This document shows, piece by piece, positions 1 through 64,000 of a DNA stretch of 64,000 bases. The notes beneath the pieces are model-generated. The model made no database searches. It saw only the letters and a list, made by a program, of their open reading frames with translations, and was not told the origin of the DNA. This DNA is from Candidatus Latescibacterota bacterium (lineage in GTDB: Bacteria; Latescibacterota; UBA2968; UBA8231): assembly GCA_963422735.1 (NCBI GenBank), contig OY730476.1:3168001-3232000 (forward strand), read 5' to 3'. Position numbers and translations under genes: made by a program. Position 1 is the first letter of the stretch, and each line of letters starts with the position of its first letter.

Positions 1-2
1 TG

Positions 3-455
3 CCCACGGATGACTTGTCTGGCGAGCCGGAACTGTTCAGTCGTTATTTTGGCGAGCTTTTTCAATGCGTACCTACGGATCATCCGCGTCATCGGGAGGG
101 CTCCATTCAGGAAGATCGGGAGTGTTTGCGTTTCCGCGAAGTAGCCCGCAAGGCCAAGGTGATTTCCGACGACACGCAGGCCGTCATTGCACCCATGCAG
201 GAAGCCTTAGAAGCAGTGGATTCCATCCGCGAGTGTGCCCAAACAGGCAGCTCGCGTTTTACCCGCGAGGATTTGCGCGATTTCCAACGCTTTATGGTGA
301 ATTTGCACCAACGCGATTTTCAGCAATTAGACGCCATGGGCCTGCTTCATCCGCTGCTGCCCGGCATGGAACTGAGGGTGCTGGATAAAGCGGCCTATCA
401 CGACCATCTCGGCGTGATAATTGACCACCGTCCAACCGAGGACTTCTTGCTATGA
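3..455 (+). CDS. cas3: CRISPR-associated helicase/nuclease Cas3, C-terminal fragment (truncated by window start), type I-C
   Basis: Frame is open from the window edge. Sequence resembles the I-C Cas3 C-terminus (F..VA...KVI..DT..VI.P, Q.F.VN, Y....G). Stop overlaps the cas5 start (ATGA). Confidence 0.8.
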   Translation, partial: PTDDLSGEPELFSRYFGELFQCVPTDHPRHREGSIQEDRECLRFREVARKAKVISDDTQAVIAPMQEALEAVDSIRECAQTGSSRFTREDLRDFQRFMVNLHQRDFQQLDAMGLLHPLLPGMELRVLDKAAYHDHLGVIIDHRPTEDFLL

Positions 456-1240
456 AAGACAACCACATACACCTGAGAGTCTGGGGCGACTGGGCCTGTT
501 TTACCCGCCCCGAAATGAAGGTGGAGCGCGTCAGCTATCCGATCATGACGCCCTCTGCGGCCCGCGGCATTCTCGAAGCCGTCTTCTGGGAACCGCAGGT
601 CTCCTATCGCATTGCGGCCATCCGGGTGGTGCAGCGCGGGCGCTGGGCCTCGATTCGGCGTAATGAAGTGCAATCGGTCATCAGCCTGCGCAATGTCGGC
701 CAATGGATGGCACAGCCGGAGAAAGTCTCGCCCATTGAGGCCGGGGGCGGCGCGCCCGACGGCACCCAGCGCAACATGCTGGCACTGCAAGAAGTGGAAT
801 ACATCATCAGTGCCGAGTTGCGCACCACGAGATTGGCCGATCGCCCGACCGACACACCGGTGAAGTATTTCGCTGAATTCAAGCGCCGCGCCGAGCAGGG
901 AAAGTGCTTCCATCGGCCCGCCTTGGGTATGCGTGAATTCGCGGCGGATTTCGAGTGGGTGGACGATCCCCAAACCGCCCTGGAGCAGCGCGCCGCTGAG
1001 CTGGGCACTCATTGGCGGCAACCCGAGGAGGATTTGGGCTTGATGCTCTACGATGTCTTTTCGCCTACCGACCGCGCCCAAGGCTTTCGCTGGAAACGCC
1101 CCGATGAACTGGGAGCCAAGCCCAAGAAAAACACCCCACGTTTTGTCGGGGAAAAGGTCAACCCGAGGGCGTGTTTTTTCCGCGCAAAGCTCGAGGTCTC
1201 CCCTTGCTTCGGTAAGGGGAGCGGATTGAAACTGTGTTGA
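452..1240 (+). CDS. cas5: Type I-C Cas5 (Cas5c/Cas5d); the last 14 codons derive from CRISPR repeat 1 and spacer 1
   Basis: Hallmark motifs VWGDWACFTRPEMKVERVSY, TPSAARGILEA, RRNEV, LG.REF.A.F and DLGLMLYD. After FFRAKLE the frame enters the repeat and stops at TGA 1238-1240 inside spacer 1. Confidence 0.93.
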   Translation: MKDNHIHLRVWGDWACFTRPEMKVERVSYPIMTPSAARGILEAVFWEPQVSYRIAAIRVVQRGRWASIRRNEVQSVISLRNVGQWMAQPEKVSPIEAGGGAPDGTQRNMLALQEVEYIISAELRTTRLADRPTDTPVKYFAEFKRRAEQGKCFHRPALGMREFAADFEWVDDPQTALEQRAAELGTHWRQPEEDLGLMLYDVFSPTDRAQGFRWKRPDELGAKPKKNTPRFVGEKVNPRACFFRAKLEVSPCFGKGSGLKLC

Positions 1241-1447
1241 CACCAATCTCTCGAAGGTGCTCCCGCGTCTCCCCTTGCTTCGGTAAGGGGAGCGGATTGA
1301 AACTCTCCGCGCCCGGCCCGACCTAGCCGACCTCGTGAGTCTCCCCTTGCTTCGGTAAGGGGAGCGGATTGAAACGACTAACACGTCCAGCTCCTGCCAC
1401 ATGCAGATCAGTCTCCCCTTGCTTCGGTAAGGGGAGCGGATTGAAAC
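1196..1447 (+). CRISPR. CRISPR array: 4 identical 37-bp repeats, 3 spacers (34, 35, 35 bp)
   Basis: Repeat GTCTCCCCTTGCTTCGGTAAGGGGAGCGGATTGAAAC at 1196-1232, 1267-1303, 1339-1375 and 1411-1447. The 3' ATTGAAAC gives + orientation. Internal stem CTCCCCTTGC-TTCG-GTAAGGGGAG. Confidence 0.98.
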
Positions 1448-1457
1448 GATTAAAACA

Positions 1458-2753
1458 ATGAGCGTAGAACACCACACTGTTATCATCGTCGGCGGAGGAC
1501 CGGCGGGCCTGCCGTTGGCTGTGGTCTTGGGCGGCTGGCATCCTTTCTTCCGCAACAGCCGCATGTTCGCCGCGCGCTACGCGCCCCTAGCCGGGTACTT
1601 GCAACAGTTCGACCGCACACTGTTGGGGCTGGATATGCGCCATCTCGTGCAGAGCGGCATCAAGCCCGTTGATCTGTTCCGCACCTTGCATCACCCGCGC
1701 CAGCTCTTTGAGGAACTGGACCAAGTCGCCATGGACTTTCGGCGCGGCGAGCCGCTGGACGCGCTGCTCATCAGCCGCGAGCCTGTCGGCGGGTTGTGGA
1801 ACCGAGCACCGCAAAACCTGCTAACCTTGTCGCCGGGTCAGTGGATGGAGTTTGCCTTTTATCCGCTGGTGCAGCACGTCGCAGAAATCGGGTGCGCCTT
1901 AGACGTCAATGCCCTGATCCTCAAGACCGATCTGATCGAGTACTATCACCGCGTACCCGAGCGCTTTGGGGTGGCAGAGCGCATTCGCACCTTGGAGGAG
2001 GTCGAGCGAATTGAGCCACACGAAAGGGGCTTTCAGCTCACTAGTCGGCACGTGCAAACAGGCCTTGAACAACACTATACCTGTAAGTACTTGGTCCTCG
2101 CAACCGGCCAGCGCGGCCGGTTGCGCTCCCTCGGGGTGGAGGGCGAGGACAGGACTTTTGTCACCGCTCGCTACGACAAGCCCGCAGACTTCCCCGGCGA
2201 GCGGGTGCTCGTCGTCGGCGGCGGGCGCTCGGGCGATTGGGCAGCAACCGAATTGCACGACGCCGACAAGCAGGTGTACTACGCCATGCGCCAAGGGCCA
2301 GCGGTTCATTGGCGGCTGATTGACGACAGCCGGCACGGCCTACCCTATTACCATCGCATCGCCGAAATCCTCAAAAGCCGCTCGCCCCGGCTCAAAACCT
2401 TGTACCACACCCATGTGACGCAGATTGCAGAGGGCGGACGGGTCGGGCTGAAAAGGCCCGAAGGAAGCCAAGTGGTGGAGGTCGATCATGTAATCAAGGA
2501 AATCGGCGGCACGGCCGACTATTCGATCTTGCAGGGCTTTGCGCCGCTGACCCTGACGCCCATGCGCGACAACTACCGATTCCAAGTCGATCAAGTACAG
2601 ACCCACGCGCACAACTACGAGTCGATTGACATACCCAACTTGTACGTCGGCGGCCATCTCGCGGCCGGGATCGGACTAGTCGTCATCGCCATGCACGGTA
2701 CTACCTACGCGATCGCCGGGGATATTCTCCAAAAAGAGGGACGGCTCTTGTAA
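1458..2753 (+). CDS. FAD/NAD(P)-dependent oxidoreductase (flavoprotein monooxygenase / disulfide-reductase fold, OSGIN-like)
   Basis: GGGPAG FAD motif, LATG, second dinucleotide motif VVGGGRSG, C-terminal NLYVGG. Confidence 0.85.
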   Translation: MSVEHHTVIIVGGGPAGLPLAVVLGGWHPFFRNSRMFAARYAPLAGYLQQFDRTLLGLDMRHLVQSGIKPVDLFRTLHHPRQLFEELDQVAMDFRRGEPLDALLISREPVGGLWNRAPQNLLTLSPGQWMEFAFYPLVQHVAEIGCALDVNALILKTDLIEYYHRVPERFGVAERIRTLEEVERIEPHERGFQLTSRHVQTGLEQHYTCKYLVLATGQRGRLRSLGVEGEDRTFVTARYDKPADFPGERVLVVGGGRSGDWAATELHDADKQVYYAMRQGPAVHWRLIDDSRHGLPYYHRIAEILKSRSPRLKTLYHTHVTQIAEGGRVGLKRPEGSQVVEVDHVIKEIGGTADYSILQGFAPLTLTPMRDNYRFQVDQVQTHAHNYESIDIPNLYVGGHLAAGIGLVVIAMHGTTYAIAGDILQKEGRLL

Positions 2754-2775
2754 CTTTTCCCCGCCGCCATCGTTA
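2749..2775 (+). promoter_or_regulatory. Probable ECF-sigma autoregulatory promoter
   Basis: TGTAAC-N16-CGTTA directly upstream of the ECF sigma gene fits the AAC/CGT ECF promoter pattern. Confidence 0.6.
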
Positions 2776-2805
2776 GTATAGGCGAAGGACGATGGAAAAA
2801 CCGCT

Positions 2806-3282
2806 ATGGAACGTTTCCGCCGGCTCTGCCAAGAGCACCGGGACCGCATCTACACATTCGCCTTCTACTATACAGGCAACCGCGAGGACGCCGAGGATAT
2901 TACCCAAGAGGTTCTGTTCCGCCTGTGGCACCACGGCCTCCACATTGACGACGAAGGTGTGGCGGCTTGGTTGACCCGGGTGGTGTGCAATGCCTGTTTG
3001 GATGCCCTGCGCCAGCGGCGTCGCTATCGCTCGGTGGTCAGCGCCCAAGACCCCGAGCCGGTCCTACAGCGCACTCCGGCTGCGGGCGATGTGGATCTGC
3101 GTAGGCAGCTGGAGGTGGCCCTTACCCGGCTGGAAAACCCCCTGCGGGAAATCGTCATCTTGCGAGAAATCGAGGGCCTCTCCTACCGAGAGATCAGCCA
3201 GCGCTTGGAGTTGCCCCTCAATACAGTCAAAGTATATCTCTATCGCGGCCGGAGACGCCTCCGCGCCCTTTTGCAGGAATAG
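2806..3282 (+). CDS. ECF RNA polymerase sigma factor
   Basis: Region 2 (DAEDITQEV, WL.RV..N.CLD.LR) and region 4 (LSYREIS..L..PLNTVK..LYRGR). Confidence 0.93.
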   Translation: MERFRRLCQEHRDRIYTFAFYYTGNREDAEDITQEVLFRLWHHGLHIDDEGVAAWLTRVVCNACLDALRQRRRYRSVVSAQDPEPVLQRTPAAGDVDLRRQLEVALTRLENPLREIVILREIEGLSYREISQRLELPLNTVKVYLYRGRRRLRALLQE

Positions 3283-3285
3283 ACC

Positions 3286-3795
3286 ATGCCTTCAACCTCC
3301 TCTTGCTCCTGGACCCAAGAGCGAATCGAAGCCTATACCGATGGCGAGTTGATGCCTGTTGAACAGGGCCGACTCGAAACCCATGCAGCGACTTGTGCGG
3401 CCTGTGCCGCCGAGTTGGAAGACGCCCGCAGCCTGGTCAAAGCCCTGCGTACCCTGCCTCCGATCACCTGTCCCGACGCGGTCTCTCAAGCTCTCCAAGA
3501 CCGCATCCACCAGACGCGGCGCACCGCCACCAAGAGGTGGCATGCACCCCTTGCAGCAGCAGCCGTTCTGGCCTTGATCGCCGGTCATCTCCTATTCGAC
3601 CCAGAGCCTGTTCCGCCCGCCTTTAGCCCCAAGGAAATAGCTCAAGCTTGCCGCCAAGTAGAGTGGACCCTGGTCTATCTGAATGACCTGAACAGCCGCA
3701 TGGGCATCGCGATACGCGACGACGTGATCCAGCCGCGTCTAGTCCAGCCACTGCGTCTCAACCTAGACACTATCCTGCCCGTCCAAACCATGTGA
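3286..3795 (+). CDS. Zinc-binding (zf-HC2) anti-sigma factor, single TM
   Basis: HAATCAAC HxxxCxxC motif, hydrophobic segment, adjacent to the sigma gene. Confidence 0.85.
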   Translation: MPSTSSCSWTQERIEAYTDGELMPVEQGRLETHAATCAACAAELEDARSLVKALRTLPPITCPDAVSQALQDRIHQTRRTATKRWHAPLAAAAVLALIAGHLLFDPEPVPPAFSPKEIAQACRQVEWTLVYLNDLNSRMGIAIRDDVIQPRLVQPLRLNLDTILPVQTM

Positions 3796-3806
3796 GGAGT
3801 TTTGCC

Positions 3807-4373
3807 ATGCTCTTTTTTCAAGCCCTGCTTCTCTTTGCCGCCGTCATCGGCCCCACTAGCGCCTCGGCCTCCCCACCGCTAAAAGAGCAACCCGGGTACA
3901 TTGAATTTTCCTCCTTGGGCTTATTCGATGGCCCCGAGCCGGAAGCCAACATCGAGATCTACCTGAAAGAACCGCTCCTCGACTTGGTGGCTGCGGCCAC
4001 CCGCTTTGAAGACCAAGAACTAGCCGACATGCTGGAGGCCCTGTACCTCATCCGCGTCCAAGTTTACAAAGACTTGGACGCGTCGTACGAGCACATCGCC
4101 GCATGGCTCAATGATCTCACCTTGCCCGACTGGGAGCGGGTGGTGCAGGTGCGCGAACCCGACGAACGGATGCAGTTCTATGTGCGCGCCGCGGACGAGG
4201 TCATCGTCGGGCTTTTGGTATTGGTTGGCAGTCCTGGCGAGTTTGTCTACATCAATATCGTCGGCCCCCTCGACCTAGCCCAAGTGGGGCGCATTGGTCA
4301 CAAGTTCGACATAGCGCCTTTGGACAGCATTGACTTTGGGGCGGCTACCCCTAAAGTGCCGCAGAAAGACTAG
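3807..4373 (+). CDS. DUF4252-family exported protein
   Basis: GAGGAG RBS before ATG 3807, signal peptide, WERVVQVRE / GLLVL / YINIVG.LD motifs, ECF-operon context. Confidence 0.7.
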   Translation: MLFFQALLLFAAVIGPTSASASPPLKEQPGYIEFSSLGLFDGPEPEANIEIYLKEPLLDLVAAATRFEDQELADMLEALYLIRVQVYKDLDASYEHIAAWLNDLTLPDWERVVQVREPDERMQFYVRAADEVIVGLLVLVGSPGEFVYINIVGPLDLAQVGRIGHKFDIAPLDSIDFGAATPKVPQKD

Positions 4374-4375
4374 CT

Positions 4376-5944
4376 ATGACCAAATGGACCTTGTATGCGA
4401 TCATTGCGCTGAGTCTGACCGGTTGTTTCCGCGCTGCGGACTTGGGCCGACTGCGCCGAGAAATAGAGCGGGAACTACCCGCGGTCCAATACGAGCGGCA
4501 AATTGAAATGAGTTTTGGCCCTATGAGCGTGGGTTTTGCTCGTTTGGTCACCTTTTTCGTGCCTCCTAGCTGGAGAGTGCGCGGTATGCTGAGCGAAATC
4601 CACGCGGTCAAAGTGGGCGTGTACACGGCCCACCGCACTCCTTTCCAGCAGGGTTGGGGGATGCCGTCCCGGATCCAAGAATTGCTGGCGCACAAAAATT
4701 GGGAAGTGGCCCTAAAAGTACGCCAAGATGGGGAAGTGGCTTGGCTGCTCTACCGAATCCGCGGTCAGACCGTAGATCAAATGCACCTCATCGTCCTCAG
4801 CGGCGCGGACCTAATCCTAGTGCGTTTCGAGGGTCGCTTGGAGCGCTTGCTCGCCCAGGCTCTGCAATATCCCCGCGACCTAGAGACCAGCCGTTTCGCT
4901 GGCTGGCAGGGCCAGTGGGACCGAGGCCACAGGGAGTTTCTCGAACGGCAGCGAGAGGGCTTGGTCGCCCAGTACAACAAAGTGGACGGCCTCTATCTGG
5001 GCTGGCGTCCCCGGATTCCTTTCAACGACCTTTCCCGCTTAGTCCAATACGGCGAGTTGGGTCGCGGTTTGGGCAGCGACTTGTGGCATTACCAGTTGGG
5101 AGCCGAGTGGCTGGTGGTGGGGCGGAACTCGCGCTTGGGGGCCGAGTTGCACGATCTGACCGATACCGAGGATCACTGGCTATTGTCGGCTGAGGAAAAT
5201 TCGCTGGATGCGCTGCTATTCCGGCGCGATTTCCGCGATTACTATCGCCGCACGGGTTTCAGCGTATATGCGATGCAGAGATTGGGCACCGGCCTGCGAT
5301 TGGCCGCCCGCTATACCCAAGACGATTTCTCTTCCCTAGAAAACAGCGTCCAGTGGGCCTTGTTGGGCCGCTTGGGCCCGGACCGCTTCCGCCCCAATCC
5401 AGCTATTGACGAGGAGCGCTACAAAAGCCTGCGGGCCGAACTGCGCTGGGACAGCCGCGACAGCCGCCACAGCCCCCGGCGCGGCTGGTTTGTCAATGGC
5501 TTGGGCGAGCGGGCCGGAGGAGCTTGGGGTGGGGACCGAGACTTTGCGCGCTATATCCTCGATGTGCGGCACTACCAGCCCGTGAGCCAAGGCAGCCGCC
5601 TCGATTTGCGCCTGCGTCTGGGACGGGCCACTGGATCAGTACCGCGGCAATATCACTTTGACTTGGGCGGTTTTTCTTCCTTGCGCGGCTATGGTTTCAA
5701 GGAGTTCAGCGGCGATAGAATGGTGCTGTTCAACGCCGAGCACTGGCTGCAAGGGGGTCGGGTACATGTGGGATTTTTCGCCGATGCTGGTTCGGCTTGG
5801 CTGGCGGACGAGGCCGACTTCGATCTGCAAGCTAGCGGCGGCCTAGGGCTGCAGATGGATGATTCCCGTCTCTACATTGCCCGCCCTGTCTCCAACCAGA
5901 CGCGCAACCTCAATTTGTCTCTGCGCTTCAGCCGGGCGTTTTGA
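4376..5944 (+). CDS. Lipoprotein: DUF4252-like N-terminal domain fused to an Omp85/BamA-like outer-membrane beta-barrel
   Basis: Lipobox LTGC, WDSRD...PRRG, LGG..SLRGY loop-6 motif, F.DAG.AW, C-terminal Phe. Confidence 0.7.
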   Translation: MTKWTLYAIIALSLTGCFRAADLGRLRREIERELPAVQYERQIEMSFGPMSVGFARLVTFFVPPSWRVRGMLSEIHAVKVGVYTAHRTPFQQGWGMPSRIQELLAHKNWEVALKVRQDGEVAWLLYRIRGQTVDQMHLIVLSGADLILVRFEGRLERLLAQALQYPRDLETSRFAGWQGQWDRGHREFLERQREGLVAQYNKVDGLYLGWRPRIPFNDLSRLVQYGELGRGLGSDLWHYQLGAEWLVVGRNSRLGAELHDLTDTEDHWLLSAEENSLDALLFRRDFRDYYRRTGFSVYAMQRLGTGLRLAARYTQDDFSSLENSVQWALLGRLGPDRFRPNPAIDEERYKSLRAELRWDSRDSRHSPRRGWFVNGLGERAGGAWGGDRDFARYILDVRHYQPVSQGSRLDLRLRLGRATGSVPRQYHFDLGGFSSLRGYGFKEFSGDRMVLFNAEHWLQGGRVHVGFFADAGSAWLADEADFDLQASGGLGLQMDDSRLYIARPVSNQTRNLNLSLRFSRAF

Positions 5945-5956
5945 AATCGGGCAGTA

Positions 5957-7069
5957 TCATCGGTTTCCCAAGGGCACCCACTCTCTGCCTTCGCACCCGA
6001 CGTACTCCGACTGCGGTCGAAAGATTCGCTCCACTGCTTCCTGCTCCCGGCAGTGCGCGATCCAGCCAGCCATGCGAGTTATGGCGAAGGTGCAGCTAAA
6101 TAACTCGGACGGGACGCCGAGTTCGTGGAGCAAAACCGCCGTATAGAACTCGGCGTTGGCGAACAAGCGCCGACCCGGCTTGTATTCCTCCAATAGCCGC
6201 ACCGCCTCTGATTCTACGAGTCTGGCCAAGTCGAGCAGGCTCGCGTCCCCTTGGGCCTCGCATAGCTTCTCAGCGGCTCGTGCGAGGATAGCCGCTCGCG
6301 GATCCCGCATCTTGTACTCGCGGTGCCCAAAGCCCATCAGGCGTTCACCGCGTTTGAGGACGTTTCTAATGAAAGGCTCGGCTCGGTTGGGAACGCCCAT
6401 TTGCTGTAGCATGGCCAAGGCCGGCTCCGGTGCGCCGCCGTGCAGCGGACCTTTTAAGGCTCCGAGCGCACCGACGATGGCCGACTTCCGATCCGAGCGC
6501 GTCGAAGTGATGACGCGCGCCGTGAAGGTTGACGCATTCATGCCGTGATCGATCATCGCGTTGAAGTAGGTGTCTAAGGCGCGGGTCATGGCCGCGGTCG
6601 GCCGGCGGCCTGAAAGCATGTAGAGGAGGCTCTCCGCAAGGCGAAGCCCCGGAGCCGGCCGAATCACAGGTTTTTGAGCCATCAGCCGCCACGTAGCAGC
6701 GACGATGACAGGGGTAGCACCCACAAGCGCGACATCCGACTCAGTGTCCTCGAGGCGGAGCGAATCGAGGGCCAGCCGCAGTACGTCTATTGGCATCTGC
6801 CCAGCTCTGACGGCGGCCTCGATGAGGGATTGGGTGTACCCGGGCAAAGACCAACTCGACAGTCGAGCGCGGAATGTCTCAAGCTGATCGCAGTTTGGAA
6901 GCTGGCCTTGCCACAGCAGGTAGGCCGTTTCCTCGAAGTGCGCGTTGGGGGCAAGTTCTTCGAGAGAGAATCCCGCCAGCCACAGTCTGCCTTTCTCTCC
7001 GTCGATCCCACTCAACCGCGTGCGGGCGGCGACTATGCCCTCCAGCCCTTCTTTGATCTCATTGGTCAT
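5957..7069 (-). CDS. Citrate synthase / methylcitrate synthase family protein (CitA-like)
   Basis: GLEGIVA, DHGMNASTF, GPLHGGA, GFGHR.Y and N.EFY motifs. Confidence 0.9.
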   Translation of the reverse strand: MTNEIKEGLEGIVAARTRLSGIDGEKGRLWLAGFSLEELAPNAHFEETAYLLWQGQLPNCDQLETFRARLSSWSLPGYTQSLIEAAVRAGQMPIDVLRLALDSLRLEDTESDVALVGATPVIVAATWRLMAQKPVIRPAPGLRLAESLLYMLSGRRPTAAMTRALDTYFNAMIDHGMNASTFTARVITSTRSDRKSAIVGALGALKGPLHGGAPEPALAMLQQMGVPNRAEPFIRNVLKRGERLMGFGHREYKMRDPRAAILARAAEKLCEAQGDASLLDLARLVESEAVRLLEEYKPGRRLFANAEFYTAVLLHELGVPSELFSCTFAITRMAGWIAHCREQEAVERIFRPQSEYVGCEGREWVPLGNR

Positions 7070-7131
7070 GTCCCAGGCTCCGTTGGATTGGTTGATTGAT
7101 AAGTACAACACGATCATTTACATTGTCAATG

Positions 7132-7147
7132 TTGATTCATAAATCAA
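7132..7147. promoter_or_regulatory. Palindromic operator candidate TTGATT-N4-AATCAA
   Basis: Perfect 6-bp inverted repeat in the ~80-bp divergent gap, 3 bp before the HTH-citrate synthase ATG. Confidence 0.5.
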
Positions 7148-7150
7148 TCT

Positions 7151-8386
7151 ATGACGATGACTCCTTCGCGCTATTTATCCGCCAAAGAGGCCTGTGCCGA
7201 GCTGGGAATCCGGCCACAGACCCTCTATTCCTATGTAAGTCGTGGCCTGATCCGTTCCGAGACCGGGGATCAGCGGCATCGCACTCGCCAGTACTACCGC
7301 GAAGACATCGAACGTCTCCGCCGCCACAAGGAGCTTCGAGCGCATCCCGAAGTAGGTGCCGAGCAGGCCCTGAAAGCAGGGGATCCGGTACTGGAGTCCG
7401 CTCTGAGCCGGATCGACGATGACGACCTCTACTATCGAGGGATCAGCGTCGGAGAATTGGTGCGTGAGAGCACGGTGGAGGAGGTTGCCGCATTGCTGTG
7501 GACGGGAGATCGCTCGCTGCAAATCGAGGAATTCGCTGGTGCGGCCCGGCTGGACGGCATCAACCCAGCTCTCATCGCGGGGCTTGCGCCGCTGTCGAAA
7601 GTCGAGCGGATGCAGGCGCTGCTTCCCGTGATTGGAGCCCAAGACCCCGCGGCCTTTGCCACTGCGCCGCCGCACATCCATCACTGCGGTGCTCGCATTC
7701 TCCGGCTTATGACGCTGGTTGCCGCTACACAAGACGAAACCGGCAGCGGCATCGCTCAGACGCTGCAGAATGCTTGGCTACCCGGACGACCGGAAACCGC
7801 TCGGTTGATCGAAGCGGCCTTGATTCTGTGTGCCGATCACGAGCTCAACGTCTCGACGTTTACTTGCCGCACCGTGGCTTCGAGCGGGGCCAGTCTGTAT
7901 GCAGTGGCAACCGCCGGCCTCAGCGCCTTGCAAGGGCCCCGTCACGGTGGAGCGACCGGCCGGCTGGAGGCGTTGTGGGACGAAGCTGAATCAGAAAACG
8001 GCGTGGGAGATACCATTGCCAGCAGGCTCAAGAGAGGGGATGTAATCGAAGGCTTTGGGCACGTGGTCTATCGAGGCGTTGACCCTCGTGCGGCTATCCT
8101 CATGGAACTGCTGGAGGAGGCGGTCCCCAATGCTGTGGAATTGGCGATGGCGAGGGCATTGATCGAGGAGGTCGGCAAGCGGACGGGTCTTTCCCACAAT
8201 ATGGATCTGGGATTGGTAGCCCTGCGCCGGGCCTTGGGATTGGAGAAAGGAGCGGCTCTGTGGCTGTTCTGTCTCGGCCGAATCATCGGCTGGATCGCCC
8301 ACGCCATTGAGCAATATCAGACCGGACGCCTGATACGGCCGCGCGCTAAGTACACGGGACCCGAGCCACGCCGTGCGTCGGGTTAA
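7151..8386 (+). CDS. HTH (MerR/excisionase-like) domain fused to a citrate synthase domain
   Basis: N-terminal LSAKEAC.ELGI.PQTLYSYVSRG; DHELN.STF, GPRHGGA, GFGH and N.D motifs. Confidence 0.88.
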   Translation: MTMTPSRYLSAKEACAELGIRPQTLYSYVSRGLIRSETGDQRHRTRQYYREDIERLRRHKELRAHPEVGAEQALKAGDPVLESALSRIDDDDLYYRGISVGELVRESTVEEVAALLWTGDRSLQIEEFAGAARLDGINPALIAGLAPLSKVERMQALLPVIGAQDPAAFATAPPHIHHCGARILRLMTLVAATQDETGSGIAQTLQNAWLPGRPETARLIEAALILCADHELNVSTFTCRTVASSGASLYAVATAGLSALQGPRHGGATGRLEALWDEAESENGVGDTIASRLKRGDVIEGFGHVVYRGVDPRAAILMELLEEAVPNAVELAMARALIEEVGKRTGLSHNMDLGLVALRRALGLEKGAALWLFCLGRIIGWIAHAIEQYQTGRLIRPRAKYTGPEPRRASG

Positions 8387-8393
8387 TTCTACG

Positions 8394-8636
8394 TTAGAAA
8401 ACGCCCCCGCCTAGCGCGAGGCGTATGATGCCAAAAAACAGTGCCACAATGCAGCATACTAAGCCAGCGATACCGCTGCTTTTGGAGCTGTTGCCCGCCG
8501 TGCCCAGTGCGATGCCGCTGACGATGATGCCGACGCCGGCAAAAGGTATATTGAGCCAGTTTAGCGAGCCGAGACACGGGAAGAACCCCACGACCATTCC
8601 AACAATAGCCAGAATTCCCCAAAGCAAACTAAGCAC
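8394..8636 (-). CDS. Small membrane protein (DUF4190-like)
   Basis: 80 aa, almost entirely hydrophobic, 2-3 TM segments. Confidence 0.6.
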   Translation of the reverse strand: MLSLLWGILAIVGMVVGFFPCLGSLNWLNIPFAGVGIIVSGIALGTAGNSSKSSGIAGLVCCIVALFFGIIRLALGGGVF

Positions 8637-8646
8637 CTGCAGGACG

Positions 8647-8964
8647 TTACCTCCTTTTGTGCATTCGATGCAGCAAGCAAAAGGCTATCACTAGCTGATT
8701 GGCGAGCAAAGCTCCATAAAAGGCGACCGATCCTCGATTGTAGATAAGGGCCGCGGCGAAGTCGCCTCGTGCAATGGCCGCGAATGCGCGCGTCATGCCG
8801 CACAAAGCGCACGTTTCCCCGCTGCGATGCGGCATCTTAAAAACCTCGCTCGCGGAAAAAAGCGTTTTTTCCGGCACGAGATAGAGCGCGATCAATGTGC
8901 AAAGCAGCATAGCTGAAGCCGCCAACCACGCCGCAGTAAGGGTACTCCTAGCTTGGCGATCCAT
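8647..8964 (-). CDS. DUF2752-family membrane protein
   Basis: C..CGMTRAF....RGDF..A...N motif. Confidence 0.75.
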   Translation of the reverse strand: MDRQARSTLTAAWLAASAMLLCTLIALYLVPEKTLFSASEVFKMPHRSGETCALCGMTRAFAAIARGDFAAALIYNRGSVAFYGALLANQLVIAFCLLHRMHKRR

Positions 8965-8977
8965 TGCGCCGGCTCCT

Positions 8978-10711
8978 TCACACCTGCGGCCGCAAATTCA
9001 GCAGCACTAAGAGCCAAGTGCGGCTCCAGTACGCGCTGTTGATATAGGGGTTTTCCGCGCTGGGCCAGTTGGTCCAATAGGTCTCGTTGTGCGGGATGCG
9101 GTGCGGCCACTGGACGATGGGGATGGAGGGCAAGTCGGCAAGCCAGAGGTCCATGGCCTTGCGGTAGAGTGCGTCCATCTCCGGGGCGTCGGTCGGGGTC
9201 TGGCCCATCTGGTCAATCAGCGCGTCGTAGGCCGGATTTTGCCAGCGCCAAGGCATGTCGGCCGGCTCGCCGGTGGGTTGGACAAAGCGGCTGTGATACT
9301 GGCGCAGCACAAAATAGGGGTCGCGCATCGAGCTGAAGTTGCCGATAAGGTACGCGCGGGCCGTGCCCTGGCGCAGGCGCGTGGAGAAGTCCGAGGTCAT
9401 GCGGAAGGAGGCGTCGATACCGGCCTTTTTGAGCTGGGCGATGAGCACCGGCGTCAGGTCTTGAAAGTGGGAGAAGATGTCGATGACCATGCTCAGGGGC
9501 TGCCCGTCCTTTTCCCAGAAGACCCCGTTGCGTACGTAGCCTTTGCGGGCGAGTATCTCCGCGCTCTTTTCCAAGTCGAAGACTCCCACTTGGTGCTTGG
9601 CGACTAAGTCCTCGGCGAGAGCAAAATACCGCTGCATCTGCGGGAGGTCGGGCAAGGGCAGTAGGGTCCATGCACCCGAGTTCTGCCAGCCTATAGCTAC
9701 GAGCTGTTCGCGGTCGATGGCGTAGTTGACCGCACGGCGCATCTCCGGGTCGGACCAAGGGGCCTCCAGCCCATTGAACCCCAGCGATATGGGCCACCAA
9801 GTGATGTAGCTGTACGGCGGCTCGCGGCCTGTCCAAGTAGTGATGTTGCGATTGCGCTCCAATAGGGAGATCATATTGGCCGGACGCAGCTCCAAGCAGG
9901 TGTCAATGTTGTTGGCGATCAGGTTTTGGACGCGCTTGTGCTCCTCCATATAGGTTAGGTAGATCAGCCGCTCGACCTGGGGTAACTCCTGAAAGCCAAG
10001 TTTCTCAGCCCACCAGCCCTCGCGCAGATCCCAGATCCGTTGGGCTGGTTCCGAGCGCACAATGCGATAGGGGCCGGTCAGAACCGGCCAGCCCTTTTGC
10101 AGGTCGAAGTTGGAAAAAGTCAGCGGGTCTTTGCCCTCCCAGATGTGCTTGGGCACGATGGGGACGCCTTGGTCGCCGCTGTGGACGAAATAACTGAAGA
10201 GGAAACGCGGGTTGGGTTCCTTGAGCGCGACGCGCGCCGTCAGACTGTCGAGGGCGACCGCCTCTTTGACCCAAGTCGCCATATCCGTCGAATAAACGAG
10301 CTGTGGGGCGTGCTCTACGAGCATGTTGATGGTAAAGGCAAAGTCGTGCGCCGACCAAGGATGCCCGTCGCTCCACTCGACGCCCGGACGGATTTTTACC
10401 ACAAGTTCGGTGTAATCCTCGTTGAAATGGTGGCTTTCGGCGATCCAAGGTATTAGTTCGGAATTTTCCCCGTAGGCGTTAAAAAAATAAAGCGGTTCGT
10501 AGAGGAAGTTATATCCTATCCGCGAAATGCTGCCTGGGATGAAGGGGTTGAAGGAGTTGTAATCCTGGATCTGGCCAGAGCAGGTATTGGCTTCGGCGCA
10601 GTCTATGATCAAGGTCCGGTTGCGCGGCACCTTTTTGAGAACATATCCGCTCTCGTCGCCACTACAAGCGATGAAGGGTAGGCCGGCTAAAAGCAGGATA
10701 TAAATAGGCAT
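8978..10711 (-). CDS. ABC transporter substrate-binding lipoprotein, family 5 (peptide/oligosaccharide)
   Basis: Lipobox IAC, LYEPL, WSDG.P.SA.D..FT, TGPY, RRA.NYAIDR. Confidence 0.92.
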   Translation of the reverse strand: MPIYILLLAGLPFIACSGDESGYVLKKVPRNRTLIIDCAEANTCSGQIQDYNSFNPFIPGSISRIGYNFLYEPLYFFNAYGENSELIPWIAESHHFNEDYTELVVKIRPGVEWSDGHPWSAHDFAFTINMLVEHAPQLVYSTDMATWVKEAVALDSLTARVALKEPNPRFLFSYFVHSGDQGVPIVPKHIWEGKDPLTFSNFDLQKGWPVLTGPYRIVRSEPAQRIWDLREGWWAEKLGFQELPQVERLIYLTYMEEHKRVQNLIANNIDTCLELRPANMISLLERNRNITTWTGREPPYSYITWWPISLGFNGLEAPWSDPEMRRAVNYAIDREQLVAIGWQNSGAWTLLPLPDLPQMQRYFALAEDLVAKHQVGVFDLEKSAEILARKGYVRNGVFWEKDGQPLSMVIDIFSHFQDLTPVLIAQLKKAGIDASFRMTSDFSTRLRQGTARAYLIGNFSSMRDPYFVLRQYHSRFVQPTGEPADMPWRWQNPAYDALIDQMGQTPTDAPEMDALYRKAMDLWLADLPSIPIVQWPHRIPHNETYWTNWPSAENPYINSAYWSRTWLLVLLNLRPQV

Positions 10712-10726
10712 AGGTTACTTTTCTCT

Positions 10727-11536
10727 TTAGCCCTGTTGCAGGGCGCCAGCGCGGCTTTGGGCCAGCGCGGCCACGGGGTCGGGGAGTTGGGGGCTGAGCT
10801 CAATACTCGCCGGGCCGGCGTACGGGCTCAGGGCGAGGGCGGCGAACGTCGCGGCTAGTGCCTCCTCGGTTAGCACGCCCGCCAGCAGAGGCCAGTGCAG
10901 GTCGGCCTCCCCGTCGTTGTCATCTAAGTGTACGTACCCGAGCCGGTCTCCGGCGGCGGCTATGACAGCGGCCGGGATTTCCTTGGACATCTGTAGGTGG
11001 CCGGTGTCGAGGAGCAAGTAGAGGTTGGGGTGGTTCAGGCGGGACAAGTACTCCAAGGTCCCGGCAGCCGTCGGCAGCGCCTTACCCGGGAAATGCTCAA
11101 CCCCAACGCGGATCGTGCGCTCGGCCGCGAAGTCAGCCACTTGCCCCAAGGACTCACCAAACTGGGGCAGGGCGGCTGGGCTGATCCCCGGGACTACATA
11201 CGCGGTGCCGGCACCGAGAGCAGCGGCGTGGTCGAGGGCCTCCCGGCAGTGGTCGAGGGCGGCTTGTTGAGCGGCGGCTGTTGCGCCGTCGAGGGCCGCG
11301 TCGTCTTCCATGTTAAAACACAGCGCGAGGCAGGAGACCGACAGGCCGAGGTCGTCGATGCGTGCTCGCGACGCCGGGCCGACAAAGGTCTTCGCCTGCA
11401 CGTCAATGGAGCGGAAGCCGATAGCGGCCAGCGCGGCGAGGGCGTCTTCTTCCGAGCCGGTTAAGGCCCAAGCACAACAGGATAGCTCCACGATCCATTC
11501 CTTCAATAGGGTTGGCGAATAAAACGTCTCTACCAA
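10727..11536 (-). CDS. Sugar phosphate isomerase/epimerase (xylose-isomerase-like TIM barrel)
   Basis: VEH, LDTGH, YVHL.DN..DLH and SIE metal ligands; exact start uncertain. Confidence 0.85.
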   Translation of the reverse strand: MVETFYSPTLLKEWIVELSCCAWALTGSEEDALAALAAIGFRSIDVQAKTFVGPASRARIDDLGLSVSCLALCFNMEDDAALDGATAAAQQAALDHCREALDHAAALGAGTAYVVPGISPAALPQFGESLGQVADFAAERTIRVGVEHFPGKALPTAAGTLEYLSRLNHPNLYLLLDTGHLQMSKEIPAAVIAAAGDRLGYVHLDDNDGEADLHWPLLAGVLTEEALAATFAALALSPYAGPASIELSPQLPDPVAALAQSRAGALQQG

Positions 11537-12309
11537 GCGGGCAGCACGCCGTAGCAGACGCGGCGGGGCTCCTCTACTTTGGCGAAACCAAGGCGGGCGA
11601 GTGCGCGGCCGGGCCGGCGATCCTTCATCACCACTCGGCGGCGGGCGACGCGGCGGGCCTCGCGCAAGTCAGCGGGTGACGGACCGCCCGCCTGGGCCAA
11701 GCAGCGGACCAAGTCCAAGCCCCGGGCACGGGCAATGCTCTCGCCGAACATAGGGTCGAAGTAAACCACGTCCCAAGCTGCGTCGGCTTCCTCACGCAGG
11801 TACGTCGCAAAGTCGGCGCGACGCACTTGGACGCGTCGCATGGCCAAGCCGAGATCCGGGTCATCGGCGAGCGGGTACGAGGCCATGCCGCGCTCGACCA
11901 AGAGTGCCAACAGCGGCGCGGCCTCCAAGGCGCGTACGCGGCCCTCGGGGCCGGCTGCGTACGCGGCCACGATTGCATCGGCTCCTAGTCCGCAGGTGCA
12001 GTCGAGGACGCTGGCCCCCGGCGCGATTTGCAGGGCGTCTATCAAGGCGTCTTTTCTCTGTTGCCGCAGGGCGCGCACCCGCAGTTTAGCCATGTTGGGA
12101 TGGTAGCAAAAGCGCCGCCCGGCGATCCACAGAGCCAGGTTTTCGCGCTCGACTACGAGCAGGCCGTCGAGGTCGGCGCAGGTTTTGGCAAGGGCGGCCC
12201 GGGGCCAGTAGGGGCAGCCCATTTCAGCGGCAAGACGGCGTGCGGCCGCGCATTCCCCGGGCCGGGGCCGCGCCACCGTGGTCGTGGCGAGTGCAAACTG
12301 CCGTTCCAT
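11530..12309 (-). CDS. Class I SAM-dependent methyltransferase (RsmJ/YhiQ-like)
   Basis: YHPNMA, VLDCTCGLGADA and DVVYFDPMF motifs; start trimmed to MERQF. Confidence 0.8.
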   Translation of the reverse strand: MERQFALATTTVARPRPGECAAARRLAAEMGCPYWPRAALAKTCADLDGLLVVERENLALWIAGRRFCYHPNMAKLRVRALRQQRKDALIDALQIAPGASVLDCTCGLGADAIVAAYAAGPEGRVRALEAAPLLALLVERGMASYPLADDPDLGLAMRRVQVRRADFATYLREEADAAWDVVYFDPMFGESIARARGLDLVRCLAQAGGPSPADLREARRVARRRVVMKDRRPGRALARLGFAKVEEPRRVCYGVLPAW

Positions 12310-12454
12310 CTTACCTGCTCGGACTGCGGAATACTTCCAAGATACGTTCCAAAATCTGGTTAGTGGGCTGTAAGGCAAGCTACCGCCTGAGGCAAGCGCC
12401 ATGAGTCCTACCTCGCCCCCAGACGCCGGCTTCTTGCCGGGTAAAAACCGTTGC

Positions 12455-13063
12455 TTACGAAGTGATGGATACGGCTCGTTTCTGGTATGCTGCGTCGTCC
12501 ACCTGCTTGACCAGAAACTCCGCGACATCGGCGCGGGCAATGTGGCGGACTTTCTCGTCTTTGCCGGCGGTGTAATGGCCGGAGGCCGGGGCGTCTTTCA
12601 GGATGGCGGCGCGGACGATAGTCCAGTCTAACCTGCTTTCCTTCACTATTGCCTCCTGCGCCGTGTGGTCTGCGTAGATGTTGTGCAGCATTGTCCTGAA
12701 GAGAACGCGGGCGAACAACGAGATTTGCCCCCAGCTTTCTCCCACACCAGCGGCAGAGAGGACGACGAGACGCTCTACATTGTGGCAAATCATACCGTCC
12801 ACGACGTTTCTCGTGCCGGCGGAGAGGGTCGTTTTGTCGCGCAGCCCGTTGCTGCCCAGTGCCACTATCGCCGCCTGATGGTTGGCAACCGCCGCAGCGA
12901 CCGCGGCTGCGTCCATAATATCGCCTTGGGCACCTTTCACCTCACGGCTGTCAATCTTGTTAGCCGAGCGCGTGAACGCCGTCACTTCGTGGCCCTGTTC
13001 CAGTGCTTGCCGCCATATATGCTGGCCGGTTTTCCCGGTTGCGCCAAAGATGATGATTTTCAT
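12455..13063 (-). CDS. NAD(P)H-binding SDR/flavin reductase-like protein
   Basis: IFGATGKTG, DWTIVR, I.RADVA.F. Confidence 0.9.
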   Translation of the reverse strand: MKIIIFGATGKTGQHIWRQALEQGHEVTAFTRSANKIDSREVKGAQGDIMDAAAVAAAVANHQAAIVALGSNGLRDKTTLSAGTRNVVDGMICHNVERLVVLSAAGVGESWGQISLFARVLFRTMLHNIYADHTAQEAIVKESRLDWTIVRAAILKDAPASGHYTAGKDEKVRHIARADVAEFLVKQVDDAAYQKRAVSITS

Positions 13064-13182
13064 GGCGATCTCCCTTCGTGCAGCCCGTGCAAGTTTGCAT
13101 GCAACGCTTTATCCGCCGGGGCAACGCCTTCAATCGTCGATAGTAGGTCTGAGCCATCGGGCTGTCAACCAACCCTGTCGGG

Positions 13183-14481
13183 CTAGATGGGGGCGAAGCG
13201 ATCTAGCCGCCAGCGCTCGGCCCAAGTTCTTTCGAGGCGCACGCGCAGGCAGACATCGTTGGCGACATAGGTCTGCTCCAAGACCTGACCCTGCTGGTGT
13301 AAACGGGCCAAAAGCCGGCCTTCGGCTTGGGGGACCTGAAGCTCCAAGGTGACGTCTCCAGCAACGCTGTACGTGCGGATTTTGTCGCGTAGCGCGTCGA
13401 GGTTGATGGCTTGGCGAGCCGAGACGGCGATGGCGTCTTCGCGGGCCGCGTACGCGGCCACAATCCGCTCTTCTTCGCCGGGAGCTACTTGGTCGATCTT
13501 GTTGTACACCATAAGGGTGGGGCTGTCTGCAAGCCCGAGGCTGTGGAGGACTTGTTCGACCGTGGCGATCTGCGATTTATAGTACGGAAAGCTCAAATCG
13601 ATCACGTGGAGCAGCAAGTCGGCCTCCACAGCCTCTTCGAGCGTGGCGCGGAAAGAGGCGAACAGGTGGTGGGGCAGGCGGTTGATGAAGCCGACCGTGT
13701 CGGTGAGCAAGATCTTGTGATTGCGGTCGAGGTCAACGGCGCGAGTGGTCGAATCCAAGGTGGCAAAGAGCTGGTCCTCGACTAGGACATCCGCGCCGGA
13801 CAGCACCCTCATCAGGGTGGACTTGCCAGCGTTGGTATAACCCATGAGGGCCACCTTAAAAACATCCGAGCGATTTTTGCGGTTGGTCGCCATCTGCACG
13901 CCGATCTTGTCGAGCTTGGCCTCTAAGGAGTTGATCTGACGGCGAATCAGGCGGCGGTCGATTTCCAACTGGGTTTCGCCCGGGCCGCGGACGCCGGCTG
14001 CCCCCATGCCGCGGATGGCTCCGCCGCCAGCTTGGCGCGAGAGGTGGGTCCAGTAGCGAGTCAGGCGCGGCAAGAGGTAGTTGAGCTGGGCCAGCTCAAC
14101 TTGGATCTGGGCCGTGTGGGTGCGAGCGTGGCGCGCGAAGATGTCCAAGATCACGGAGCTGCGGTCGAGAATGCGGCGTTTGGTGACGCGCTCCAAGTTG
14201 CGCATCTGGGCCGGCGAGAGGTCGTTGTCAAAGACGATCACGTCGGCTTGGCACTGGGCCGAGAGCTGCTTGAGGGCAGCGGCCTTGCCCTTGCCGATGT
14301 AGTGCGCTGGATCGATGCGGTCGCGTCCTTGGATCTGGCGCGTGGCTTCGACGAGGCCAGCGGTGGCGACTAAGCGGCCGAGTTCGTCGAGGGAGTGCTC
14401 GGCCTCCCAAGCCGGCATCTTGGGCAGGGCGACGCCGACGAGGATGGCGCGTTCTTGGCGCAGAGTGCGGTTTGCTCCCAT
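13183..14481 (-). CDS. hflX: Ribosome-rescue GTPase HflX
   Basis: GPGETQLEIDRR, GYTNAGKS, LFATLD.T, DTVGF, NKID. Confidence 0.96.
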   Translation of the reverse strand: MGANRTLRQERAILVGVALPKMPAWEAEHSLDELGRLVATAGLVEATRQIQGRDRIDPAHYIGKGKAAALKQLSAQCQADVIVFDNDLSPAQMRNLERVTKRRILDRSSVILDIFARHARTHTAQIQVELAQLNYLLPRLTRYWTHLSRQAGGGAIRGMGAAGVRGPGETQLEIDRRLIRRQINSLEAKLDKIGVQMATNRKNRSDVFKVALMGYTNAGKSTLMRVLSGADVLVEDQLFATLDSTTRAVDLDRNHKILLTDTVGFINRLPHHLFASFRATLEEAVEADLLLHVIDLSFPYYKSQIATVEQVLHSLGLADSPTLMVYNKIDQVAPGEEERIVAAYAAREDAIAVSARQAINLDALRDKIRTYSVAGDVTLELQVPQAEGRLLARLHQQGQVLEQTYVANDVCLRVRLERTWAERWRLDRFAPI

Positions 14482-14605
14482 TTGGGCTTCTTTGGACTTG
14501 ATGGTGCAGCGTATCAAACACAAACAGAGCGCATCACTTTGTCAACACCGCAAGGACGAATCGAAGGGGCCGATTTTGCGCCTCCAATGTGCAAGCGAGT
14601 TGTTG

Positions 14606-14743
14606 CGACAAAAAAGTCGTCTTTGGCAGGATCATCGACGATTTTGTCGTCCATGTAGGCAAACGGGGTGCAGCGGTGTGCTTCTAACTCGTTGTTTAAC
14701 ATTGACTTTTTTGAGAAATTAAACCTATGGCACTGGCTTTGCT
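14606..14743 (+). promoter_or_regulatory. Sigma-54 promoter with two upstream palindromic activator sites
   Basis: TGGCAC-TGGCT-TTGCT (-24/-12) at 14728-14743; CGAC-N6-GTCG at 14606-14619 and 14636-14649; AT-rich tract between. Confidence 0.75.
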
Positions 14744-14916
14744 TAATTTGCTTAAAACGTTTGTTTACTATCGAAATGCCGTCCCTAACGCCTACTCTGT
14801 TTTGCACATAGCCTATTCGCATACCCGATAACATAACCTGCCCATTCAGCCCTGTGGACGGCCGATGAGTCTGCGGGGCACAACCATCTCTACACCTTGG
14901 GAAAACGGTGCTGGTC

Positions 14917-15336
14917 ATGGCCGGAATTTTAATTGCCGATGCCGACACACGCGTTTGTGGCTACATCTATAGGATCTTGAGCAAAAGACAAATCGGGCAG
15001 TCGGTTGAGCTGACGACCGACTGCTTCTGTGCGTACGCCAGCCTGCTGTCAAACGAGTACGACCTAGCCATAATAGATGCCCCGCTGCCCAACTTCTCAG
15101 TCGGCACCATCCGCAAACTGCGAACGCGGGGCGCGAAGACAAAAATCGTCGTGCTGTGCGACTTGGCGAGTCCCTGCCTGGCGAGAGAGGTCGTGCTGAG
15201 TGGAGCACAGGATTTAGTCGAGAAACCCATTTTACTGGACAGCTTTGTCTATAGCCTCAAGAGACATTTAGACAAAAATAGAGTGGATGTGTACGCAGAG
15301 ATTCAAAGTGCGAATTGGCCGCGTAGTGCTATCTGA
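14917..15336 (+). CDS. Single-domain response regulator receiver (atypical)
   Basis: ILIAD, YDLAIID.PLP and GA.D...KP; the conserved Thr/Ser is replaced by Cys (VVLC). Confidence 0.75.
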   Translation: MAGILIADADTRVCGYIYRILSKRQIGQSVELTTDCFCAYASLLSNEYDLAIIDAPLPNFSVGTIRKLRTRGAKTKIVVLCDLASPCLAREVVLSGAQDLVEKPILLDSFVYSLKRHLDKNRVDVYAEIQSANWPRSAI

Positions 15337-15358
15337 CACAGGAGAAAAGGGACTGATC

Positions 15359-16582
15359 ATGGGCAAACACAGCGAAGGCAATGCTAACGAGGACCTGTTG
15401 CGAGACTTGCGGCTCGCGGTTTGGCGGCACAAAGAACCGGAGGGCGAATTCATGGTCCTATCGCAGATCCGCCAGACCTTGAACCACGCTGGGATCGCTT
15501 ACGACGGTTGCCGGTTGTACCGGGTGCAAGCCAACAACGGCGAGTGCAAGATGCGCGTCCATCCCTTGACAGCCGACGGGCATTGGTCCCCGCTAACAGA
15601 AGGACAGCAGTGGGTGCTGGCGGCGTGGAAATCAGCCACGACCTGCTATCGAGCACCGAGCCGCCACGGAGAACGCGACTGGCTGGCCCAGCAGATGCGT
15701 TGCAATATCAAAGCCATTCTCGAAACGACCTTTGATCAAGGTGTCCTAGCCGTTTATCGCCAAAAAGCCATCGCCTGTAGCGATGCGGATGTCGGCTTGT
15801 TCAAGGGCTTGGGCGAGGTCCTCAGTGGGCTGTATTACCGACGAGAAGACCTGTCGCAGTTGCAGGCCAAAGAAGTGCAGCTACGCCAAGCGCAGAAATT
15901 GCGGGTGATGGGGCAATTGACGGCCGAGTTCGCGGGCGAAATCAACAAACACTTAGAGGTGATCATCGGCGAGGCCAGCCTGCTGCGCGAAAGCGACTTA
16001 GCACCCACCGTTGGCGACGGCGTACAAGCCGTGTACGAGGCCGGCCTCCAAGCGCGCAGCACCAGCGAGCGGCTGGTGGCGTGTGCGCGCCAGCAGAAGA
16101 AGCGGAAAGAATGGGTCAGCTTCACCCGCCTCGTGCAGGAGACAGCCCTGCTGGTGCGCCGGACGCTCCTGAAAGACCAGATCGAAATCGCCGAGGACAT
16201 AGCCCCGAACCTGCCCTATATCAAGGCTCATGCCGGCCAGATCCAACAGGTCGTCCTCAACCTCATCCAAAACAGCCGCGAAGCCATAAAGCAGGCGCGA
16301 AGCGCGGGACGGATCTCGCTGCGGGTATCGACCCGCCAGGGTTGGATCGTGCTGGAGATCGAGGACAATGGGCCGGGCATTCCCGAGGAAATCCGGGCCG
16401 ATATTTTTGAGCCGTTCTTCACGACCAAGGCGTCGAGCTATAACAGCGGATTGGGGTTGAGCGTATGCGCGGGCATTGCCCGCGACCACCACGGCCGACT
16501 ATTCGTCGCAGACTGCGTTCGAGGGGCCTGTGTGGGCTTGGAACTGCCCATCAATCCGCACGCCGCATTAGTGGACAACTAA
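15359..16582 (+). CDS. Histidine-kinase-like protein with a degenerate H-box
   Basis: HATPase boxes intact (QVVLNLIQNS, EDNGPGI, IFEPFFTTK, GLGL); the H-box reads AEFAGEINKHL. Confidence 0.85.
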   Translation: MGKHSEGNANEDLLRDLRLAVWRHKEPEGEFMVLSQIRQTLNHAGIAYDGCRLYRVQANNGECKMRVHPLTADGHWSPLTEGQQWVLAAWKSATTCYRAPSRHGERDWLAQQMRCNIKAILETTFDQGVLAVYRQKAIACSDADVGLFKGLGEVLSGLYYRREDLSQLQAKEVQLRQAQKLRVMGQLTAEFAGEINKHLEVIIGEASLLRESDLAPTVGDGVQAVYEAGLQARSTSERLVACARQQKKRKEWVSFTRLVQETALLVRRTLLKDQIEIAEDIAPNLPYIKAHAGQIQQVVLNLIQNSREAIKQARSAGRISLRVSTRQGWIVLEIEDNGPGIPEEIRADIFEPFFTTKASSYNSGLGLSVCAGIARDHHGRLFVADCVRGACVGLELPINPHAALVDN

Positions 16583-16640
16583 ACCTTGTTGCAAAAGACG
16601 CGCTCCTATATGTTCAGGCCCGCAGCGCACAACGCGGGAG

Positions 16641-17135
16641 ATGAAGCGCATGGTCATCGTGCTAATGGGCGTAACGGGCAGTGGTAAGACGACGGTGGGC
16701 GAGCAGCTCGCCCAGCAGTTCGGATGGGCTTATTACGACGCGGACGATTTCCACCCGGAAGCCAACGTGCGCAAGATGGCCAGCGGCACGCCGCTTACCG
16801 ACGAGGACCGCTGGCCTTGGCTGGAGACCCTTTCTGTGGCCATCGACCAGTGGCTCCGTGCCGAGCAAGGGGCGATACTCGGCTGCTCCGCGCTCAAACA
16901 GCGCTACCGCGACATCTTGGTCAGCGGGCGACCCGGCGTACAGATCGTCCATCTCAAAGGCTCGAAGGCACTCATCGCCCAGCGGCTCGAGACGCGGCAG
17001 CACCGCTACATGCCGGCCAGCCTACTCGACAGCCAGTTTGCGACCCTCGAAGAGCCGCGCGACGCCCTAAGCGTGGACATTGGCCCTCCGCCCGCAGCCA
17101 TTGCCGCGACCATCCGCACGGCCTTGAATCTCTGA
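16641..17135 (+). CDS. gntK: Gluconokinase
   Basis: MGVTGSGKTT, DADDFHP..N..KM..G.PL.DEDR.PWL, CSALK, LLDSQF..LEEP. Confidence 0.92.
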   Translation: MKRMVIVLMGVTGSGKTTVGEQLAQQFGWAYYDADDFHPEANVRKMASGTPLTDEDRWPWLETLSVAIDQWLRAEQGAILGCSALKQRYRDILVSGRPGVQIVHLKGSKALIAQRLETRQHRYMPASLLDSQFATLEEPRDALSVDIGPPPAAIAATIRTALNL

Positions 17136-17148
17136 TTTAGAGGCAGGG

Positions 17149-18837
17149 TCATCCCAAGTACACAAATAAGTACACTGCCAAGAAAATCGTCACCAACAAC
17201 ACGCTGCTACTGATAGGCCACGCCCGTGCGAAGACCCCTGTCGGGCCGTGGTAATGGCGCACCTGTTCCACTAGAGAGAAGACCTGTCGCTTGCCCCAAG
17301 CAATCAGTCTATCCCTCAATGGCGCACCCACCTGTACGCACAACCGAGCTGCGCTTGGCAGGAGCTTTCGGTAGGTCCAGTCCACGTCGATATTGGCCGA
17401 GCGCAGTTCCGGCGGGTAGATGCCCGTCAGCTTGAGCGCGACAAAGGCCAGTGCCGAAAAGAACAGCAACTGGAGCTGTAAGACGATGTGGGTCGCACCG
17501 TACGGGTCGTAGTCAACTGGGTAGGGCAGGAGCCTGTACAGATAGTGCGGGAACGAGCCGATGCCAATGCACAGTGCCGCCCCAATCCCCATCGCCACGA
17601 GCATGTTGCGCGGTGCTTCGCGGCAGCGGATTCCCGCGTCGTGGGCGAAGAAGGCAAAAAAGGGAATTTTGATGCCGGCGTGATGGAAGACGCCGGCCGA
17701 GGCAAACAGCAGCAGCAGCCAGACGACGAGGTGTCCCTCGTTGGCCGCGGCCTGCATGACCATTGACTTGCTGACAAAGCCGCTAAAGAGCGGGAAGGCC
17801 GAAATTGACGAGGCCCCGACTATGCAGAAGCCGCAAGTCCAAGGCATAGATTTGTACAGACCCCCGAGGTCTGAGCCGTTGATCCTGCCAGTGCGGTAGA
17901 GCACGGCCCCCATCGACATAAAGAGCAGGCCCTTGAAAAGCACGTCGTTGAAGGCGTGGGCAACTGCGCCGTTGACGCCCATACCCGGCCCCAAGCCGAC
18001 GCCTACTACCATAAAGCCAATCTGGTTGATCATGCTGTAGCCCAACACGCGGCGCAGGTCGTTTTCAATAACCGCATAGAAGATGGGGAACATCGCCATG
18101 GCCGCACCGATGTAGAGCAGGCATTCAGTGCCGGCAAAACTACGCGCTAATACATAGACTGCGGTCTTGGTGGTAAAGGAGCTCAAAAAAACCGCGCCGG
18201 TGGGCGTGGACTCTGGATAGGCATCCACCAACCACGAGTGCAAGAAAGGGAAGGCGCATTTAATGCCAACGCCGAGGAAGATTAGCCGCGTAGCCCAGCT
18301 ATCGATGCCTAAATGCCCCAGTGCTAAAGATCCGGTCTGCTGGTAGTGCCAAGCCGTGCCGACCAAGAGCAAAAGACCAGAGCTGACGTGGATCAGCAGG
18401 TAGCGTATGCCAGCGGCAATGGCTCTTTCGCTCTGGCTGGCCCATATCTGAAAGACCGAGGTAATCGCCAACAGCTCCCAAAAGATGAAGAGCGCGATGA
18501 GATCGCCGGCAAAGACTGCGCCCACGGCCGCACCTGCGTACAGGAAGCCAGTGGCCTGTTGCAGGCGGTCGCGCAGGTGCAGCGAGAAGAGCGCAGCGAG
18601 CAAGGCGGCCAAGTGGAAGAGATAGCCAAAGAGCAGGCTGAGCTGGTCAACGCACACCCAGTGCAGTTCGTACCCGGCTAGAAAGCCGACCTGGTCGTCG
18701 CCAATCTGATAGCCGAGGAGATTGTAGAATCCGGCCAACGGCAAAAGGAGCAACGCCACCCGCCGCACGGCCAGCGGCAAGACGGGCAACAGCAGCCCAC
18801 CTACCAGTAGGAAGACCGCCGGGTGTAGGCTAGTCAT
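17149..18837 (-). CDS. Mrp Na+/H+ antiporter subunit D/A-like (proton-conducting membrane transporter)
   Basis: FWELLA, KCAFPFLHSWL.DAYPE, AHAFN..LFKGLLF; last gene of the Mrp operon. Confidence 0.88.
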   Translation of the reverse strand: MTSLHPAVFLLVGGLLLPVLPLAVRRVALLLLPLAGFYNLLGYQIGDDQVGFLAGYELHWVCVDQLSLLFGYLFHLAALLAALFSLHLRDRLQQATGFLYAGAAVGAVFAGDLIALFIFWELLAITSVFQIWASQSERAIAAGIRYLLIHVSSGLLLLVGTAWHYQQTGSLALGHLGIDSWATRLIFLGVGIKCAFPFLHSWLVDAYPESTPTGAVFLSSFTTKTAVYVLARSFAGTECLLYIGAAMAMFPIFYAVIENDLRRVLGYSMINQIGFMVVGVGLGPGMGVNGAVAHAFNDVLFKGLLFMSMGAVLYRTGRINGSDLGGLYKSMPWTCGFCIVGASSISAFPLFSGFVSKSMVMQAAANEGHLVVWLLLLFASAGVFHHAGIKIPFFAFFAHDAGIRCREAPRNMLVAMGIGAALCIGIGSFPHYLYRLLPYPVDYDPYGATHIVLQLQLLFFSALAFVALKLTGIYPPELRSANIDVDWTYRKLLPSAARLCVQVGAPLRDRLIAWGKRQVFSLVEQVRHYHGPTGVFARAWPISSSVLLVTIFLAVYLFVYLG

Positions 18838-19090
18838 AGTAATCCTCGCGGCGCATCAGCACCTTGCGTAGCTGGGTGGCCGTCAAAACCAAGAGCACGC
18901 AAGCAACAAATCCGTATATCGCGTAAAAGCCGAACCAGCCCTCGACCGGGAAGACGTCCTCGGCAAAGGTCAAATGCCGGTGGAAGAGCAAGTCCAAGCC
19001 CAAGAGCAAGACGCATAGAGCGAAGAAGATCCATATCAAGCGGTGGACGTTCTGCGGCAGGTCGAATAGATGTTTTTTTTCTTGGGGCAT
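18830..19090 (-). CDS. Small 2-TM protein within the Mrp operon
   Basis: GFYA.YGF..CV.LV and LMR.EDYYD; overlaps the downstream gene. Confidence 0.75.
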   Translation of the reverse strand: MPQEKKHLFDLPQNVHRLIWIFFALCVLLLGLDLLFHRHLTFAEDVFPVEGWFGFYAIYGFVACVLLVLTATQLRKVLMRREDYYD

Positions 19091-19094
19091 GGCC

Positions 19095-20549
19095 TTATCC
19101 GCCGATCTGGCGACAGAGCTCGAGGAGCGGATCGGGGTAGAGGAAGAGCACTAGCCCGCCCAGCGCCGTGCAAAAAAGCGGCAGGACGCAGGCCAGCGGA
19201 GCTTCCTGTACGCGGCTTTCCTCGGCGGGTGCTGCATAGAAGAAGGCGTTGACAGCCACCGGCAACAGGTAGGCAATGTTGAGCAGCGAGCTTACCAAGA
19301 GTACGCCGACGGCCACATACTGCTCCGCGTCCAGCCCGGCGAGGATGAGGTACCACTTGCTCCAAGCTCCTCCCAGTGGCGGCAAGCCAATAATGCTCAG
19401 CGAGCCAACGAGAAAGGCCCCCATCGTCCACGGCATTTGCCGACCGATGCCCTTCATGTCGCTGATCTCGGTCTTGTGCAGGGCGACCGCGATGGCCCCA
19501 GCGCAAAAGAAAAGGGTGATCTTGCCGCAGGCGTGCATGGCGATGTGCAGACTACCGCCGAGGATGCCATAGCCGTTGGCCAAGGCCGCGCCGAGGACGA
19601 TGTATGCGAGCTGGCTGACAGTGGAATACGCCAAGCGAGCCTTGAGGTTGTCTTTGGTCATGGCCACTAGCGAACCAATGAGAATCGTGACGCAGGCTAC
19701 GTAGGCCAGATAAGTACCCAAGCCCGTTTCAGCGAGTAGGTCAATGCCAAAGATATAGATAGCAACCTTTAATACGGCGAAGACGCCGGCCTTGACCACG
19801 GCTACCGCGTGCAGCAGGGCGCTGACCGGGGCCGGGGCCACCATAGCGGCGGGGAGCCAGCGGTGGAAGGGCATGAGCGCGGCCTTACCGATGCCGAAGA
19901 CATAGAGCAAGAGCAGGACGCCGATGGTCCATTTGGCGGCCTTGCCAGCTAGGATGCCTCCGGGGACAAAGGAGAGGGTGCCGGCGATGTGATAAGTAGC
20001 GATCACGCCTGTGAGCAGGAAACCAATCGAGGTTGCAAGCAGGATGCCCAAGTAGATGCGGCCTCCCGCTTTGGCCCCCGAGCTACGGTGGTGGGTGACC
20101 AGCGGATAGGTTGACAGCGTCAGCGCCTCATAGCAGAAAAACAGCGTCAGCATATTGCCGGCGAAGGCTGCTCCTAAGGCCGCTGAGATCGCCAAGGCGA
20201 AGAAGACGAAAAACCGAGTCTGGTTCTCCTCGTGGTGGCCCCGCATGTAGCCAATGGAGTAGAACGAGGTCGCTATCCACAGCCCAGCGGCCACCAGCGC
20301 AAAGAGCGCACCGAGCGGCTCAACTTCAAAGGCTAGGGACAGACCCGGGAAGACCTCCACCAAATGCGCTGCCGGCCGGGCACCTGCGACGACTTTGGGC
20401 ACCAAGGTACAGACGGCAGCAAAGGTGCCCAAAGCGGCGAGCAGGGTCGCGGCCTCGCGCAGGTTGGGGCGGCGGCCCAAAAGGGCGATCAATGGCGCGG
20501 CCCCCAAGGGCAGGAGCATGGCCGCGACCATGGCGGTGGGGCCACTCAT
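19095..20549 (-). CDS. Mrp antiporter subunit D-like (second copy)
   Basis: KAALMPFH.WLP.AMVAP.PVSALLHAVAVVKAG; ATG 20549 overlaps the upstream stop. Confidence 0.9.
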   Translation of the reverse strand: MSGPTAMVAAMLLPLGAAPLIALLGRRPNLREAATLLAALGTFAAVCTLVPKVVAGARPAAHLVEVFPGLSLAFEVEPLGALFALVAAGLWIATSFYSIGYMRGHHEENQTRFFVFFALAISAALGAAFAGNMLTLFFCYEALTLSTYPLVTHHRSSGAKAGGRIYLGILLATSIGFLLTGVIATYHIAGTLSFVPGGILAGKAAKWTIGVLLLLYVFGIGKAALMPFHRWLPAAMVAPAPVSALLHAVAVVKAGVFAVLKVAIYIFGIDLLAETGLGTYLAYVACVTILIGSLVAMTKDNLKARLAYSTVSQLAYIVLGAALANGYGILGGSLHIAMHACGKITLFFCAGAIAVALHKTEISDMKGIGRQMPWTMGAFLVGSLSIIGLPPLGGAWSKWYLILAGLDAEQYVAVGVLLVSSLLNIAYLLPVAVNAFFYAAPAEESRVQEAPLACVLPLFCTALGGLVLFLYPDPLLELCRQIGG

Positions 20550-22027
20550 GGCGCAGGACCCAAAAGCCAGTGCGCCGCCTTGCGGGCGACCCCAGCCGTC
20601 AGCGAGGTCTGCACCCCTAAGCCGACGGTGAGCGCGATGAGCAGCCATACGGGAAGCTGCATCGAGAGAGGGGCTTCGGCGATAGGCGCGGCATCTTCGG
20701 GCACTGGGCGGAAATAGGCGGTCTCGACAAAGCGCCAGATATAGACCAGTGCCAGCAGCGAACTGACCACCACCAGCGCGGCCACCGGCCACCAGCCCCG
20801 CTCCAGTGCGCCTAAAATCAGGTACCACTTGCTGATAAAGCCTACAGTAAACGGTACGCCGATCAGCCCTAAGCCGGCGATTACAAAGGCGCACGAGGTC
20901 AGCGGCATGCGCTTGCCTAGCCCACTGAGATCGGCCAATTGCAGAGAGCGGACGCGGAGGAAGATGCAGCCGGCGGCCAAGAAGAGTGCCGCCTTCATCA
21001 GCGCGTGATTGAAGATATGGACGATGCCGGCAGTTAGCCCAGTGGCCGAGCCTAAGCTAATACCGAGCATCACATAGCCGATCTGAGCCACGCTCGAATA
21101 GGCCAAAAGCCGCTTGAGATCGGTCTGGTAGATGGCCACGGCCGAGGCGATGAAAATGCCCAACAGCACTAGCGGCAAAAGCAGAACATCGAGGTGCATG
21201 GTCCCAAAGGCAAAGTCCGCGCCAAAGATCGTGAAGACAAAGCGCAAGAAGGCGTATACTGCGATCTTGGTGGAGGTCGCCGCGATAAAGGCGGTGACGG
21301 CCGAAGGGGCATAGGTATAGGCATTGGGCAGCCATATATGCAGCGGAAAAAGTGCCATCTTGAGGGTGAAACCAACGCTTATAAAAGCAAAGGCCGCTTG
21401 GATGGTGCGGGTGTGGGCGACTGCTTCAATCCGAGTGGCGAGATCGGCCATGTTGAGCGTACCGGTCATCGCGTACATCAGGCCGATGCCGATCAGGATA
21501 AAGGTCGCGCCGATTGCGCCCAAGATCAGGTAGTTATACGTCGCCATGAGGGCGCGGCGATCCCGGCCGAGGCTAATCAGCCCATACGCCGAAAGCGACG
21601 AGATCTCCATAAACACGAAGACATTAAAGGCGTCGCCGGTAATGGCAATGCCCAGCAAGCCAGTGAGACAAAGCAGGAAGATCGCGCAGAAATGTGGGCG
21701 GCGTTCTGCTTCTATTTCGCTCGCCGCACTCGCCGGCGCGTAGGTCAGGACCACAGCACCGATCAGTGCCACCAGTAAAATTAGATACGCATTGAGGACA
21801 TCTACCCGGTACTCGATACCCCAAGGTGCGCTCCAGCCGCCTAGGGCATAGGAGATGGGGCCGTAGGAGAGCACTTGCTGCAATAGCATCACGGCCAGTG
21901 CCAGTGTGCCCCAGCCGACGGCCACGACAAACGGCCACAGCAAGCGCTGCGGACGCAGCAATAGGCAGAAAGGCGCAGCAACCAGCGGCAAGATGATCTG
22001 CAGGGCAGGCAGATGGGCGTCGATCAC
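20546..22027 (-). CDS. mrpD: Mrp antiporter subunit D
   Basis: TGD.FN.FVF.EI, KMALFPLH.WLP.AY, KRLLAYSS..QIGY. Confidence 0.9.
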   Translation of the reverse strand: MIDAHLPALQIILPLVAAPFCLLLRPQRLLWPFVVAVGWGTLALAVMLLQQVLSYGPISYALGGWSAPWGIEYRVDVLNAYLILLVALIGAVVLTYAPASAASEIEAERRPHFCAIFLLCLTGLLGIAITGDAFNVFVFMEISSLSAYGLISLGRDRRALMATYNYLILGAIGATFILIGIGLMYAMTGTLNMADLATRIEAVAHTRTIQAAFAFISVGFTLKMALFPLHIWLPNAYTYAPSAVTAFIAATSTKIAVYAFLRFVFTIFGADFAFGTMHLDVLLLPLVLLGIFIASAVAIYQTDLKRLLAYSSVAQIGYVMLGISLGSATGLTAGIVHIFNHALMKAALFLAAGCIFLRVRSLQLADLSGLGKRMPLTSCAFVIAGLGLIGVPFTVGFISKWYLILGALERGWWPVAALVVVSSLLALVYIWRFVETAYFRPVPEDAAPIAEAPLSMQLPVWLLIALTVGLGVQTSLTAGVARKAAHWLLGPAP

Positions 22028-22377
22028 GACCCCTCGCCTTGGCGTTGGATCTCGTCCTCTTCAATGGTCCCGTAGGCCGCGCGGATGCGCACCACTAACG
22101 CCAATCCCACAGCGGTGGTAGCAATGCCGACGACAATGGCGGTGAGGATGAGAACGTGGGGCAGTGGGTTGGAGTACGTCGTCACGCCTTCGGCGAGGAT
22201 GGGCGCGGTCCCCCCATCGACTTTACCCATGCTAATGTAGAGCAAAAAGACCGAGGTTTGGAAAATATTGAGGCCGACCAGCTTCCTGATCAGGTTGCCG
22301 CGGGCGATGACGTTGTAGAAGCCGGCCATCATCAGGAAAACGGCGATCCAGTAGTTGTACAGACCGAGGAACGTCAT
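22024..22377 (-). CDS. mrpC: Mrp antiporter subunit C
   Basis: NPLPHVLILTAIVVG.A motif. Confidence 0.92.
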   Translation of the reverse strand: MTFLGLYNYWIAVFLMMAGFYNVIARGNLIRKLVGLNIFQTSVFLLYISMGKVDGGTAPILAEGVTTYSNPLPHVLILTAIVVGIATTAVGLALVVRIRAAYGTIEEDEIQRQGEGS

Positions 22378-23345
22378 GGCCGCCCCCGGCTGGCGAAGTC
22401 GCAGAAGGTATTGATTAGCACGGCGGCGACCGTAATGCCAACCCCTAGCTCAATCAGCAAAATGCCATAGTGCTCGCCGTGAGTGGCCTCGCTGGCCAGC
22501 ACTTTGTACTCGAGGAAATTGCCCCCAGCCAAGAGACAGGCCAAGCCAGTGCCGATATAGAGTAGGAGTCCCAAGGCGAAAAAGACTTGGACGCGGCCAG
22601 AAGGGGCCACCCGGCGCGCCTCCGCAACTCCGTAGATCAGGGCGTAGAGAATAAAGGCCGCGGCGAAGATCACACCCGCCTGAAATCCCCCACCGGGGCC
22701 GAAGTCGCCGTGGAACTGCACGTAGAAGGCAAAGAGCAGGATCAGCGGGATGAAGGGCTTGGATACGACGCGGAGGACCATCGCGTGTCGCATCGCTTGA
22801 TCAGCGGCGGCGTCCAATGCCGTGCCGCTACCGCGCAACAGCAGGAGCACTGCTAGCCCAGCGGTGAAAATCACCGTTACCTCGCCCAAGGTGTCGTAGC
22901 CTCGGTAGCTAGCCAGCACTGAGGTGACCATGTTGGGGATGCCGATTTCCGTGGGAGACTCGGCAATATAGCGGGGGGCCACGTGTTGGTGGATCGGAGC
23001 GGCCGGGTCGCCCAAGTGCGGCATGTCGAGTGTGCCATAGACCAGCGCACCGCCGGTCAGGAGGCAGACGAAGAGGCCGCTCCAAGAGTGTTGGGATTGG
23101 GTCTTTTCTCTCGGCCCGGTCGAAGAGAGCGCAGCCAGAAAGAGCACCGTTGCTAGGCCAGCACCCACCGCCGCTTCAGTGAAGGCCACATCAACCGCGT
23201 CGAGGGTGGCAAAGATACAGGCCGAGAGCAAGCTGAAGATGCCAGTGAGCACCACCGCGGCAAAAAGGTCGCGCACTTGGATAATGGCCACGGCAATGAC
23301 GGCGAGGAATGTCATCAGCGCGATGTCAACTAGCGCGATAGTCAC
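22374..23345 (-). CDS. mrpB: Mrp subunit B (DUF4040 + MnhB fusion)
   Basis: A.DVA.TEAAVGAG, N.VT.VL..YRGYDTLGE, PGGGFQAG. Confidence 0.9.
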   Translation of the reverse strand: MTIALVDIALMTFLAVIAVAIIQVRDLFAAVVLTGIFSLLSACIFATLDAVDVAFTEAAVGAGLATVLFLAALSSTGPREKTQSQHSWSGLFVCLLTGGALVYGTLDMPHLGDPAAPIHQHVAPRYIAESPTEIGIPNMVTSVLASYRGYDTLGEVTVIFTAGLAVLLLLRGSGTALDAAADQAMRHAMVLRVVSKPFIPLILLFAFYVQFHGDFGPGGGFQAGVIFAAAFILYALIYGVAEARRVAPSGRVQVFFALGLLLYIGTGLACLLAGGNFLEYKVLASEATHGEHYGILLIELGVGITVAAVLINTFCDFASRGRP

Positions 23346-23656
23346 TATTCCTCCTCAGTGCCTTGGGGGACAAGCCCACTGTGCCGCGCCGCGCGGGCGA
23401 TGGCGTGGGTAGCAACGGGGCTAGCCATCAGCAAGAAGAGCGCGATCATCACCAGCTTGACAGTCGCTAGGGACAGGCCGCTCTGGAACATGAGTCCCAA
23501 GAGGACCAAACCCGCGCCCAACGTATCGGTGACACCGCCGCCGTGCATGCGGCTGTAGAAGTCGGGCAGCCGCAGAAGGCCCAAGCCGCCAACGAAGCAA
23601 AAGCCAGCCCCCAACAACAGACAGGCCCAGCTAGCATAGTAGAGCAGTGCTTCCAT
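23345..23656 (-). CDS. mrpG: Mrp subunit G
   Basis: GLLRLPDFY.R.H....DTLG, P...HA.ARAA. Confidence 0.92.
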   Translation of the reverse strand: MEALLYYASWACLLLGAGFCFVGGLGLLRLPDFYSRMHGGGVTDTLGAGLVLLGLMFQSGLSLATVKLVMIALFLLMASPVATHAIARAARHSGLVPQGTEEE

Positions 23657-23922
23657 CAGGCGTGGGCCTCCTCCTCTCCAGCGGTCGAGACGTATTTGAG
23701 GATGGCGATGGTGCCGATGAAGTTGATCATCGCATAGACCAGCCCCAAGTCGAGAAAGTCGGGCCGACCGGTCAAAAAGCCGATGACCGACAAAAGCAGC
23801 ACGGTCTTGGTGCCGAACATATTGACGGCGAGCACGCGGTCGTACACAGTGGGGCCTTTTAGGGCACGGATCAAGGCCAGCAACATGGTGGCCAGCACTC
23901 CTATCATCGCCGCGGCAAACAC
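23656..23922 (-). CDS. mrpF: Mrp subunit F
   Basis: R..KGPT.YDRVLA motif. Confidence 0.9.
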   Translation of the reverse strand: MFAAAMIGVLATMLLALIRALKGPTVYDRVLAVNMFGTKTVLLLSVIGFLTGRPDFLDLGLVYAMINFIGTIAILKYVSTAGEEEAHA

Positions 23923-24446
23923 TATCGCCCTCCCTCCAAATCGGTTACGCGGCCGTCCAAGGCCCCAGAGCGCACATCCTCGGCGGCTTCGCGGGTCAGG
24001 GCGTGGACATCAATGGTGCCTTCGTCGGCCTCAACGGCGACCGTGCCCGGCGTTAGGGTGATGGAGTTGGCGTAGATAACTTGCCCCAAGTGGGTTTTTT
24101 GGCTCGCCGCGACTTGGATCACGCGGGGTGCCAGCGGCAGCCGAGGATGCACGATCCGCCGCGCGACATCGATATTGGCTTTGGTTATCGCCCAGAGGAA
24201 CCAAGGCATATAGCGCAGCAGGCCAAGGATCAGGTGACTGGGGTGCCCTTCGGGATCGACGATCTGCATGCGGCGGCAGAGCGCGACGACCAGAAGACAC
24301 GAGAGTACGCCCAAGCCCAAGAGCAGGGCCGTATAAATGCCCGACAAAAACAGCCAGGTCAAAAACAGTAGGGCGAAAAGACTGAGCGTTCTGTGTGGCG
24401 CATTTGGCAAAATAAGCCCTCGATTCTCGTTGCAACAAGTGGACAT
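23922..24446 (-). CDS. mrpE: Mrp subunit E (start uncertain)
   Basis: AN.DVA, ANSITLTPGT, VHAL. Confidence 0.9.
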   Translation of the reverse strand: MSTCCNENRGLILPNAPHRTLSLFALLFLTWLFLSGIYTALLLGLGVLSCLLVVALCRRMQIVDPEGHPSHLILGLLRYMPWFLWAITKANIDVARRIVHPRLPLAPRVIQVAASQKTHLGQVIYANSITLTPGTVAVEADEGTIDVHALTREAAEDVRSGALDGRVTDLEGGR

Positions 24447-24531
24447 AATTTCTGCAATTGCGGGTTGGGATGCAAGAAATGGTCGGGGCTTGGAGTTCGG
24501 CTCCAGCGGCCAGCAGTGAGCGAGATTCTCT

Positions 24532-24704
24532 CTGGTCCATACTTATGGTACCCCTCGATGGACGCTATATTATTATGTATATCGCAGAATGGGCGGGTAT
24601 CACCTGCGCTTGCGCGAGCGCGAAATTCAGGTTAAAAGGACGGAGAAATCGCTAGCTGGCTATCTCGGCGTCGAGGGGATATTGGCTCCCGGAGAAGTAG
24701 AGGC
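24532..24704 (+). pseudogene. Eroded duplicate of the phyH1 3' end / phyH2 5' end (26256-26507)
   Basis: Collinear similarity blocks; 24658-24704 matches 26461-26507 at 44/47 nt; several internal deletions. Confidence 0.8.
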
Positions 24705-24723
24705 GTTTATCGCCTTGATCCGC

Positions 24724-25518
24724 TCAGCGATTGACGACCCAGTACGTCGTCTCGATCTCTTTTGAACCTGCGTACGGCTGGCCGTCGTGGGTGCCCAAAA
24801 GCTGCCAGCAGCTAAATCCTGCTAGGCGCAGCAATAGCTGAAATTCTTCTTTGTAGATCCACCGCGCCGTCATGGGCACTATCGCTGTTTCTCCGTCGTA
24901 GGCAAAGAACCACTCGTAGTGCTCAGTCTGCTCGCCCAGATCAACGATCTTTTTGAACCAGACACTAATCCGGCGGCCTGTTTGGGGATGGGGGAATTCG
25001 CCGAATGCCTCCAGCGACGAGGACGGACCAACGTGGGCAAGCAGGTCGCCGGCAAGCGACGGGATGTAGAAGTTCATCAGTAGCCGTCCGCCAGGCACCA
25101 GATGGGCGCGGATGCGTTCGAGACAGGCGATTTGGGCTGCCTGTTTGGGCAAGAGCATGAACGAGCTGGCCGGAATTAGGATGGCCGCAAAGGACTGGTC
25201 GTAGCAGAAGTCAACCATGTCCTGACAGCAGACGCGGCGGTCGATATCGCCCAACCCCAAGGCCGCTGCCTTGCGGCGCAAAACGGCCAGCATCCCTAGG
25301 GCGCAATCGAAACCCCTGATGTCAACGCCTTGGCGCAAAAGGCGAAGCAGAATCGAACCAGTGCCGCAAGCCGCTTCGAGGACCGGACCCGTCTCTCCGG
25401 AGAGCTGCACACTATAGAATTGGAACTCGCGTTCGTGCGTCTGCTGCCTTGCGCCCCGCTCGTTCCACTGGTCGTATATCAGCGGCCACCAAGGATTGTC
25501 GTAATTGGCGTCAGTCAC
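24724..25518 (-). CDS. Class I SAM-dependent methyltransferase
   Basis: VLEAACGTG and HL.PGGRL; GGAGG RBS before GTG 25518. Confidence 0.88.
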   Translation of the reverse strand: MTDANYDNPWWPLIYDQWNERGARQQTHEREFQFYSVQLSGETGPVLEAACGTGSILLRLLRQGVDIRGFDCALGMLAVLRRKAAALGLGDIDRRVCCQDMVDFCYDQSFAAILIPASSFMLLPKQAAQIACLERIRAHLVPGGRLLMNFYIPSLAGDLLAHVGPSSSLEAFGEFPHPQTGRRISVWFKKIVDLGEQTEHYEWFFAYDGETAIVPMTARWIYKEEFQLLLRLAGFSCWQLLGTHDGQPYAGSKEIETTYWVVNR

Positions 25519-25664
25519 AAGTGCAGGCCCTCCATTTGGGCACGGCCCATGGTCTAGCAAGGGGGAATTTCTTGCTTTGTGTACCAACCGTCAGCGCACA
25601 TTCAAATAAAGGGATGATAGGCACTAATCGCTAGAATGTGCAACACCAGCAAAGGAAAAGCACC

Positions 25665-26408
25665 ATGGACGCTCAACAGCAGTACCTCTTCGACTTGCAA
25701 GGCTACATCGCACTCAAGGGCGTCGTGCCCGCAGCGGTGGTCGCCGCCTGCAATCAGGTTCTGGACCGCTTCGAGACCATGGAGGAGGCCGATTACCCAC
25801 CGCCGCTATGTTTGGGCGACCGGCGCACGCAACAGAACCTCTATATTTCAAACATTCTCGAAGGGGACGAAGTCTTCCGCACGTTGATCGATATTCCCGC
25901 GGTCCTAGATGTGGTCGCCGCAGTCACCGGGGGGCCGTACCGACTCAATCACACCTATGCGATCTATCGCTGGGGCGGCGGTTACACTGGCCTGCACATG
26001 CACGGTACGCCCATCATTCCCAAGTGTCAGTATCACTGCCGCAACGGGCAGATGGTCTCAACCCTGACCAAGGCGGTCTTTCCCCTGATCGACTGCGCCG
26101 AGGAAGACGGCTGTTTCGCAGTGATCCCCGGTGCTCACAAAAGCAACTTTCCCAGGCCTTGGGGCCATCACCCAGACGAAAATCCGGCGCTGCAAGCAGT
26201 GCCGGCAGCCGCCGGGGACGCCATCATCTTTACCGAGGCGTTGACCCACGGCTCGCTGGTCAATATTTCCGGTCGCCCGCGCCGGACCCTATATTATTGC
26301 TACAGCACAGGATATATGCCCGACTGGGGTGGGCAGAACCTGCGCTTCAGCAACGAAATCTACGAGGCATTGCCCGAGCAACAGCGCGAAATACTCAGGC
26401 TAAAATGA
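25665..26408 (+). CDS. Phytanoyl-CoA dioxygenase (PhyH) family protein
   Basis: YLFDLQGY, IPGAHK.N, GDAIIFTEAL.HG, RR.L.Y. Confidence 0.88.
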   Translation: MDAQQQYLFDLQGYIALKGVVPAAVVAACNQVLDRFETMEEADYPPPLCLGDRRTQQNLYISNILEGDEVFRTLIDIPAVLDVVAAVTGGPYRLNHTYAIYRWGGGYTGLHMHGTPIIPKCQYHCRNGQMVSTLTKAVFPLIDCAEEDGCFAVIPGAHKSNFPRPWGHHPDENPALQAVPAAAGDAIIFTEALTHGSLVNISGRPRRTLYYCYSTGYMPDWGGQNLRFSNEIYEALPEQQREILRLK

Positions 26409-26421
26409 CGGAGAAAAGGCC

Positions 26422-27297
26422 ATGTTGACACAAGAACAGACCACCAGCTACCACGAGAAGGGCTACCTCGGCGTCGAGGGGGTATTGGCCCCCGGAGAAG
26501 TAGAGGCACTGCGGCAGATCACCGACGAGTTCATCGAGCAGTCGCGGGCCGCGAGCGAAAGCGATACCGTATTCGACTTGGAGCCGGGACATGCGCCCGA
26601 CAACCCCAAGCTGCGGCGGCTCAAAAGCCCGGTCGCCCAGCACGAAATCTACCGCAGCACCCTGCACCACGAGCGGATTCTGGACATCGTTACCCAGTTA
26701 ATCGGCGAGCGAATCCGCACCAACGGCGACAAGCTCAACATGAAATCCGGCGAGTTCGGCAGCCCGGTGGAGTGGCATCAGGATTGGGCTTTTTATCCGC
26801 ACACCAACGACGACCTGCTCGCCGTGGGAGTGTGCATCGACGATATGAACGAGACTAACGGCTGCTTGCTCGTCATCCCTAAGTCGCACAAGGGGCCGAT
26901 CTACAACCACCACCTCGAGGGCCATTTCGCCGGCGCAGTGACCGCGACGGATTTCGACGACTCTGCGGCCGAAAAGGTCGAGCTAAAAGCCGGCGGCATC
27001 TCTATCCACCACGTCCGCGCCCTGCACGGCTCCCTGCCCAACACCTCGCCGCATCCGCGCCGACTCCTGCTCTTGCAGTATTGCGCCGGCGACTCTTGGC
27101 CTTTGGTGCCGGCGACCGATTGGGAGGGCTATTGCCGGACCTTCGTGCGCGGCGAGCCGAGCCGGCACATCCGCGTCGCCGATGTGCCTGTGAGTATGCC
27201 GATGCCCGGGGCCAAGGTCGGCGGCTCCATCTACGCTACCCAGACCGTATTGCGCCACTCGACCTTCGGATCGGTGAAAACCGCAAAGTCCGCCTAA
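26422..27297 (+). CDS. Phytanoyl-CoA dioxygenase (PhyH) family protein
   Basis: WHQD, NGCL.VIP.SH, HGS.PN.S..PRR. Confidence 0.92.
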   Translation: MLTQEQTTSYHEKGYLGVEGVLAPGEVEALRQITDEFIEQSRAASESDTVFDLEPGHAPDNPKLRRLKSPVAQHEIYRSTLHHERILDIVTQLIGERIRTNGDKLNMKSGEFGSPVEWHQDWAFYPHTNDDLLAVGVCIDDMNETNGCLLVIPKSHKGPIYNHHLEGHFAGAVTATDFDDSAAEKVELKAGGISIHHVRALHGSLPNTSPHPRRLLLLQYCAGDSWPLVPATDWEGYCRTFVRGEPSRHIRVADVPVSMPMPGAKVGGSIYATQTVLRHSTFGSVKTAKSA

Positions 27298-27314
27298 CAC
27301 TGCACACTGCGTCC

Positions 27315-28238
27315 ATGAACCTGCAACACCTGCGCTACTTCCTCGCCGTGGCGCGCACGGGCGGCTTTACCCAAGCGGCGCGCCAGATGAATGTGACTCA
27401 GCCGACGATTTCCAGCGCGGTCTTGGAGCTGGAGAAGAGCATGGGGGTCCAGCTCTTCAACCGCGACAATCGGCACGTGGCCCTGACGACCGAGGGCCGC
27501 CTACTGCTGAGCTACGCCGTCCAGGTCGCGGACTTGCTAGAGGAGGCAAGTGAGCGGCTTCAGCGGAGCGACCTAGAGCCGGGAGGAGGCTTTCAGTTTG
27601 GGGCGGTGGACGCGGCCGTCATCTATCTCCTGCCGGAAATTCTCAAAGAGTACATGCGCCGCTATCCGGGCGTCGCGCTCAAGACCCAAGTCGCCCCCTC
27701 GCGTTATCTCATCGACGACCTGCTGATGCAGCGCTCTGAATTCGCACTGATCCACTTACCCTACACCCATCCCAAAATCGACGCCGTGCCGATCTACTGC
27801 GATGACATGCCCTTGGTCGTCGGGCCAGAGCATCGCTTTGCTCGGTGCGGGGCTGTCGCCCTCGTCGAAGTGGTGGAGGAACCCCTAATCCTCTTTCACG
27901 CCGACTCGGTCTCGCGCAAGGTAGTTGACGAGAAGCTCGCCGAAGCAGGCCTAGCGCCGGGCGCGGTGATGGAGCTGCGTAGCCCAGAGGCCATGCGCAA
28001 GTTGGTGGAGGCCGGAGTGGGCATCTCGTTTTTGCCGCGGCTGACCATCCGCGAGTCGCTGGCGAGCGGTGCGCTCAAGACCGTGGATGTGCGCGGCGTG
28101 GCCTTTGAGCGCGAAATCGGCGTGGCTTGGCGTCGAGGCCGCTACTTTGGCCAAGCCGTGCGGCTTTTGCTCGAAGCCGTGTTCGCCGCATACGGCGGAC
28201 GGGATGAGTGGCTGCAAAAGGTCGCTCCGAAAAGCTAA
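27315..28238 (+). CDS. LysR-family transcriptional regulator
   Basis: MNL.HLRYF.AVA..GGFT.AA....TQP.IS HTH plus substrate-binding domain. Confidence 0.95.
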   Translation: MNLQHLRYFLAVARTGGFTQAARQMNVTQPTISSAVLELEKSMGVQLFNRDNRHVALTTEGRLLLSYAVQVADLLEEASERLQRSDLEPGGGFQFGAVDAAVIYLLPEILKEYMRRYPGVALKTQVAPSRYLIDDLLMQRSEFALIHLPYTHPKIDAVPIYCDDMPLVVGPEHRFARCGAVALVEVVEEPLILFHADSVSRKVVDEKLAEAGLAPGAVMELRSPEAMRKLVEAGVGISFLPRLTIRESLASGALKTVDVRGVAFEREIGVAWRRGRYFGQAVRLLLEAVFAAYGGRDEWLQKVAPKS

Positions 28239-28301
28239 TACGAGGTCCTTGACCCCCGCGATATTGCCACGCTTCAAGCTAGCGGCGTTCTTAATTTTTA
28301 A

Positions 28302-28529
28302 CGGATGTTACGCAGCTTTTGTCCTGCCTGCGCTTCACCTTGCGGCAGCAAGATAAGCCGGCATCCAGCGTACCCCTCGTCGGTTCGGGCTTGGGTGACC
28401 GCTGAGCGACGCGACGACTCGACGGAGGGTGCTGAAGCCTGTCTCCGTGCAGACGGGGTCCGCATCGTGCGCGGGAATGACAATGGGGGCGGCAGGAAGC
28501 TGCTGACGATAACGACTGCGTAACGTCAG
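28302..28529. mobile_element. MITE-like element, 228 bp, 14-bp imperfect TIRs, 7-bp flanking direct repeat
   Basis: Left end CGGATGTTACGCAG and right end CTGCGTAACGTCAG (12/14 match); TTTTTAA at 28295-28301 and 28530-28536; nested internal stems. Confidence 0.72.
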
Positions 28530-28558
28530 TTTTTAACCCAAAACTGAGAGCGAGCACT

Positions 28559-29920
28559 ATGATCGACCCAAAGGCCGTGCGCGCCCATCCCGACGTCATG
28601 CGCGAAGCGATACGGGTGCGAAAGGTTGACCCGGCCAAAGCCAATGTAGATCGCTGGTTGGCCCTCGACGCAGCGCGGCAAAAGCTGCAACGCGACATCG
28701 ACGCGCTCAATAGCGAGAAAAAGCAACTGGCGCGGCTCGGCCGCACTGACCCGGACGCGGCGCGGCAAAAGGGGCGTCAGTTGCGCGAGCGCGGGCGAGT
28801 GCTGGAGCACGAGTTGGAAACCGTCGTCGCCGAATGGCAAGCAATCATGGATTGGTTCCCCAATTGGCCGCATCCCGACATGCCCGCCGGTGCTGGCGAG
28901 GAAGACAACGTCGAAGAGAAGGCTTGGATTCCAGGGCAGGGCTATCTAGCCGCCGACAAGCTAGGCCGCGGAAACACCAGCGCCCAATACATGCCCAAGC
29001 GGCCCCTGCATGCCCAAGACGACGCCTTTGCGCCCCTCCATCACGCTGAACTCGGCGTCAAATTAGGCGGTATCGACACCTTGCAGGGCGGCCAAGTCTC
29101 CGGCTCGCGCTTTGCTTATTTGCGCGGCGATGTCGCCCGGATGCAATACGCCCTGAGCCAGCTACTCATTGACGAGCTTTTAGCGCGTGGGTACGAGATG
29201 TTCGTGCCGCCTCTCCTGGTGAGGGAGCGCTCGCTATATGGCACTTCGCACTTTCCGGAAGGACGCAACCAAGTCTATGCCATTAAGACCGATAACGTAG
29301 AAGAAGGGGCCGAGCTTTTCCTAGTCGGCTCCTCTGAGCCGGCCAATTTCAGCTACTTCATGGACCAGACCTTGAACGCGGCCGAGTTGCCCGTCAAGCT
29401 CTTTGCCTATACGGCCTGCTTTCGCTCGGAAGCCGGGTCTTGGGGCCAAGACGTAAAGGGCATCAAGCGCATGCACCAGTTCGACAAAATCGAAATGAAC
29501 GCCGTGTGCCTGCCCGATCAATCCGCGGCTCTGTACGAGGAATTCGGCCAAATCAACGAATGGATCCTGCAAAAGTTGGCCTTGCCCTACCGGGTCGTCG
29601 ATAAGTGCCACGGCGACGCCGGCTATCTGGCCAGCCATCGGCAGCGGGACATGGAAGTGTGGATGTCCGGGACGGGCGAGTTCATGGAGGTAATGACCGA
29701 CACCAACGCCACGGACTATCAGGCCCGGCGCTTGAACATCCGCTACAAGGGCGCGAGCGGGCGGGGTTTCTGCCATCTAGTCAACGACACGGGTTGCGCG
29801 ATGGGCCGGCTGCTGATCGCCATTTTGGACAACTATCAACAACCCGACGGCGCAATACAGGTCCCCAAACCCTTGCAACGGGTCGTAAAGAAAAGTGCCC
29901 TGCAACCGAAAGGCGCGTGA
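28559..29920 (+). CDS. serS: Serine--tRNA ligase
   Basis: N-terminal coiled coil, PN.PH.D.P.G..E.DN, SGSRF.YL, CFRSEAGS.G.D.KG..R.HQF.K.E, TDYQARRL. Confidence 0.93.
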   Translation: MIDPKAVRAHPDVMREAIRVRKVDPAKANVDRWLALDAARQKLQRDIDALNSEKKQLARLGRTDPDAARQKGRQLRERGRVLEHELETVVAEWQAIMDWFPNWPHPDMPAGAGEEDNVEEKAWIPGQGYLAADKLGRGNTSAQYMPKRPLHAQDDAFAPLHHAELGVKLGGIDTLQGGQVSGSRFAYLRGDVARMQYALSQLLIDELLARGYEMFVPPLLVRERSLYGTSHFPEGRNQVYAIKTDNVEEGAELFLVGSSEPANFSYFMDQTLNAAELPVKLFAYTACFRSEAGSWGQDVKGIKRMHQFDKIEMNAVCLPDQSAALYEEFGQINEWILQKLALPYRVVDKCHGDAGYLASHRQRDMEVWMSGTGEFMEVMTDTNATDYQARRLNIRYKGASGRGFCHLVNDTGCAMGRLLIAILDNYQQPDGAIQVPKPLQRVVKKSALQPKGA

Positions 29921-30804
29921 TGGGCAAGCGACTCGATGGCCGGGCAATTGCGGCCCAAGTGCAAGAAGAGCTGCGGGCGGACATCGCGCACCTGAAGCGG
30001 GAGCACGGTCTAGTGCCGGGCTTGGCGGTCGTGCTGGTGGGGGACGACCCGGCCTCGCTGTCCTACGTGCGCGCCAAGGGCCGAGCCTGCGAAGCCCTCG
30101 GCATTCACTCCGTGCAAATAGATCTGCCGGCCAATTCCAACACTGAGGACGTGCTAGCCACCGTCGAGCGGCTCAACGCCGATGACGCGATCCACGGCAT
30201 CTTAGTGCAGCTACCGCTGCCAAGCCAAGACGAGCAACAAGTCCTCAACGCCATTGATCCGGACAAGGACATTGATGGTTTGCACCCGGTCAATTTGGGC
30301 CGCCTCGTGCGGCAGGAGGAGTGCTTTTGGCCCTGTACGCCGCACGGGGTCTTGCAGATCCTCAGCCGCAGTGGGGTCGAGGTAGATGGCCAGCACGTGG
30401 TCGTGGTCGGCCGGAGCACTCTCGTGGGGCGGCCCGTAGCCATCTTGCTGGGGCACAAGGCAGCCGGGGCCAATGCCACGGTGACCGTGTGCCACACCGG
30501 CACCCGCGACCTCGGGCACTTTACGCGCCAAGCGGACATCCTAGTGGTGGCGGCAGGGTTCCCCCGTGGCATCACCGCGGATATGGTCAAAGAAGGTGCC
30601 GTGGTAATCGACGTGGGCATCAACCAAGTTGACGATCCCTCGCGCGAACGCGGCTGGCGTCTCGTCGGAGATGTGGACTACAAACAGGTGCGCGCGAAGG
30701 CCAGCGCGATCACCCCCGTACCCAATGGGGTCGGGCCAATGACGATTGCGCTGTTGCTCTACAACACGGTGTGGGCGGCCAGGCGGCAGGTGGAGCTGGA
30801 GTAG
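29920..30804 (+). CDS. folD: Methylenetetrahydrofolate dehydrogenase/cyclohydrolase
   Basis: PGLAVVLVGDDPAS..YV, GILVQLPLP, KD.DGLHP.N, PCTP.G, TPVP.GVGPMT. Confidence 0.96.
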   Translation: MGKRLDGRAIAAQVQEELRADIAHLKREHGLVPGLAVVLVGDDPASLSYVRAKGRACEALGIHSVQIDLPANSNTEDVLATVERLNADDAIHGILVQLPLPSQDEQQVLNAIDPDKDIDGLHPVNLGRLVRQEECFWPCTPHGVLQILSRSGVEVDGQHVVVVGRSTLVGRPVAILLGHKAAGANATVTVCHTGTRDLGHFTRQADILVVAAGFPRGITADMVKEGAVVIDVGINQVDDPSRERGWRLVGDVDYKQVRAKASAITPVPNGVGPMTIALLLYNTVWAARRQVELE

Positions 30805-30975
30805 AGTTGCAAAGGGGAACTTCGATATGACGACAAAGCAAATCCTTAGCAGTCCTCAGCAGTCCTCTTCGGGCCTATTGCGAAAGGGGCTAAAGGCTAC
30901 CTTTGCCACTAGGCAGGAGACCGAGCATGGCTACCGATCATTTTTTGATGCCCCTACCCCTCGACCGCTGCTACC

Positions 30976-33534
30976 TCATCTAGCCTCGGCCCAGTGGACC
31001 AACCCCATTTCCAAGGGATTTTGCAGGTCTGGGTGCGAGGGTACCACGCGCAGAGTGTAGCCGTGTGAGCCAGCCGCGATGCACGTGAAAGTGCCGACGA
31101 AGTGGTGGGTGCCGTCGCCATTGTGACCGGCCAATTCCAGCGGGTACACCTCGGTTTGCGCGAACTCGTGCTGGGCGTTGAGGCGGCCGGCGTAGAGCTC
31201 GACGCGAACATCCTCTGGGGCTAGCTCGCCCAAGGCCACCGCGGTGCGCAACGGCACCTGCATCCCTACCTTGAGCAGCCGCGGAAATTCGGCATCCACC
31301 TCGCCGATCTGAACCTGCGCCCACTTGGAGCGCACGTGCGACTTCCAATGCGTCAGCCGCTGAACCCGCTCGCGGTCGGTCGCCAATTCCTCAAAGCGGG
31401 CTTGTCCGGGCAAGTAGAACCTCTCGACGTACTCGCGGACCATGCGGTGCGTGTTGTATTGCGGCGCAAGCTGGGCGATGGTCTCCTTCATGCGGGCGAT
31501 CCAATCGCCGGGCAGTCCGTCTGCATCGCGCTGGTAGAAGAGCGGGATCACTTCGGTCTCTAGCAGGTCGTAGAGCGAGTTGGACTCGACCTCGTCTTGG
31601 TAGTGTTCGTCGTCGTAGTCCTCGCCGCGGCCAATCGTCCAACCAGCGTGCTTGTCACAGGCTTCGTCCCACCAGCCGTCGAATACGCTGACATTGAGCA
31701 CGCCATTGACCGCGGCCTTCATGCCAGACGTGCCCGAAGCCTCCAAGGGGCGGCGGGGATTGTTGAGCCAGACATCGCACCCTTGCACTAAGTAGCGGGC
31801 GAGGTTCATATCGTAGTCTTGCAAAAAGAAAATCCGGCCATTAAAGGGTGCTTGCCGTGCAAGGTGGACGATTTGGCGGATCAGCTCTTTGCCGGCATCG
31901 TCGTGGGGGTGGGCCTTGCCGGCGAAGAGAATCTGCAAGGGCCGCTGCGAGTCGGAGAACAGGGCCTTGAGCCGCTCGATATTGCGGAAAATCAGGTTGC
32001 CGCGCTTGTAGGTAGCAAAGCGGCGGGCAAAGCCAATGGTTAGCACCTCGGGGTCGAGCCGCGCTAGAGCCTGTTCAATTTTGGCCAGCGGCGCACCTTG
32101 GCCCTGCATCTGCTGGCGCAGGTGATGGCGGGTTACGTCAATCAACCGCTTGCGTCGGTGCTGGTGCGTGTTCCACAACTCGCGGTCGGGGATGTGATAG
32201 ACCGGGTCCCAATCGCGCTCGTCGGCCGATACAAAGTGCCAAGTGTCGCCGAGATGGCGGTCGAACAGCTCGGCCATTTCCAGCGAGATCCACGTGTGGA
32301 GATGGACGCCATTGGTGACGTGGCCGATGGGGATTTCGCGCTCTGAAAAGTCGGGCCACAAGCCCCGCCACATGCGGCGGCTAACCGCGCCGTGCAGGCG
32401 ACTGACGCCATTGGCCCGGCCCGAGAGCCTGAGTGCCAAGACCGTCATGCAGAAGTCGGCGTGGGGATCGCGGGGGTCAACCCGGCCCAAGCCGATAAAT
32501 TCCTCGTGCGACAGGCCGAGCCACTCGCGGAAATAACCCAAGTGCGCCTCGACCAAGTGCGCGGGGAACCAGTCGTTGCCCGCCGCGACCGGGGTGTGTG
32601 TAGTAAATACATGGCCCACGACGCTGGCCTCGCGGGCCATAGCAAACGAATAGCCGTGCTCGGCCATGAGCCGGCGAATCCGCTCTAGGGCCAAGAAGGC
32701 CGAGTGCCCTTCGTTCATGTGGCAGACAGTGGGTTCGATGCCCACGGCTTGGAGGGCGCGCAGGCCGCCGATGCCGAGGAGGATCTCCTGCCGAATGCGC
32801 ATGGCCGCGTCGCCGGCGTAGAGGCGGGCGGTAATATCGCGGTCCGCAGGGGCGTTTTCGTCGAGACTGGTATCGAGCAAATAGAGCCGCACCCGACCCA
32901 CTTGCACCTGCCATATCCGCGCCTGTACCAAGCCGTGGGCAAAGGGAACCTCAATGGTCAGGTGTTCTCTGTCGCGGGTGAGGACCGGCTGTACGGGCAT
33001 CTGGTAGAAGTCGCTTTCCGGGTTGTGCTCTGTCTGCCAGCCATCGGCGTTGAGGGCTTGGTGGAAATAGCCCTCTCGGTAGAGCAAGCCGACTCCGACG
33101 AGGGGAATGCCTAGATCGCTGGCGGCTTTGAGATGGTCGCCGGCGAGTACGCCCAAGCCCCCGGAGTAGATGCGCAGGCTCTCGGTCAGACCGAACTCCG
33201 CCGAGAAGTACGCAACCTGTAGCTGGCTCTCGCCGTGCGTCTGGCCAAACCACGCCGGATGGGACAAATAGCCCTCGAATTGCTCGACGATGCGCTCGAT
33301 GCGGCCCCGCAGTTGCTCGTCGGCGATTAGGGCATCGAGCTGGTCCGGCCGCAGGGAAGCCCAAAAGCGCAGGGGATCGCGCTGGCTAGCGAGCCAAGTT
33401 TCCGGGTCAATCTGGTAAATGGTGCGGATGGTTTCCTTGCTCCAAGTCCACCAAAGGTTGTGCCCCAACTCCCATAGCGGTGTCAGTTGCTCGGGTAAGG
33501 ACGGGATAATATTGAGGCGATGTAGAGGTTTCAT
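30976..33534 (-). CDS. glgP: Alpha-glucan (glycogen/starch) phosphorylase
   Basis: YSGGLG.LAGD.LK, HMNEGH, GFARRFATYKR, EASGTSGMK. Confidence 0.95.
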   Translation of the reverse strand: MKPLHRLNIIPSLPEQLTPLWELGHNLWWTWSKETIRTIYQIDPETWLASQRDPLRFWASLRPDQLDALIADEQLRGRIERIVEQFEGYLSHPAWFGQTHGESQLQVAYFSAEFGLTESLRIYSGGLGVLAGDHLKAASDLGIPLVGVGLLYREGYFHQALNADGWQTEHNPESDFYQMPVQPVLTRDREHLTIEVPFAHGLVQARIWQVQVGRVRLYLLDTSLDENAPADRDITARLYAGDAAMRIRQEILLGIGGLRALQAVGIEPTVCHMNEGHSAFLALERIRRLMAEHGYSFAMAREASVVGHVFTTHTPVAAGNDWFPAHLVEAHLGYFREWLGLSHEEFIGLGRVDPRDPHADFCMTVLALRLSGRANGVSRLHGAVSRRMWRGLWPDFSEREIPIGHVTNGVHLHTWISLEMAELFDRHLGDTWHFVSADERDWDPVYHIPDRELWNTHQHRRKRLIDVTRHHLRQQMQGQGAPLAKIEQALARLDPEVLTIGFARRFATYKRGNLIFRNIERLKALFSDSQRPLQILFAGKAHPHDDAGKELIRQIVHLARQAPFNGRIFFLQDYDMNLARYLVQGCDVWLNNPRRPLEASGTSGMKAAVNGVLNVSVFDGWWDEACDKHAGWTIGRGEDYDDEHYQDEVESNSLYDLLETEVIPLFYQRDADGLPGDWIARMKETIAQLAPQYNTHRMVREYVERFYLPGQARFEELATDRERVQRLTHWKSHVRSKWAQVQIGEVDAEFPRLLKVGMQVPLRTAVALGELAPEDVRVELYAGRLNAQHEFAQTEVYPLELAGHNGDGTHHFVGTFTCIAAGSHGYTLRVVPSHPDLQNPLEMGLVHWAEAR

Positions 33535-33604
33535 TCTTAGTTTCTTAATTCGATTAGGTTGAAAGGACGCCCTAAGACAGCGGAGAAGGTGCGTTTTGTC
33601 AAGG

Positions 33605-33758
33605 TTAGCTTGAAGCCTTTAGGCTTTTAGCCCTCGGGCGAAGTGCATAGGAGTGCGAGGTCTTACTTCGCCCGAGCGCAAATCCTATCTTTTAACACTC
33701 TTTTAACACTCTGCCGTGGATCGGGATCAGCAAAAGCCCAAGCTAAGCCTTCAGGCTT
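33605..33758. repeat. Structured intergenic region with palindromes, a hairpin and an 11-bp direct repeat
   Basis: AAGCCT-NN-AGGCTT at 33613-33626 and 33745-33758; perfect 12-bp stem 33633-33644/33665-33676; TCTTTTAACAC x2 at 33688-33709. Confidence 0.6.
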
Positions 33759-33790
33759 GGCATCTACCAAGAACATTTCAGGAGCATGTT

Positions 33791-34801
33791 ATGAGCCATA
33801 CGCCCGAAGTAATCATCAGTGGTTTCGCCGACGAAGGGCCGGCTGACAAAAAGGCCGAAGCCCAGCTAACCATGCTCGCAACGCTGGGCATGTCGCACTA
33901 CAGCTTGCGCTTTGTGGACGTGGGACAAGGCGTAAAAAACGCGATGCACCTAACGCGGCCCGAGGTCGTGCGGCTGCGCCAATTGCACGGCGAATTTGGG
34001 ATTGCGGTGGCCTCAATCGGCTCGCCGATCGGCAAGGTCAAGCTGTGCGATGTGGAAGACGGCTCGGCCAACACCTATATCCCATTTGACCAGTACTTGC
34101 GACAGGACGTGCAGCGGGCTGTGGATTTGGCCGGCGAGTTCGAGACGCGGCTGATCCGCGGGTTCTCCTTTTACCATCCCCAGGGCGAGGACCCAGCCGG
34201 TTACGTGGAACCGGCGGCTGAGCGGCTGGCGAAAATCGCCGAGGTCTGCAGCCGGGGCGGGGCCATTTTCGGCCTAGAGGTCGAGGCCAACCTCGTCGGT
34301 CAGAACGGGCGGCTCCTGCAAAAGCTCTACGAGATGGTGGACCACCCCAACTTGTGCCTTATTTTCGACGGCGGCAACCTGTCGAGCCAAAATTTCACCT
34401 CGGTCGAAACCCTAGCCGAGTATCGTGCGATGCGCGAGGGGATTGGCTGGATGCACATCAAGGACTACAAGATCGACCCGGCCCTCCAATGGGAGGGCGT
34501 CGTGGACGAGGAGCGGCTCAAAAATTTTGTGCCCGCCGACCGCGGCGATTCCGGGCACGAGGCCATATTGCGCGACTTCCGCACCCGCATCCCGGCCCTA
34601 GAACGCGAGCTGAAGCAAAAGGGGGTCCCCGGCGTATTCCTCGACCTAGAGCCGCACCTAAAGGGCGGCGGACAGTTTGGCGGCTTCAGCGGCGTCGATG
34701 GGTTCGGGGTTGCGCTGCGGGCCCTGCTCAACCTGCTCGACTACGTGGGCATCGGCTACGCATTGACGGACTACGAGGCCATCGCCCGGCAGCCGGACTA
34801 G
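33791..34801 (+). CDS. Sugar phosphate isomerase/epimerase TIM-barrel protein
   Basis: ISGFADE, IGSPIGK, IR.FSFY, FD.GN, H.KD, LEPHL. Confidence 0.88.
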   Translation: MSHTPEVIISGFADEGPADKKAEAQLTMLATLGMSHYSLRFVDVGQGVKNAMHLTRPEVVRLRQLHGEFGIAVASIGSPIGKVKLCDVEDGSANTYIPFDQYLRQDVQRAVDLAGEFETRLIRGFSFYHPQGEDPAGYVEPAAERLAKIAEVCSRGGAIFGLEVEANLVGQNGRLLQKLYEMVDHPNLCLIFDGGNLSSQNFTSVETLAEYRAMREGIGWMHIKDYKIDPALQWEGVVDEERLKNFVPADRGDSGHEAILRDFRTRIPALERELKQKGVPGVFLDLEPHLKGGGQFGGFSGVDGFGVALRALLNLLDYVGIGYALTDYEAIARQPD

Positions 34802-36027
34802 CATCCTTGCGCCACCAGCTCCTCGTGCCGCTTTTGGAAGGCCGCGCTGTTGTCGTCCTCAATCACTTTCAAATCGACACCTTGCTCAAAGCCTGGGATG
34901 TTGCCGGCGTAGAAAGCCCGCTGATAGCGGTCTTCAGCGGTAAATTCCCACTCCCGCGCTTTGCTGCCACCCGGCCAGTACACGCAGAGAATGCGCTTTT
35001 GGGCTAAGTAGCGGTGCTTGGGCGTAGGCTCTTCAGGATCCACTCGGTAGGTTGCAATCGCCTCTTCATCTACGGAGACGCCCAAGCCGGGCGCGTCTGG
35101 AACCGGCATATAGCCATCGCGGACCTCAATAGGCTCTTGCAGCAGGTCGTCCTCCCACAGCTCGTGGCAGGTGATATAGGGCAGTTGGGCGTGCGAGAGC
35201 ACCGCGCCGAGGTGCGCCGCATAAGCGGTGGTGAGGCCAGCGCCGACGAGCTGGAGCCAAAAGGGCTTGTTGTGGGCGGCCGCGAGGGTTGCCGACCGCC
35301 GGGTCTCGGTCGCGCCGCTGCCGATGACGAAACCATCGCAGCAGTTGTTGCGCAGATATTGGTCTTGGTAGTGCTCGACAATGGGTTTGCGCACCCGCTC
35401 GCGCAAAATTCGCGCCCCATCTACGTCCGAGTGCAGGTAAAACGGGCTTTCGTACATACCGACATTGGGGTTTTCGTCGAGTTTTTGCAGGATGATTTCG
35501 GCCTTGGCTTGGTTGAGCAAGAAGCCGTTGAAGTCAACGTCGAATTTGTAGTCGGCCGGGACGACCTCGGCGACCGCATCGGTTTGGGCGATGATGTCGC
35601 GCCAAGGGCGGGCTTTCATCTTAAAGGTGGTGTACCCGCGCTTTAGCGATTCCTCGGCCTCGGCGACCCAGTCTTGGGGCGGCATATCTATATCCCACCA
35701 AGATATGGGGCAGCGGTCGCGGAGCTTGACGCCGAGCAGCGCGTGTACGGGCACGCCGTTGTCTTGACCCACTAGGTCGAGGCAGGCAACTTGAGGACCA
35801 AAGCCAATATCATCGCGGTTTATCAGGCTGGCTGGGTTTTGCCCAACGAGGCCATCGATGGCTGGCTGGCCGTGGCTGTCGGCCCAGCCCACGAGGCCGT
35901 TGTCCGTCTCTAAGCGCACGACCCACACGCGCTCGTCGTGGGTAGAAGCACGTTGCATGGCGCGGGTGACGTGTTCGGCGTAGAAGGGGATGTTGAGGGC
36001 AATGGATTCAGCGTGGGTGATCTTCAT
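34798..36027 (-). CDS. Mandelate racemase/muconate lactonizing enzyme (enolase superfamily)
   Basis: GVPVH.LLG, KMK, D.N, E.P, VPD.PGLGV. Confidence 0.88.
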   Translation of the reverse strand: MKITHAESIALNIPFYAEHVTRAMQRASTHDERVWVVRLETDNGLVGWADSHGQPAIDGLVGQNPASLINRDDIGFGPQVACLDLVGQDNGVPVHALLGVKLRDRCPISWWDIDMPPQDWVAEAEESLKRGYTTFKMKARPWRDIIAQTDAVAEVVPADYKFDVDFNGFLLNQAKAEIILQKLDENPNVGMYESPFYLHSDVDGARILRERVRKPIVEHYQDQYLRNNCCDGFVIGSGATETRRSATLAAAHNKPFWLQLVGAGLTTAYAAHLGAVLSHAQLPYITCHELWEDDLLQEPIEVRDGYMPVPDAPGLGVSVDEEAIATYRVDPEEPTPKHRYLAQKRILCVYWPGGSKAREWEFTAEDRYQRAFYAGNIPGFEQGVDLKVIEDDNSAAFQKRHEELVAQGC

Positions 36028-36103
36028 GGGGCCTCCGCGGATGATGGGTCACAGGCGAATGGACAGAAGACACGCAAAAACTCGCATGTGAGCAACCGTT
36101 AAT

Positions 36104-36230
36104 TTAGTGGTTAGTGATCCGCGACCAGAACCCTCTTTGGGAGTGGCGGCGGGAAACTGATCACTAGCCACTGATCACTAGCCACTGATCACTAGCCACT
36201 GATCACTAACCACTGATCACTAACCACTAA
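36104..36230. repeat. Tandem repeat 5 x 14 bp (CTGATCACTARCCA) with an upstream inverted copy
   Basis: Units span 36157-36226; TTAGTGGTTAGTGATC (36104-36119) is the reverse complement of 36215-36230. Confidence 0.92.
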
Positions 36231-36244
36231 TAAAAGGCAACGCC

Positions 36245-37744
36245 ATGAGCAGGATGTGTGAAACCTTTGTAGAACGCCTCCACGAACTGGCCGACATAAA
36301 CCACGCGCAGGGGCTGATGAGCTGGGACCAAGAGACCTATATGCCGCCACGGGGCGCAGCCATGCGGGCCAGATCGCTGGGGACCTTGGCCGGTCTGTAT
36401 CACGAGCGGCTCACCGCACCAGAGTTGGTCGCGCTCGTAGCAAACCTCAAAGACGCCGAGCTAACAGGCGACGCGGCCGTCAATGTCCGCGAAATTGACC
36501 GCCAGCAGAGCCGGTCGCTCAAGCTCCCCAAGGAGCTAGTCGTCGAGCTGAGCCAGACCGAGTCCTTGGGGCACGAGGCTTGGGTCGAGGCGCGAAAAAA
36601 ATCGGACTTCGCGCTCTTCCAGCCTTGGCTGGAGAAAATAGTTGCGCTCAAAAAGGAGGTGGCCGAGCGAATCGGGTACGAAGGCGCGATGTACAACGCG
36701 CTACTCGACGAGTACGAGCCTTATGCACGGGCCGAGGAGATCGCCCCAGTTTTTGACCAACTCAAAGCGCAGCTCGTGCCGCTAGTCGAACAGATCGCCG
36801 CCACCGGACAGTACCCGGCGCGGAGTGTACTCGACCAAGAATACCCCATCGAGCAACAGGAGCTTTTGGGACGGCAGGTGTTAGCGGACATGGGCTTCGA
36901 CATGCAGGCCGGGCGGCTCGACTTGGCAGTGCATCCGTTTTGCTCGGGCACATCCCGCAACGATGTGCGGCTGACGACGCGCTACAGTGCCGACTGGCTG
37001 CCCGGCGCGCTCTTTGGCACCATCCACGAGGGCGGGCACGGGCTGTACGAACAGGGCTTGCCCGCCGACGCCAGCGGCACCCCGGCCGGCGAGAGTGTCT
37101 CGCTGGGGATACACGAGTCGCAATCGCGGCTGTGGGAGAACATGGTCGGCCGCAGCAAAGCCTTTTGGATGCATTACCTGCCCAAGCTACGAGCGCTTTT
37201 TCCCCAGCAGCTCAGCGCGGTTGATCTAGACGCCTTTTACGCAGCGGTCAATCAAGTCGAGCCTTCGCTGATCCGGGTCGAGGCCGACGAGGTGACGTAC
37301 AACCTCCACATCTTGCTGCGTTTTGAACTGGAGTGCGACCTAATTGAGGGGCGGGTTGCGGTGGCTGAGTTACCCGCGGCGTGGAACGAGCGGATGGAGC
37401 AATACTTGGGCATCCGCCCCCCCGACGACGCCCGTGGTGTGCTCCAAGACACGCACTGGTCCTGCGGCCTGCTGGGCTATTTCCCGACCTACGCGCTGGG
37501 CAACCTGTACGCGGCCCAGTTTTTTCACCAAGCCCACCAGGACTTGCCCGACCTCGAAGCACAGATCGCGCAGGGCGTGCTCGGACCGCTTAAAACTTGG
37601 CTCAACGAAAAAATCCACGTCCGGGGCGCACGGGCAACGGCCAGCGAATTAGTCGAGGAGGTGACGGGCGCGAAGCTGAATGCCGATTACTTCATCGCCT
37701 ATTTGCAGGAGAAATTCGGGGCGCTATACGGCCTCAACCGATGA
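36245..37744 (+). CDS. Carboxypeptidase Taq (M32)
   Basis: WDQET.MP, HPF, HEGGH.LYEQG, HESQSR.WEN, IRVEADE, GYFPTY.LG. Confidence 0.95.
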   Translation: MSRMCETFVERLHELADINHAQGLMSWDQETYMPPRGAAMRARSLGTLAGLYHERLTAPELVALVANLKDAELTGDAAVNVREIDRQQSRSLKLPKELVVELSQTESLGHEAWVEARKKSDFALFQPWLEKIVALKKEVAERIGYEGAMYNALLDEYEPYARAEEIAPVFDQLKAQLVPLVEQIAATGQYPARSVLDQEYPIEQQELLGRQVLADMGFDMQAGRLDLAVHPFCSGTSRNDVRLTTRYSADWLPGALFGTIHEGGHGLYEQGLPADASGTPAGESVSLGIHESQSRLWENMVGRSKAFWMHYLPKLRALFPQQLSAVDLDAFYAAVNQVEPSLIRVEADEVTYNLHILLRFELECDLIEGRVAVAELPAAWNERMEQYLGIRPPDDARGVLQDTHWSCGLLGYFPTYALGNLYAAQFFHQAHQDLPDLEAQIAQGVLGPLKTWLNEKIHVRGARATASELVEEVTGAKLNADYFIAYLQEKFGALYGLNR

Positions 37745-38756
37745 CCTGTTGTAGGAGGCGGAGCTGGTTCGCGCCGAGGATCTTGCGGACATCGGCTTCG
37801 GCATAGCCGCGGGCGGCCAGCCCCACCGCAATGTCTGGGAGGCAGGTCGCGTCTTCCAAGAGCAAGCCGCCTCCGTCAAAATCCGACCCCAAGCCAACGT
37901 GGTTGATACCGGCGATGGAAACTGCGTGTTCAATGTGGTCGAGCAGGCCGCCGAAGGTGGGATTGTGCGCGTCGATAAAGTCCGGGACAAAGGTGATGCT
38001 CACGACTCCGCCCTTTTCGGCGAGCGCGCGCAGTTGATCGTCGCGGAGGTTGCGCGGGTGGTCGCAGAGGGCGCGGCAGCAGCTATGGGTGGCCATAAAG
38101 GGAGCTTGGGCCGCTCGGGCCACGTCCCAAAAGCCCAGCTCGTTGAGATGGGATACATCGACGACCACGCCCAGCTCGTTCATTTGCGCTAGTGCTTGGC
38201 GGCCAAAGCCGGTCAGACCTCCTCCTCCCGTGACCTCGCAGCCGTCTCCAGCCCAAGAGCGGGTGCTGTGGGTGAGGGTCATGGCTCGGACGCCCAGCCG
38301 GTACAGCAGCGGCAGGACGTGGGGGCTTCTCTCCAGCGCATCGCTGTTTTCCACCGCCACTATGGCCGCTAGTCGGCCCTCGGCGCGAGCGCGCTCAATG
38401 TCAGCCGCGCAGCGCGCCACGGCAATGCCCTCGCTGTGCTGTTCCACTTCTTGCAAAAAATAGCCCAAGGCGTCCATGCAGTAGAGCAAGTGATTGCCCC
38501 AAGGGCGAGTGCAATCAACGGCAAAAAACGCCGCGTCCAGTCCGCCCTCGTGCGCCTTGGGCAAGTCGAGTTGAACGCCGTCGCCCAGCGGCTGGTACTG
38601 GCGCAAATAAGCGACCGCCCCCTCGCGCTGGTGGAAGTCAACGCGCTGGGTGCCGTCTATGGACATGCCCCGGCGGATCCAGGCGACGATGCTGTCGTTG
38701 TGAGCATCGATGACCAAGGAGTCTTGGTGTAGGCGATGGGCGGTCTGTTCGTCCAT
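37734..38756 (-). CDS. Membrane dipeptidase (M19)
   Basis: IDAHND, DVSH, THS.CRAL..HPRN..D, GLGSDFDG; start trimmed to MDEQ. Confidence 0.93.
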   Translation of the reverse strand: MDEQTAHRLHQDSLVIDAHNDSIVAWIRRGMSIDGTQRVDFHQREGAVAYLRQYQPLGDGVQLDLPKAHEGGLDAAFFAVDCTRPWGNHLLYCMDALGYFLQEVEQHSEGIAVARCAADIERARAEGRLAAIVAVENSDALERSPHVLPLLYRLGVRAMTLTHSTRSWAGDGCEVTGGGGLTGFGRQALAQMNELGVVVDVSHLNELGFWDVARAAQAPFMATHSCCRALCDHPRNLRDDQLRALAEKGGVVSITFVPDFIDAHNPTFGGLLDHIEHAVSIAGINHVGLGSDFDGGGLLLEDATCLPDIAVGLAARGYAEADVRKILGANQLRLLQQVIG

Positions 38757-38779
38757 TGCTTTATCCAGCGTCCCACCCT

Positions 38780-39772
38780 CTATTCGGCGGCCATGTACTC
38801 GTCGAAGTCGATTACATGGCCTTGCTCTGACGAAGTGCCCAAGGCATTGATTAAACCCACAGTGCCCAAGTTTTGGAGGCCGGAGAAGGGCGGCTCCACG
38901 CCGTCGAGCACGTAGTCGCGGAAGCCGTCTAAGAGAACTTGCTCGGGATGGGGATTTTCGTCCATGGGTATGATCTCGTCTGCATCGGCTCCGGGCCGCC
39001 GGATCGCCAAGCCGCCGGAGACTTCTTCGACCGTGCCCTTCTCGCAGTCCAGCCGCCAGCTTGAGCCGCCTTTGTGAGTGGCGAAGGTACACTGGAAGTT
39101 GAACGTGGTGCCATTGTGGAACTCGATCCAGCCGTCGATGGCCGCGCCGCCACGGTACGGGCTCCAAGGCGGATTGAAGCTGTGGCAGAACAGCCGTCGC
39201 GGCTCGGCACTGAGCAGGTGCCGCAATTGGTCGAAGTCGTGGATGCCGCGCTCCCACAAGTAGGCATGTCGGTCCGCGCCCGAATGGTGAACCCGCGGGC
39301 GCCAGCCGTATTTGGTCATCAGGCCAAAGGAAGGCTGGCCCAATTCGCCGCTTTGGAGCAGGCGGCGGATGGTGAGGACCGGCGGGGAGTAGCGAGCGTT
39401 TTGGGTGACGGCGACCTTGAGGTTGCGCTCGGTTGCCTCGGCGACGATTTGCCGCGCTTGGCCGAGAGCTTTGGTGAAGGGCTTTTCGACTAGCAAGTGC
39501 TTGCCAGCGCGGACCGCCTCCAAGCACTGGCCGGCGTGCAGGTCGGGCGGCGTAATGACCACCACGGCGTCGGCATCAACGGCTTGCAGGGCGTCGGCGA
39601 GCGTAGAAAAACACGCCTCTTCGCCTAGGCCGGTAGTCTCCCGCGCCACCGCGAGGTTCTCCGCGCTAACATCGACTAAAGCGACGGCTTCGAAGTCGGT
39701 GCGGTCGCGGAAGCGGTTCAAGGGCCAGCGGCCGCGGCCACCGGCTCCTAGGTGGATCGTGCGAATCGTCAT
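38780..39772 (-). CDS. Gfo/Idh/MocA oxidoreductase
   Basis: G.GGRG, TPP.LH, GKH.LVEKP, IH.FD. Confidence 0.9.
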   Translation of the reverse strand: MTIRTIHLGAGGRGRWPLNRFRDRTDFEAVALVDVSAENLAVARETTGLGEEACFSTLADALQAVDADAVVVITPPDLHAGQCLEAVRAGKHLLVEKPFTKALGQARQIVAEATERNLKVAVTQNARYSPPVLTIRRLLQSGELGQPSFGLMTKYGWRPRVHHSGADRHAYLWERGIHDFDQLRHLLSAEPRRLFCHSFNPPWSPYRGGAAIDGWIEFHNGTTFNFQCTFATHKGGSSWRLDCEKGTVEEVSGGLAIRRPGADADEIIPMDENPHPEQVLLDGFRDYVLDGVEPPFSGLQNLGTVGLINALGTSSEQGHVIDFDEYMAAE

Positions 39773-41259
39773 GATGATGGGCTCCAATCGAGGGCAAGTT
39801 GAGTCAACAAGCGCACGCCAATGCCGACGCCGCCCTGCGGCACGTAGGGTTTGGCCTTTGCACACCAAGCGGTGCCGGCGATGTCGAGATGCGCCCAAGA
39901 GTAGCAGGCGAACTCGGCCAAAAGAGCCGCGGCCGTACTGGCACCCGCTGGCCGACCGCCTGAGTTTTTCATGTCGGCGATGTCGCTGTCGATCTGGTCG
40001 CGATACTCGGGCCACAGCGGCAGACGCCAGAGCCGCTCGCCAGTCTGCTCTCCGGCGGCGAGCAGCCGGCTGGCCAAGTCATCGTCGTTGGCAAACAGAC
40101 CCGAAGCGTGGTGTCCCAGCGCGGTTACGCAAGCGCCGGTGAGGGTGGCCAGATCGACGACCGCGGCCGGCTCGTAGCGAGTGGCGTAGGCGAGTGCATC
40201 GGCCAAGACTAGGCGACCTTCGGCGTCCGTACTGATGATCTCAATGGTCTTACCCGCGAGGGTACGCAGCACATCGTCGGGGCGGAAGGCGGTGCTGGAG
40301 GGCATGTTCTCGGCAGCGGCGATCAGGCCGACGACCCGCCGCTTGAGGCCGAGCGCGGCCACCGCCTGCATAGCGCCCAAAACCGCAGCAGCACCGGACA
40401 TGTCGGTCTTCATCGTGCGGATGCCCTCGACGGTCTTAAGCGAGAGGCCGCCGCTATCGAAGGTGATGCCCTTGCCGACAAACACCAGCGGATCACCTTC
40501 GCGGGGGCCGTGTTCAAGGACGATGAAACGCGGCTTATTGGCACTTCCTTGGCCAACGGCTAACAGGGCGTCCATGCCTAGCTGGGCCAAGCTCTTTACT
40601 CCGAAGACCCGGCAGCGCAGGTCATGGGTTTTGGTCAGGCGGCGGGCCGTGCGGGCTAAGTAGGCCGGTGTAACTTCGCTGCCGGGGTGGTTGACCAAGT
40701 CGCGGGCGAGGCAGGTGGCCTCGGCGAGGGCGCGTCCTCGCCGAACTCCGCGCCGTGCCTCTTTGAGCTTAGTCGAGTCGAATTCTACGATGTGCAGCTT
40801 GGCCAATGGCTGCGGGCGGGGGCGCGAGCGGTACTCGTCAAAGCGATAGGCCGCCAACAGCGAGGCCTCGGCCACAGCTTGGGCGGCCGGCTCGACGGGT
40901 AGGTTACCCGCCCCCGTGCCGTGCAGGATGGTGGCCGCGCTCTTGGCACCCAAGTGGCCGAGGGTGCCAATGGCCGTGCCAGCGGCGCGACGAGCTCCTT
41001 CGAGGTCAAAGCCTTCTTGCTCGCCCAAGCCGACGACGAGGACGCGCGGTGCTGAGATCTGGCCATGCGCGTATAGCAGCAAGGTCTGCCCGGCCTTGCC
41101 CTCGAAATCGCCTAGGTCAATCGCCGCCGAGATTTGGCCGCCTAGGGCTTGGTCAACCGCGCCCGTAGCCCCGCCAAGGTGTGCGCCGGCAAAGAGATTG
41201 ACCACGAGGACGTCCGCGTCCTGTTTTTGAATGGCTCCCTGTATTACCTTAATATCCAT
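39769..41259 (-). CDS. pepA: Leucyl aminopeptidase (M17)
   Basis: VGKGITFDSGG, MK.DM.GAA, TDAEGRL.LAD, ATLTGA, WAHLDIAG. Confidence 0.93.
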   Translation of the reverse strand: MDIKVIQGAIQKQDADVLVVNLFAGAHLGGATGAVDQALGGQISAAIDLGDFEGKAGQTLLLYAHGQISAPRVLVVGLGEQEGFDLEGARRAAGTAIGTLGHLGAKSAATILHGTGAGNLPVEPAAQAVAEASLLAAYRFDEYRSRPRPQPLAKLHIVEFDSTKLKEARRGVRRGRALAEATCLARDLVNHPGSEVTPAYLARTARRLTKTHDLRCRVFGVKSLAQLGMDALLAVGQGSANKPRFIVLEHGPREGDPLVFVGKGITFDSGGLSLKTVEGIRTMKTDMSGAAAVLGAMQAVAALGLKRRVVGLIAAAENMPSSTAFRPDDVLRTLAGKTIEIISTDAEGRLVLADALAYATRYEPAAVVDLATLTGACVTALGHHASGLFANDDDLASRLLAAGEQTGERLWRLPLWPEYRDQIDSDIADMKNSGGRPAGASTAAALLAEFACYSWAHLDIAGTAWCAKAKPYVPQGGVGIGVRLLTQLALDWSPSS

Positions 41260-41321
41260 AACATTTAGTGGTGCAAAGTGAGTAGTCACTAACCACTAAC
41301 CACATTACTGTCAAGAATGCC

Positions 41322-42035
41322 ATGGACCTGTTTCTGATCCGCCACGGCGAATCCACCAACAACGCGCTAGCCGATGTTAGCCAGCGCGTCGCCGACCCCG
41401 AATTGACCGCGAACGGCCGAGCACAGGCCAAGCGGGTGGCCGCGTATATAGTAGAGGGGTTGCACCTCAACCCAGCCGAGCGTGCAGAGGGTCGGCCCTT
41501 TCTCGATCGGCTGTATTGCAGTCCCATGATCCGCGCCCTGCACACAGCGCAAGAAATCGGACAGGCAATGGAATCGAGATCGGAGATCTGGGTAGCTATT
41601 CACGAGATGGGCGGCATTTACCTCGACCACGGCGGGGAGCGGGGAGCCGTTGGCTATCCCGGCCTGATGCGGGCGGAAATTGCCGCGCGTTTTCCCACCA
41701 GCGTCGCGTCAGCAGAAGTCGGCGAAGACGGATGGTGGGACGTGGGTAGGGAAACGGATCAACAGGCCCAGCGTCGCGCTGTGGATGTAGCCACAGACTT
41801 GCTAGCGCGGGCGGGGGAAAAGACGCGCCTCGGACTCGTGACCCACGGCGGCTTTATGAGCCTGTTGCTGTCGGCCTTAGGTAACCAGGTACTGGACGAC
41901 GGCACCTATTACGAGCACGACAACACGGCCATCACTCGCGTCGCGCTCGCGCCCGGCACCACGGTCGTCAAATATATCAACCGTACCGAGCACCTACCCG
42001 ACGAGTTGCAGCGACTCCGGCATATAGGCACGTGA
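41322..42035 (+). CDS. Histidine phosphatase family protein
   Basis: LIRHGES, SP..RA..TA, VTHGG, N...HL. Confidence 0.92.
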   Translation: MDLFLIRHGESTNNALADVSQRVADPELTANGRAQAKRVAAYIVEGLHLNPAERAEGRPFLDRLYCSPMIRALHTAQEIGQAMESRSEIWVAIHEMGGIYLDHGGERGAVGYPGLMRAEIAARFPTSVASAEVGEDGWWDVGRETDQQAQRRAVDVATDLLARAGEKTRLGLVTHGGFMSLLLSALGNQVLDDGTYYEHDNTAITRVALAPGTTVVKYINRTEHLPDELQRLRHIGT

Positions 42036-42048
42036 GGGGCGCACTGCG

Positions 42049-43428
42049 ATGGATCACGCCGCCCTGATAAGCGACCTCGGCACCTTCCTGCGCCCAGACC
42101 AACTGCTGACCTCGGCTGAGGATTGCAGCGTTTATGCATTCGACGGGACCGCCCTGCTGCATCAGCGACCCGCCTGCGTGGTGCTGCCGGAAAGCCGGGA
42201 TGAGGTCGCCCAACTCTTGGCCCGGTGCAACCAGCGAGGGGTGCCCGTGGTGGCGCGGGGTTCGGGAACGGGCTTGGCGGGAGGGTCGGTGCCAGCACCC
42301 GGCGCGGTGGTGCTTTGTCTGGTCCGGCTCAACCAGATACTAGAGCTAGACGCGGCTAATCTAGTCATGGTCGTCCAGCCGGGGGTCCTCACGCAGCAAA
42401 TCGCCGACGCAGCCCAAGCCGCCGGCCTGTTTTACCCCCCGGATCCTGGCTCGATCAAGATCTCGACTATCGGGGGCAATGTGGCTAACAATTCTGGGGG
42501 GCTGCGCGGGTTAAAATACGGCGTGACGCGCGACTACGTGATGGGGTTGGAGGTGGTCCTAGCCGACGGGCAGGTCTTGGAGACCGGCAACAAATGCGTC
42601 AAGGATGTAGCGGGGTTTGCGCTCAAGGATCTCTTCGTCGGCTCCGAGGGGATGCTGGGGGTCATTACCAAGATCGCGCTAAAACTGGTTCCAGCACCCG
42701 CGAGCAAGAAGACCTTGCTCGGCCTCTACGATGAGATGACGCAGGCGGCAGCTACGGTCTCGGCGATTATCGCGCACAAAATCATCCCCTGTACCCTCGA
42801 ATTCCTCGACCGCACTACCGTCGAGTGCGTGGAGGCCCACGCCGGCATTGGTCTGTCGACGGATTGCGAGGCCGTACTGCTGATGGAAGTAGATGGGCAT
42901 CCGGAGCAGGTCGCCGAGCAGGCCGCCCAGATCGAGGCCATTGCCCGCGAGGGTGGTGCCCGCTCGGTGCGGCTGGCCGCCTCAGAAGCAGAGGCCCAAC
43001 AGCTCGCCGCGGCCCGGCGCACGGCCTTTAGTGCGCTGGCGCGGCGGGCGCCGACGGTCGTTTTGGAGGATGTCACCGTGCCGCGCAGCGAGCTAAAGGC
43101 GATGGTCGCCTACGTGCAGGAAGTCGGCCAGCGGCACCAAGTGCGGGTGGGGACTTTCGGCCACTTCGGCGACGGCAACCTGCATCCCACCTTCCTGTGC
43201 GACGAGCGCGACACTGAGGAAATGGTCCGCGTCGAAAAGGCCATGGCCGAGGTTTTTGCCCACGCGGTGGAATTGGGCGGGACCATCACGGGCGAACACG
43301 GGGTCGGCTTGGCTAAAAAGCCCTATTTGCCCGGGCAAATAGGGCCGGTGGGGCTGGAAATTCTCAAGCGGGTCAAGACCGCCTTCGACCCCAAGGGCAT
43401 TCTAAACCCGGGGAACATGTTCGATTGA
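42049..43428 (+). CDS. glcD: Glycolate oxidase-type FAD-linked subunit
   Basis: RGSGTGL.GG, YPPDP.S, STIGGNVA.N.GG...KYGVT, GH.GDGNLHP, GEHGVG..K. Confidence 0.88.
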   Translation: MDHAALISDLGTFLRPDQLLTSAEDCSVYAFDGTALLHQRPACVVLPESRDEVAQLLARCNQRGVPVVARGSGTGLAGGSVPAPGAVVLCLVRLNQILELDAANLVMVVQPGVLTQQIADAAQAAGLFYPPDPGSIKISTIGGNVANNSGGLRGLKYGVTRDYVMGLEVVLADGQVLETGNKCVKDVAGFALKDLFVGSEGMLGVITKIALKLVPAPASKKTLLGLYDEMTQAAATVSAIIAHKIIPCTLEFLDRTTVECVEAHAGIGLSTDCEAVLLMEVDGHPEQVAEQAAQIEAIAREGGARSVRLAASEAEAQQLAAARRTAFSALARRAPTVVLEDVTVPRSELKAMVAYVQEVGQRHQVRVGTFGHFGDGNLHPTFLCDERDTEEMVRVEKAMAEVFAHAVELGGTITGEHGVGLAKKPYLPGQIGPVGLEILKRVKTAFDPKGILNPGNMFD

Positions 43429-44765
43429 ACGACGACGGCCTCAACCTACTTAGCGGTCTGGATTACTCCGCACTCCAACAGTGCATGCACTGCGGCCTCT
43501 GCCTGCCGACCTGTCCGACGTACGACGCAACCCTGCGCGAACGCTCTTCGCCGAGGGGGCGGATCGCCATGATGCGAGCCATCGCCGATGGCGAGCTAGA
43601 GGCGAGTACGACCTTTGCCGAAGAAATGTATTTCTGTCTCGGCTGCCTCGCCTGCCAGACCGCGTGTCCGGCCGGCGTGGATTACGCCGCGCTATTTGAA
43701 AATGCCCGCGCCGAAGTGGAGAGGCAGGGCTTGCTCAACGGCGCGGTGCGGAACTTTGTGCGCCGTTGGATTCTCGGCTGGCTTTTTGCCAAACAGACGC
43801 GCCTGAGGGCAGTGGCACGCTTGGTGCGCGCATTCCAGCGCAGCGGCCTGCAAACACTGGCGCGCCGCAGCGGGCTCCTCAGGTTGCTGCCCTTTGGTTT
43901 AGGGGACTTGGAACCGCTGGCACCGCAGATTTCCCCGCACTTTACCAACCAGTTGTATCGCCGAGGTTTGCAGCAGGCGAATCCGCCCGCACCGCGCTAC
44001 CGGGTCGCGCTGTTGGCCGGTTGCGTCCAAGACATATCCTTTTCCGAAGTAAACGCCGATACGATATGCGTCTTGCAGCACAACGGCTGCCAAGTGCTGC
44101 TGCCAGACGGACAGGCGTGTTGTGGCTCGCTACACGCGCACAACGGCGCGGTTGAACAGGCACGACAGCAGGCGCGGCTCAACATCGACGCCTTTGACGC
44201 TGAAAACTTGGACGCAATCGTCGTCAACGCCGGTGGCTGCGGCTTGCACTGTAAGCACTACGACCGCTTGCTGGCCGGCGACGCTACCTACGCGGAGCGG
44301 GCTGCCGCGTGGAGCGAAAAAGCAAAGGACGTACACGAGTTGCTCGCCGACATTGGCTTGCGCCGACCCCGCGCCGCAATGCCCCCACAACAGGTTGCAT
44401 ACCACGAGTCGTGTCACCTCAAGCACGGGCAGCGGGTTTCTACAGCCCCGCGCGAGGTGCTCCAAGCCGTGCCCAATTTGGAGATCGTGCCACTGTTAGA
44501 GGCCGACTGGTGCTGCGGTAGCGCCGGCATCTACAACATCACCCAGCCTGAGCTGTCTATGCAGCTACTCGACCGCAAGATGGCGCATGTGTGCGCGACC
44601 GACGCGACTGCCGTGGCCACGGGCAATACGGGATGCGCCATCCAGCTTCAGTACGGCGTTCGCCGCGCACAAGCGGCCGTGGACGTCGTCCACCCCGTGT
44701 CGCTTTTGGCCGCAGCTTATCGCGCTGAGAACCAAGGAGGAACGCAATGCAGCACTTTGGCCTAA
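43425..44765 (+). CDS. glcF: Glycolate oxidase iron-sulfur subunit
   Basis: CMHCG.CLPTCPTY, SPRGRI, CLGC.AC..ACP, two CCG domains. Confidence 0.88.
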   Translation: MNDDGLNLLSGLDYSALQQCMHCGLCLPTCPTYDATLRERSSPRGRIAMMRAIADGELEASTTFAEEMYFCLGCLACQTACPAGVDYAALFENARAEVERQGLLNGAVRNFVRRWILGWLFAKQTRLRAVARLVRAFQRSGLQTLARRSGLLRLLPFGLGDLEPLAPQISPHFTNQLYRRGLQQANPPAPRYRVALLAGCVQDISFSEVNADTICVLQHNGCQVLLPDGQACCGSLHAHNGAVEQARQQARLNIDAFDAENLDAIVVNAGGCGLHCKHYDRLLAGDATYAERAAAWSEKAKDVHELLADIGLRRPRAAMPPQQVAYHESCHLKHGQRVSTAPREVLQAVPNLEIVPLLEADWCCGSAGIYNITQPELSMQLLDRKMAHVCATDATAVATGNTGCAIQLQYGVRRAQAAVDVVHPVSLLAAAYRAENQGGTQCSTLA

Positions 44766-45091
44766 CCATTGAGTTGAAAGACGATCCCGAGCTGATCGCC
44801 CAGTACAAGGCATACCACGCCGATCCTTGGCCCGAGCCACTTCAGGGCTTAGGCGAGGTCGGCATCACCGACATGAAAATTTTTCTCTTGGGGCAGCGGA
44901 TGTTCATGTATATGACCGCGACCGACGAGTTCGATCCAGTCCGCGACTTCCCGCGCTACGTCGAGCAGAATCCCGAAGCGAAGAAATGGGACGAACTGAT
45001 GCGGACTTTTCAACAGCAGGTGCCCGAGGCCAAAGAGGGGGAGTGGTGGGCCAATATGGAACTCGTGTTTGACTTGCAATTGCACATCTGA
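44747..45091 (+). CDS. L-rhamnose mutarotase family protein
   Basis: Y...HA..WPE, GI..M.IF, W..LM, W..ME.VF.L. Confidence 0.88.
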   Translation: MQHFGLTIELKDDPELIAQYKAYHADPWPEPLQGLGEVGITDMKIFLLGQRMFMYMTATDEFDPVRDFPRYVEQNPEAKKWDELMRTFQQQVPEAKEGEWWANMELVFDLQLHI

Positions 45092-45170
45092 GAGGCCATG
45101 AGGTAATCTGGAACATCATTTGGATATTTGTATATAAAGTATGCTGAATTTTACGCCGTTTCGGGCGAAT

Positions 45171-45647
45171 TTCAAACTTCAGTCCGCCGATATCGAGCAG
45201 GACAACGTTAAGGGCGACAAGCGGTTTTTTCTGCCATGCACTGAGCACCTACTTGGGACGAGGAGGCTAGGCGACTCGATATTCCGTTTAAGTATCGGCC
45301 CCTGACTGCACAGGAGGGAATCGCCTATGGTAAGAAGAATCAGCAGGAAGTCATTATCATCGAAGCTGTGGCGGAAATTCCCAAGCAGTTGGATAAGGCC
45401 CCTGACGCGCTAGCAGCTTTGATGGGTGAAAAACGCCAGAACGACAACGGACAGACCGTCTCCTTCCTCGAACACCACTTACGTCAATATACTCGGCGTA
45501 ACACGTCGGACTTCTTCATTCACAAGGATCTGAAGGGCTTCCTCCGGCGCGGATGAGGTCTATGTCAACGGCGACTCCTTCATCCGCGAGGCGAAGGCAC
45601 TGGAGCCGGTGTTCAAGCGGTGGATGTTCGCGGGGCCACAGGCATGA
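45171..45647 (+). pseudogene. Remnant of a large adenine DNA methyltransferase (type III Mod-like), internally deleted
   Basis: Fragments KLQSADIEQDNVKGDKRFFLP, LDIPFKYRP and LEHHLRQYTRRNTSDFFIHKDLKGFL are joined out of frame to the C-terminal DEVYVNGDSFI..AKALEPVFK..MF; no start codon or catalytic core. Family recalled from motifs. Confidence 0.65.
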
Positions 45648-45689
45648 GAAGGACTCACACGACGACACTAAGAATTGTAGGAACATACC

Positions 45690-45815
45690 ACGAGTGCGAG
45701 AATTGACATCCCCAAAGATGAGATCGCCGCCTTCTGTCGGCGCAATCACATCCGGCGCATGGCCCTATTCGGCTCGGCCCTGCGCGACGACTTCACGCCT
45801 GAGAGCGACGTGGAT
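45690..45815 (+). pseudogene. Truncated minimal nucleotidyltransferase (MNT antitoxin) with ACG in place of ATG
   Basis: Reads [41 protein letters not shown], containing the GS-x10-DxD MNT motif, then breaks. Confidence 0.8.
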
Positions 45816-45937
45816 TCACAAGCGATACGACGATGGCACTTGGGATAAGGCACGGATCGCCGACGCGCACATTCCGTTCGCTGAGCAGTACAATTACTAC
45901 AGACAGCATATCAAACTTCTGAACTAGGAGACCAGCT

Positions 45938-46696
45938 ATGAGCAGTAAAGGTCGGATCGCCGGTAAGGCGGCCATTGTAACGGGCGCAGCTTCGGGGATT
46001 GGGGAAGCCACCGCGCAAGTTCTGGCGCGCGAAGGTGCGTCCGTCTGCGTAGCGGATGTCAACGCCGACGGCGGCCAGCTAGTCGTCGATAAAATCAAGG
46101 CCGACGGCGGCGAGGCCATTTTCGTCCGCACCGATGTGGGCGCGTCCGCCGAGGTCGTTGAGATGTTTGAGCGCACTGAAGCAGCCTTTGGCCGCGTGGA
46201 CATCGTCCACAATAACGCGATATGGTTTCGCCACGGCCCGGCGACCGAGCTCGACGAAAAGGATTGGGACGGCACCTTAAATATCGGCCTGAAGGCGATT
46301 TTCCGCGCCGCCAAATACGGCATCCCGGTCATGCGTAAGACCGGGGGCGGGGTGATTATCAACACCGGCTCGGTGCATTCGCTGGTCAGCTTTGCCACGG
46401 CCACGGCCTACGACGCGGCCAAGGCCGGAGTTTTGGGCCTGACGCGGACTCTAGCCATTGACTACGGGCCAGACATCCGCGTCTGCGCCGTGCTGCCTGG
46501 GGCCATTCTGACGCCCTTGTGGAAGGGGGTCCCCGAACGGGAACAGCAGCGCTATGCCAATATGGTGCCGGCTCAGCGCTTGGGCACGGGCAAAGACATC
46601 GCCAACGCAGTGCTGTTTTTGGCCTCGGACGAGGCGTCCTTTATCACTGGAACCTCACTGACCGTAGATGGCGGGATGCTGGCGCGGACCGAGTAG
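45938..46696 (+). CDS. Short-chain dehydrogenase/reductase
   Basis: TGAASGIG, NNA, YDAAK, FITG..L.VDGG. Confidence 0.95.
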   Translation: MSSKGRIAGKAAIVTGAASGIGEATAQVLAREGASVCVADVNADGGQLVVDKIKADGGEAIFVRTDVGASAEVVEMFERTEAAFGRVDIVHNNAIWFRHGPATELDEKDWDGTLNIGLKAIFRAAKYGIPVMRKTGGGVIINTGSVHSLVSFATATAYDAAKAGVLGLTRTLAIDYGPDIRVCAVLPGAILTPLWKGVPEREQQRYANMVPAQRLGTGKDIANAVLFLASDEASFITGTSLTVDGGMLARTE

Positions 46697-47851
46697 ATGA
46701 CCAAGCCAGCAGTCAAACCGCAAAATCCTTGTTTTTCCTCTGGCCCTTGCGCCAAGCGGCCGGGATGGAATCTTGCGGCCCTAAAATACGCGGCCGTGGG
46801 GCGCTCACACCGCGCCGCAGTCGGACGGGCCAAGCTGCAGGAGGTCATCGAGCGGTCGCGCGCGCTGTTGGGCGTGCCGGCCGACCATCGCATTGGGGTG
46901 GTGCCGGGTTCGGATACGGGTGCCGTGGAGATGTGCCTGTGGTCCATGCTCGGGGCGCGTGGCGTCGATGTGCTGTCTTGGGAAAGCTTCAGCAAGGGGT
47001 GGGCAACGGACATCACCCAGCACTTGCAGCTAGAGGATGTGCGCGTCTTCGACGCTGATTTCGGGGAGCTACCCGACTTGTCCTTGATTGACTGCGACCG
47101 CGATGTGGTCTTTGCTTGGAACGGCACGACCTCCGGGGTGAAGGTGCCCGATGGCGAGTGGATTGCCGCCGACCGCGAGGGCCTGATCATCTGCGACGCG
47201 ACATCCGCGGTCTTCGCCGTGGACCTGCCCTGGGAAAAGCTCGACGTAGTTACGTACTCTTGGCAAAAGGCCATGGGTGGCGAGGCCGCGCACGGGATGC
47301 TCATCCTAAGCCCGCGTGCGGTTGAGCGGCTCCTAAGTTTCACGCCGCCTTGGCCCGTGCCCAAACTCTTCCGCATGACCCAAGGCGGCCAGCTCAACGG
47401 GGCACTGTTCAAGGGCGACACCATCAACACGCCCTCCCTGCTGTGCGTGGAAGACGCGCTCGACGGGCTGCGCTGGGCCGAGCGCCTCGGCGGCTTGCCC
47501 GAGCTAGTGCGGCGCACACAGTCCAACCTCGCGGTGCTAGAGCAGTGGGAAGCCGCAAGCGAGTGGATCGCGTTTTTGCCCGCACACCGAACGATTCGCT
47601 CTAGCACGTCGATTTGCCTGCGGATTGCCGATGCGTGGTTTACCAGTTTAACCGAGGACGCGCAGCGGGCAAAGATCAAAGCCCTCGTCGCTAGGCTAGA
47701 GGACGAGGGCGTAGCCTACGACATCAACGGCTACCGCGCCGCGCCCCCCGGCCTGCGGATCTGGGGAGGAGCGACGGTGGAAACCAGCGACGTCGAAGTG
47801 TTAGTCCCCTGGCTGGATTGGTCGTTTGCTCAGCTTAAGGGTGGAGGCTAG
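46697..47851 (+). CDS. serC: Phosphoserine aminotransferase (Methanosarcina type)
   Basis: [49 protein letters not shown]. Confidence 0.93.
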
Positions 47852-49251
47852 CCCGCCTTTTCCTTATTACCTGCCTGCAATTTGTCTGCCGCCCCCACCG
47901 AACCAATGTGCAGCGTGTCGTACGCCTGTTGCGAAGTTTCGAACGGCCCCTCGTGCGTTTTCGAGCCATGCCATTGCAAATTGGTGTACATCGGGTTGGT
48001 CGCGCCCGTCTCGCGCTCGCGCTTGGCGATCCATGCCTCCATCCGCTCCTTTAAGGCAGCAACGATCCCCGGTTCTTTTTTAGCCAAGTTTTTCAACTCC
48101 AGCGGATCGGCAACCAAGTTGTAGAGCTCAACTTCGGGCTTGAAGTGGAAGTCTGGCTCTAGCGCGACGATCAGCTTCCACTCCGGGGTGCGCCAGCCGT
48201 GCTTGCGCATCCAAGTGCATTCCGTGATGTAAAAGTCCGAGTAGTTGGAGGCCCTTTGGCCCGCAATAAGCGGTAGCAGCGACTGGCCGTCGAATGCGAT
48301 GTCGGTGCGGATGTTGAGGAGCTTGAGCACGGTCGGCACCAAGTCTTGGTGCAGCGCGGTGCCCGCGATGTGCTTGCCAGCGGGCAGCTTGCCGGGCAGG
48401 CGGATGATCAGCGGCACATGCAGCGTGTTTTCGTAGAGGCCGTGGTGGTCGTACCAGCACTCGTGTTCGTATAGGGTTTCGCCGTGATCGCCGTTGATGA
48501 CGATCAAGGTATTGTCGCTCAAGCCCAGCTCTTCGACGCGGGTGAGGATGCGCTGAATGCAGGCGTCCATATAGGCGATGGCACCATCGTACTGGGCATC
48601 CACGTAGTGGCAGTCGCGCACCCCGGGCGGCATCCAATCAGCGAAGAAATCGCAGAAGGGCTTGAAGCTGAACACCGGCTCCATGCTCTTGTTTTTTGGG
48701 TCGAATTCGTTGCCGCTGTAAAACATCCGCTCAAAGGGAGCCGGCGGCAGATAGGGAGCGTGCGGATCCATGTGGCGCAAGAACAGGAAGAAGGGCTTCT
48801 TCGAGCGCGCGAGTCGTTCCAACTCGGGGATGGCGACTTGGTTGAGGTTTTCGGCCTTGGGGCTACGGCCTTCGGCAAAGGATCCCCAACTCGGGTAGTC
48901 CAAATAGCGGCTGAAACCGTGCGAACTGGGGTTGCCCGTGAATCCGACGCACGAGGTGTTGTAGCCGCTGTGGCGGAGGATCTCAGGCAGGCTGCGGATC
49001 TTTTTGGGCAGGCCACCGCGGTGGCGCAGGGCCACGACGCTAGTGCCGAAGCAATCGAGGCCGGTGAGCATGGAGGCGTAGGCCGAAGTCGTGGGAATGT
49101 GGGCCGAGTAATTCTTTTCAAAGAGCACGGCATCTGCGGCAAATCGGTCGATATGGGGCGTGGTCTGGCGGTGGTAGCCATAGCAGCTCATGTGATCGGC
49201 GCGCAGGCTGTCGATGCCAAAGATAATGACGTTGTTCTTTTTGACTGGCAT
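47848..49251 (-). CDS. Sulfatase-like hydrolase (alkaline phosphatase superfamily)
   Basis: [24 protein letters not shown]...HVPL, ELYNL..DP.E; active-site loop [12 protein letters not shown]. Confidence 0.88.
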
Positions 49252-49293
49252 TAGACCCTCTCGATTCGGAATAGGGATTGGGATATAGTCGGG

Positions 49294-49707
49294 CTATTTG
49301 AGAACCGCACCAGGCCATTGATCATCGCTGCCCGTCACGTCCACGGTAATGCCGTCTGGGTCTTCGACCTTGAAGGCCCCTTCGCAGATGTTGTGGACAT
49401 CAACCGGCTCTTTGCCTCCCAAACCATCGGAAAAAATTTCATAGCCCATGGCCAACAGGCGGCGGCCAGCCTCCGCGAGGTCGGGCACCCGTACGCCGAT
49501 GTGAAGGTAGTCGATCATGCCGCTGACGTGGGCCGGGCGGGCCGGGCCATTGTGCTGGAAGACGCGGAAGTTGTGGTGGCCGTCGCTGAGGTCGTAGCAG
49601 CTCCCGTGGGTCGAAACCACGGGCAGGCCGAGGCCGTCGCGCCAAAAGCGAATGGTCTTTTCGAGATCCGTGGCCCGGACGCCAATGTGGACGAGTACCG
49701 TACTCAT
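49294..49707 (-). CDS. VOC/glyoxalase family protein
   Basis: HIGV...DLE....F..D.LG, HIG..V.D, DPDG. Confidence 0.88.
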   Translation of the reverse strand: MSTVLVHIGVRATDLEKTIRFWRDGLGLPVVSTHGSCYDLSDGHHNFRVFQHNGPARPAHVSGMIDYLHIGVRVPDLAEAGRRLLAMGYEIFSDGLGGKEPVDVHNICEGAFKVEDPDGITVDVTGSDDQWPGAVLK

Positions 49708-49865
49708 GGCTTTTCTCCTTTCTCGTAGGCTCGCAGCCGTTGTGCCATTAGTGTCCATAATGTAACAAACAAATCACCGCGTGGCACTACCGCGTTCGCC
49801 GGTCGGAATATTCTTTGTTTCATTGTATTTTAATGGAAATTTATTAAGCTGAAAAAGTTTTTTTA

Positions 49866-49968
49866 TATCAATAAGTTATTGTTTTTTGGTCAGATGGAAA
49901 ACCCCCCGTAAAGGGGGGCGAAAAAAGGGGGTAAATTTCTTGACTTATACACAAATGTTTACTATCTT
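49866..49968 (+). promoter_or_regulatory. Sigma70-type promoter with an IHF-consensus site and a palindrome between -35 and -10
   Basis: TATCAATAAGTTA at 49866-49878 (WATCAA-N4-TTR); TTGACT-N17-TATCTT at 49940-49968; TACAC-AAAT-GTTTA at 49948-49961. Confidence 0.6.
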
Positions 49969-50054
49969 TTTGTGCAGGTAATCGAAATAAAAAAGGGCCT
50001 TTTTTATGTTGAAAAGCCGAACGCCAAGGACCTCATCGCAAGGAGCAAAACCAC

Positions 50055-50138
50055 ATGCGACGCGAGATCATCAGCCAGGGCCTGATGTACGCCCTCGTCA
50101 GCCTCTTCGTATTCGCGGTGATGCCGCTTCTCAACTAA
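50055..50138 (+). CDS. 27-aa hydrophobic small protein MRREIISQGLMYALVSLFVFAVMPLLN
   Basis: AAGGAG RBS upstream, GC-rich third codon positions, single TM helix; below the ORF-track cutoff. Confidence 0.65.
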   Translation: MRREIISQGLMYALVSLFVFAVMPLLN

Positions 50139-50166
50139 TAGCCGCTGACCATAGGAGAGCAGAACA

Positions 50167-50310
50167 ATGAACCCGATTTTTGCGTTTCACGCATTGCGCG
50201 AGTTGAGCAAAAACAAACGCGCCCAGCGCCAGGTGAGCCGGCTAGGCCCAATGTGTACAGGAGCGGTCTTCGTCGTCTGGAGCTTTCCCGTTTTCCGCTA
50301 TCTCATCTAG
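50167..50310 (+). CDS. 47-aa small protein with basic N-terminus and hydrophobic C-terminus
   Basis: AGGAG RBS upstream; [47 protein letters not shown]. Confidence 0.55.
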
Positions 50311-50332
50311 CCTTGCCCAAAAGGAGAAGATT

Positions 50333-50542
50333 ATGCCGCCTATCGCAAAAGATCGCATCGAACGCGCCGCGCGGATCTATGCTAGCAACCACGACGCCGG
50401 CTCGGCCTTGGGCATTGCCCCGGGCAGTTTCAGCCGCCTCTGTCGCCGCTATGGCATCGAGACGCCCCAAGCGCGCAAGCGCCGTCAGCGCAGCGAGTGG
50501 AAGCAGGATCATCTCAGCCTGCACAACCGAAAGGAGCAGTAA
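50333..50542 (+). CDS. Small basic Fis-like helix-turn-helix protein
   Basis: AAGGAG RBS; N..A..ALGI...[13 protein letters not shown] pattern. Confidence 0.7.
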
Positions 50543-50543
50543 T

Positions 50544-50960
50544 ATGTCGAGTCTCAACAAGGTGTTACTCATCGGCAACTTAGGGTCTGATCCCGAGACG
50601 CGCTTTACTCCGAGCGGCGCTCAGGTTGCCAACTTCAGCTTGGCCACCAGTGAGTCGTGGAACGACAAGAAGGGGCAGCGCCAGGAGCGCACCGAATGGC
50701 ACCGCATCGTCTTGTGGCAGCGCCTCGCCGAAATCGCTGGTCAGTACCTAAAAAAGGGCAGCAAGATTTACATCGAGGGCAAGCTACAAACGCGCTCTTG
50801 GGAAGATCAGCAGGGCCAGAAGCGCCAGACCACCGAAGTCGTTGCCAACACCATGAAAATGCTCGGCGCAGAGCGCGCTGTCGAGGCCGCTGAGAGCAAC
50901 GGCCATGCACTCGCCGCCGCTCCTGCGGCTGGCCCCAACGGCGACGATCTGCCCTTTTAG
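50544..50960 (+). CDS. ssb: Single-stranded DNA-binding protein
   Basis: LNKV.LIGNLG.DPE.R, TEWHR.V, YL.KG...YIEG.L.TR.W, C-terminal DDLPF; AAGGAG RBS. Confidence 0.97.
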
Positions 50961-51010
50961 CCCCGGTTCCTCCGTTCCGCCGAGTTGACGCTCGGACGAG
51001 ATGTATTAGC

Positions 51011-51048
51011 TTGGTCGCGGTCCGCAAAGGATGCGCGGCCATTTTTTT
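51011..51048 (+). terminator. Rho-independent terminator after ssb
   Basis: TGGTCGCG...CGCGGCCA stem followed by T7. Confidence 0.65.
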
Positions 51049-51066
51049 ATTTTTTGGAGGGAAACC

Positions 51067-51903
51067 ATGGCGTTTGAACTCAACGTACCGAGCAAAATAA
51101 AGAGCATAACGAGCGCGTACACAGGCCCGCGCTTTCGCGATGGGAGGCCTAAAGTCGATGGCGATATCGTCGAGCGGATGAAGCGGGTGACCATCGAGGA
51201 AGCTTGGGGCGTACTGATGGGCAAGGGGCATTCGTTTCAGTTCGAAGGCGACTGGATCAACCTGCATCCAAACCGCGTGCTAGTCGGCCGCGCAATAACG
51301 GCCCGCTATATCCCGCATCGGCCCGACTTCGACGGCGTCGTGCAGGCCGAAGGCGAGCGGCACGGTCGGATCGGCGGCCAGAATAGCTGGGTCATAGACG
51401 CCTTAGTCGCCAACGACGTATTGGTTGTCGATCTGTTCGGCAAGGTGCTGCGCGGGACCTTTATCGGCGACAATCTCGGCACGGCGATCGCGGCCAACAC
51501 AGGGGGTACGGGCCTGATCGTCGATGGCGGCATCCGCGACGATCACCGCGTGCGCAAGCTGCCCATCAACGTGCTCTGCAAAGGGCTGCATCCCTCGGCA
51601 ATCGGCGAGGTGACTATGGCCGAGATCAACGGCCCGGTGCGGGTGGGGGCGGCGACCTGTATGCCGGGCGATATCGTGCTGGCGACCCCCACGGGCGTGA
51701 TTTTCGTGCCGCCGCAATACGCCCGCGAGGTCGTGGAGTCATCCGAAAACACCCGCCTGCGCGACTATTGGGGCAAAAAGAGCATTGCCGACGGCCGCTA
51801 CACGCCCGGAGAGGTGGATCGCAAGTGGTCGCCTAAGATGGAAAAAGAATTCGCCAAGTGGCAAAAAACGGCTGATATAGAGGCGATTTTCGCCGAATTA
51901 TAG
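51067..51903 (+). CDS. RraA/HMG aldolase family protein
   Basis: LVGRA.T, D.LVVD, G...DGG.RD, PGDIV.A...GV.FVP. Confidence 0.88.
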   Translation: MAFELNVPSKIKSITSAYTGPRFRDGRPKVDGDIVERMKRVTIEEAWGVLMGKGHSFQFEGDWINLHPNRVLVGRAITARYIPHRPDFDGVVQAEGERHGRIGGQNSWVIDALVANDVLVVDLFGKVLRGTFIGDNLGTAIAANTGGTGLIVDGGIRDDHRVRKLPINVLCKGLHPSAIGEVTMAEINGPVRVGAATCMPGDIVLATPTGVIFVPPQYAREVVESSENTRLRDYWGKKSIADGRYTPGEVDRKWSPKMEKEFAKWQKTADIEAIFAEL

Positions 51904-51962
51904 AAAATGGGCCGAGGCAGATACAAATGCCCCGGCCCGCTGTCGGACAGCTTTTCCCGCTG

Positions 51963-53051
51963 CTAGCGCACCAGCCAAGCGCTGAAGCGCTCGTTCATCT
52001 CGTCCATGTTGTCGCTCCACCAGCGCCAGTCGTTGTGCAGCGCGCCCGCCGCGTTGGCTGGATACGTAGGCATGTGCGGGGCCATCTCCTCGCCGGTCTC
52101 GGCGTGGACCGAAATGAGATCCATGCCCGAGTGCCGCGCCGGCGCATAGGCAATGTAGCGGCCCACGCCGGCCATGGACGCCGGCCGGGCCGCAAAGGCA
52201 AGGAACTTGTGCGCAGCCTCCAAATTCGGTGCCCCCGCCGGGATGACGAGCTGGCCTATGCCCATCACTTGGCCGTCCCAGACGATAGTAAAGGGCTGCT
52301 TCTCTAAGACCTGCGCGTTGAATATGCGCCCATTGTACGCCGTGGTCATCGCCACTTCGCCATCCGCGAGCATCTGCGGCGGCTGCGCACCGGTCTCCCA
52401 CCAGACCACCTGATCCTTGATCGCGTCGAGCTTGCGGAATGCGCGACTGACCCCTTCGGGCGTGTCGAGGGTGGCGTACACCTCGTCCCGGGGCACCCCA
52501 TCGGCCATCAGGGCAAACTCCAAGTTTACGGCCGGCGTACGCCGCATTCCGCGCCGGCCCGGGAACGCCTCAAGGTCGAAAAAGTCGGCGATGGTCTCTG
52601 GTTTGCGCTCCTCAAAATGGTCCGTGCGGTACGCATAGATGGTTGAGTAGAACAACGTGCCGAGGCCGCATTCGCCCATAGTTTCCGGGTAAAAGTCGTC
52701 CGCGGCCGATTCGCCATTCGCCCCGAGAGGTAGCTCAAAGTCTAGCACTTCGAGGAGGCCCTCGTCGCAGCCGGTCATGGCATCGGCGACCTCCATATCC
52801 ACCACGTCCCAATGCACGGCCCCCGCCTCCACTTGGGTGCGCAATTGGGCGAGGCCGCCGTTGTAGTCCTCCAAGTGGACTTCAATGCCCGTCTCGGCCG
52901 TAAACGCCTCGTGATAGCCTTTTACGCAGGCGCGTGCATACGATCCGCCCCAAGACACCACGGTCAGGGATTCCGCGTTGGCCGCCGCACACCACGTCAG
53001 CGCGGCCAAAGCACCCGTCCAAACTAGCCTGCTAGCCCAACTTTTATTCAT
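51963..53051 (-). CDS. ABC transporter substrate-binding protein (PotD/PotF-like)
   Basis: Signal peptide, LTVVSWGG.Y, WDVVD, FPG.RG, LE.AL.ADG, AYNGR. Confidence 0.9.
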   Translation of the reverse strand: MNKSWASRLVWTGALAALTWCAAANAESLTVVSWGGSYARACVKGYHEAFTAETGIEVHLEDYNGGLAQLRTQVEAGAVHWDVVDMEVADAMTGCDEGLLEVLDFELPLGANGESAADDFYPETMGECGLGTLFYSTIYAYRTDHFEERKPETIADFFDLEAFPGRRGMRRTPAVNLEFALMADGVPRDEVYATLDTPEGVSRAFRKLDAIKDQVVWWETGAQPPQMLADGEVAMTTAYNGRIFNAQVLEKQPFTIVWDGQVMGIGQLVIPAGAPNLEAAHKFLAFAARPASMAGVGRYIAYAPARHSGMDLISVHAETGEEMAPHMPTYPANAAGALHNDWRWWSDNMDEMNERFSAWLVR

Positions 53052-53056
53052 ATCGC

Positions 53057-53692
53057 TTACCTGTTGGGCTGCGGCGTGACGCGCAGGTAGGGTTTAACCG
53101 CCGTGAAGCCCTGAGGGAATTTCTCGGTAGCTTCCGCGTCCGAGAGGGCCGGGACCACGATGCAGTCGTCGCCGTCTTGCCAGTTGGCCGGGGTGGCGAC
53201 CGAGTAATTGGCCGTTAGCTGCAGCGAATCAATCACGCGCAAAATTTCGTCGAAGTTGCGGCCTGTCGAGGCCGGGTAGGTCAGCGTCAGCTTGACCTTT
53301 TTGTCCGGGCCAATGACGAAAACCGAGCGCACGGTCATGTTGTCGAGCGCATTGGGGTGAATCATGCCGTAGAGCTCGGCGACCTTGCGCTCGGGATCGG
53401 CGATCATCGGGAAGCCGACATTGGCGTTTTGGGTCTCGTTGATGTCGGCGATCCAGCCCTCGTGGTCGTCAACCGAGTTGACGCTCAAGGCGATGATCTT
53501 AACGCCGCGCTTTTCGAATTCCTCTTCGATGTTGGCCACTGTACCTAACTCCGTGGTGCAGACCGGGGTGAAGTCGGCGGGGTGGGAAAAGAGCACCCCC
53601 CAAGAGCCGCCGAGCCATTCGTGAAAGTTGATGGGGCCTGCGGTGGTTTCCGCGCTGAAATCAGGGGCTTCGTCGCCGAGTTGGATAGCCAT
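53057..53692 (-). CDS. 1-Cys peroxiredoxin (Prx6)
   Basis: FSHPADFTPVCTTE, YP.STGRN.DEILR. Confidence 0.95.
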   Translation of the reverse strand: MAIQLGDEAPDFSAETTAGPINFHEWLGGSWGVLFSHPADFTPVCTTELGTVANIEEEFEKRGVKIIALSVNSVDDHEGWIADINETQNANVGFPMIADPERKVAELYGMIHPNALDNMTVRSVFVIGPDKKVKLTLTYPASTGRNFDEILRVIDSLQLTANYSVATPANWQDGDDCIVVPALSDAEATEKFPQGFTAVKPYLRVTPQPNR

Positions 53693-53765
53693 GATGGTTC
53701 TCCTTTTTCCTACTTGAGAGGGTTTGCAAACGAACATTCAAATATCAAGGTACTCCTAGCCGTCG

Positions 53766-54593
53766 TCAATTGGTCGCCAACAGCCGCTTGAGATAGCGGG
53801 CACTCTCGCGGACAGCGGCTTGAGTATCCAGTTCGGCTGAAGCCTGATGAACCGTTACATAGCCCTTGTAGCCGACCGCGCGCAGCGCGTCAATCAGTGG
53901 CGGAAAGCTAATGCCTCCTTTTCCCCACAAGGGAATCTGGCGGAACCGCACCTCGCCACGGCACCACGTATCGAGCGCGTCTGGACCATCGGCGGTCAAG
54001 ACGTGATTTTGCAGATACACATTGAATATATGCGGCGCGAAGCGGCGGATGGCATTCAGCCCATAAGGCTGGCCGCATAGCTCTAGGTTGGCCGGTTCGT
54101 AGATTAGGCCGAAATTGGGGCGGCCGATGCTCTCCAAGACTTGCAGCGAGCGATCAATTTCCTCAAAGAGGCTGCGGGTGTGGCACTGGTGTGCTAGGCG
54201 CATATCGCGCTCGGCGGCTTCGTCGGCCGCACGGCAGACCCAAGGGATATCTTCGTCCTGTTTCAGGCAGACGCGCAGTAGCGGAGCGCCGAGCTGTTCG
54301 GCTATATCGAGATAGGGCGTTATATTGCGGAGGGCACCCGGCCCTTGGTCGGAGTTTTCCGGGATGGGGAAGTCGCCAGTGAACATGGAGACGGTCAGCG
54401 AGTAGCGACCGAGAAGGGCACGAGCAACGGCAACCGTCTCTGGCGGGCTGTGGACACCCACTTGCGAGGCGCGCATACAGAGGGCGTCGTAGCCGTGCTC
54501 GGTGGCAAGGATGGCCAATTGTTTGAGCGTCATATTGGCTTCGCGCTTGGCGTGGAATTTTTCGGCCACGCGGACCGAGAGCGAGAGTTTCAT
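53766..54593 (-). CDS. Xylose-isomerase-like TIM-barrel protein
   Basis: NFGL.YEPANL, G.GG..F......L...GY.GYVT; metal ligands atypical. Confidence 0.8.
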   Translation of the reverse strand: MKLSLSVRVAEKFHAKREANMTLKQLAILATEHGYDALCMRASQVGVHSPPETVAVARALLGRYSLTVSMFTGDFPIPENSDQGPGALRNITPYLDIAEQLGAPLLRVCLKQDEDIPWVCRAADEAAERDMRLAHQCHTRSLFEEIDRSLQVLESIGRPNFGLIYEPANLELCGQPYGLNAIRRFAPHIFNVYLQNHVLTADGPDALDTWCRGEVRFRQIPLWGKGGISFPPLIDALRAVGYKGYVTVHQASAELDTQAAVRESARYLKRLLATN

Positions 54594-54674
54594 GGGGATC
54601 CTCGCGGTTGAGGGTTGTTGGCGGCCTGCTTAGGGACCTTCGGGTAATTTGCACAAAGAAAGGATAGCAAACCA

Positions 54675-55535
54675 ATGAGAACGATCCGCGCAATATGGAT
54701 TGCAGTCGTCGCCGGCTTGGTGGCCGTTCCGGCCCAAGCTTGGTGGGGGGATGGGCACGGAATTCTGACCGAAGGGGCGGTGCTGGCCCTGCCGGAGGAC
54801 GTGCCGGCTTTCTTTCGGCAAGGCGGCAACATGGCCAGCCACGTGGTCTTCGATCCAGATCTGTTTAAGAATCGCCGCGCCCCCGCGCTGAGCCACGCCG
54901 AGCACGGAGAACACTATTTCGATCTAGAGTTCCTTGGGGGTCGAGCGATTCCGACGAAGCGCTTTGACTTTATCGCCTTGTGCCAAGAGCTGGACTTGAA
55001 TCCGACCAAGGTCGGGCTGGCACCCTACGCCATCGCCGAGTGGACCGAGCGGCTAGCCGTGGCCTTTGCCGAGCATCGCAAGTGGCCGGAAAACGAGGCG
55101 ATTCAGCAGAAATGCCTCGTCTATGCGGGCATTCTCGCCCACTATGCCCAAGACATTTGCCAGCCCCTACACGCGACCCGGTACTTCGACGGCAAGGAGC
55201 AGGAGGACGGCACGGTTATAGGCAAAGGTATTCACGAACAGGTGGATTCATCGGTGGAGCGGCTCGGCTTTATACCGCAGAATTTGGCAGCCGGGCAAGA
55301 GGTGGCATCCTTTGATTCGCTGATGGAGAGCATCGTCGATCAAATCGAACAGAGCAATAGGCTAGTAGAAGAAGTGTACGCGCTACTAGATCAATGGGAC
55401 GAAGAAGAAGATGCCCAGATGCACACCTTTGTCGAGGCGCGCGCCCGCACCGCCGTGCGCTTCACGGCCTCGCTCTACCTAACGGCTTGGCATCAGTCTG
55501 CCGAAATTCGCTTGCCGGGGTGGTTGCACCGCTGA
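54675..55535 (+). CDS. Secreted zinc-dependent phospholipase C / S1-P1 nuclease family protein
   Basis: Signal peptide ending AQA, then W...GH; H..D, HY..D..QPLH, H...D. Confidence 0.82.
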   Translation: MRTIRAIWIAVVAGLVAVPAQAWWGDGHGILTEGAVLALPEDVPAFFRQGGNMASHVVFDPDLFKNRRAPALSHAEHGEHYFDLEFLGGRAIPTKRFDFIALCQELDLNPTKVGLAPYAIAEWTERLAVAFAEHRKWPENEAIQQKCLVYAGILAHYAQDICQPLHATRYFDGKEQEDGTVIGKGIHEQVDSSVERLGFIPQNLAAGQEVASFDSLMESIVDQIEQSNRLVEEVYALLDQWDEEEDAQMHTFVEARARTAVRFTASLYLTAWHQSAEIRLPGWLHR

Positions 55536-55605
55536 GTGAGCGGCAGCACCCGTCCTGCGTGCAGCAGGGTAGCCGGTTTATTTCACTTTGTCGGGACGGT
55601 TGGCG

Positions 55606-56406
55606 TTAGTTGTTTATGCCCGAAGTTCGAACGGATGCGCGAACTTGGCCTCCGTGTTCCGCGAGCCAAGAGCGGAAGAATTGCAACACGGCTTCGCCAT
55701 CTCCCTGCTGTCGTTGCTTCCGCTGAATGAGCCATAGCTCAATCTCGACGCTCCGCAGGTCCGGGTTTAGCCCTCGGGCTTGGGGGCTGCCGTAGAAATG
55801 CTTGAAATTCGGCTGATTCTTGTAGAACGAGATCGCGTCACTGTTCTGCAGGAGATCTGAAATGATGATGAGACGCCGAGGAACATTGCGTCGTTTGGTA
55901 CTCTGGAAATGCGTTATGGCAACCGACTGCACCGATTCCATGATCGGCGACGATTTCGCCTCTTTATTGGTGAGCAGCTTTCCGAGCTCCTCTTCTAAAG
56001 GCGTGCGAAATTTCTGCTGCCAGTTGCGCCGAATGATCGCTTCGGATTGCGTGAGGTGATCGACGTTGTCCGGGTCGCCGGGGCTACAGACCTTGATAAT
56101 CGGGTCGAGGCTCCCGCCATGCGTAGGGTCCACCGCAAAAAGACTGATCTCGTGATTTTCCTCAATCTCATCGAGCAGATTCCAGATACGAGTCTCCAGA
56201 TCGGACTTGGTAGTGGGCATGAACGAATCTGTGCGATCGAGCAGGACTGCCGTAATCGCCGAGGGCCCCTCCGACCGGCAGAGGGTCCTCGGGTCGCGCT
56301 CGATCGACGGCGGCTTTAGCACCACAAAAACGAGCAAGATAACGACGACCCCCGCGATCATCGCACCGCCTGCTATCATTTTATTCGATAGCTTGCTTTT
56401 ACCCAT
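55606..56406 (-). CDS. Membrane-anchored vWA-like domain protein
   Basis: N-terminal TM, MIDAS-like VLLDRTDS, SPIME, LIIISDLLQNS; start overlaps the upstream stop. Confidence 0.7.
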   Translation of the reverse strand: MGKSKLSNKMIAGGAMIAGVVVILLVFVVLKPPSIERDPRTLCRSEGPSAITAVLLDRTDSFMPTTKSDLETRIWNLLDEIEENHEISLFAVDPTHGGSLDPIIKVCSPGDPDNVDHLTQSEAIIRRNWQQKFRTPLEEELGKLLTNKEAKSSPIMESVQSVAITHFQSTKRRNVPRRLIIISDLLQNSDAISFYKNQPNFKHFYGSPQARGLNPDLRSVEIELWLIQRKQRQQGDGEAVLQFFRSWLAEHGGQVRASVRTSGINN

Positions 56407-57815
56407 TACTTCTCGTCCTGGTCGTCCCTCGGGCTATCCGGCTGCCGGCGATGCGGGGCCAAAGGTCTCAATTCCTCGCTACCCATATTGTACTGATTGT
56501 GTAGCTCCCTTGCACCGTTATCAATTTTTATCTCAGCCGCGCCGGTGATCTTCAAAATTTCCTCGCGCGTCAGCATGGCCTTCGGCAAGCTGGTGTCTAT
56601 TGACGTTTTCACTATTCGCCAAGGCTTCTTGAATCGCTCTGGTGCTTCTCCGCCTCTCATCGCCCGGTTGGTATCCCGGTAGAGCTTAAGCAAGTGGTTT
56701 CCCGCGTGCTCCAAGTGCCCTAGATGGTCGTCGAACGATTTGATAAGGCGTCGATGGTCGTCGATGATAGAATCGTGTTGTCGTCCCGCGAGCAAAATAT
56801 TTTGCTTGATGTCCTCCAACGCTTGCACCGCCTCATCGGACGTTTTCTTTAATCCCTTTAGACAGGCCTGATAGAGCGCGTTGTATGCTTCGTCGGCCTC
56901 CGCAAATACGCGTGCGCACTTCGCGTAACCCGGATAGCGGTCATCCCACAGGATTCCATCGATAAAGCTAATAATCGCAAATAGGAATCCCATGAAGAAC
57001 AGGATCCACGATTGGAAGTCCCCTAGGCCCAATGGATTCTCGCCGAAAGCGGCAATTGCGAGTTTCCCCCCTTCTTCGAGCACCGTACCGGTTGTTTCCC
57101 GATAGTGCGCCACCATCAGGTTGAAAAACAGCGCAAAGGCCATAAACACCACAGAGCCGGCGATGCCCACGGCCTTTCTGCTCCAGTGGATGTGGTTGAA
57201 ACTGGTGACGAGGATGCCGAGCAAAAAGGCAATACCGAGATTGACAAACGAGATGACAACCGCCTCGGTGTACGCGCCGAACAGCCCAAACTCGTTGCCC
57301 TTTGCCAAAAAGGAGGCATTGCCAAATGTCTCAATGAGAAAGAGCACGGCGATGATGCCTATATTAAATATCTTATCGTCCCAACTACGGGGCTGCGGCT
57401 CGCGACTAAGGCCATTTTGTTCCTTAAACTGCTGCAAGTCTTCTTTTTTTCTGCGCAGATACTGTTGCTCTCTACTCAACTCTACTATGGCCTTATCGAC
57501 ATTCTGATCGAACTCCGCTCGTTGCTTGGCCGTTTCAATCTCAATGGAACTTAGTTGCTCCCGGAAATCTAGCGCGACGAGACGCTCCCTGTATGCCCTT
57601 AGCTCGTTCTCGCACGTCTTCTGTGCCTGTGCTTGAGCGCTTTCAATCATCCCGATAACCTTGCGTTCTGTGGGGTCGAGATCGTCTTCCGCACTATCTA
57701 ATGCAGGCCGCCCCCGCCTCGCGTTCCTTTGGCTATCTTCTACTATATGCAGATCTTCCGCGACCTTATTAGTGTCGATCTTCTCAAACGGGTTGGTGTG
57801 AAGATCGTCTATCAT
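56406..57815 (-). CDS. Hypothetical 4-TM protein with long N- and C-terminal coiled coils
   Basis: 469-aa ORF, GAGGAG RBS, four hydrophobic segments in the middle, helical heptad-rich flanks. Confidence 0.8.
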   Translation of the reverse strand: MIDDLHTNPFEKIDTNKVAEDLHIVEDSQRNARRGRPALDSAEDDLDPTERKVIGMIESAQAQAQKTCENELRAYRERLVALDFREQLSSIEIETAKQRAEFDQNVDKAIVELSREQQYLRRKKEDLQQFKEQNGLSREPQPRSWDDKIFNIGIIAVLFLIETFGNASFLAKGNEFGLFGAYTEAVVISFVNLGIAFLLGILVTSFNHIHWSRKAVGIAGSVVFMAFALFFNLMVAHYRETTGTVLEEGGKLAIAAFGENPLGLGDFQSWILFFMGFLFAIISFIDGILWDDRYPGYAKCARVFAEADEAYNALYQACLKGLKKTSDEAVQALEDIKQNILLAGRQHDSIIDDHRRLIKSFDDHLGHLEHAGNHLLKLYRDTNRAMRGGEAPERFKKPWRIVKTSIDTSLPKAMLTREEILKITGAAEIKIDNGARELHNQYNMGSEELRPLAPHRRQPDSPRDDQDEK

Positions 57816-57866
57816 CGCACACTCCTCCTCATTTACGCGTCTTTGGGGCTGAAAATAAAAAACGGC

Positions 57867-57893
57867 AGGGGATTGAGGGGATTGAGGGGATTG
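57867..57893. repeat. Tandem repeat 3 x AGGGGATTG
   Basis: Read directly, upstream of the 4-TM gene. Confidence 0.85.
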
Positions 57894-57947
57894 TATTAAA
57901 GATATGCATAACTGCGATTTTCGCCCCCTATTCTTTGTTTTTTACCC

Positions 57948-59081
57948 TTAAATCACCACCCTAAACCCCTCTCGATCTTCCATTCCCTGCGCGAAGATGC
58001 GCGGGTCAATGTCGAGACCCGCGCCGGGCGTGTCGGGCACGTGCAGGATGGAGCCGGCGAGCCGCCAGCCATCGATGATCAGTCCGGGCATGGTAGCCGG
58101 CGCGGCTTCGAGCAGGCAGAAGTTGGGGATGGAAGCGGCGAAATGGGCGTGGTGAAAGCGCTCGACGTAAGACCCCCAGCAATGGGGAGCGCAGAGCGCG
58201 TTCCACTGCTCTAGACGCGCCGATGTGCTCCGCCACCACGTCAGTCCCATGGCGCGAAAATCGTGCTGTACCACGTCGATAAATCCCTTTTCTACCAAGT
58301 CAAAAAAGTACGGTGGGGGCGAAAATTCTCCGTCGGCAACGAGCGTGTCCCATTCATTTCCGACGATGTGTTCCTTAAGTGCTTGGTTGAGCGGGGCGTC
58401 TTCGGCAAAAGGTTCCTCAAACCAATAGATGCCCACGTCCGTGCAGGCGTCCAACAGGGCTATGGCCGTGTTGAGCGTGTTGCCCATGTTGGCGTCGATG
58501 AGCACCTTGGCCTGCGGGCCAGCGGCTTCGCGCACCGTGCGGATGACCAACTCGTCGCGCTTAAGGCCCGCGGCCGTGGGCATCCAGCGCGCGCCGCGGC
58601 CGACCTTGATCTTGAAATGCAAATAGCCATGCTCGTGGCCGGTGGCGACTTCGCCGCGGAAAATGTCTTTGACCTGTTCCTCATCTGTGGCTTCCAAATC
58701 GTCGATATAGACCGAGCCGTCGTACACTTCGACCTGGCGTTTGCCGCGGGCACCGAGCAGGCGGTACAGCGGCAAATCCATCATCCGCGCCACCAAATCC
58801 CACAGCGGTAAATCGAGGTTGCGGCCCGCCGGCAAGCAGCCATCGGGAAGCTGGAAGAGATCGCTTATTTCCTTGCCGAGGAGCGCGTGCGCCTCGGCCT
58901 CGCCAATGCGAGACCAACCCAAGCCCCAAGCCCCGCTGTCCGTGCGTACTCTGGCGACCGGGTCCGCGATCTGTGTGCCATGGGCGGGAATGCGGGCGTT
59001 GAAGCCGATGTAGCGCGGCCTGCTGCCGCGCAGAACGCATTTTTCAATACAAGTAATCTTCCCTTTGGGGACTTCGTGCAT
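57948..59081 (-). CDS. Mandelate racemase/muconate lactonizing enzyme family protein
   Basis: LWDL......PLY.LLG, KIKVG, DAN, W.EEP, ADGE, PD.PG.G. Confidence 0.9.
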   Translation of the reverse strand: MHEVPKGKITCIEKCVLRGSRPRYIGFNARIPAHGTQIADPVARVRTDSGAWGLGWSRIGEAEAHALLGKEISDLFQLPDGCLPAGRNLDLPLWDLVARMMDLPLYRLLGARGKRQVEVYDGSVYIDDLEATDEEQVKDIFRGEVATGHEHGYLHFKIKVGRGARWMPTAAGLKRDELVIRTVREAAGPQAKVLIDANMGNTLNTAIALLDACTDVGIYWFEEPFAEDAPLNQALKEHIVGNEWDTLVADGEFSPPPYFFDLVEKGFIDVVQHDFRAMGLTWWRSTSARLEQWNALCAPHCWGSYVERFHHAHFAASIPNFCLLEAAPATMPGLIIDGWRLAGSILHVPDTPGAGLDIDPRIFAQGMEDREGFRVVI

Positions 59082-59095
59082 GATCAAGCTCCTCG

Positions 59096-60196
59096 TCAGG
59101 GCGGGGGCAAGAGGCCCTCGCCGTTCCACAATCGGGTCTGCGGCCAGTAGGCCGACCACCCAAACCACATCGAATTATAGGCTGGGATTTGCTCTAACTG
59201 CGCTCCCTTGAGCGGCCCGGCAAGGGCCTCGCCGAGCATGTTCCACTCGCTGCCGGTCTCCACATCGGCAAAGGCCAAGGGCAGGTCTCTGGTGCGGTCG
59301 AGTATGCGGAAGGTCAAAAGCTGGCCATCGACGACGCGGCTGTAGGGAATGGCGGTGACAGTCGCCAAGTGGTAGAGCACGAGTACGGCGCGGTCGCCAA
59401 CGCGATCGTTGATGACTGCCTTATTGGGCATCCTAGTAAAAGGATAGGCCTTGCCCTCGCTGGCGGCTCGCAACCCCAAGACCATTTCCTTGGCCGACAA
59501 GCGGTCGCTGGGCCGTGCGGTGGTCAGCGGAAAAATAATCATCCGGTGGTTGCTGCGATAGTTGCCATAAGGGTAGTGACCATAGGCATCGAGCGGATAG
59601 AGTGCGCGAATAGAGTCCGGGTAGCGGTCGAGGCCGGTCGCCGCTTGGACGACCGTGGTGTGCGGATGCAGCGTGCGCCACAGGCCCCAAGTCGTCTCAA
59701 CCACGGGCAAGAGCTGGAGGAGGCGCCCTCTGTATTCGCCACTAATACCAACGTAGATCATCTGCGGGTACAGGGTTTTCTCGTCGCGGCGGTCGTACAG
59801 CACCAAGTTGCTGTTGAGCACCATGCCGGAGACGCCGAATTCGATTTGTGCTGAGTCTGGGGCCGTCGCGTCAAAAACTAGCCCGGTGCTGGTCAGCGGA
59901 CAGAACGTGACGCTAATGTACTGGCCGCCGAGTTGGTCGTTGATGACTTCGTGCTTCCAGCCAAGGCGATGCGGATAGGCCCGCGCGGCCCCGTTTGCGA
60001 CCACGCCGAGAACTAGGTCTGTATCCGCGAGATAATGCGCGTCTGCCGGCGCAACGCTCTGTGGGTTGGTCAGGGCCGGGATGCCGTCGCGGGGCAGTCC
60101 GCCCGAGTGCAGGTGGTGGGTCAGCTCGCCGAGGCGGTTGTAGATGTCGGCGCGGAGGGGAACGGCGATGAAGAGGGCAAGCAGGATGCGGGTCAT
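59096..60196 (-). CDS. DUF3179-family exported protein
   Basis: DGIPAL..P, ARAYP...L..HE..ND, TFCPL, FGVSG....SNL..YDR, WF.W.A..P.T. Confidence 0.9.
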   Translation of the reverse strand: MTRILLALFIAVPLRADIYNRLGELTHHLHSGGLPRDGIPALTNPQSVAPADAHYLADTDLVLGVVANGAARAYPHRLGWKHEVINDQLGGQYISVTFCPLTSTGLVFDATAPDSAQIEFGVSGMVLNSNLVLYDRRDEKTLYPQMIYVGISGEYRGRLLQLLPVVETTWGLWRTLHPHTTVVQAATGLDRYPDSIRALYPLDAYGHYPYGNYRSNHRMIIFPLTTARPSDRLSAKEMVLGLRAASEGKAYPFTRMPNKAVINDRVGDRAVLVLYHLATVTAIPYSRVVDGQLLTFRILDRTRDLPLAFADVETGSEWNMLGEALAGPLKGAQLEQIPAYNSMWFGWSAYWPQTRLWNGEGLLPPP

Positions 60197-60369
60197 GGCT
60201 TCGGGCACTAGGGAAGCGATGCGGGAGGTTCAATTATACAAGGGAGCCGTTGGATGTCAAACGGCTCCCTCGGATCGTCGCCAGCTTGCAGATGGCTGCG
60301 GACTGCAAGAAGTTACCTACCTTCTGCACAGTCGAGAGACACTTCAAGTTCACTGAGGAGACTGCCATT

Positions 60370-60753
60370 GTGCCCCAGGCCTTCAACCCCCAACCCTTCG
60401 GCATTTTCTCCAGCGCCGCTTGGCAAGCCGAGGGCCGCGTCCTCCATCTCTCGGGCCAAGTGGCCCAAGCCGCCGATGGCCATGCGGTAGGCGTCGGCGA
60501 TATCGAGGTGCAGACGCGCCAAGTTCTGGCCAGTGTGGGAGGCCGTCTAGACGATATTGTCAGGGTGACGGTTTTCGTCGCGGATATGGCTCATCTCGAC
60601 CCGATCCACCGAGTGCGGGCCGAGTACTTCACGCCGCCATATCCAGCCAGTACCCTCGTCGAGGTTAGCCGACTGGTGCGGGCCGAGTACCTCATTGAAA
60701 TAGACGCGGTGGCCTCCATCTCCTACGATCGGGTACAGGAGCCTGTGCCGTGA
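60370..60753 (+). CDS. RidA/YjgF family protein
   Basis: GAGGAG RBS then GTG; LSGQV, YPAST.VEV..L, IEI.A.A. Confidence 0.85.
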   Translation: MPQAFNPQPFGIFSSAAWQAEGRVLHLSGQVAQAADGHAVGVGDIEVQTRQVLASVGGRLDDIVRVTVFVADMAHLDPIHRVRAEYFTPPYPASTLVEVSRLVRAEYLIEIDAVASISYDRVQEPVP

Positions 60754-61127
60754 ACGCCCGCCAAACGGTCAAGGCTTATTTCGCCGCGTTGACAACAGGC
60801 GATGCCGATCAGCTCATTGACCTTCTTTCCCCAGCCGATCACTTTGTCAAGATTGGCACGGAACCCGGGGAATACATCGAGGGTGGGGGCCGCGCTGCTC
60901 AGTACTACTACCACCACGTCGCCAGTACCCGGGATTTTACCATCGACACAGAGCACCTCGATGTGCAGGAGCGCGGTCCGGTGGCTTGGTTCTACACCCG
61001 GCAGCAGTGGCGGCTCAAATGGCAAGGTCAGTACGAGGAACTGGCCCTGCGCTTGACGGGCGTATTGGAGCGGGAAGCGGGCGAGTGGAAGTTCGCGCAG
61101 CTCCACGCTTCCATAGGGGTGGCCTAG
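60750..61127 (+). CDS. NTF2/SnoaL-like protein
   Basis: IGT.PGE, R.TGVL.R..G.WK..Q.H.S. Confidence 0.85.
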   Translation: MNARQTVKAYFAALTTGDADQLIDLLSPADHFVKIGTEPGEYIEGGGRAAQYYYHHVASTRDFTIDTEHLDVQERGPVAWFYTRQQWRLKWQGQYEELALRLTGVLEREAGEWKFAQLHASIGVA

Positions 61128-61172
61128 CGCGGGGGACTTGTGCTGCCGCGTCAACGCTCCATTACTTGCTTA

Positions 61173-61317
61173 GAAGCTGTCTGAAAATTCCTAGTGCCGC
61201 CCCTTGCGTTAAGGAAAAGATATAGGATCGAAAGCATCTCGCTAGATGAAAAACGCTCCACGCGAAGGCCGCTTGACGACTCTTGAGGCGACCCGACAGG
61301 GGTTTTTAGACAGCCTC
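61173..61317. mobile_element. MITE, 145 bp, IS5-like TIRs, TTA target duplication
   Basis: GAAGCTGTCTGAAAATTCCT vs reverse complement of the right end GAGGCTGTCTAAAAACCCCT (16/20); TTA at 61170-61172 and 61318-61320. Confidence 0.75.
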
Positions 61318-61377
61318 TTAGGCTCCTTTTGCGCGTTCTATATTGTATTATTGGCTTGGCTCAACCGGATACATCCC

Positions 61378-63684
61378 ATGCGCAACGCCTTCCTCGTGAG
61401 TGCCCTACTGCTCGCCGCGCCCCTCGCTGGCGACCAACTTCGCATCGCCACCTCGAACGACTGGCACCAATGGAAACTGCCCGGCGACGCCGTCGAAGTC
61501 GCACGCGGTACGCTCAAACCCTCCTTTGTTCGCCGCAATATCAACGCCATCGCCAACGCCTTTGACTTTGCCAGCGGCGGGATCCGCAAAGTGGGATCCA
61601 ACCCCGGCAACGCCCTCAAGCTCATCGATGGCGACCCAGCGACCTACTGGGCTCCCGATCCGAGCACCAGCGTAGAGGAATGGTGGATCGAAGTCGATCT
61701 GGGGCGCGTAGTATCGGCGCACAAAATCGAGCTCCACTTCGCCGCCGGCAGCACCCCGCTGGAGTTTTTCAGAGTCCTTACCTCCGACGGAGAGCCTTTC
61801 TTCAGCAATGCCAATTCCATTCTCCCCGGTACGCTGCGCTACAACAAGCGCTGGCGTTACAGCTTTAACCAAGCACACATCATTGAGATTGACTACCAGC
61901 TTCATCCGCTCAAGAATATCCGCATCGAGGCCGACCTGCCCACTGAGAATGTCCGCCTGAGCGAGGTGGTGGTCGAAAGCATCGGCGACAACCTTTCGCT
62001 GGGGATATGGGGGCGGAGGGGTAGCGTCGAAATTATCTCTGAGGCCACCTCTAAGTTGGGCCGCACCCTCATCGAGTCGAAAGGGATCAGCAATACTCTC
62101 GTCGATGGCGATATTACCACCTATTGGGGCACGGTGCATCGCGGCGGCTCAGGTACGCAACCCGAACAGCAGATCGGTCAGTTCGAAATAGACCTCGGTG
62201 CGCTGTACTGGGTGGACAGGGTGCGAATGCTCGGTGATCCCAGTGGCATCGCGCCTAAAGCGGCTTGTGGCGATTGTGGTCGGAAGCGTCAATTCAACTA
62301 CCTCTGGTACCAACTCTTCGCGTCGGACGGCTCCCGAGCACCGGATGGCTCGCTGAGTTGGGAGCTGTTGGGCGAATTGCCCTCGGACCGCCGCAATCTA
62401 ACGGAAATCCGCCATTTTCAGGAGCGCTTCCCGTTGCGCAAGGTGCGCCACGTGCGGCTGATCTTCCCGATGTCCGAGGGCTTCGAAGCCTTTAACGGCC
62501 GCATCGGCACCACGGCCGAGTGGCAGGTCTTTGGCGAGGGCTACCCGGCCGCAGTGAGGGCGCGTTCACCGATTTACGACCTTGGTTTTGTCCAGCATAT
62601 TGCGGAAATAGCTTGGGAGATCGACGCGCCACCGGGGACTCGCGTCGAAATCCGCAGTCGCACCGGCAACCTCCTCGACAATCAGTACACCTTCTACAAC
62701 AAAAACGGCAAGCAAGTCACCGAGAGGCAATACAATAAGCTGATCCCCAGCTTCAGGGGGGCTATTGACACCGTTCGCATTGCTGGGGCCGACTGGAGCA
62801 ACTGGAGCCGGGCCTACGCGACCTCCGGCCAGATATTCCTCTCGCCCGGCCCTCGGCGCTACGTGCAGTTGGAAATCCGCTTCCTCTCCGAAGATCCTTT
62901 CATCGCTGCGACCTTAGACGCTATCGTCCTCGAATTCAATAACCCGCTGGCCCAAGAGACGCACGCCGAAGTCTTTCCCATTGAGGTCTCCCCCGGCGAA
63001 ATGAGCCAGTTTACCTACTATCTTCGCTCCGACCTAGTCTCGTCCAGCCGTGGCTTTGATCAGATCCAACTCGCCTCCACCGCTGGGGCCACCTTCCGTG
63101 CGCTGCGCCTCGCCGGCGAGGCGGTCGCCGCCATGGTCGAGGAGACCGAAAATGGCTTCAAGATCATCCTCGCGGAGCCGGTGCGACGCTCGGCCCTCAT
63201 CGAAATCGACTTTGAGAGTACCCTCTATCTCAACCAGACTCGCTTCGAAGCCTTTCTCTTCAACAGCACCCTGTCAACTACGTTGCGTCAACAGGTTGAC
63301 CCCGGCGACGCCGAGGCCGCCATTGCCAGCGACCGGATCTTTGTCTCCTTGCCCACCGACGGGCGACTCTTTGCGGACCTGTCGCTATCGAACCGGGTCC
63401 TGACTCCCAATGGCGACGGGATCTCAGACCAGTTGCAAATTGACCTCGACCTGTTCAAAGTGCTCGATCCCCGACCGGTCATCATCGGCGTCTATAATTT
63501 GACTGGCCACCGCGTCGCCCTCATCAGCGACGCGGCCACCACGGCCGGTCGCCAGACCTATCAATGGGACGGACGCGACAGCCAAGGCCGCACTGTCGCG
63601 CCCGGGATCTACATCCTCCGCGTCACGGCTGAAGGCGACGCGCTTACCCGCAGCGAGAATCGCCTGATCTCGGTGGCTTATTGA
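61378..63684 (+). CDS. Large secreted protein with discoidin-like repeats and a C-terminal FlgD Ig-like domain
   Basis: Signal peptide; repeated DGD..T.W and DLG; C-terminal TPNGDG..D, YNL.G..V, WDGRD..G..V.PG.Y. Confidence 0.85.
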   Translation: MRNAFLVSALLLAAPLAGDQLRIATSNDWHQWKLPGDAVEVARGTLKPSFVRRNINAIANAFDFASGGIRKVGSNPGNALKLIDGDPATYWAPDPSTSVEEWWIEVDLGRVVSAHKIELHFAAGSTPLEFFRVLTSDGEPFFSNANSILPGTLRYNKRWRYSFNQAHIIEIDYQLHPLKNIRIEADLPTENVRLSEVVVESIGDNLSLGIWGRRGSVEIISEATSKLGRTLIESKGISNTLVDGDITTYWGTVHRGGSGTQPEQQIGQFEIDLGALYWVDRVRMLGDPSGIAPKAACGDCGRKRQFNYLWYQLFASDGSRAPDGSLSWELLGELPSDRRNLTEIRHFQERFPLRKVRHVRLIFPMSEGFEAFNGRIGTTAEWQVFGEGYPAAVRARSPIYDLGFVQHIAEIAWEIDAPPGTRVEIRSRTGNLLDNQYTFYNKNGKQVTERQYNKLIPSFRGAIDTVRIAGADWSNWSRAYATSGQIFLSPGPRRYVQLEIRFLSEDPFIAATLDAIVLEFNNPLAQETHAEVFPIEVSPGEMSQFTYYLRSDLVSSSRGFDQIQLASTAGATFRALRLAGEAVAAMVEETENGFKIILAEPVRRSALIEIDFESTLYLNQTRFEAFLFNSTLSTTLRQQVDPGDAEAAIASDRIFVSLPTDGRLFADLSLSNRVLTPNGDGISDQLQIDLDLFKVLDPRPVIIGVYNLTGHRVALISDAATTAGRQTYQWDGRDSQGRTVAPGIYILRVTAEGDALTRSENRLISVAY

Positions 63685-63783
63685 TGGACAAGATCATCAC
63701 CGACCAATCGCAGCGTCGCTGTTTTCTGTTCCTCTCAGCAGCCCTCCGCTTATCAGGCGTGGTGAGGGGATGAGGAAGCGATA

Positions 63784-64000
63784 GTGCGGCCTCTGTCCGA
63801 GTCCTTCGGATTTCTCCGTGGCAATGTCCTCGTGCTCACCATGTCGGGAAGTCTAGGCATGTTCTCCCGGGCTATGGTATTCCCGTACGTCCCCCTCTAC
63901 ATCTTGGCCCTCGGCGGCGAGCCGGAGCAGATCGGGATAGTTTACGCCCTAGGGCCTCTCGGCGGGCTGATCGCGTTTCCGATCGCCGGCTATCTTGCCG
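63784..64000 (+). CDS. MFS transporter, N-terminal fragment (runs off window)
   Basis: Translates to hydrophobic helices with PY.PLYI..LG....IG and P.AGYLA(D) leading into motif A. Confidence 0.75.
   Translation, partial: MRPLSESFGFLRGNVLVLTMSGSLGMFSRAMVFPYVPLYILALGGEPEQIGIVYALGPLGGLIAFPIAGYLA

Follow-up and report, generated by a model that had tools for sequence, protein, structure and literature searches.

The window, by which we mean the whole 64,000-nt stretch analysed (contig OY730476.1 of a Candidatus Latescibacterota bacterium), opens in the 3′ end of a cas3 gene, followed by cas5c, a short CRISPR array and an oxidoreductase gene. The features are listed here in window coordinates.

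1..455, + strand: 3′ end of cas3; the gene is intact and begins upstream of the window, at approximately G000:C1:3166236
452..1195, + strand: native-derived part of cas5c, codons 1–248 (Pfam PF09704, TIGR01876)
1195..1196, no strand: putative deletion junction; the final cas5 base abuts the first repeat base, with G at 1196 in both parents
1196..1240, + strand: new C-terminus of the open reading frame, 14 codons from repeat 1 and spacer 1, then TGA at 1238–1240 in spacer 1
1196..1232, + strand: repeat 1, 37 nt, with a 2-nt 5′ overhang, 10-bp stem, UUCG loop and 11-nt tail CGGAUUGAAAC
1233..1266, + strand: spacer 1, 34 nt (from sequence)
1267..1303, + strand: repeat 2 (repeat detection)
1304..1338, + strand: spacer 2, 35 nt (from sequence)
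1339..1375, + strand: repeat 3 (repeat detection)
1376..1410, + strand: spacer 3, 35 nt (from sequence)
1411..1447, + strand: repeat 4, the final one, same sequence as the other three (repeat detection)
1448..1456, + strand: GATTAAAAC, a 9-nt degenerate copy of the repeat tail GATTGAAAC (from sequence)
1458..2753, + strand: flavin-dependent oxidoreductase gene of the pyridine nucleotide-disulphide type (Pfam Pyr_redox_3, 6.1e-25)

The cas3 product carries the Pfam HD, DEAD and Cas3 C-terminal domains and matches NCBIfam cas3_core and cas3_HD, with TIGR01587 and TIGR01596 exceeding their cut-offs. It aligns as one tblastn segment, at 80% identity, with the full length (residues 1–737) of Cas3 from G018, a genome of the same genus. 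The cas5c open reading frame (452–1240) encodes 262 aa that match Pfam Cas_Cas5d (1.5e-29) and TIGR01876 (1.6e-33; 116.6 bits against a cut-off of 85), both past cut-off, and its residues 1–248 are 88% identical to Cas5c of G018 and 86% identical to that of G025. Codon 249 begins at position 1196; the native residues finish FFRAKLE, and repeat 1 and spacer 1 then encode VSPCFGKGSGLKLC. A first-pass annotation had described cas5 as fused to the first base of a repeat, stopping inside spacer 1 and leaderless, and this is read directly in the window: not one non-coding base separates cas5 from repeat 1, hence there is no leader. The position of the breakpoint carries an ambiguity of 1 nt. The native cas5 of relatives and of a sister allele (X8, below) also has G at the junction position, in a GAT codon, so the break falls either just before or just after repeat base 1; this G is the one nucleotide certainly shared by both sides.

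Four 37-nt repeats of identical sequence, separated by spacers of 34, 35 and 35 nt, make up the mini-array (1196–1447). Repeat 1 has a predicted fold of −18.5 kcal/mol, in which a hairpin (10-bp stem, UUCG loop) is followed by a single-stranded tail, and the fold of 1180–1470 contains repeat hairpins only. The best match to Rfam CRISPR-DR9 (RF01322), at 1337–1375, scores 20.7 bits (E 0.07), below the gathering threshold of 45 bits. A promoter and terminator scan of 1–3000, which may not suit the host phylum, gave counts at the level of shuffled sequence and none between cas5 and the array. No protospacers for the three spacers, other than the spacers themselves, were found in their own genome or in the fetched loci; a partial match of spacer 2 (26 nt, three mismatches, E 0.42) is read as chance, and the first 25 nt of each spacer gave no exact match in viral_contigs. 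The oxidoreductase gene begins 10 nt past the last repeat, while G018 is without the degenerate tail copy and its last repeat finishes 1 nt ahead of the ATG. This gene lies outside the CRISPR locus and marks the conserved right border of the array.

Elsewhere in the genome there are five single copies of the repeat in or beside housekeeping genes, among them one in the recA tail and one between pup and prcB, and they have a decayed look. Solitary repeats also occur in G011, G009, G005 and G013, where the Cas5c query found no match. These lone type I-C-like repeats are the only point of resemblance to RacrIC1 and other RNA anti-CRISPRs, and to solitary repeat units (Camara-Wilpert et al. 2023, PMC10651486; Faure et al. 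2019, as cited in PMC8616872). The known ones are carried by viruses and mobile elements, whereas the copies seen here sit in chromosomal housekeeping operons.

At the same site G018 has a full locus, cas3-cas5-cas8c-cas7-cas4-cas1-cas2-leader followed by 70 repeats and the same oxidoreductase gene, which bears out the gene order previously given as background for type I-C. Its Cas5, Cas8c and Cas7 proteins are 267, 650 and 328 aa long, and 5,765 nt lie between the codon equivalent to the junction and the first repeat. By the G018 layout at this syntenic site, at least 5.8 kb has been deleted from the window locus. In 45 of 80 related loci the array lies downstream of cas5 at a distance of 4,732–9,268 nt; in none of the 80 does cas5 adjoin the array.

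The lost genes are not found elsewhere in the genome. Genome-wide searches found no cas8c (PF09709 at E≤1; tblastn with G018 Cas8c at E≤0.01), no cas7 (TIGR02589 (Csd2); tblastn with G018 Cas7) and no cas4 (PF01930; tblastn with G018 Cas4), and tblastn with G018 Cas2 also found nothing in the genome. The sole cas1 and cas2 belong to a separate type III-B (Cmr) locus, with Cas1 at 905.5 kb, 2.26 Mb off. The earlier statement that Cascade and adaptation genes are missing thus applies to the genome as a whole for cas8c, cas7 and cas4, and leaves cas1 and cas2 in the type III-B locus only. That locus has its own Cas6 right after its array (L002:11118–12023, PF10040, 2e-10), which PF01881 alone had missed; a role for the retained Cas5c in processing the type III-B array was considered and rejected on this ground.

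What remains resembles the complete type I-C (Dvulg) loci of Desulfovibrio vulgaris, Pseudomonas aeruginosa and Neisseria lactamica (7KHA, 8DEJ, 8G9S) in its cas3 with HD and helicase domains, in its Cas5c, and in its repeat, whose stem-loop is preceded by a 2-nt 5′ overhang and followed by an 11-nt tail that ends in ATTGAAAC. It differs from them in being without cas8c, cas7, cas4, cas1, cas2 and leader. The Cas5c subfamily is also distinct, in that the last hairpin is preceded by an insertion and the tail bears a CHP motif, and the repeat, of 37 nt, has a 10-bp stem, whereas four type I-C repeats with 7-nt stems are given in the available part of PMC8524198.

The junction is present in natural populations. 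Contigs from three of four sequencing runs (X2, X6 and X9; studies P2, P3 and P6) bridge 1195/1196 without differences and extend at least 30 nt into repeat 1; they were assembled from 31-letter words, from which the order through a 37-nt repeat is not provable. Their extents are as follows.

X2: 1103–1225
X6: 983–1225
X9: 880–1225

The fourth run, X8, holds the intact allele: a 6,164-nt contig matches 468–1196 at 99% identity with eight differences (six of the seven listed are at third codon positions) and past the junction diverges to a sequence whose translation, DSTLACHPDA, is the native cas5 tail. Among the X8 contigs listed, none covers spacers 1–3. As an allele 99% identical keeps a normal cas5 3′ end, the deletion is recent and variable between strains. 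The deleted form occurs in runs of 2013 and 2023, from three studies, and is therefore stable in nature, which fits a tolerated remnant and a useful one alike.

The fusion also alters Cas5c itself. The first-pass annotation had asked which C-terminal residues were lost, and alignment gives native residues 249–267, 19 in all, with 14 unrelated residues in their place. This region is conserved among relatives, of which 62 of 80 carry the tail motif FF.A...CHP and 16 of 80 the canonical FF.A..G[VIL]. In an AlphaFold2 model of G018 Cas5c (mean pLDDT 87.8) residues 241–260 have pLDDT 95–96 and strands span 241–248 and 251–253, so that a conserved element, modelled as well ordered and including strand 251–253, is removed from the window protein. 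With the G018 orthologue as query, Cas5c matches solved Cas5c chains at 1e-32 to 1e-39, and the alignment takes in the RRM part. In alignment A1 conservation at Lys138, a candidate for the lysine of the catalytic triad, is 90% or higher, and the Tyr/His triad positions are seemingly Phe/Tyr in this subfamily, by eye only. Replacements of triad residues occur in Cas5c according to the accessible text of PMC8524198, which also states that the protein is the pre-crRNA nuclease, as had been assumed for this locus.

Comparison of these sequences makes it very probable that the locus is the scar of one recent, strain-variable deletion in a type I-C CRISPR-Cas locus. The stretch removed would have run from the last 19 cas5c codons through cas8c, cas7, cas4, cas1 and cas2 to the leader, and would probably have included the greater part of the array. 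Left behind are cas3 and a WYL regulator gene, together with a cas5c damaged at its C-terminus and an array of three spacers. Interference is impossible for this remnant because neither Cas7 nor Cas8c is encoded anywhere in the genome, and both a leader and adaptation genes belonging to it are missing. The only transcript of the mini-array would now be the 3′ end of the cas3-cas5 message. The shortened Cas5c, if still active, would cleave each hairpin at its 3′ base; a cut in repeat 1 would fall after 1221, 16 nt ahead of the new stop, and so would leave a message without a stop. As a counterpoint, the cas3 frame and the first 248 cas5c codons are open and undamaged. Since no decay is visible in them, loss of function is argued from the missing partners and the lost tail. 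We regard the locus as a dead remnant and not as a retained minimal unit.

Deletion was the first of three alternatives put forward in the first-pass annotation. The event itself stands, on the full locus of G018 and the intact allele of X8; the two routes proposed for it, half-integration of cas5 DNA by Cas1-Cas2 and recombination through a cas5-derived self-spacer, are indistinguishable. In spacer integration a 3′ end is joined to the 5′ end of a repeat. A chromosomal 3′ end may likewise have been joined to the repeat here, or the chromosome may have broken at an integration nick, a course to which we give a little under an even chance. The array-side end of the deletion lies at the 5′ boundary of a repeat, the phosphodiester attacked by Cas1-Cas2, and the single G certainly common to both sides suits a boundary-specific mechanism, as does the failure to find a Ku gene. 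On a uniform model, the array-side breakpoint would fall on one of the two boundary positions, out of 72 in a repeat-spacer unit, with a chance of about 3% (our own arithmetic). Against integrase involvement, none of our observations shows the enzyme acting, the weak similarity of the cas5 tail to the repeat leaves room for a homology-guided accident, and a spacer ending in GAG could have supplied microhomology.

A chance illegitimate recombination that happened to end at the repeat boundary, by slippage or alternative end-joining on 1–4 nt of microhomology or on weak similarity, is comparably plausible and likewise not quite an even bet. It is common for cas operons to be partly deleted (Touchon and Rocha 2010, in the available part of PMC2886076), and the degraded loci of Escherichia, Shigella and Salmonella treated there share with the present one a partial cas deletion, a cas3 remnant and a short array, the relic systems keeping few repeats. 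They differ in being type I-E and of another phylum, and that part of PMC2886076 does not describe base-exact repeat breakpoints. The G common to both sides of the junction could have served as minimal microhomology. In X8, moreover, a 31-letter word has GAG directly before the repeat (record 18), and a spacer ending in GAG could have given 4 nt of microhomology. The cas5 tail and the 5′ part of the repeat show a weak similarity (local score 7): for the first 14 nt of the repeat, 6–7 sites score as well in the 8.3–8.8 kb cas region, which places the junction among the best 6–7 of that stretch. The similarity is, however, offset from the junction by 2 nt, and the number of equal or better sites ranges from 6 to 47 with query length; for these reasons a deletion guided by homology was tried as a candidate and rejected. 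Chance joining must also accept the prior of about 3% for the two boundary positions. No Ku gene was found in the genome, which leaves classical blunt end-joining without visible machinery and also counts against this course.

It is rather improbable that a cas5-derived spacer (about 1161–1195, in the same orientation) recombined with cas5, excising the interval and curing autoimmunity. Such an exchange would set cas5 flush against the next repeat, seamlessly and without microhomology. Spacers are known to recombine with their targets (Varble et al. 2019, as cited in PMC8616872), and there too identity over the length of a spacer would give a repeat-flush junction; as cited, that case concerned a phage and an array, in transduction, whereas the candidate event here would be a deletion within one chromosome. 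Cells can also escape self-targeting by losing cas genes, and deletion of interference genes is a documented outcome (Wimmer and Beisel 2020, PMC6990116; Vercoe et al. 2013, PMC3630108). In the window, by contrast, no self-targeting spacer is present or inferable, and the three spacers match nowhere in the genome. As the first-pass annotation had noted, no TTC precedes a protospacer of 33–37 nt ending at 1195, the bases there being AAC, CAA, TCA, GTC and GGT; TTC is the type I-C PAM and may not be that of this subfamily, for which no protospacers were found from which to derive it. The X8 cas5 contig is unbroken over 1161–1196, so the X8 population has no second copy of this segment longer than about 31 nt. 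Nor do any of 1,114 spacer entries from the arrays of relatives (the G018 array counted twice) match cas genes or the G000 genome, the source of the window, beyond a single 21-nt match taken as chance. Scanning metagenome contigs with the junction 20-mer gave seven matches, all unrelated, with 27–33% ungapped identity upstream.

The second alternative of the first-pass annotation, a retained minimal cas3-cas5-array unit, is not supported. On this reading cas3, the shortened cas5c and the mini-array would persist because Cas5c remains active as an RNA endonuclease, for instance on its own message or on repeat-bearing host messages, and we consider it highly unlikely. The open cas3 and cas5 frames, the persistence of the deleted form from 2013 to 2023 and the five single repeat copies in or beside housekeeping genes speak for it. 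Against it, a strain 99% identical has the intact locus, the layout recurs in none of the 80 related loci, and Cas5c has lost a conserved, well-ordered strand; the single copies carry unpaired stem changes and are found in Cas5c-negative genomes as well. The third alternative, misassembly at the repeat, has a negligible probability and is refuted as far as contigs go, for although 37-nt repeats can mislead assemblers, the junction is crossed by contigs from three runs, each of a different study, the flanking and junction contigs of X2 have similar depth (1,613, 1,346 and 1,593) and the source genome is a single contig.

For annotation, the cas3-cas5-array remnant is not to be entered as a functional type I-C system. 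With deleted and intact alleles at about 99% identity in natural populations, the event would be exactly reconstructable as soon as the intact allele has been assembled from long reads. In other respects this is the ordinary decay of a CRISPR-Cas locus, and the base-exact breakpoint alone merits a wider look; its wider value comes from its position, at the phosphodiester that the spacer integrase attacks. We raise, as a tentative and rather doubtful generalization, that the CRISPR integrase causes or initiates the deletion of the cas operon that encodes it, and that scars joining a cas gene to repeat base 1 mark a general route of loss. If breakpoints proved to be enriched at repeat base 1 across CRISPR types, this would point to a specific, self-inflicted loss of cas operons, which, if true, would bear on the patchy distribution of CRISPR-Cas systems.

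What remains of a type I-C CRISPR-Cas locus occupies the start of the window:

1-455: 3' part of cas3; the window begins inside the gene
452-1240: Cas5c ORF, 262 aa (Pfam Cas_Cas5d, 1.5e-29; NCBIfam TIGR01876, 116.6 bits with a cut-off of 85)
1196-1232, 1267-1303, 1339-1375, 1411-1447: four identical 37-nt repeats
between the four repeats: three spacers of 34, 35 and 35 nt
1458 (ATG): flavin-type oxidoreductase gene, directly after the array

Repeat 1 and cas5 codon 249 both begin at base 1196. From there the ORF reads 14 codons, through repeat 1, to a stop at 1238-1240 within spacer 1, and no leader is present between cas5 and repeat 1, all of which confirms the fusion described in the first-pass annotation. 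The locus is a type I-C remnant: cas3, cas5c and the repeat shape are those of the type, while cas8c, cas7 and the adaptation module are missing. A WYL-WCX domain regulator gene directly 5' of cas3 (L001:15112-16092, plus strand, outside the window) outlived the deletion.

In the array repeat, a 2-nt 5' overhang precedes a 10-bp stem capped by a UUCG loop (fold of -18.5 kcal/mol), and the tail is CGGAUUGAAAC; the repeat's top Rfam match, CRISPR-DR9 at 20.7 bits, lies under the 45-bit threshold. Between the last repeat and the oxidoreductase ATG lies GATTAAAAC (1448-1456), a degenerate copy of the repeat tail. The tail GATTGAAAC tends toward tandem degenerate 9-mer copies after terminal or single repeats (here and in fetched loci L021-L025 and L123-L124), further examples being GATGGAAAC ahead of prcB and GATTGAAACGATTGAAAC in the recA copies of relatives G006 and G021.

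Residues 1-248 of Cas5c, used as a query against the source genome (G000) and 40 relatives, found matches in 9 of these 41 genomes, G000 counted. Two were close: G018, of the same genus (88%), and G025, of another family of the class (86%). In both, cas5 is longer by 19 codons that are absent from G000 and is followed by cas8c; the native tails read ...FFRAKLQ-DSTLACHPDEIEILEPQGA in G018 and ...FFRAKIE-DSTLACHPDEVEILEHKEA in G025. At the same chromosomal site G018 has the gene order expected of type I-C, namely cas3 (737 aa), cas5 (267), cas8c (650), cas7 (328), cas4, cas1, cas2, leader and an array of 70 repeats. The last of these repeats falls 1 nt short of the ATG of the same oxidoreductase gene, leaving no room there for a promoter of the gene's own. 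The G018 array (L017, reverse strand) also holds one pair of identical neighbouring spacers. Since 5,765 nt separate the junction-equivalent codon from the first repeat in G018, the deletion removed at least about 5.8 kb, together with an unspecified number of repeat-spacer units.

The lost genes do not lie elsewhere in G000, a one-contig genome of 4,953,052 bp in which the window spans 3,168,001-3,232,000. A profile search of the whole genome gave no match to PF09709 (Cas8c), TIGR02589 (Csd2) or PF01930 (Cas4). With G018 proteins as tblastn queries, cas3 was found at 80% identity over 1-737 in one segment and cas5 at 88% over 1-250, and there was no cas8c, cas7, cas4 or cas2; the only match to Cas1 was the 32%-identical cas1 of a type III-B locus. 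That locus is seemingly complete and lies at about 896,036-909,023 of contig C1 (L019:11036 to L002:12023; 0.896-0.909 Mb). It encodes cmr2, cmr3, cmr4, cmr5, a cmr6-cmr1 fusion (771 aa), a Uma2-family nuclease, a CARF protein, cas1 and cas2. Its array of 14 repeats, unlike the type I-C repeat, has two identical last spacers and is followed immediately by a Cas6 gene.

Of 24 public sequencing runs listed, part of the window is present in 20, and 8 contain half or more of its sampled words; contigs were compared from four, each of a different study (X2, X6, X8 and X9). The junction 1195/1196 is crossed without difference by contigs of X2 (1103-1225), X6 (983-1225) and X9 (880-1225). These contigs end about 30 nt into the repeat, as expected with 31-letter words, and so prove the joint of cas5 to the repeat but not the identity of the next spacer; spacer 1 between two repeats is also covered, by X6 (1203-1296) and X9 (1196-1296). 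Depths in X2 are alike for flanking and junction contigs (1,613, 1,346 and 1,593). Misassembly at the repeat, which had been proposed as one explanation, is excluded within the limits of contig evidence, the junction being spanned in three of the four runs compared.

The fourth run, X8, carries the intact form. A 6,164-nt contig differs from 468-1196 in 8 places (∼99% identity); of the seven listed, six are at third codon positions. Past 1196 the contig reads DSTLACHPDA in the cas5 frame, the native tail of all close relatives. A 483-nt contig of the same run ends in leader-like sequence and a repeat, its last 30 letters closely resembling the end of the G018 leader. Set against the junction contigs of X2, X6 and X9, these contigs show that deleted and intact loci coexist in nature as near-identical alleles. 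The deletion proposed earlier is borne out as an event by the X8 allele and the syntenic full locus of G018.

Partial loss of cas operons is described as common (PMC2886076), and cas-gene loss as a known escape from self-targeting (PMC6990116). The position of the breakpoint is the only aspect of this locus that is out of the ordinary. The left end falls after cas5 codon 248 and the right end at the first base of a repeat. Native cas5 reads ...CTCGAG|GATTCT... at this point in X8 and in L032, a relative's locus, and the X8 leader ends in ...CCAGC before the repeat; the only base certainly common to both parents at the junction is a G.

On each strand, Cas1-Cas2 links a 3'-OH to the repeat's 5' end. 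The integrase could have joined a chromosomal cas5 3' end to repeat base 1, and the top strand of the junction is as such joining would give; alternatively, an integration nick at the repeat-boundary phosphodiester would have become a break. The flush joint, the minimal microhomology and the failure to find a Ku gene in the G000 genome favour an integrase-linked origin, which we consider quite possible, if short of probable; listings returned by a literature search contained no description of integrase-made cas-operon deletions. Illegitimate joining that happened by chance on a repeat boundary is likewise a serious possibility that falls somewhat below an even chance. Boundary positions are 2 of 72 (about 3%). 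In one 31-letter word of X8 the repeat is preceded by GAG, so that a match of 4 nt might have been available at a spacer end. The cas5 tail also weakly resembles the 5' part of the repeat, but with a 2-nt offset in register; over the first 14 nt, a region of 8.3-8.8 kb has 6-7 sites that equal this similarity. Recombination of cas5 with a cas5-derived spacer would give the identical outcome and would be selected as a cure of autoimmunity. It is unlikely: reading the sequence bore out that no TTC lies upstream for protospacer lengths of 33-37 nt, the X8 cas5 contig is unbroken by a second copy of the stretch, and none of 1,114 spacer entries from relatives matches cas genes. Neither half-integration nor the self-spacer, the two routes first suggested, is singled out, and some origin other than these three is very improbable.

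Repeats of this family also occur singly in G000 outside the array, in five copies (nhmmer E 7.6e-10 to 1.3e-4):

L005:9592-9628 (G000:C1:1543592-1543628), minus strand: pup-prcB copy, 5 differences from the array repeat, perfect 10-bp stem
L006:9508-9542 (G000:C1:3389508-3389542), plus strand: recA copy, repeat-like element, in-frame insertion
L003:9950-9986, L004:9603-9639 and L005:13181-13215, all minus strand: three further single copies

The first lies in the Pup-proteasome operon between pup and prcB, its tail overlapping the prcB start codon. Twelve loci were fetched for this site, one being that of G000; among the 11 others of the genus, three have a full copy (G011, G009, G005), two a shortened hairpin (G041, G013) and five an empty site with a pup-prcB gap of 8-9 nt (G022, G044, G021, G018, G003), and L029 gave no row. 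The recA copy adds about 11 residues in the C-terminal coding tail. Across 10 aligned genus genomes it is full in five (G000, G018, G045, G006, G019), partial in two (G021, G009) and absent in three (G001, G022, G044), the empty site sharing GT (left) and TGAAC (right) with the element ends. One of the further copies stands behind A+T-rich sequence, 1 nt ahead of the ATG of a gene for a secreted protein; another adjoins an ATPase/DUF4276-like gene pair, and the third, just past a signal peptidase I gene, has the ATTGAAA tail repeated after it in three tandem 9-nt copies (both sets of genes named by first residues only). The pup-prcB stem has unpaired, non-compensating changes in G011, G009 and G005, its pairing being kept in G000, and single copies are also present in genomes with no match to the Cas5c query; for these reasons we read the single copies as probable old relics and not as Cas5c targets.

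In 20 assembled genomes (L032-L050, L073) Cas5c of this subfamily is 77-91% identical, and in 16 of them 83-91%. The genomes are labelled Latescibacterota, Rhodothermales, Binatia, Opitutales, Bryobacterales, Terriglobia and Alphaproteobacteria, and the differences among their repeats are paired changes in the stem. Identity of 83-91% across several phyla suggests that one type I-C variant has recently spread by horizontal transfer.

It had also been proposed that cas3, the shortened cas5 and the mini-array were retained as a working minimal unit. The cas3 and cas5 frames are still open, and the deleted form was seen in runs dated 2013 and 2023, but the evidence speaks against such a unit. The ∼99%-identical strain has an intact cas5. 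The layout is not conserved: in the best 80 of 109 related loci found in a genome collection, the array lies 4,732-9,268 nt downstream of cas5 in 45 and adjoins it in none, the other 35 showing no array in the available DNA (31 of them with <7 kb downstream). The lost tail is conserved, as FF.A...CHP in 62 of these best 80 and as the canonical FF.A..G[VIL] in 16 (2 are cut or masked). An AlphaFold2 model of G018 Cas5c (56-sequence alignment, mean pLDDT 87.8, pTM 0.82) gives residues 241-260 a pLDDT of 95-96; in G000 predicted strand 241-248 is kept and predicted strand 251-253 is lost. Nor is Cas5c needed by the type III-B system, whose array is followed by a Cas6 gene of its own.

Lacking both Cas7 and Cas8c, the strain has no Cascade, and the remnant is incapable of interference. 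The shortened Cas5c, a putative ribonuclease, may still be active. If it still cuts, its site in repeat 1 would lie after 1221, with the new stop 16 nt downstream of it, so that Cas5c would render its own message stop-less.
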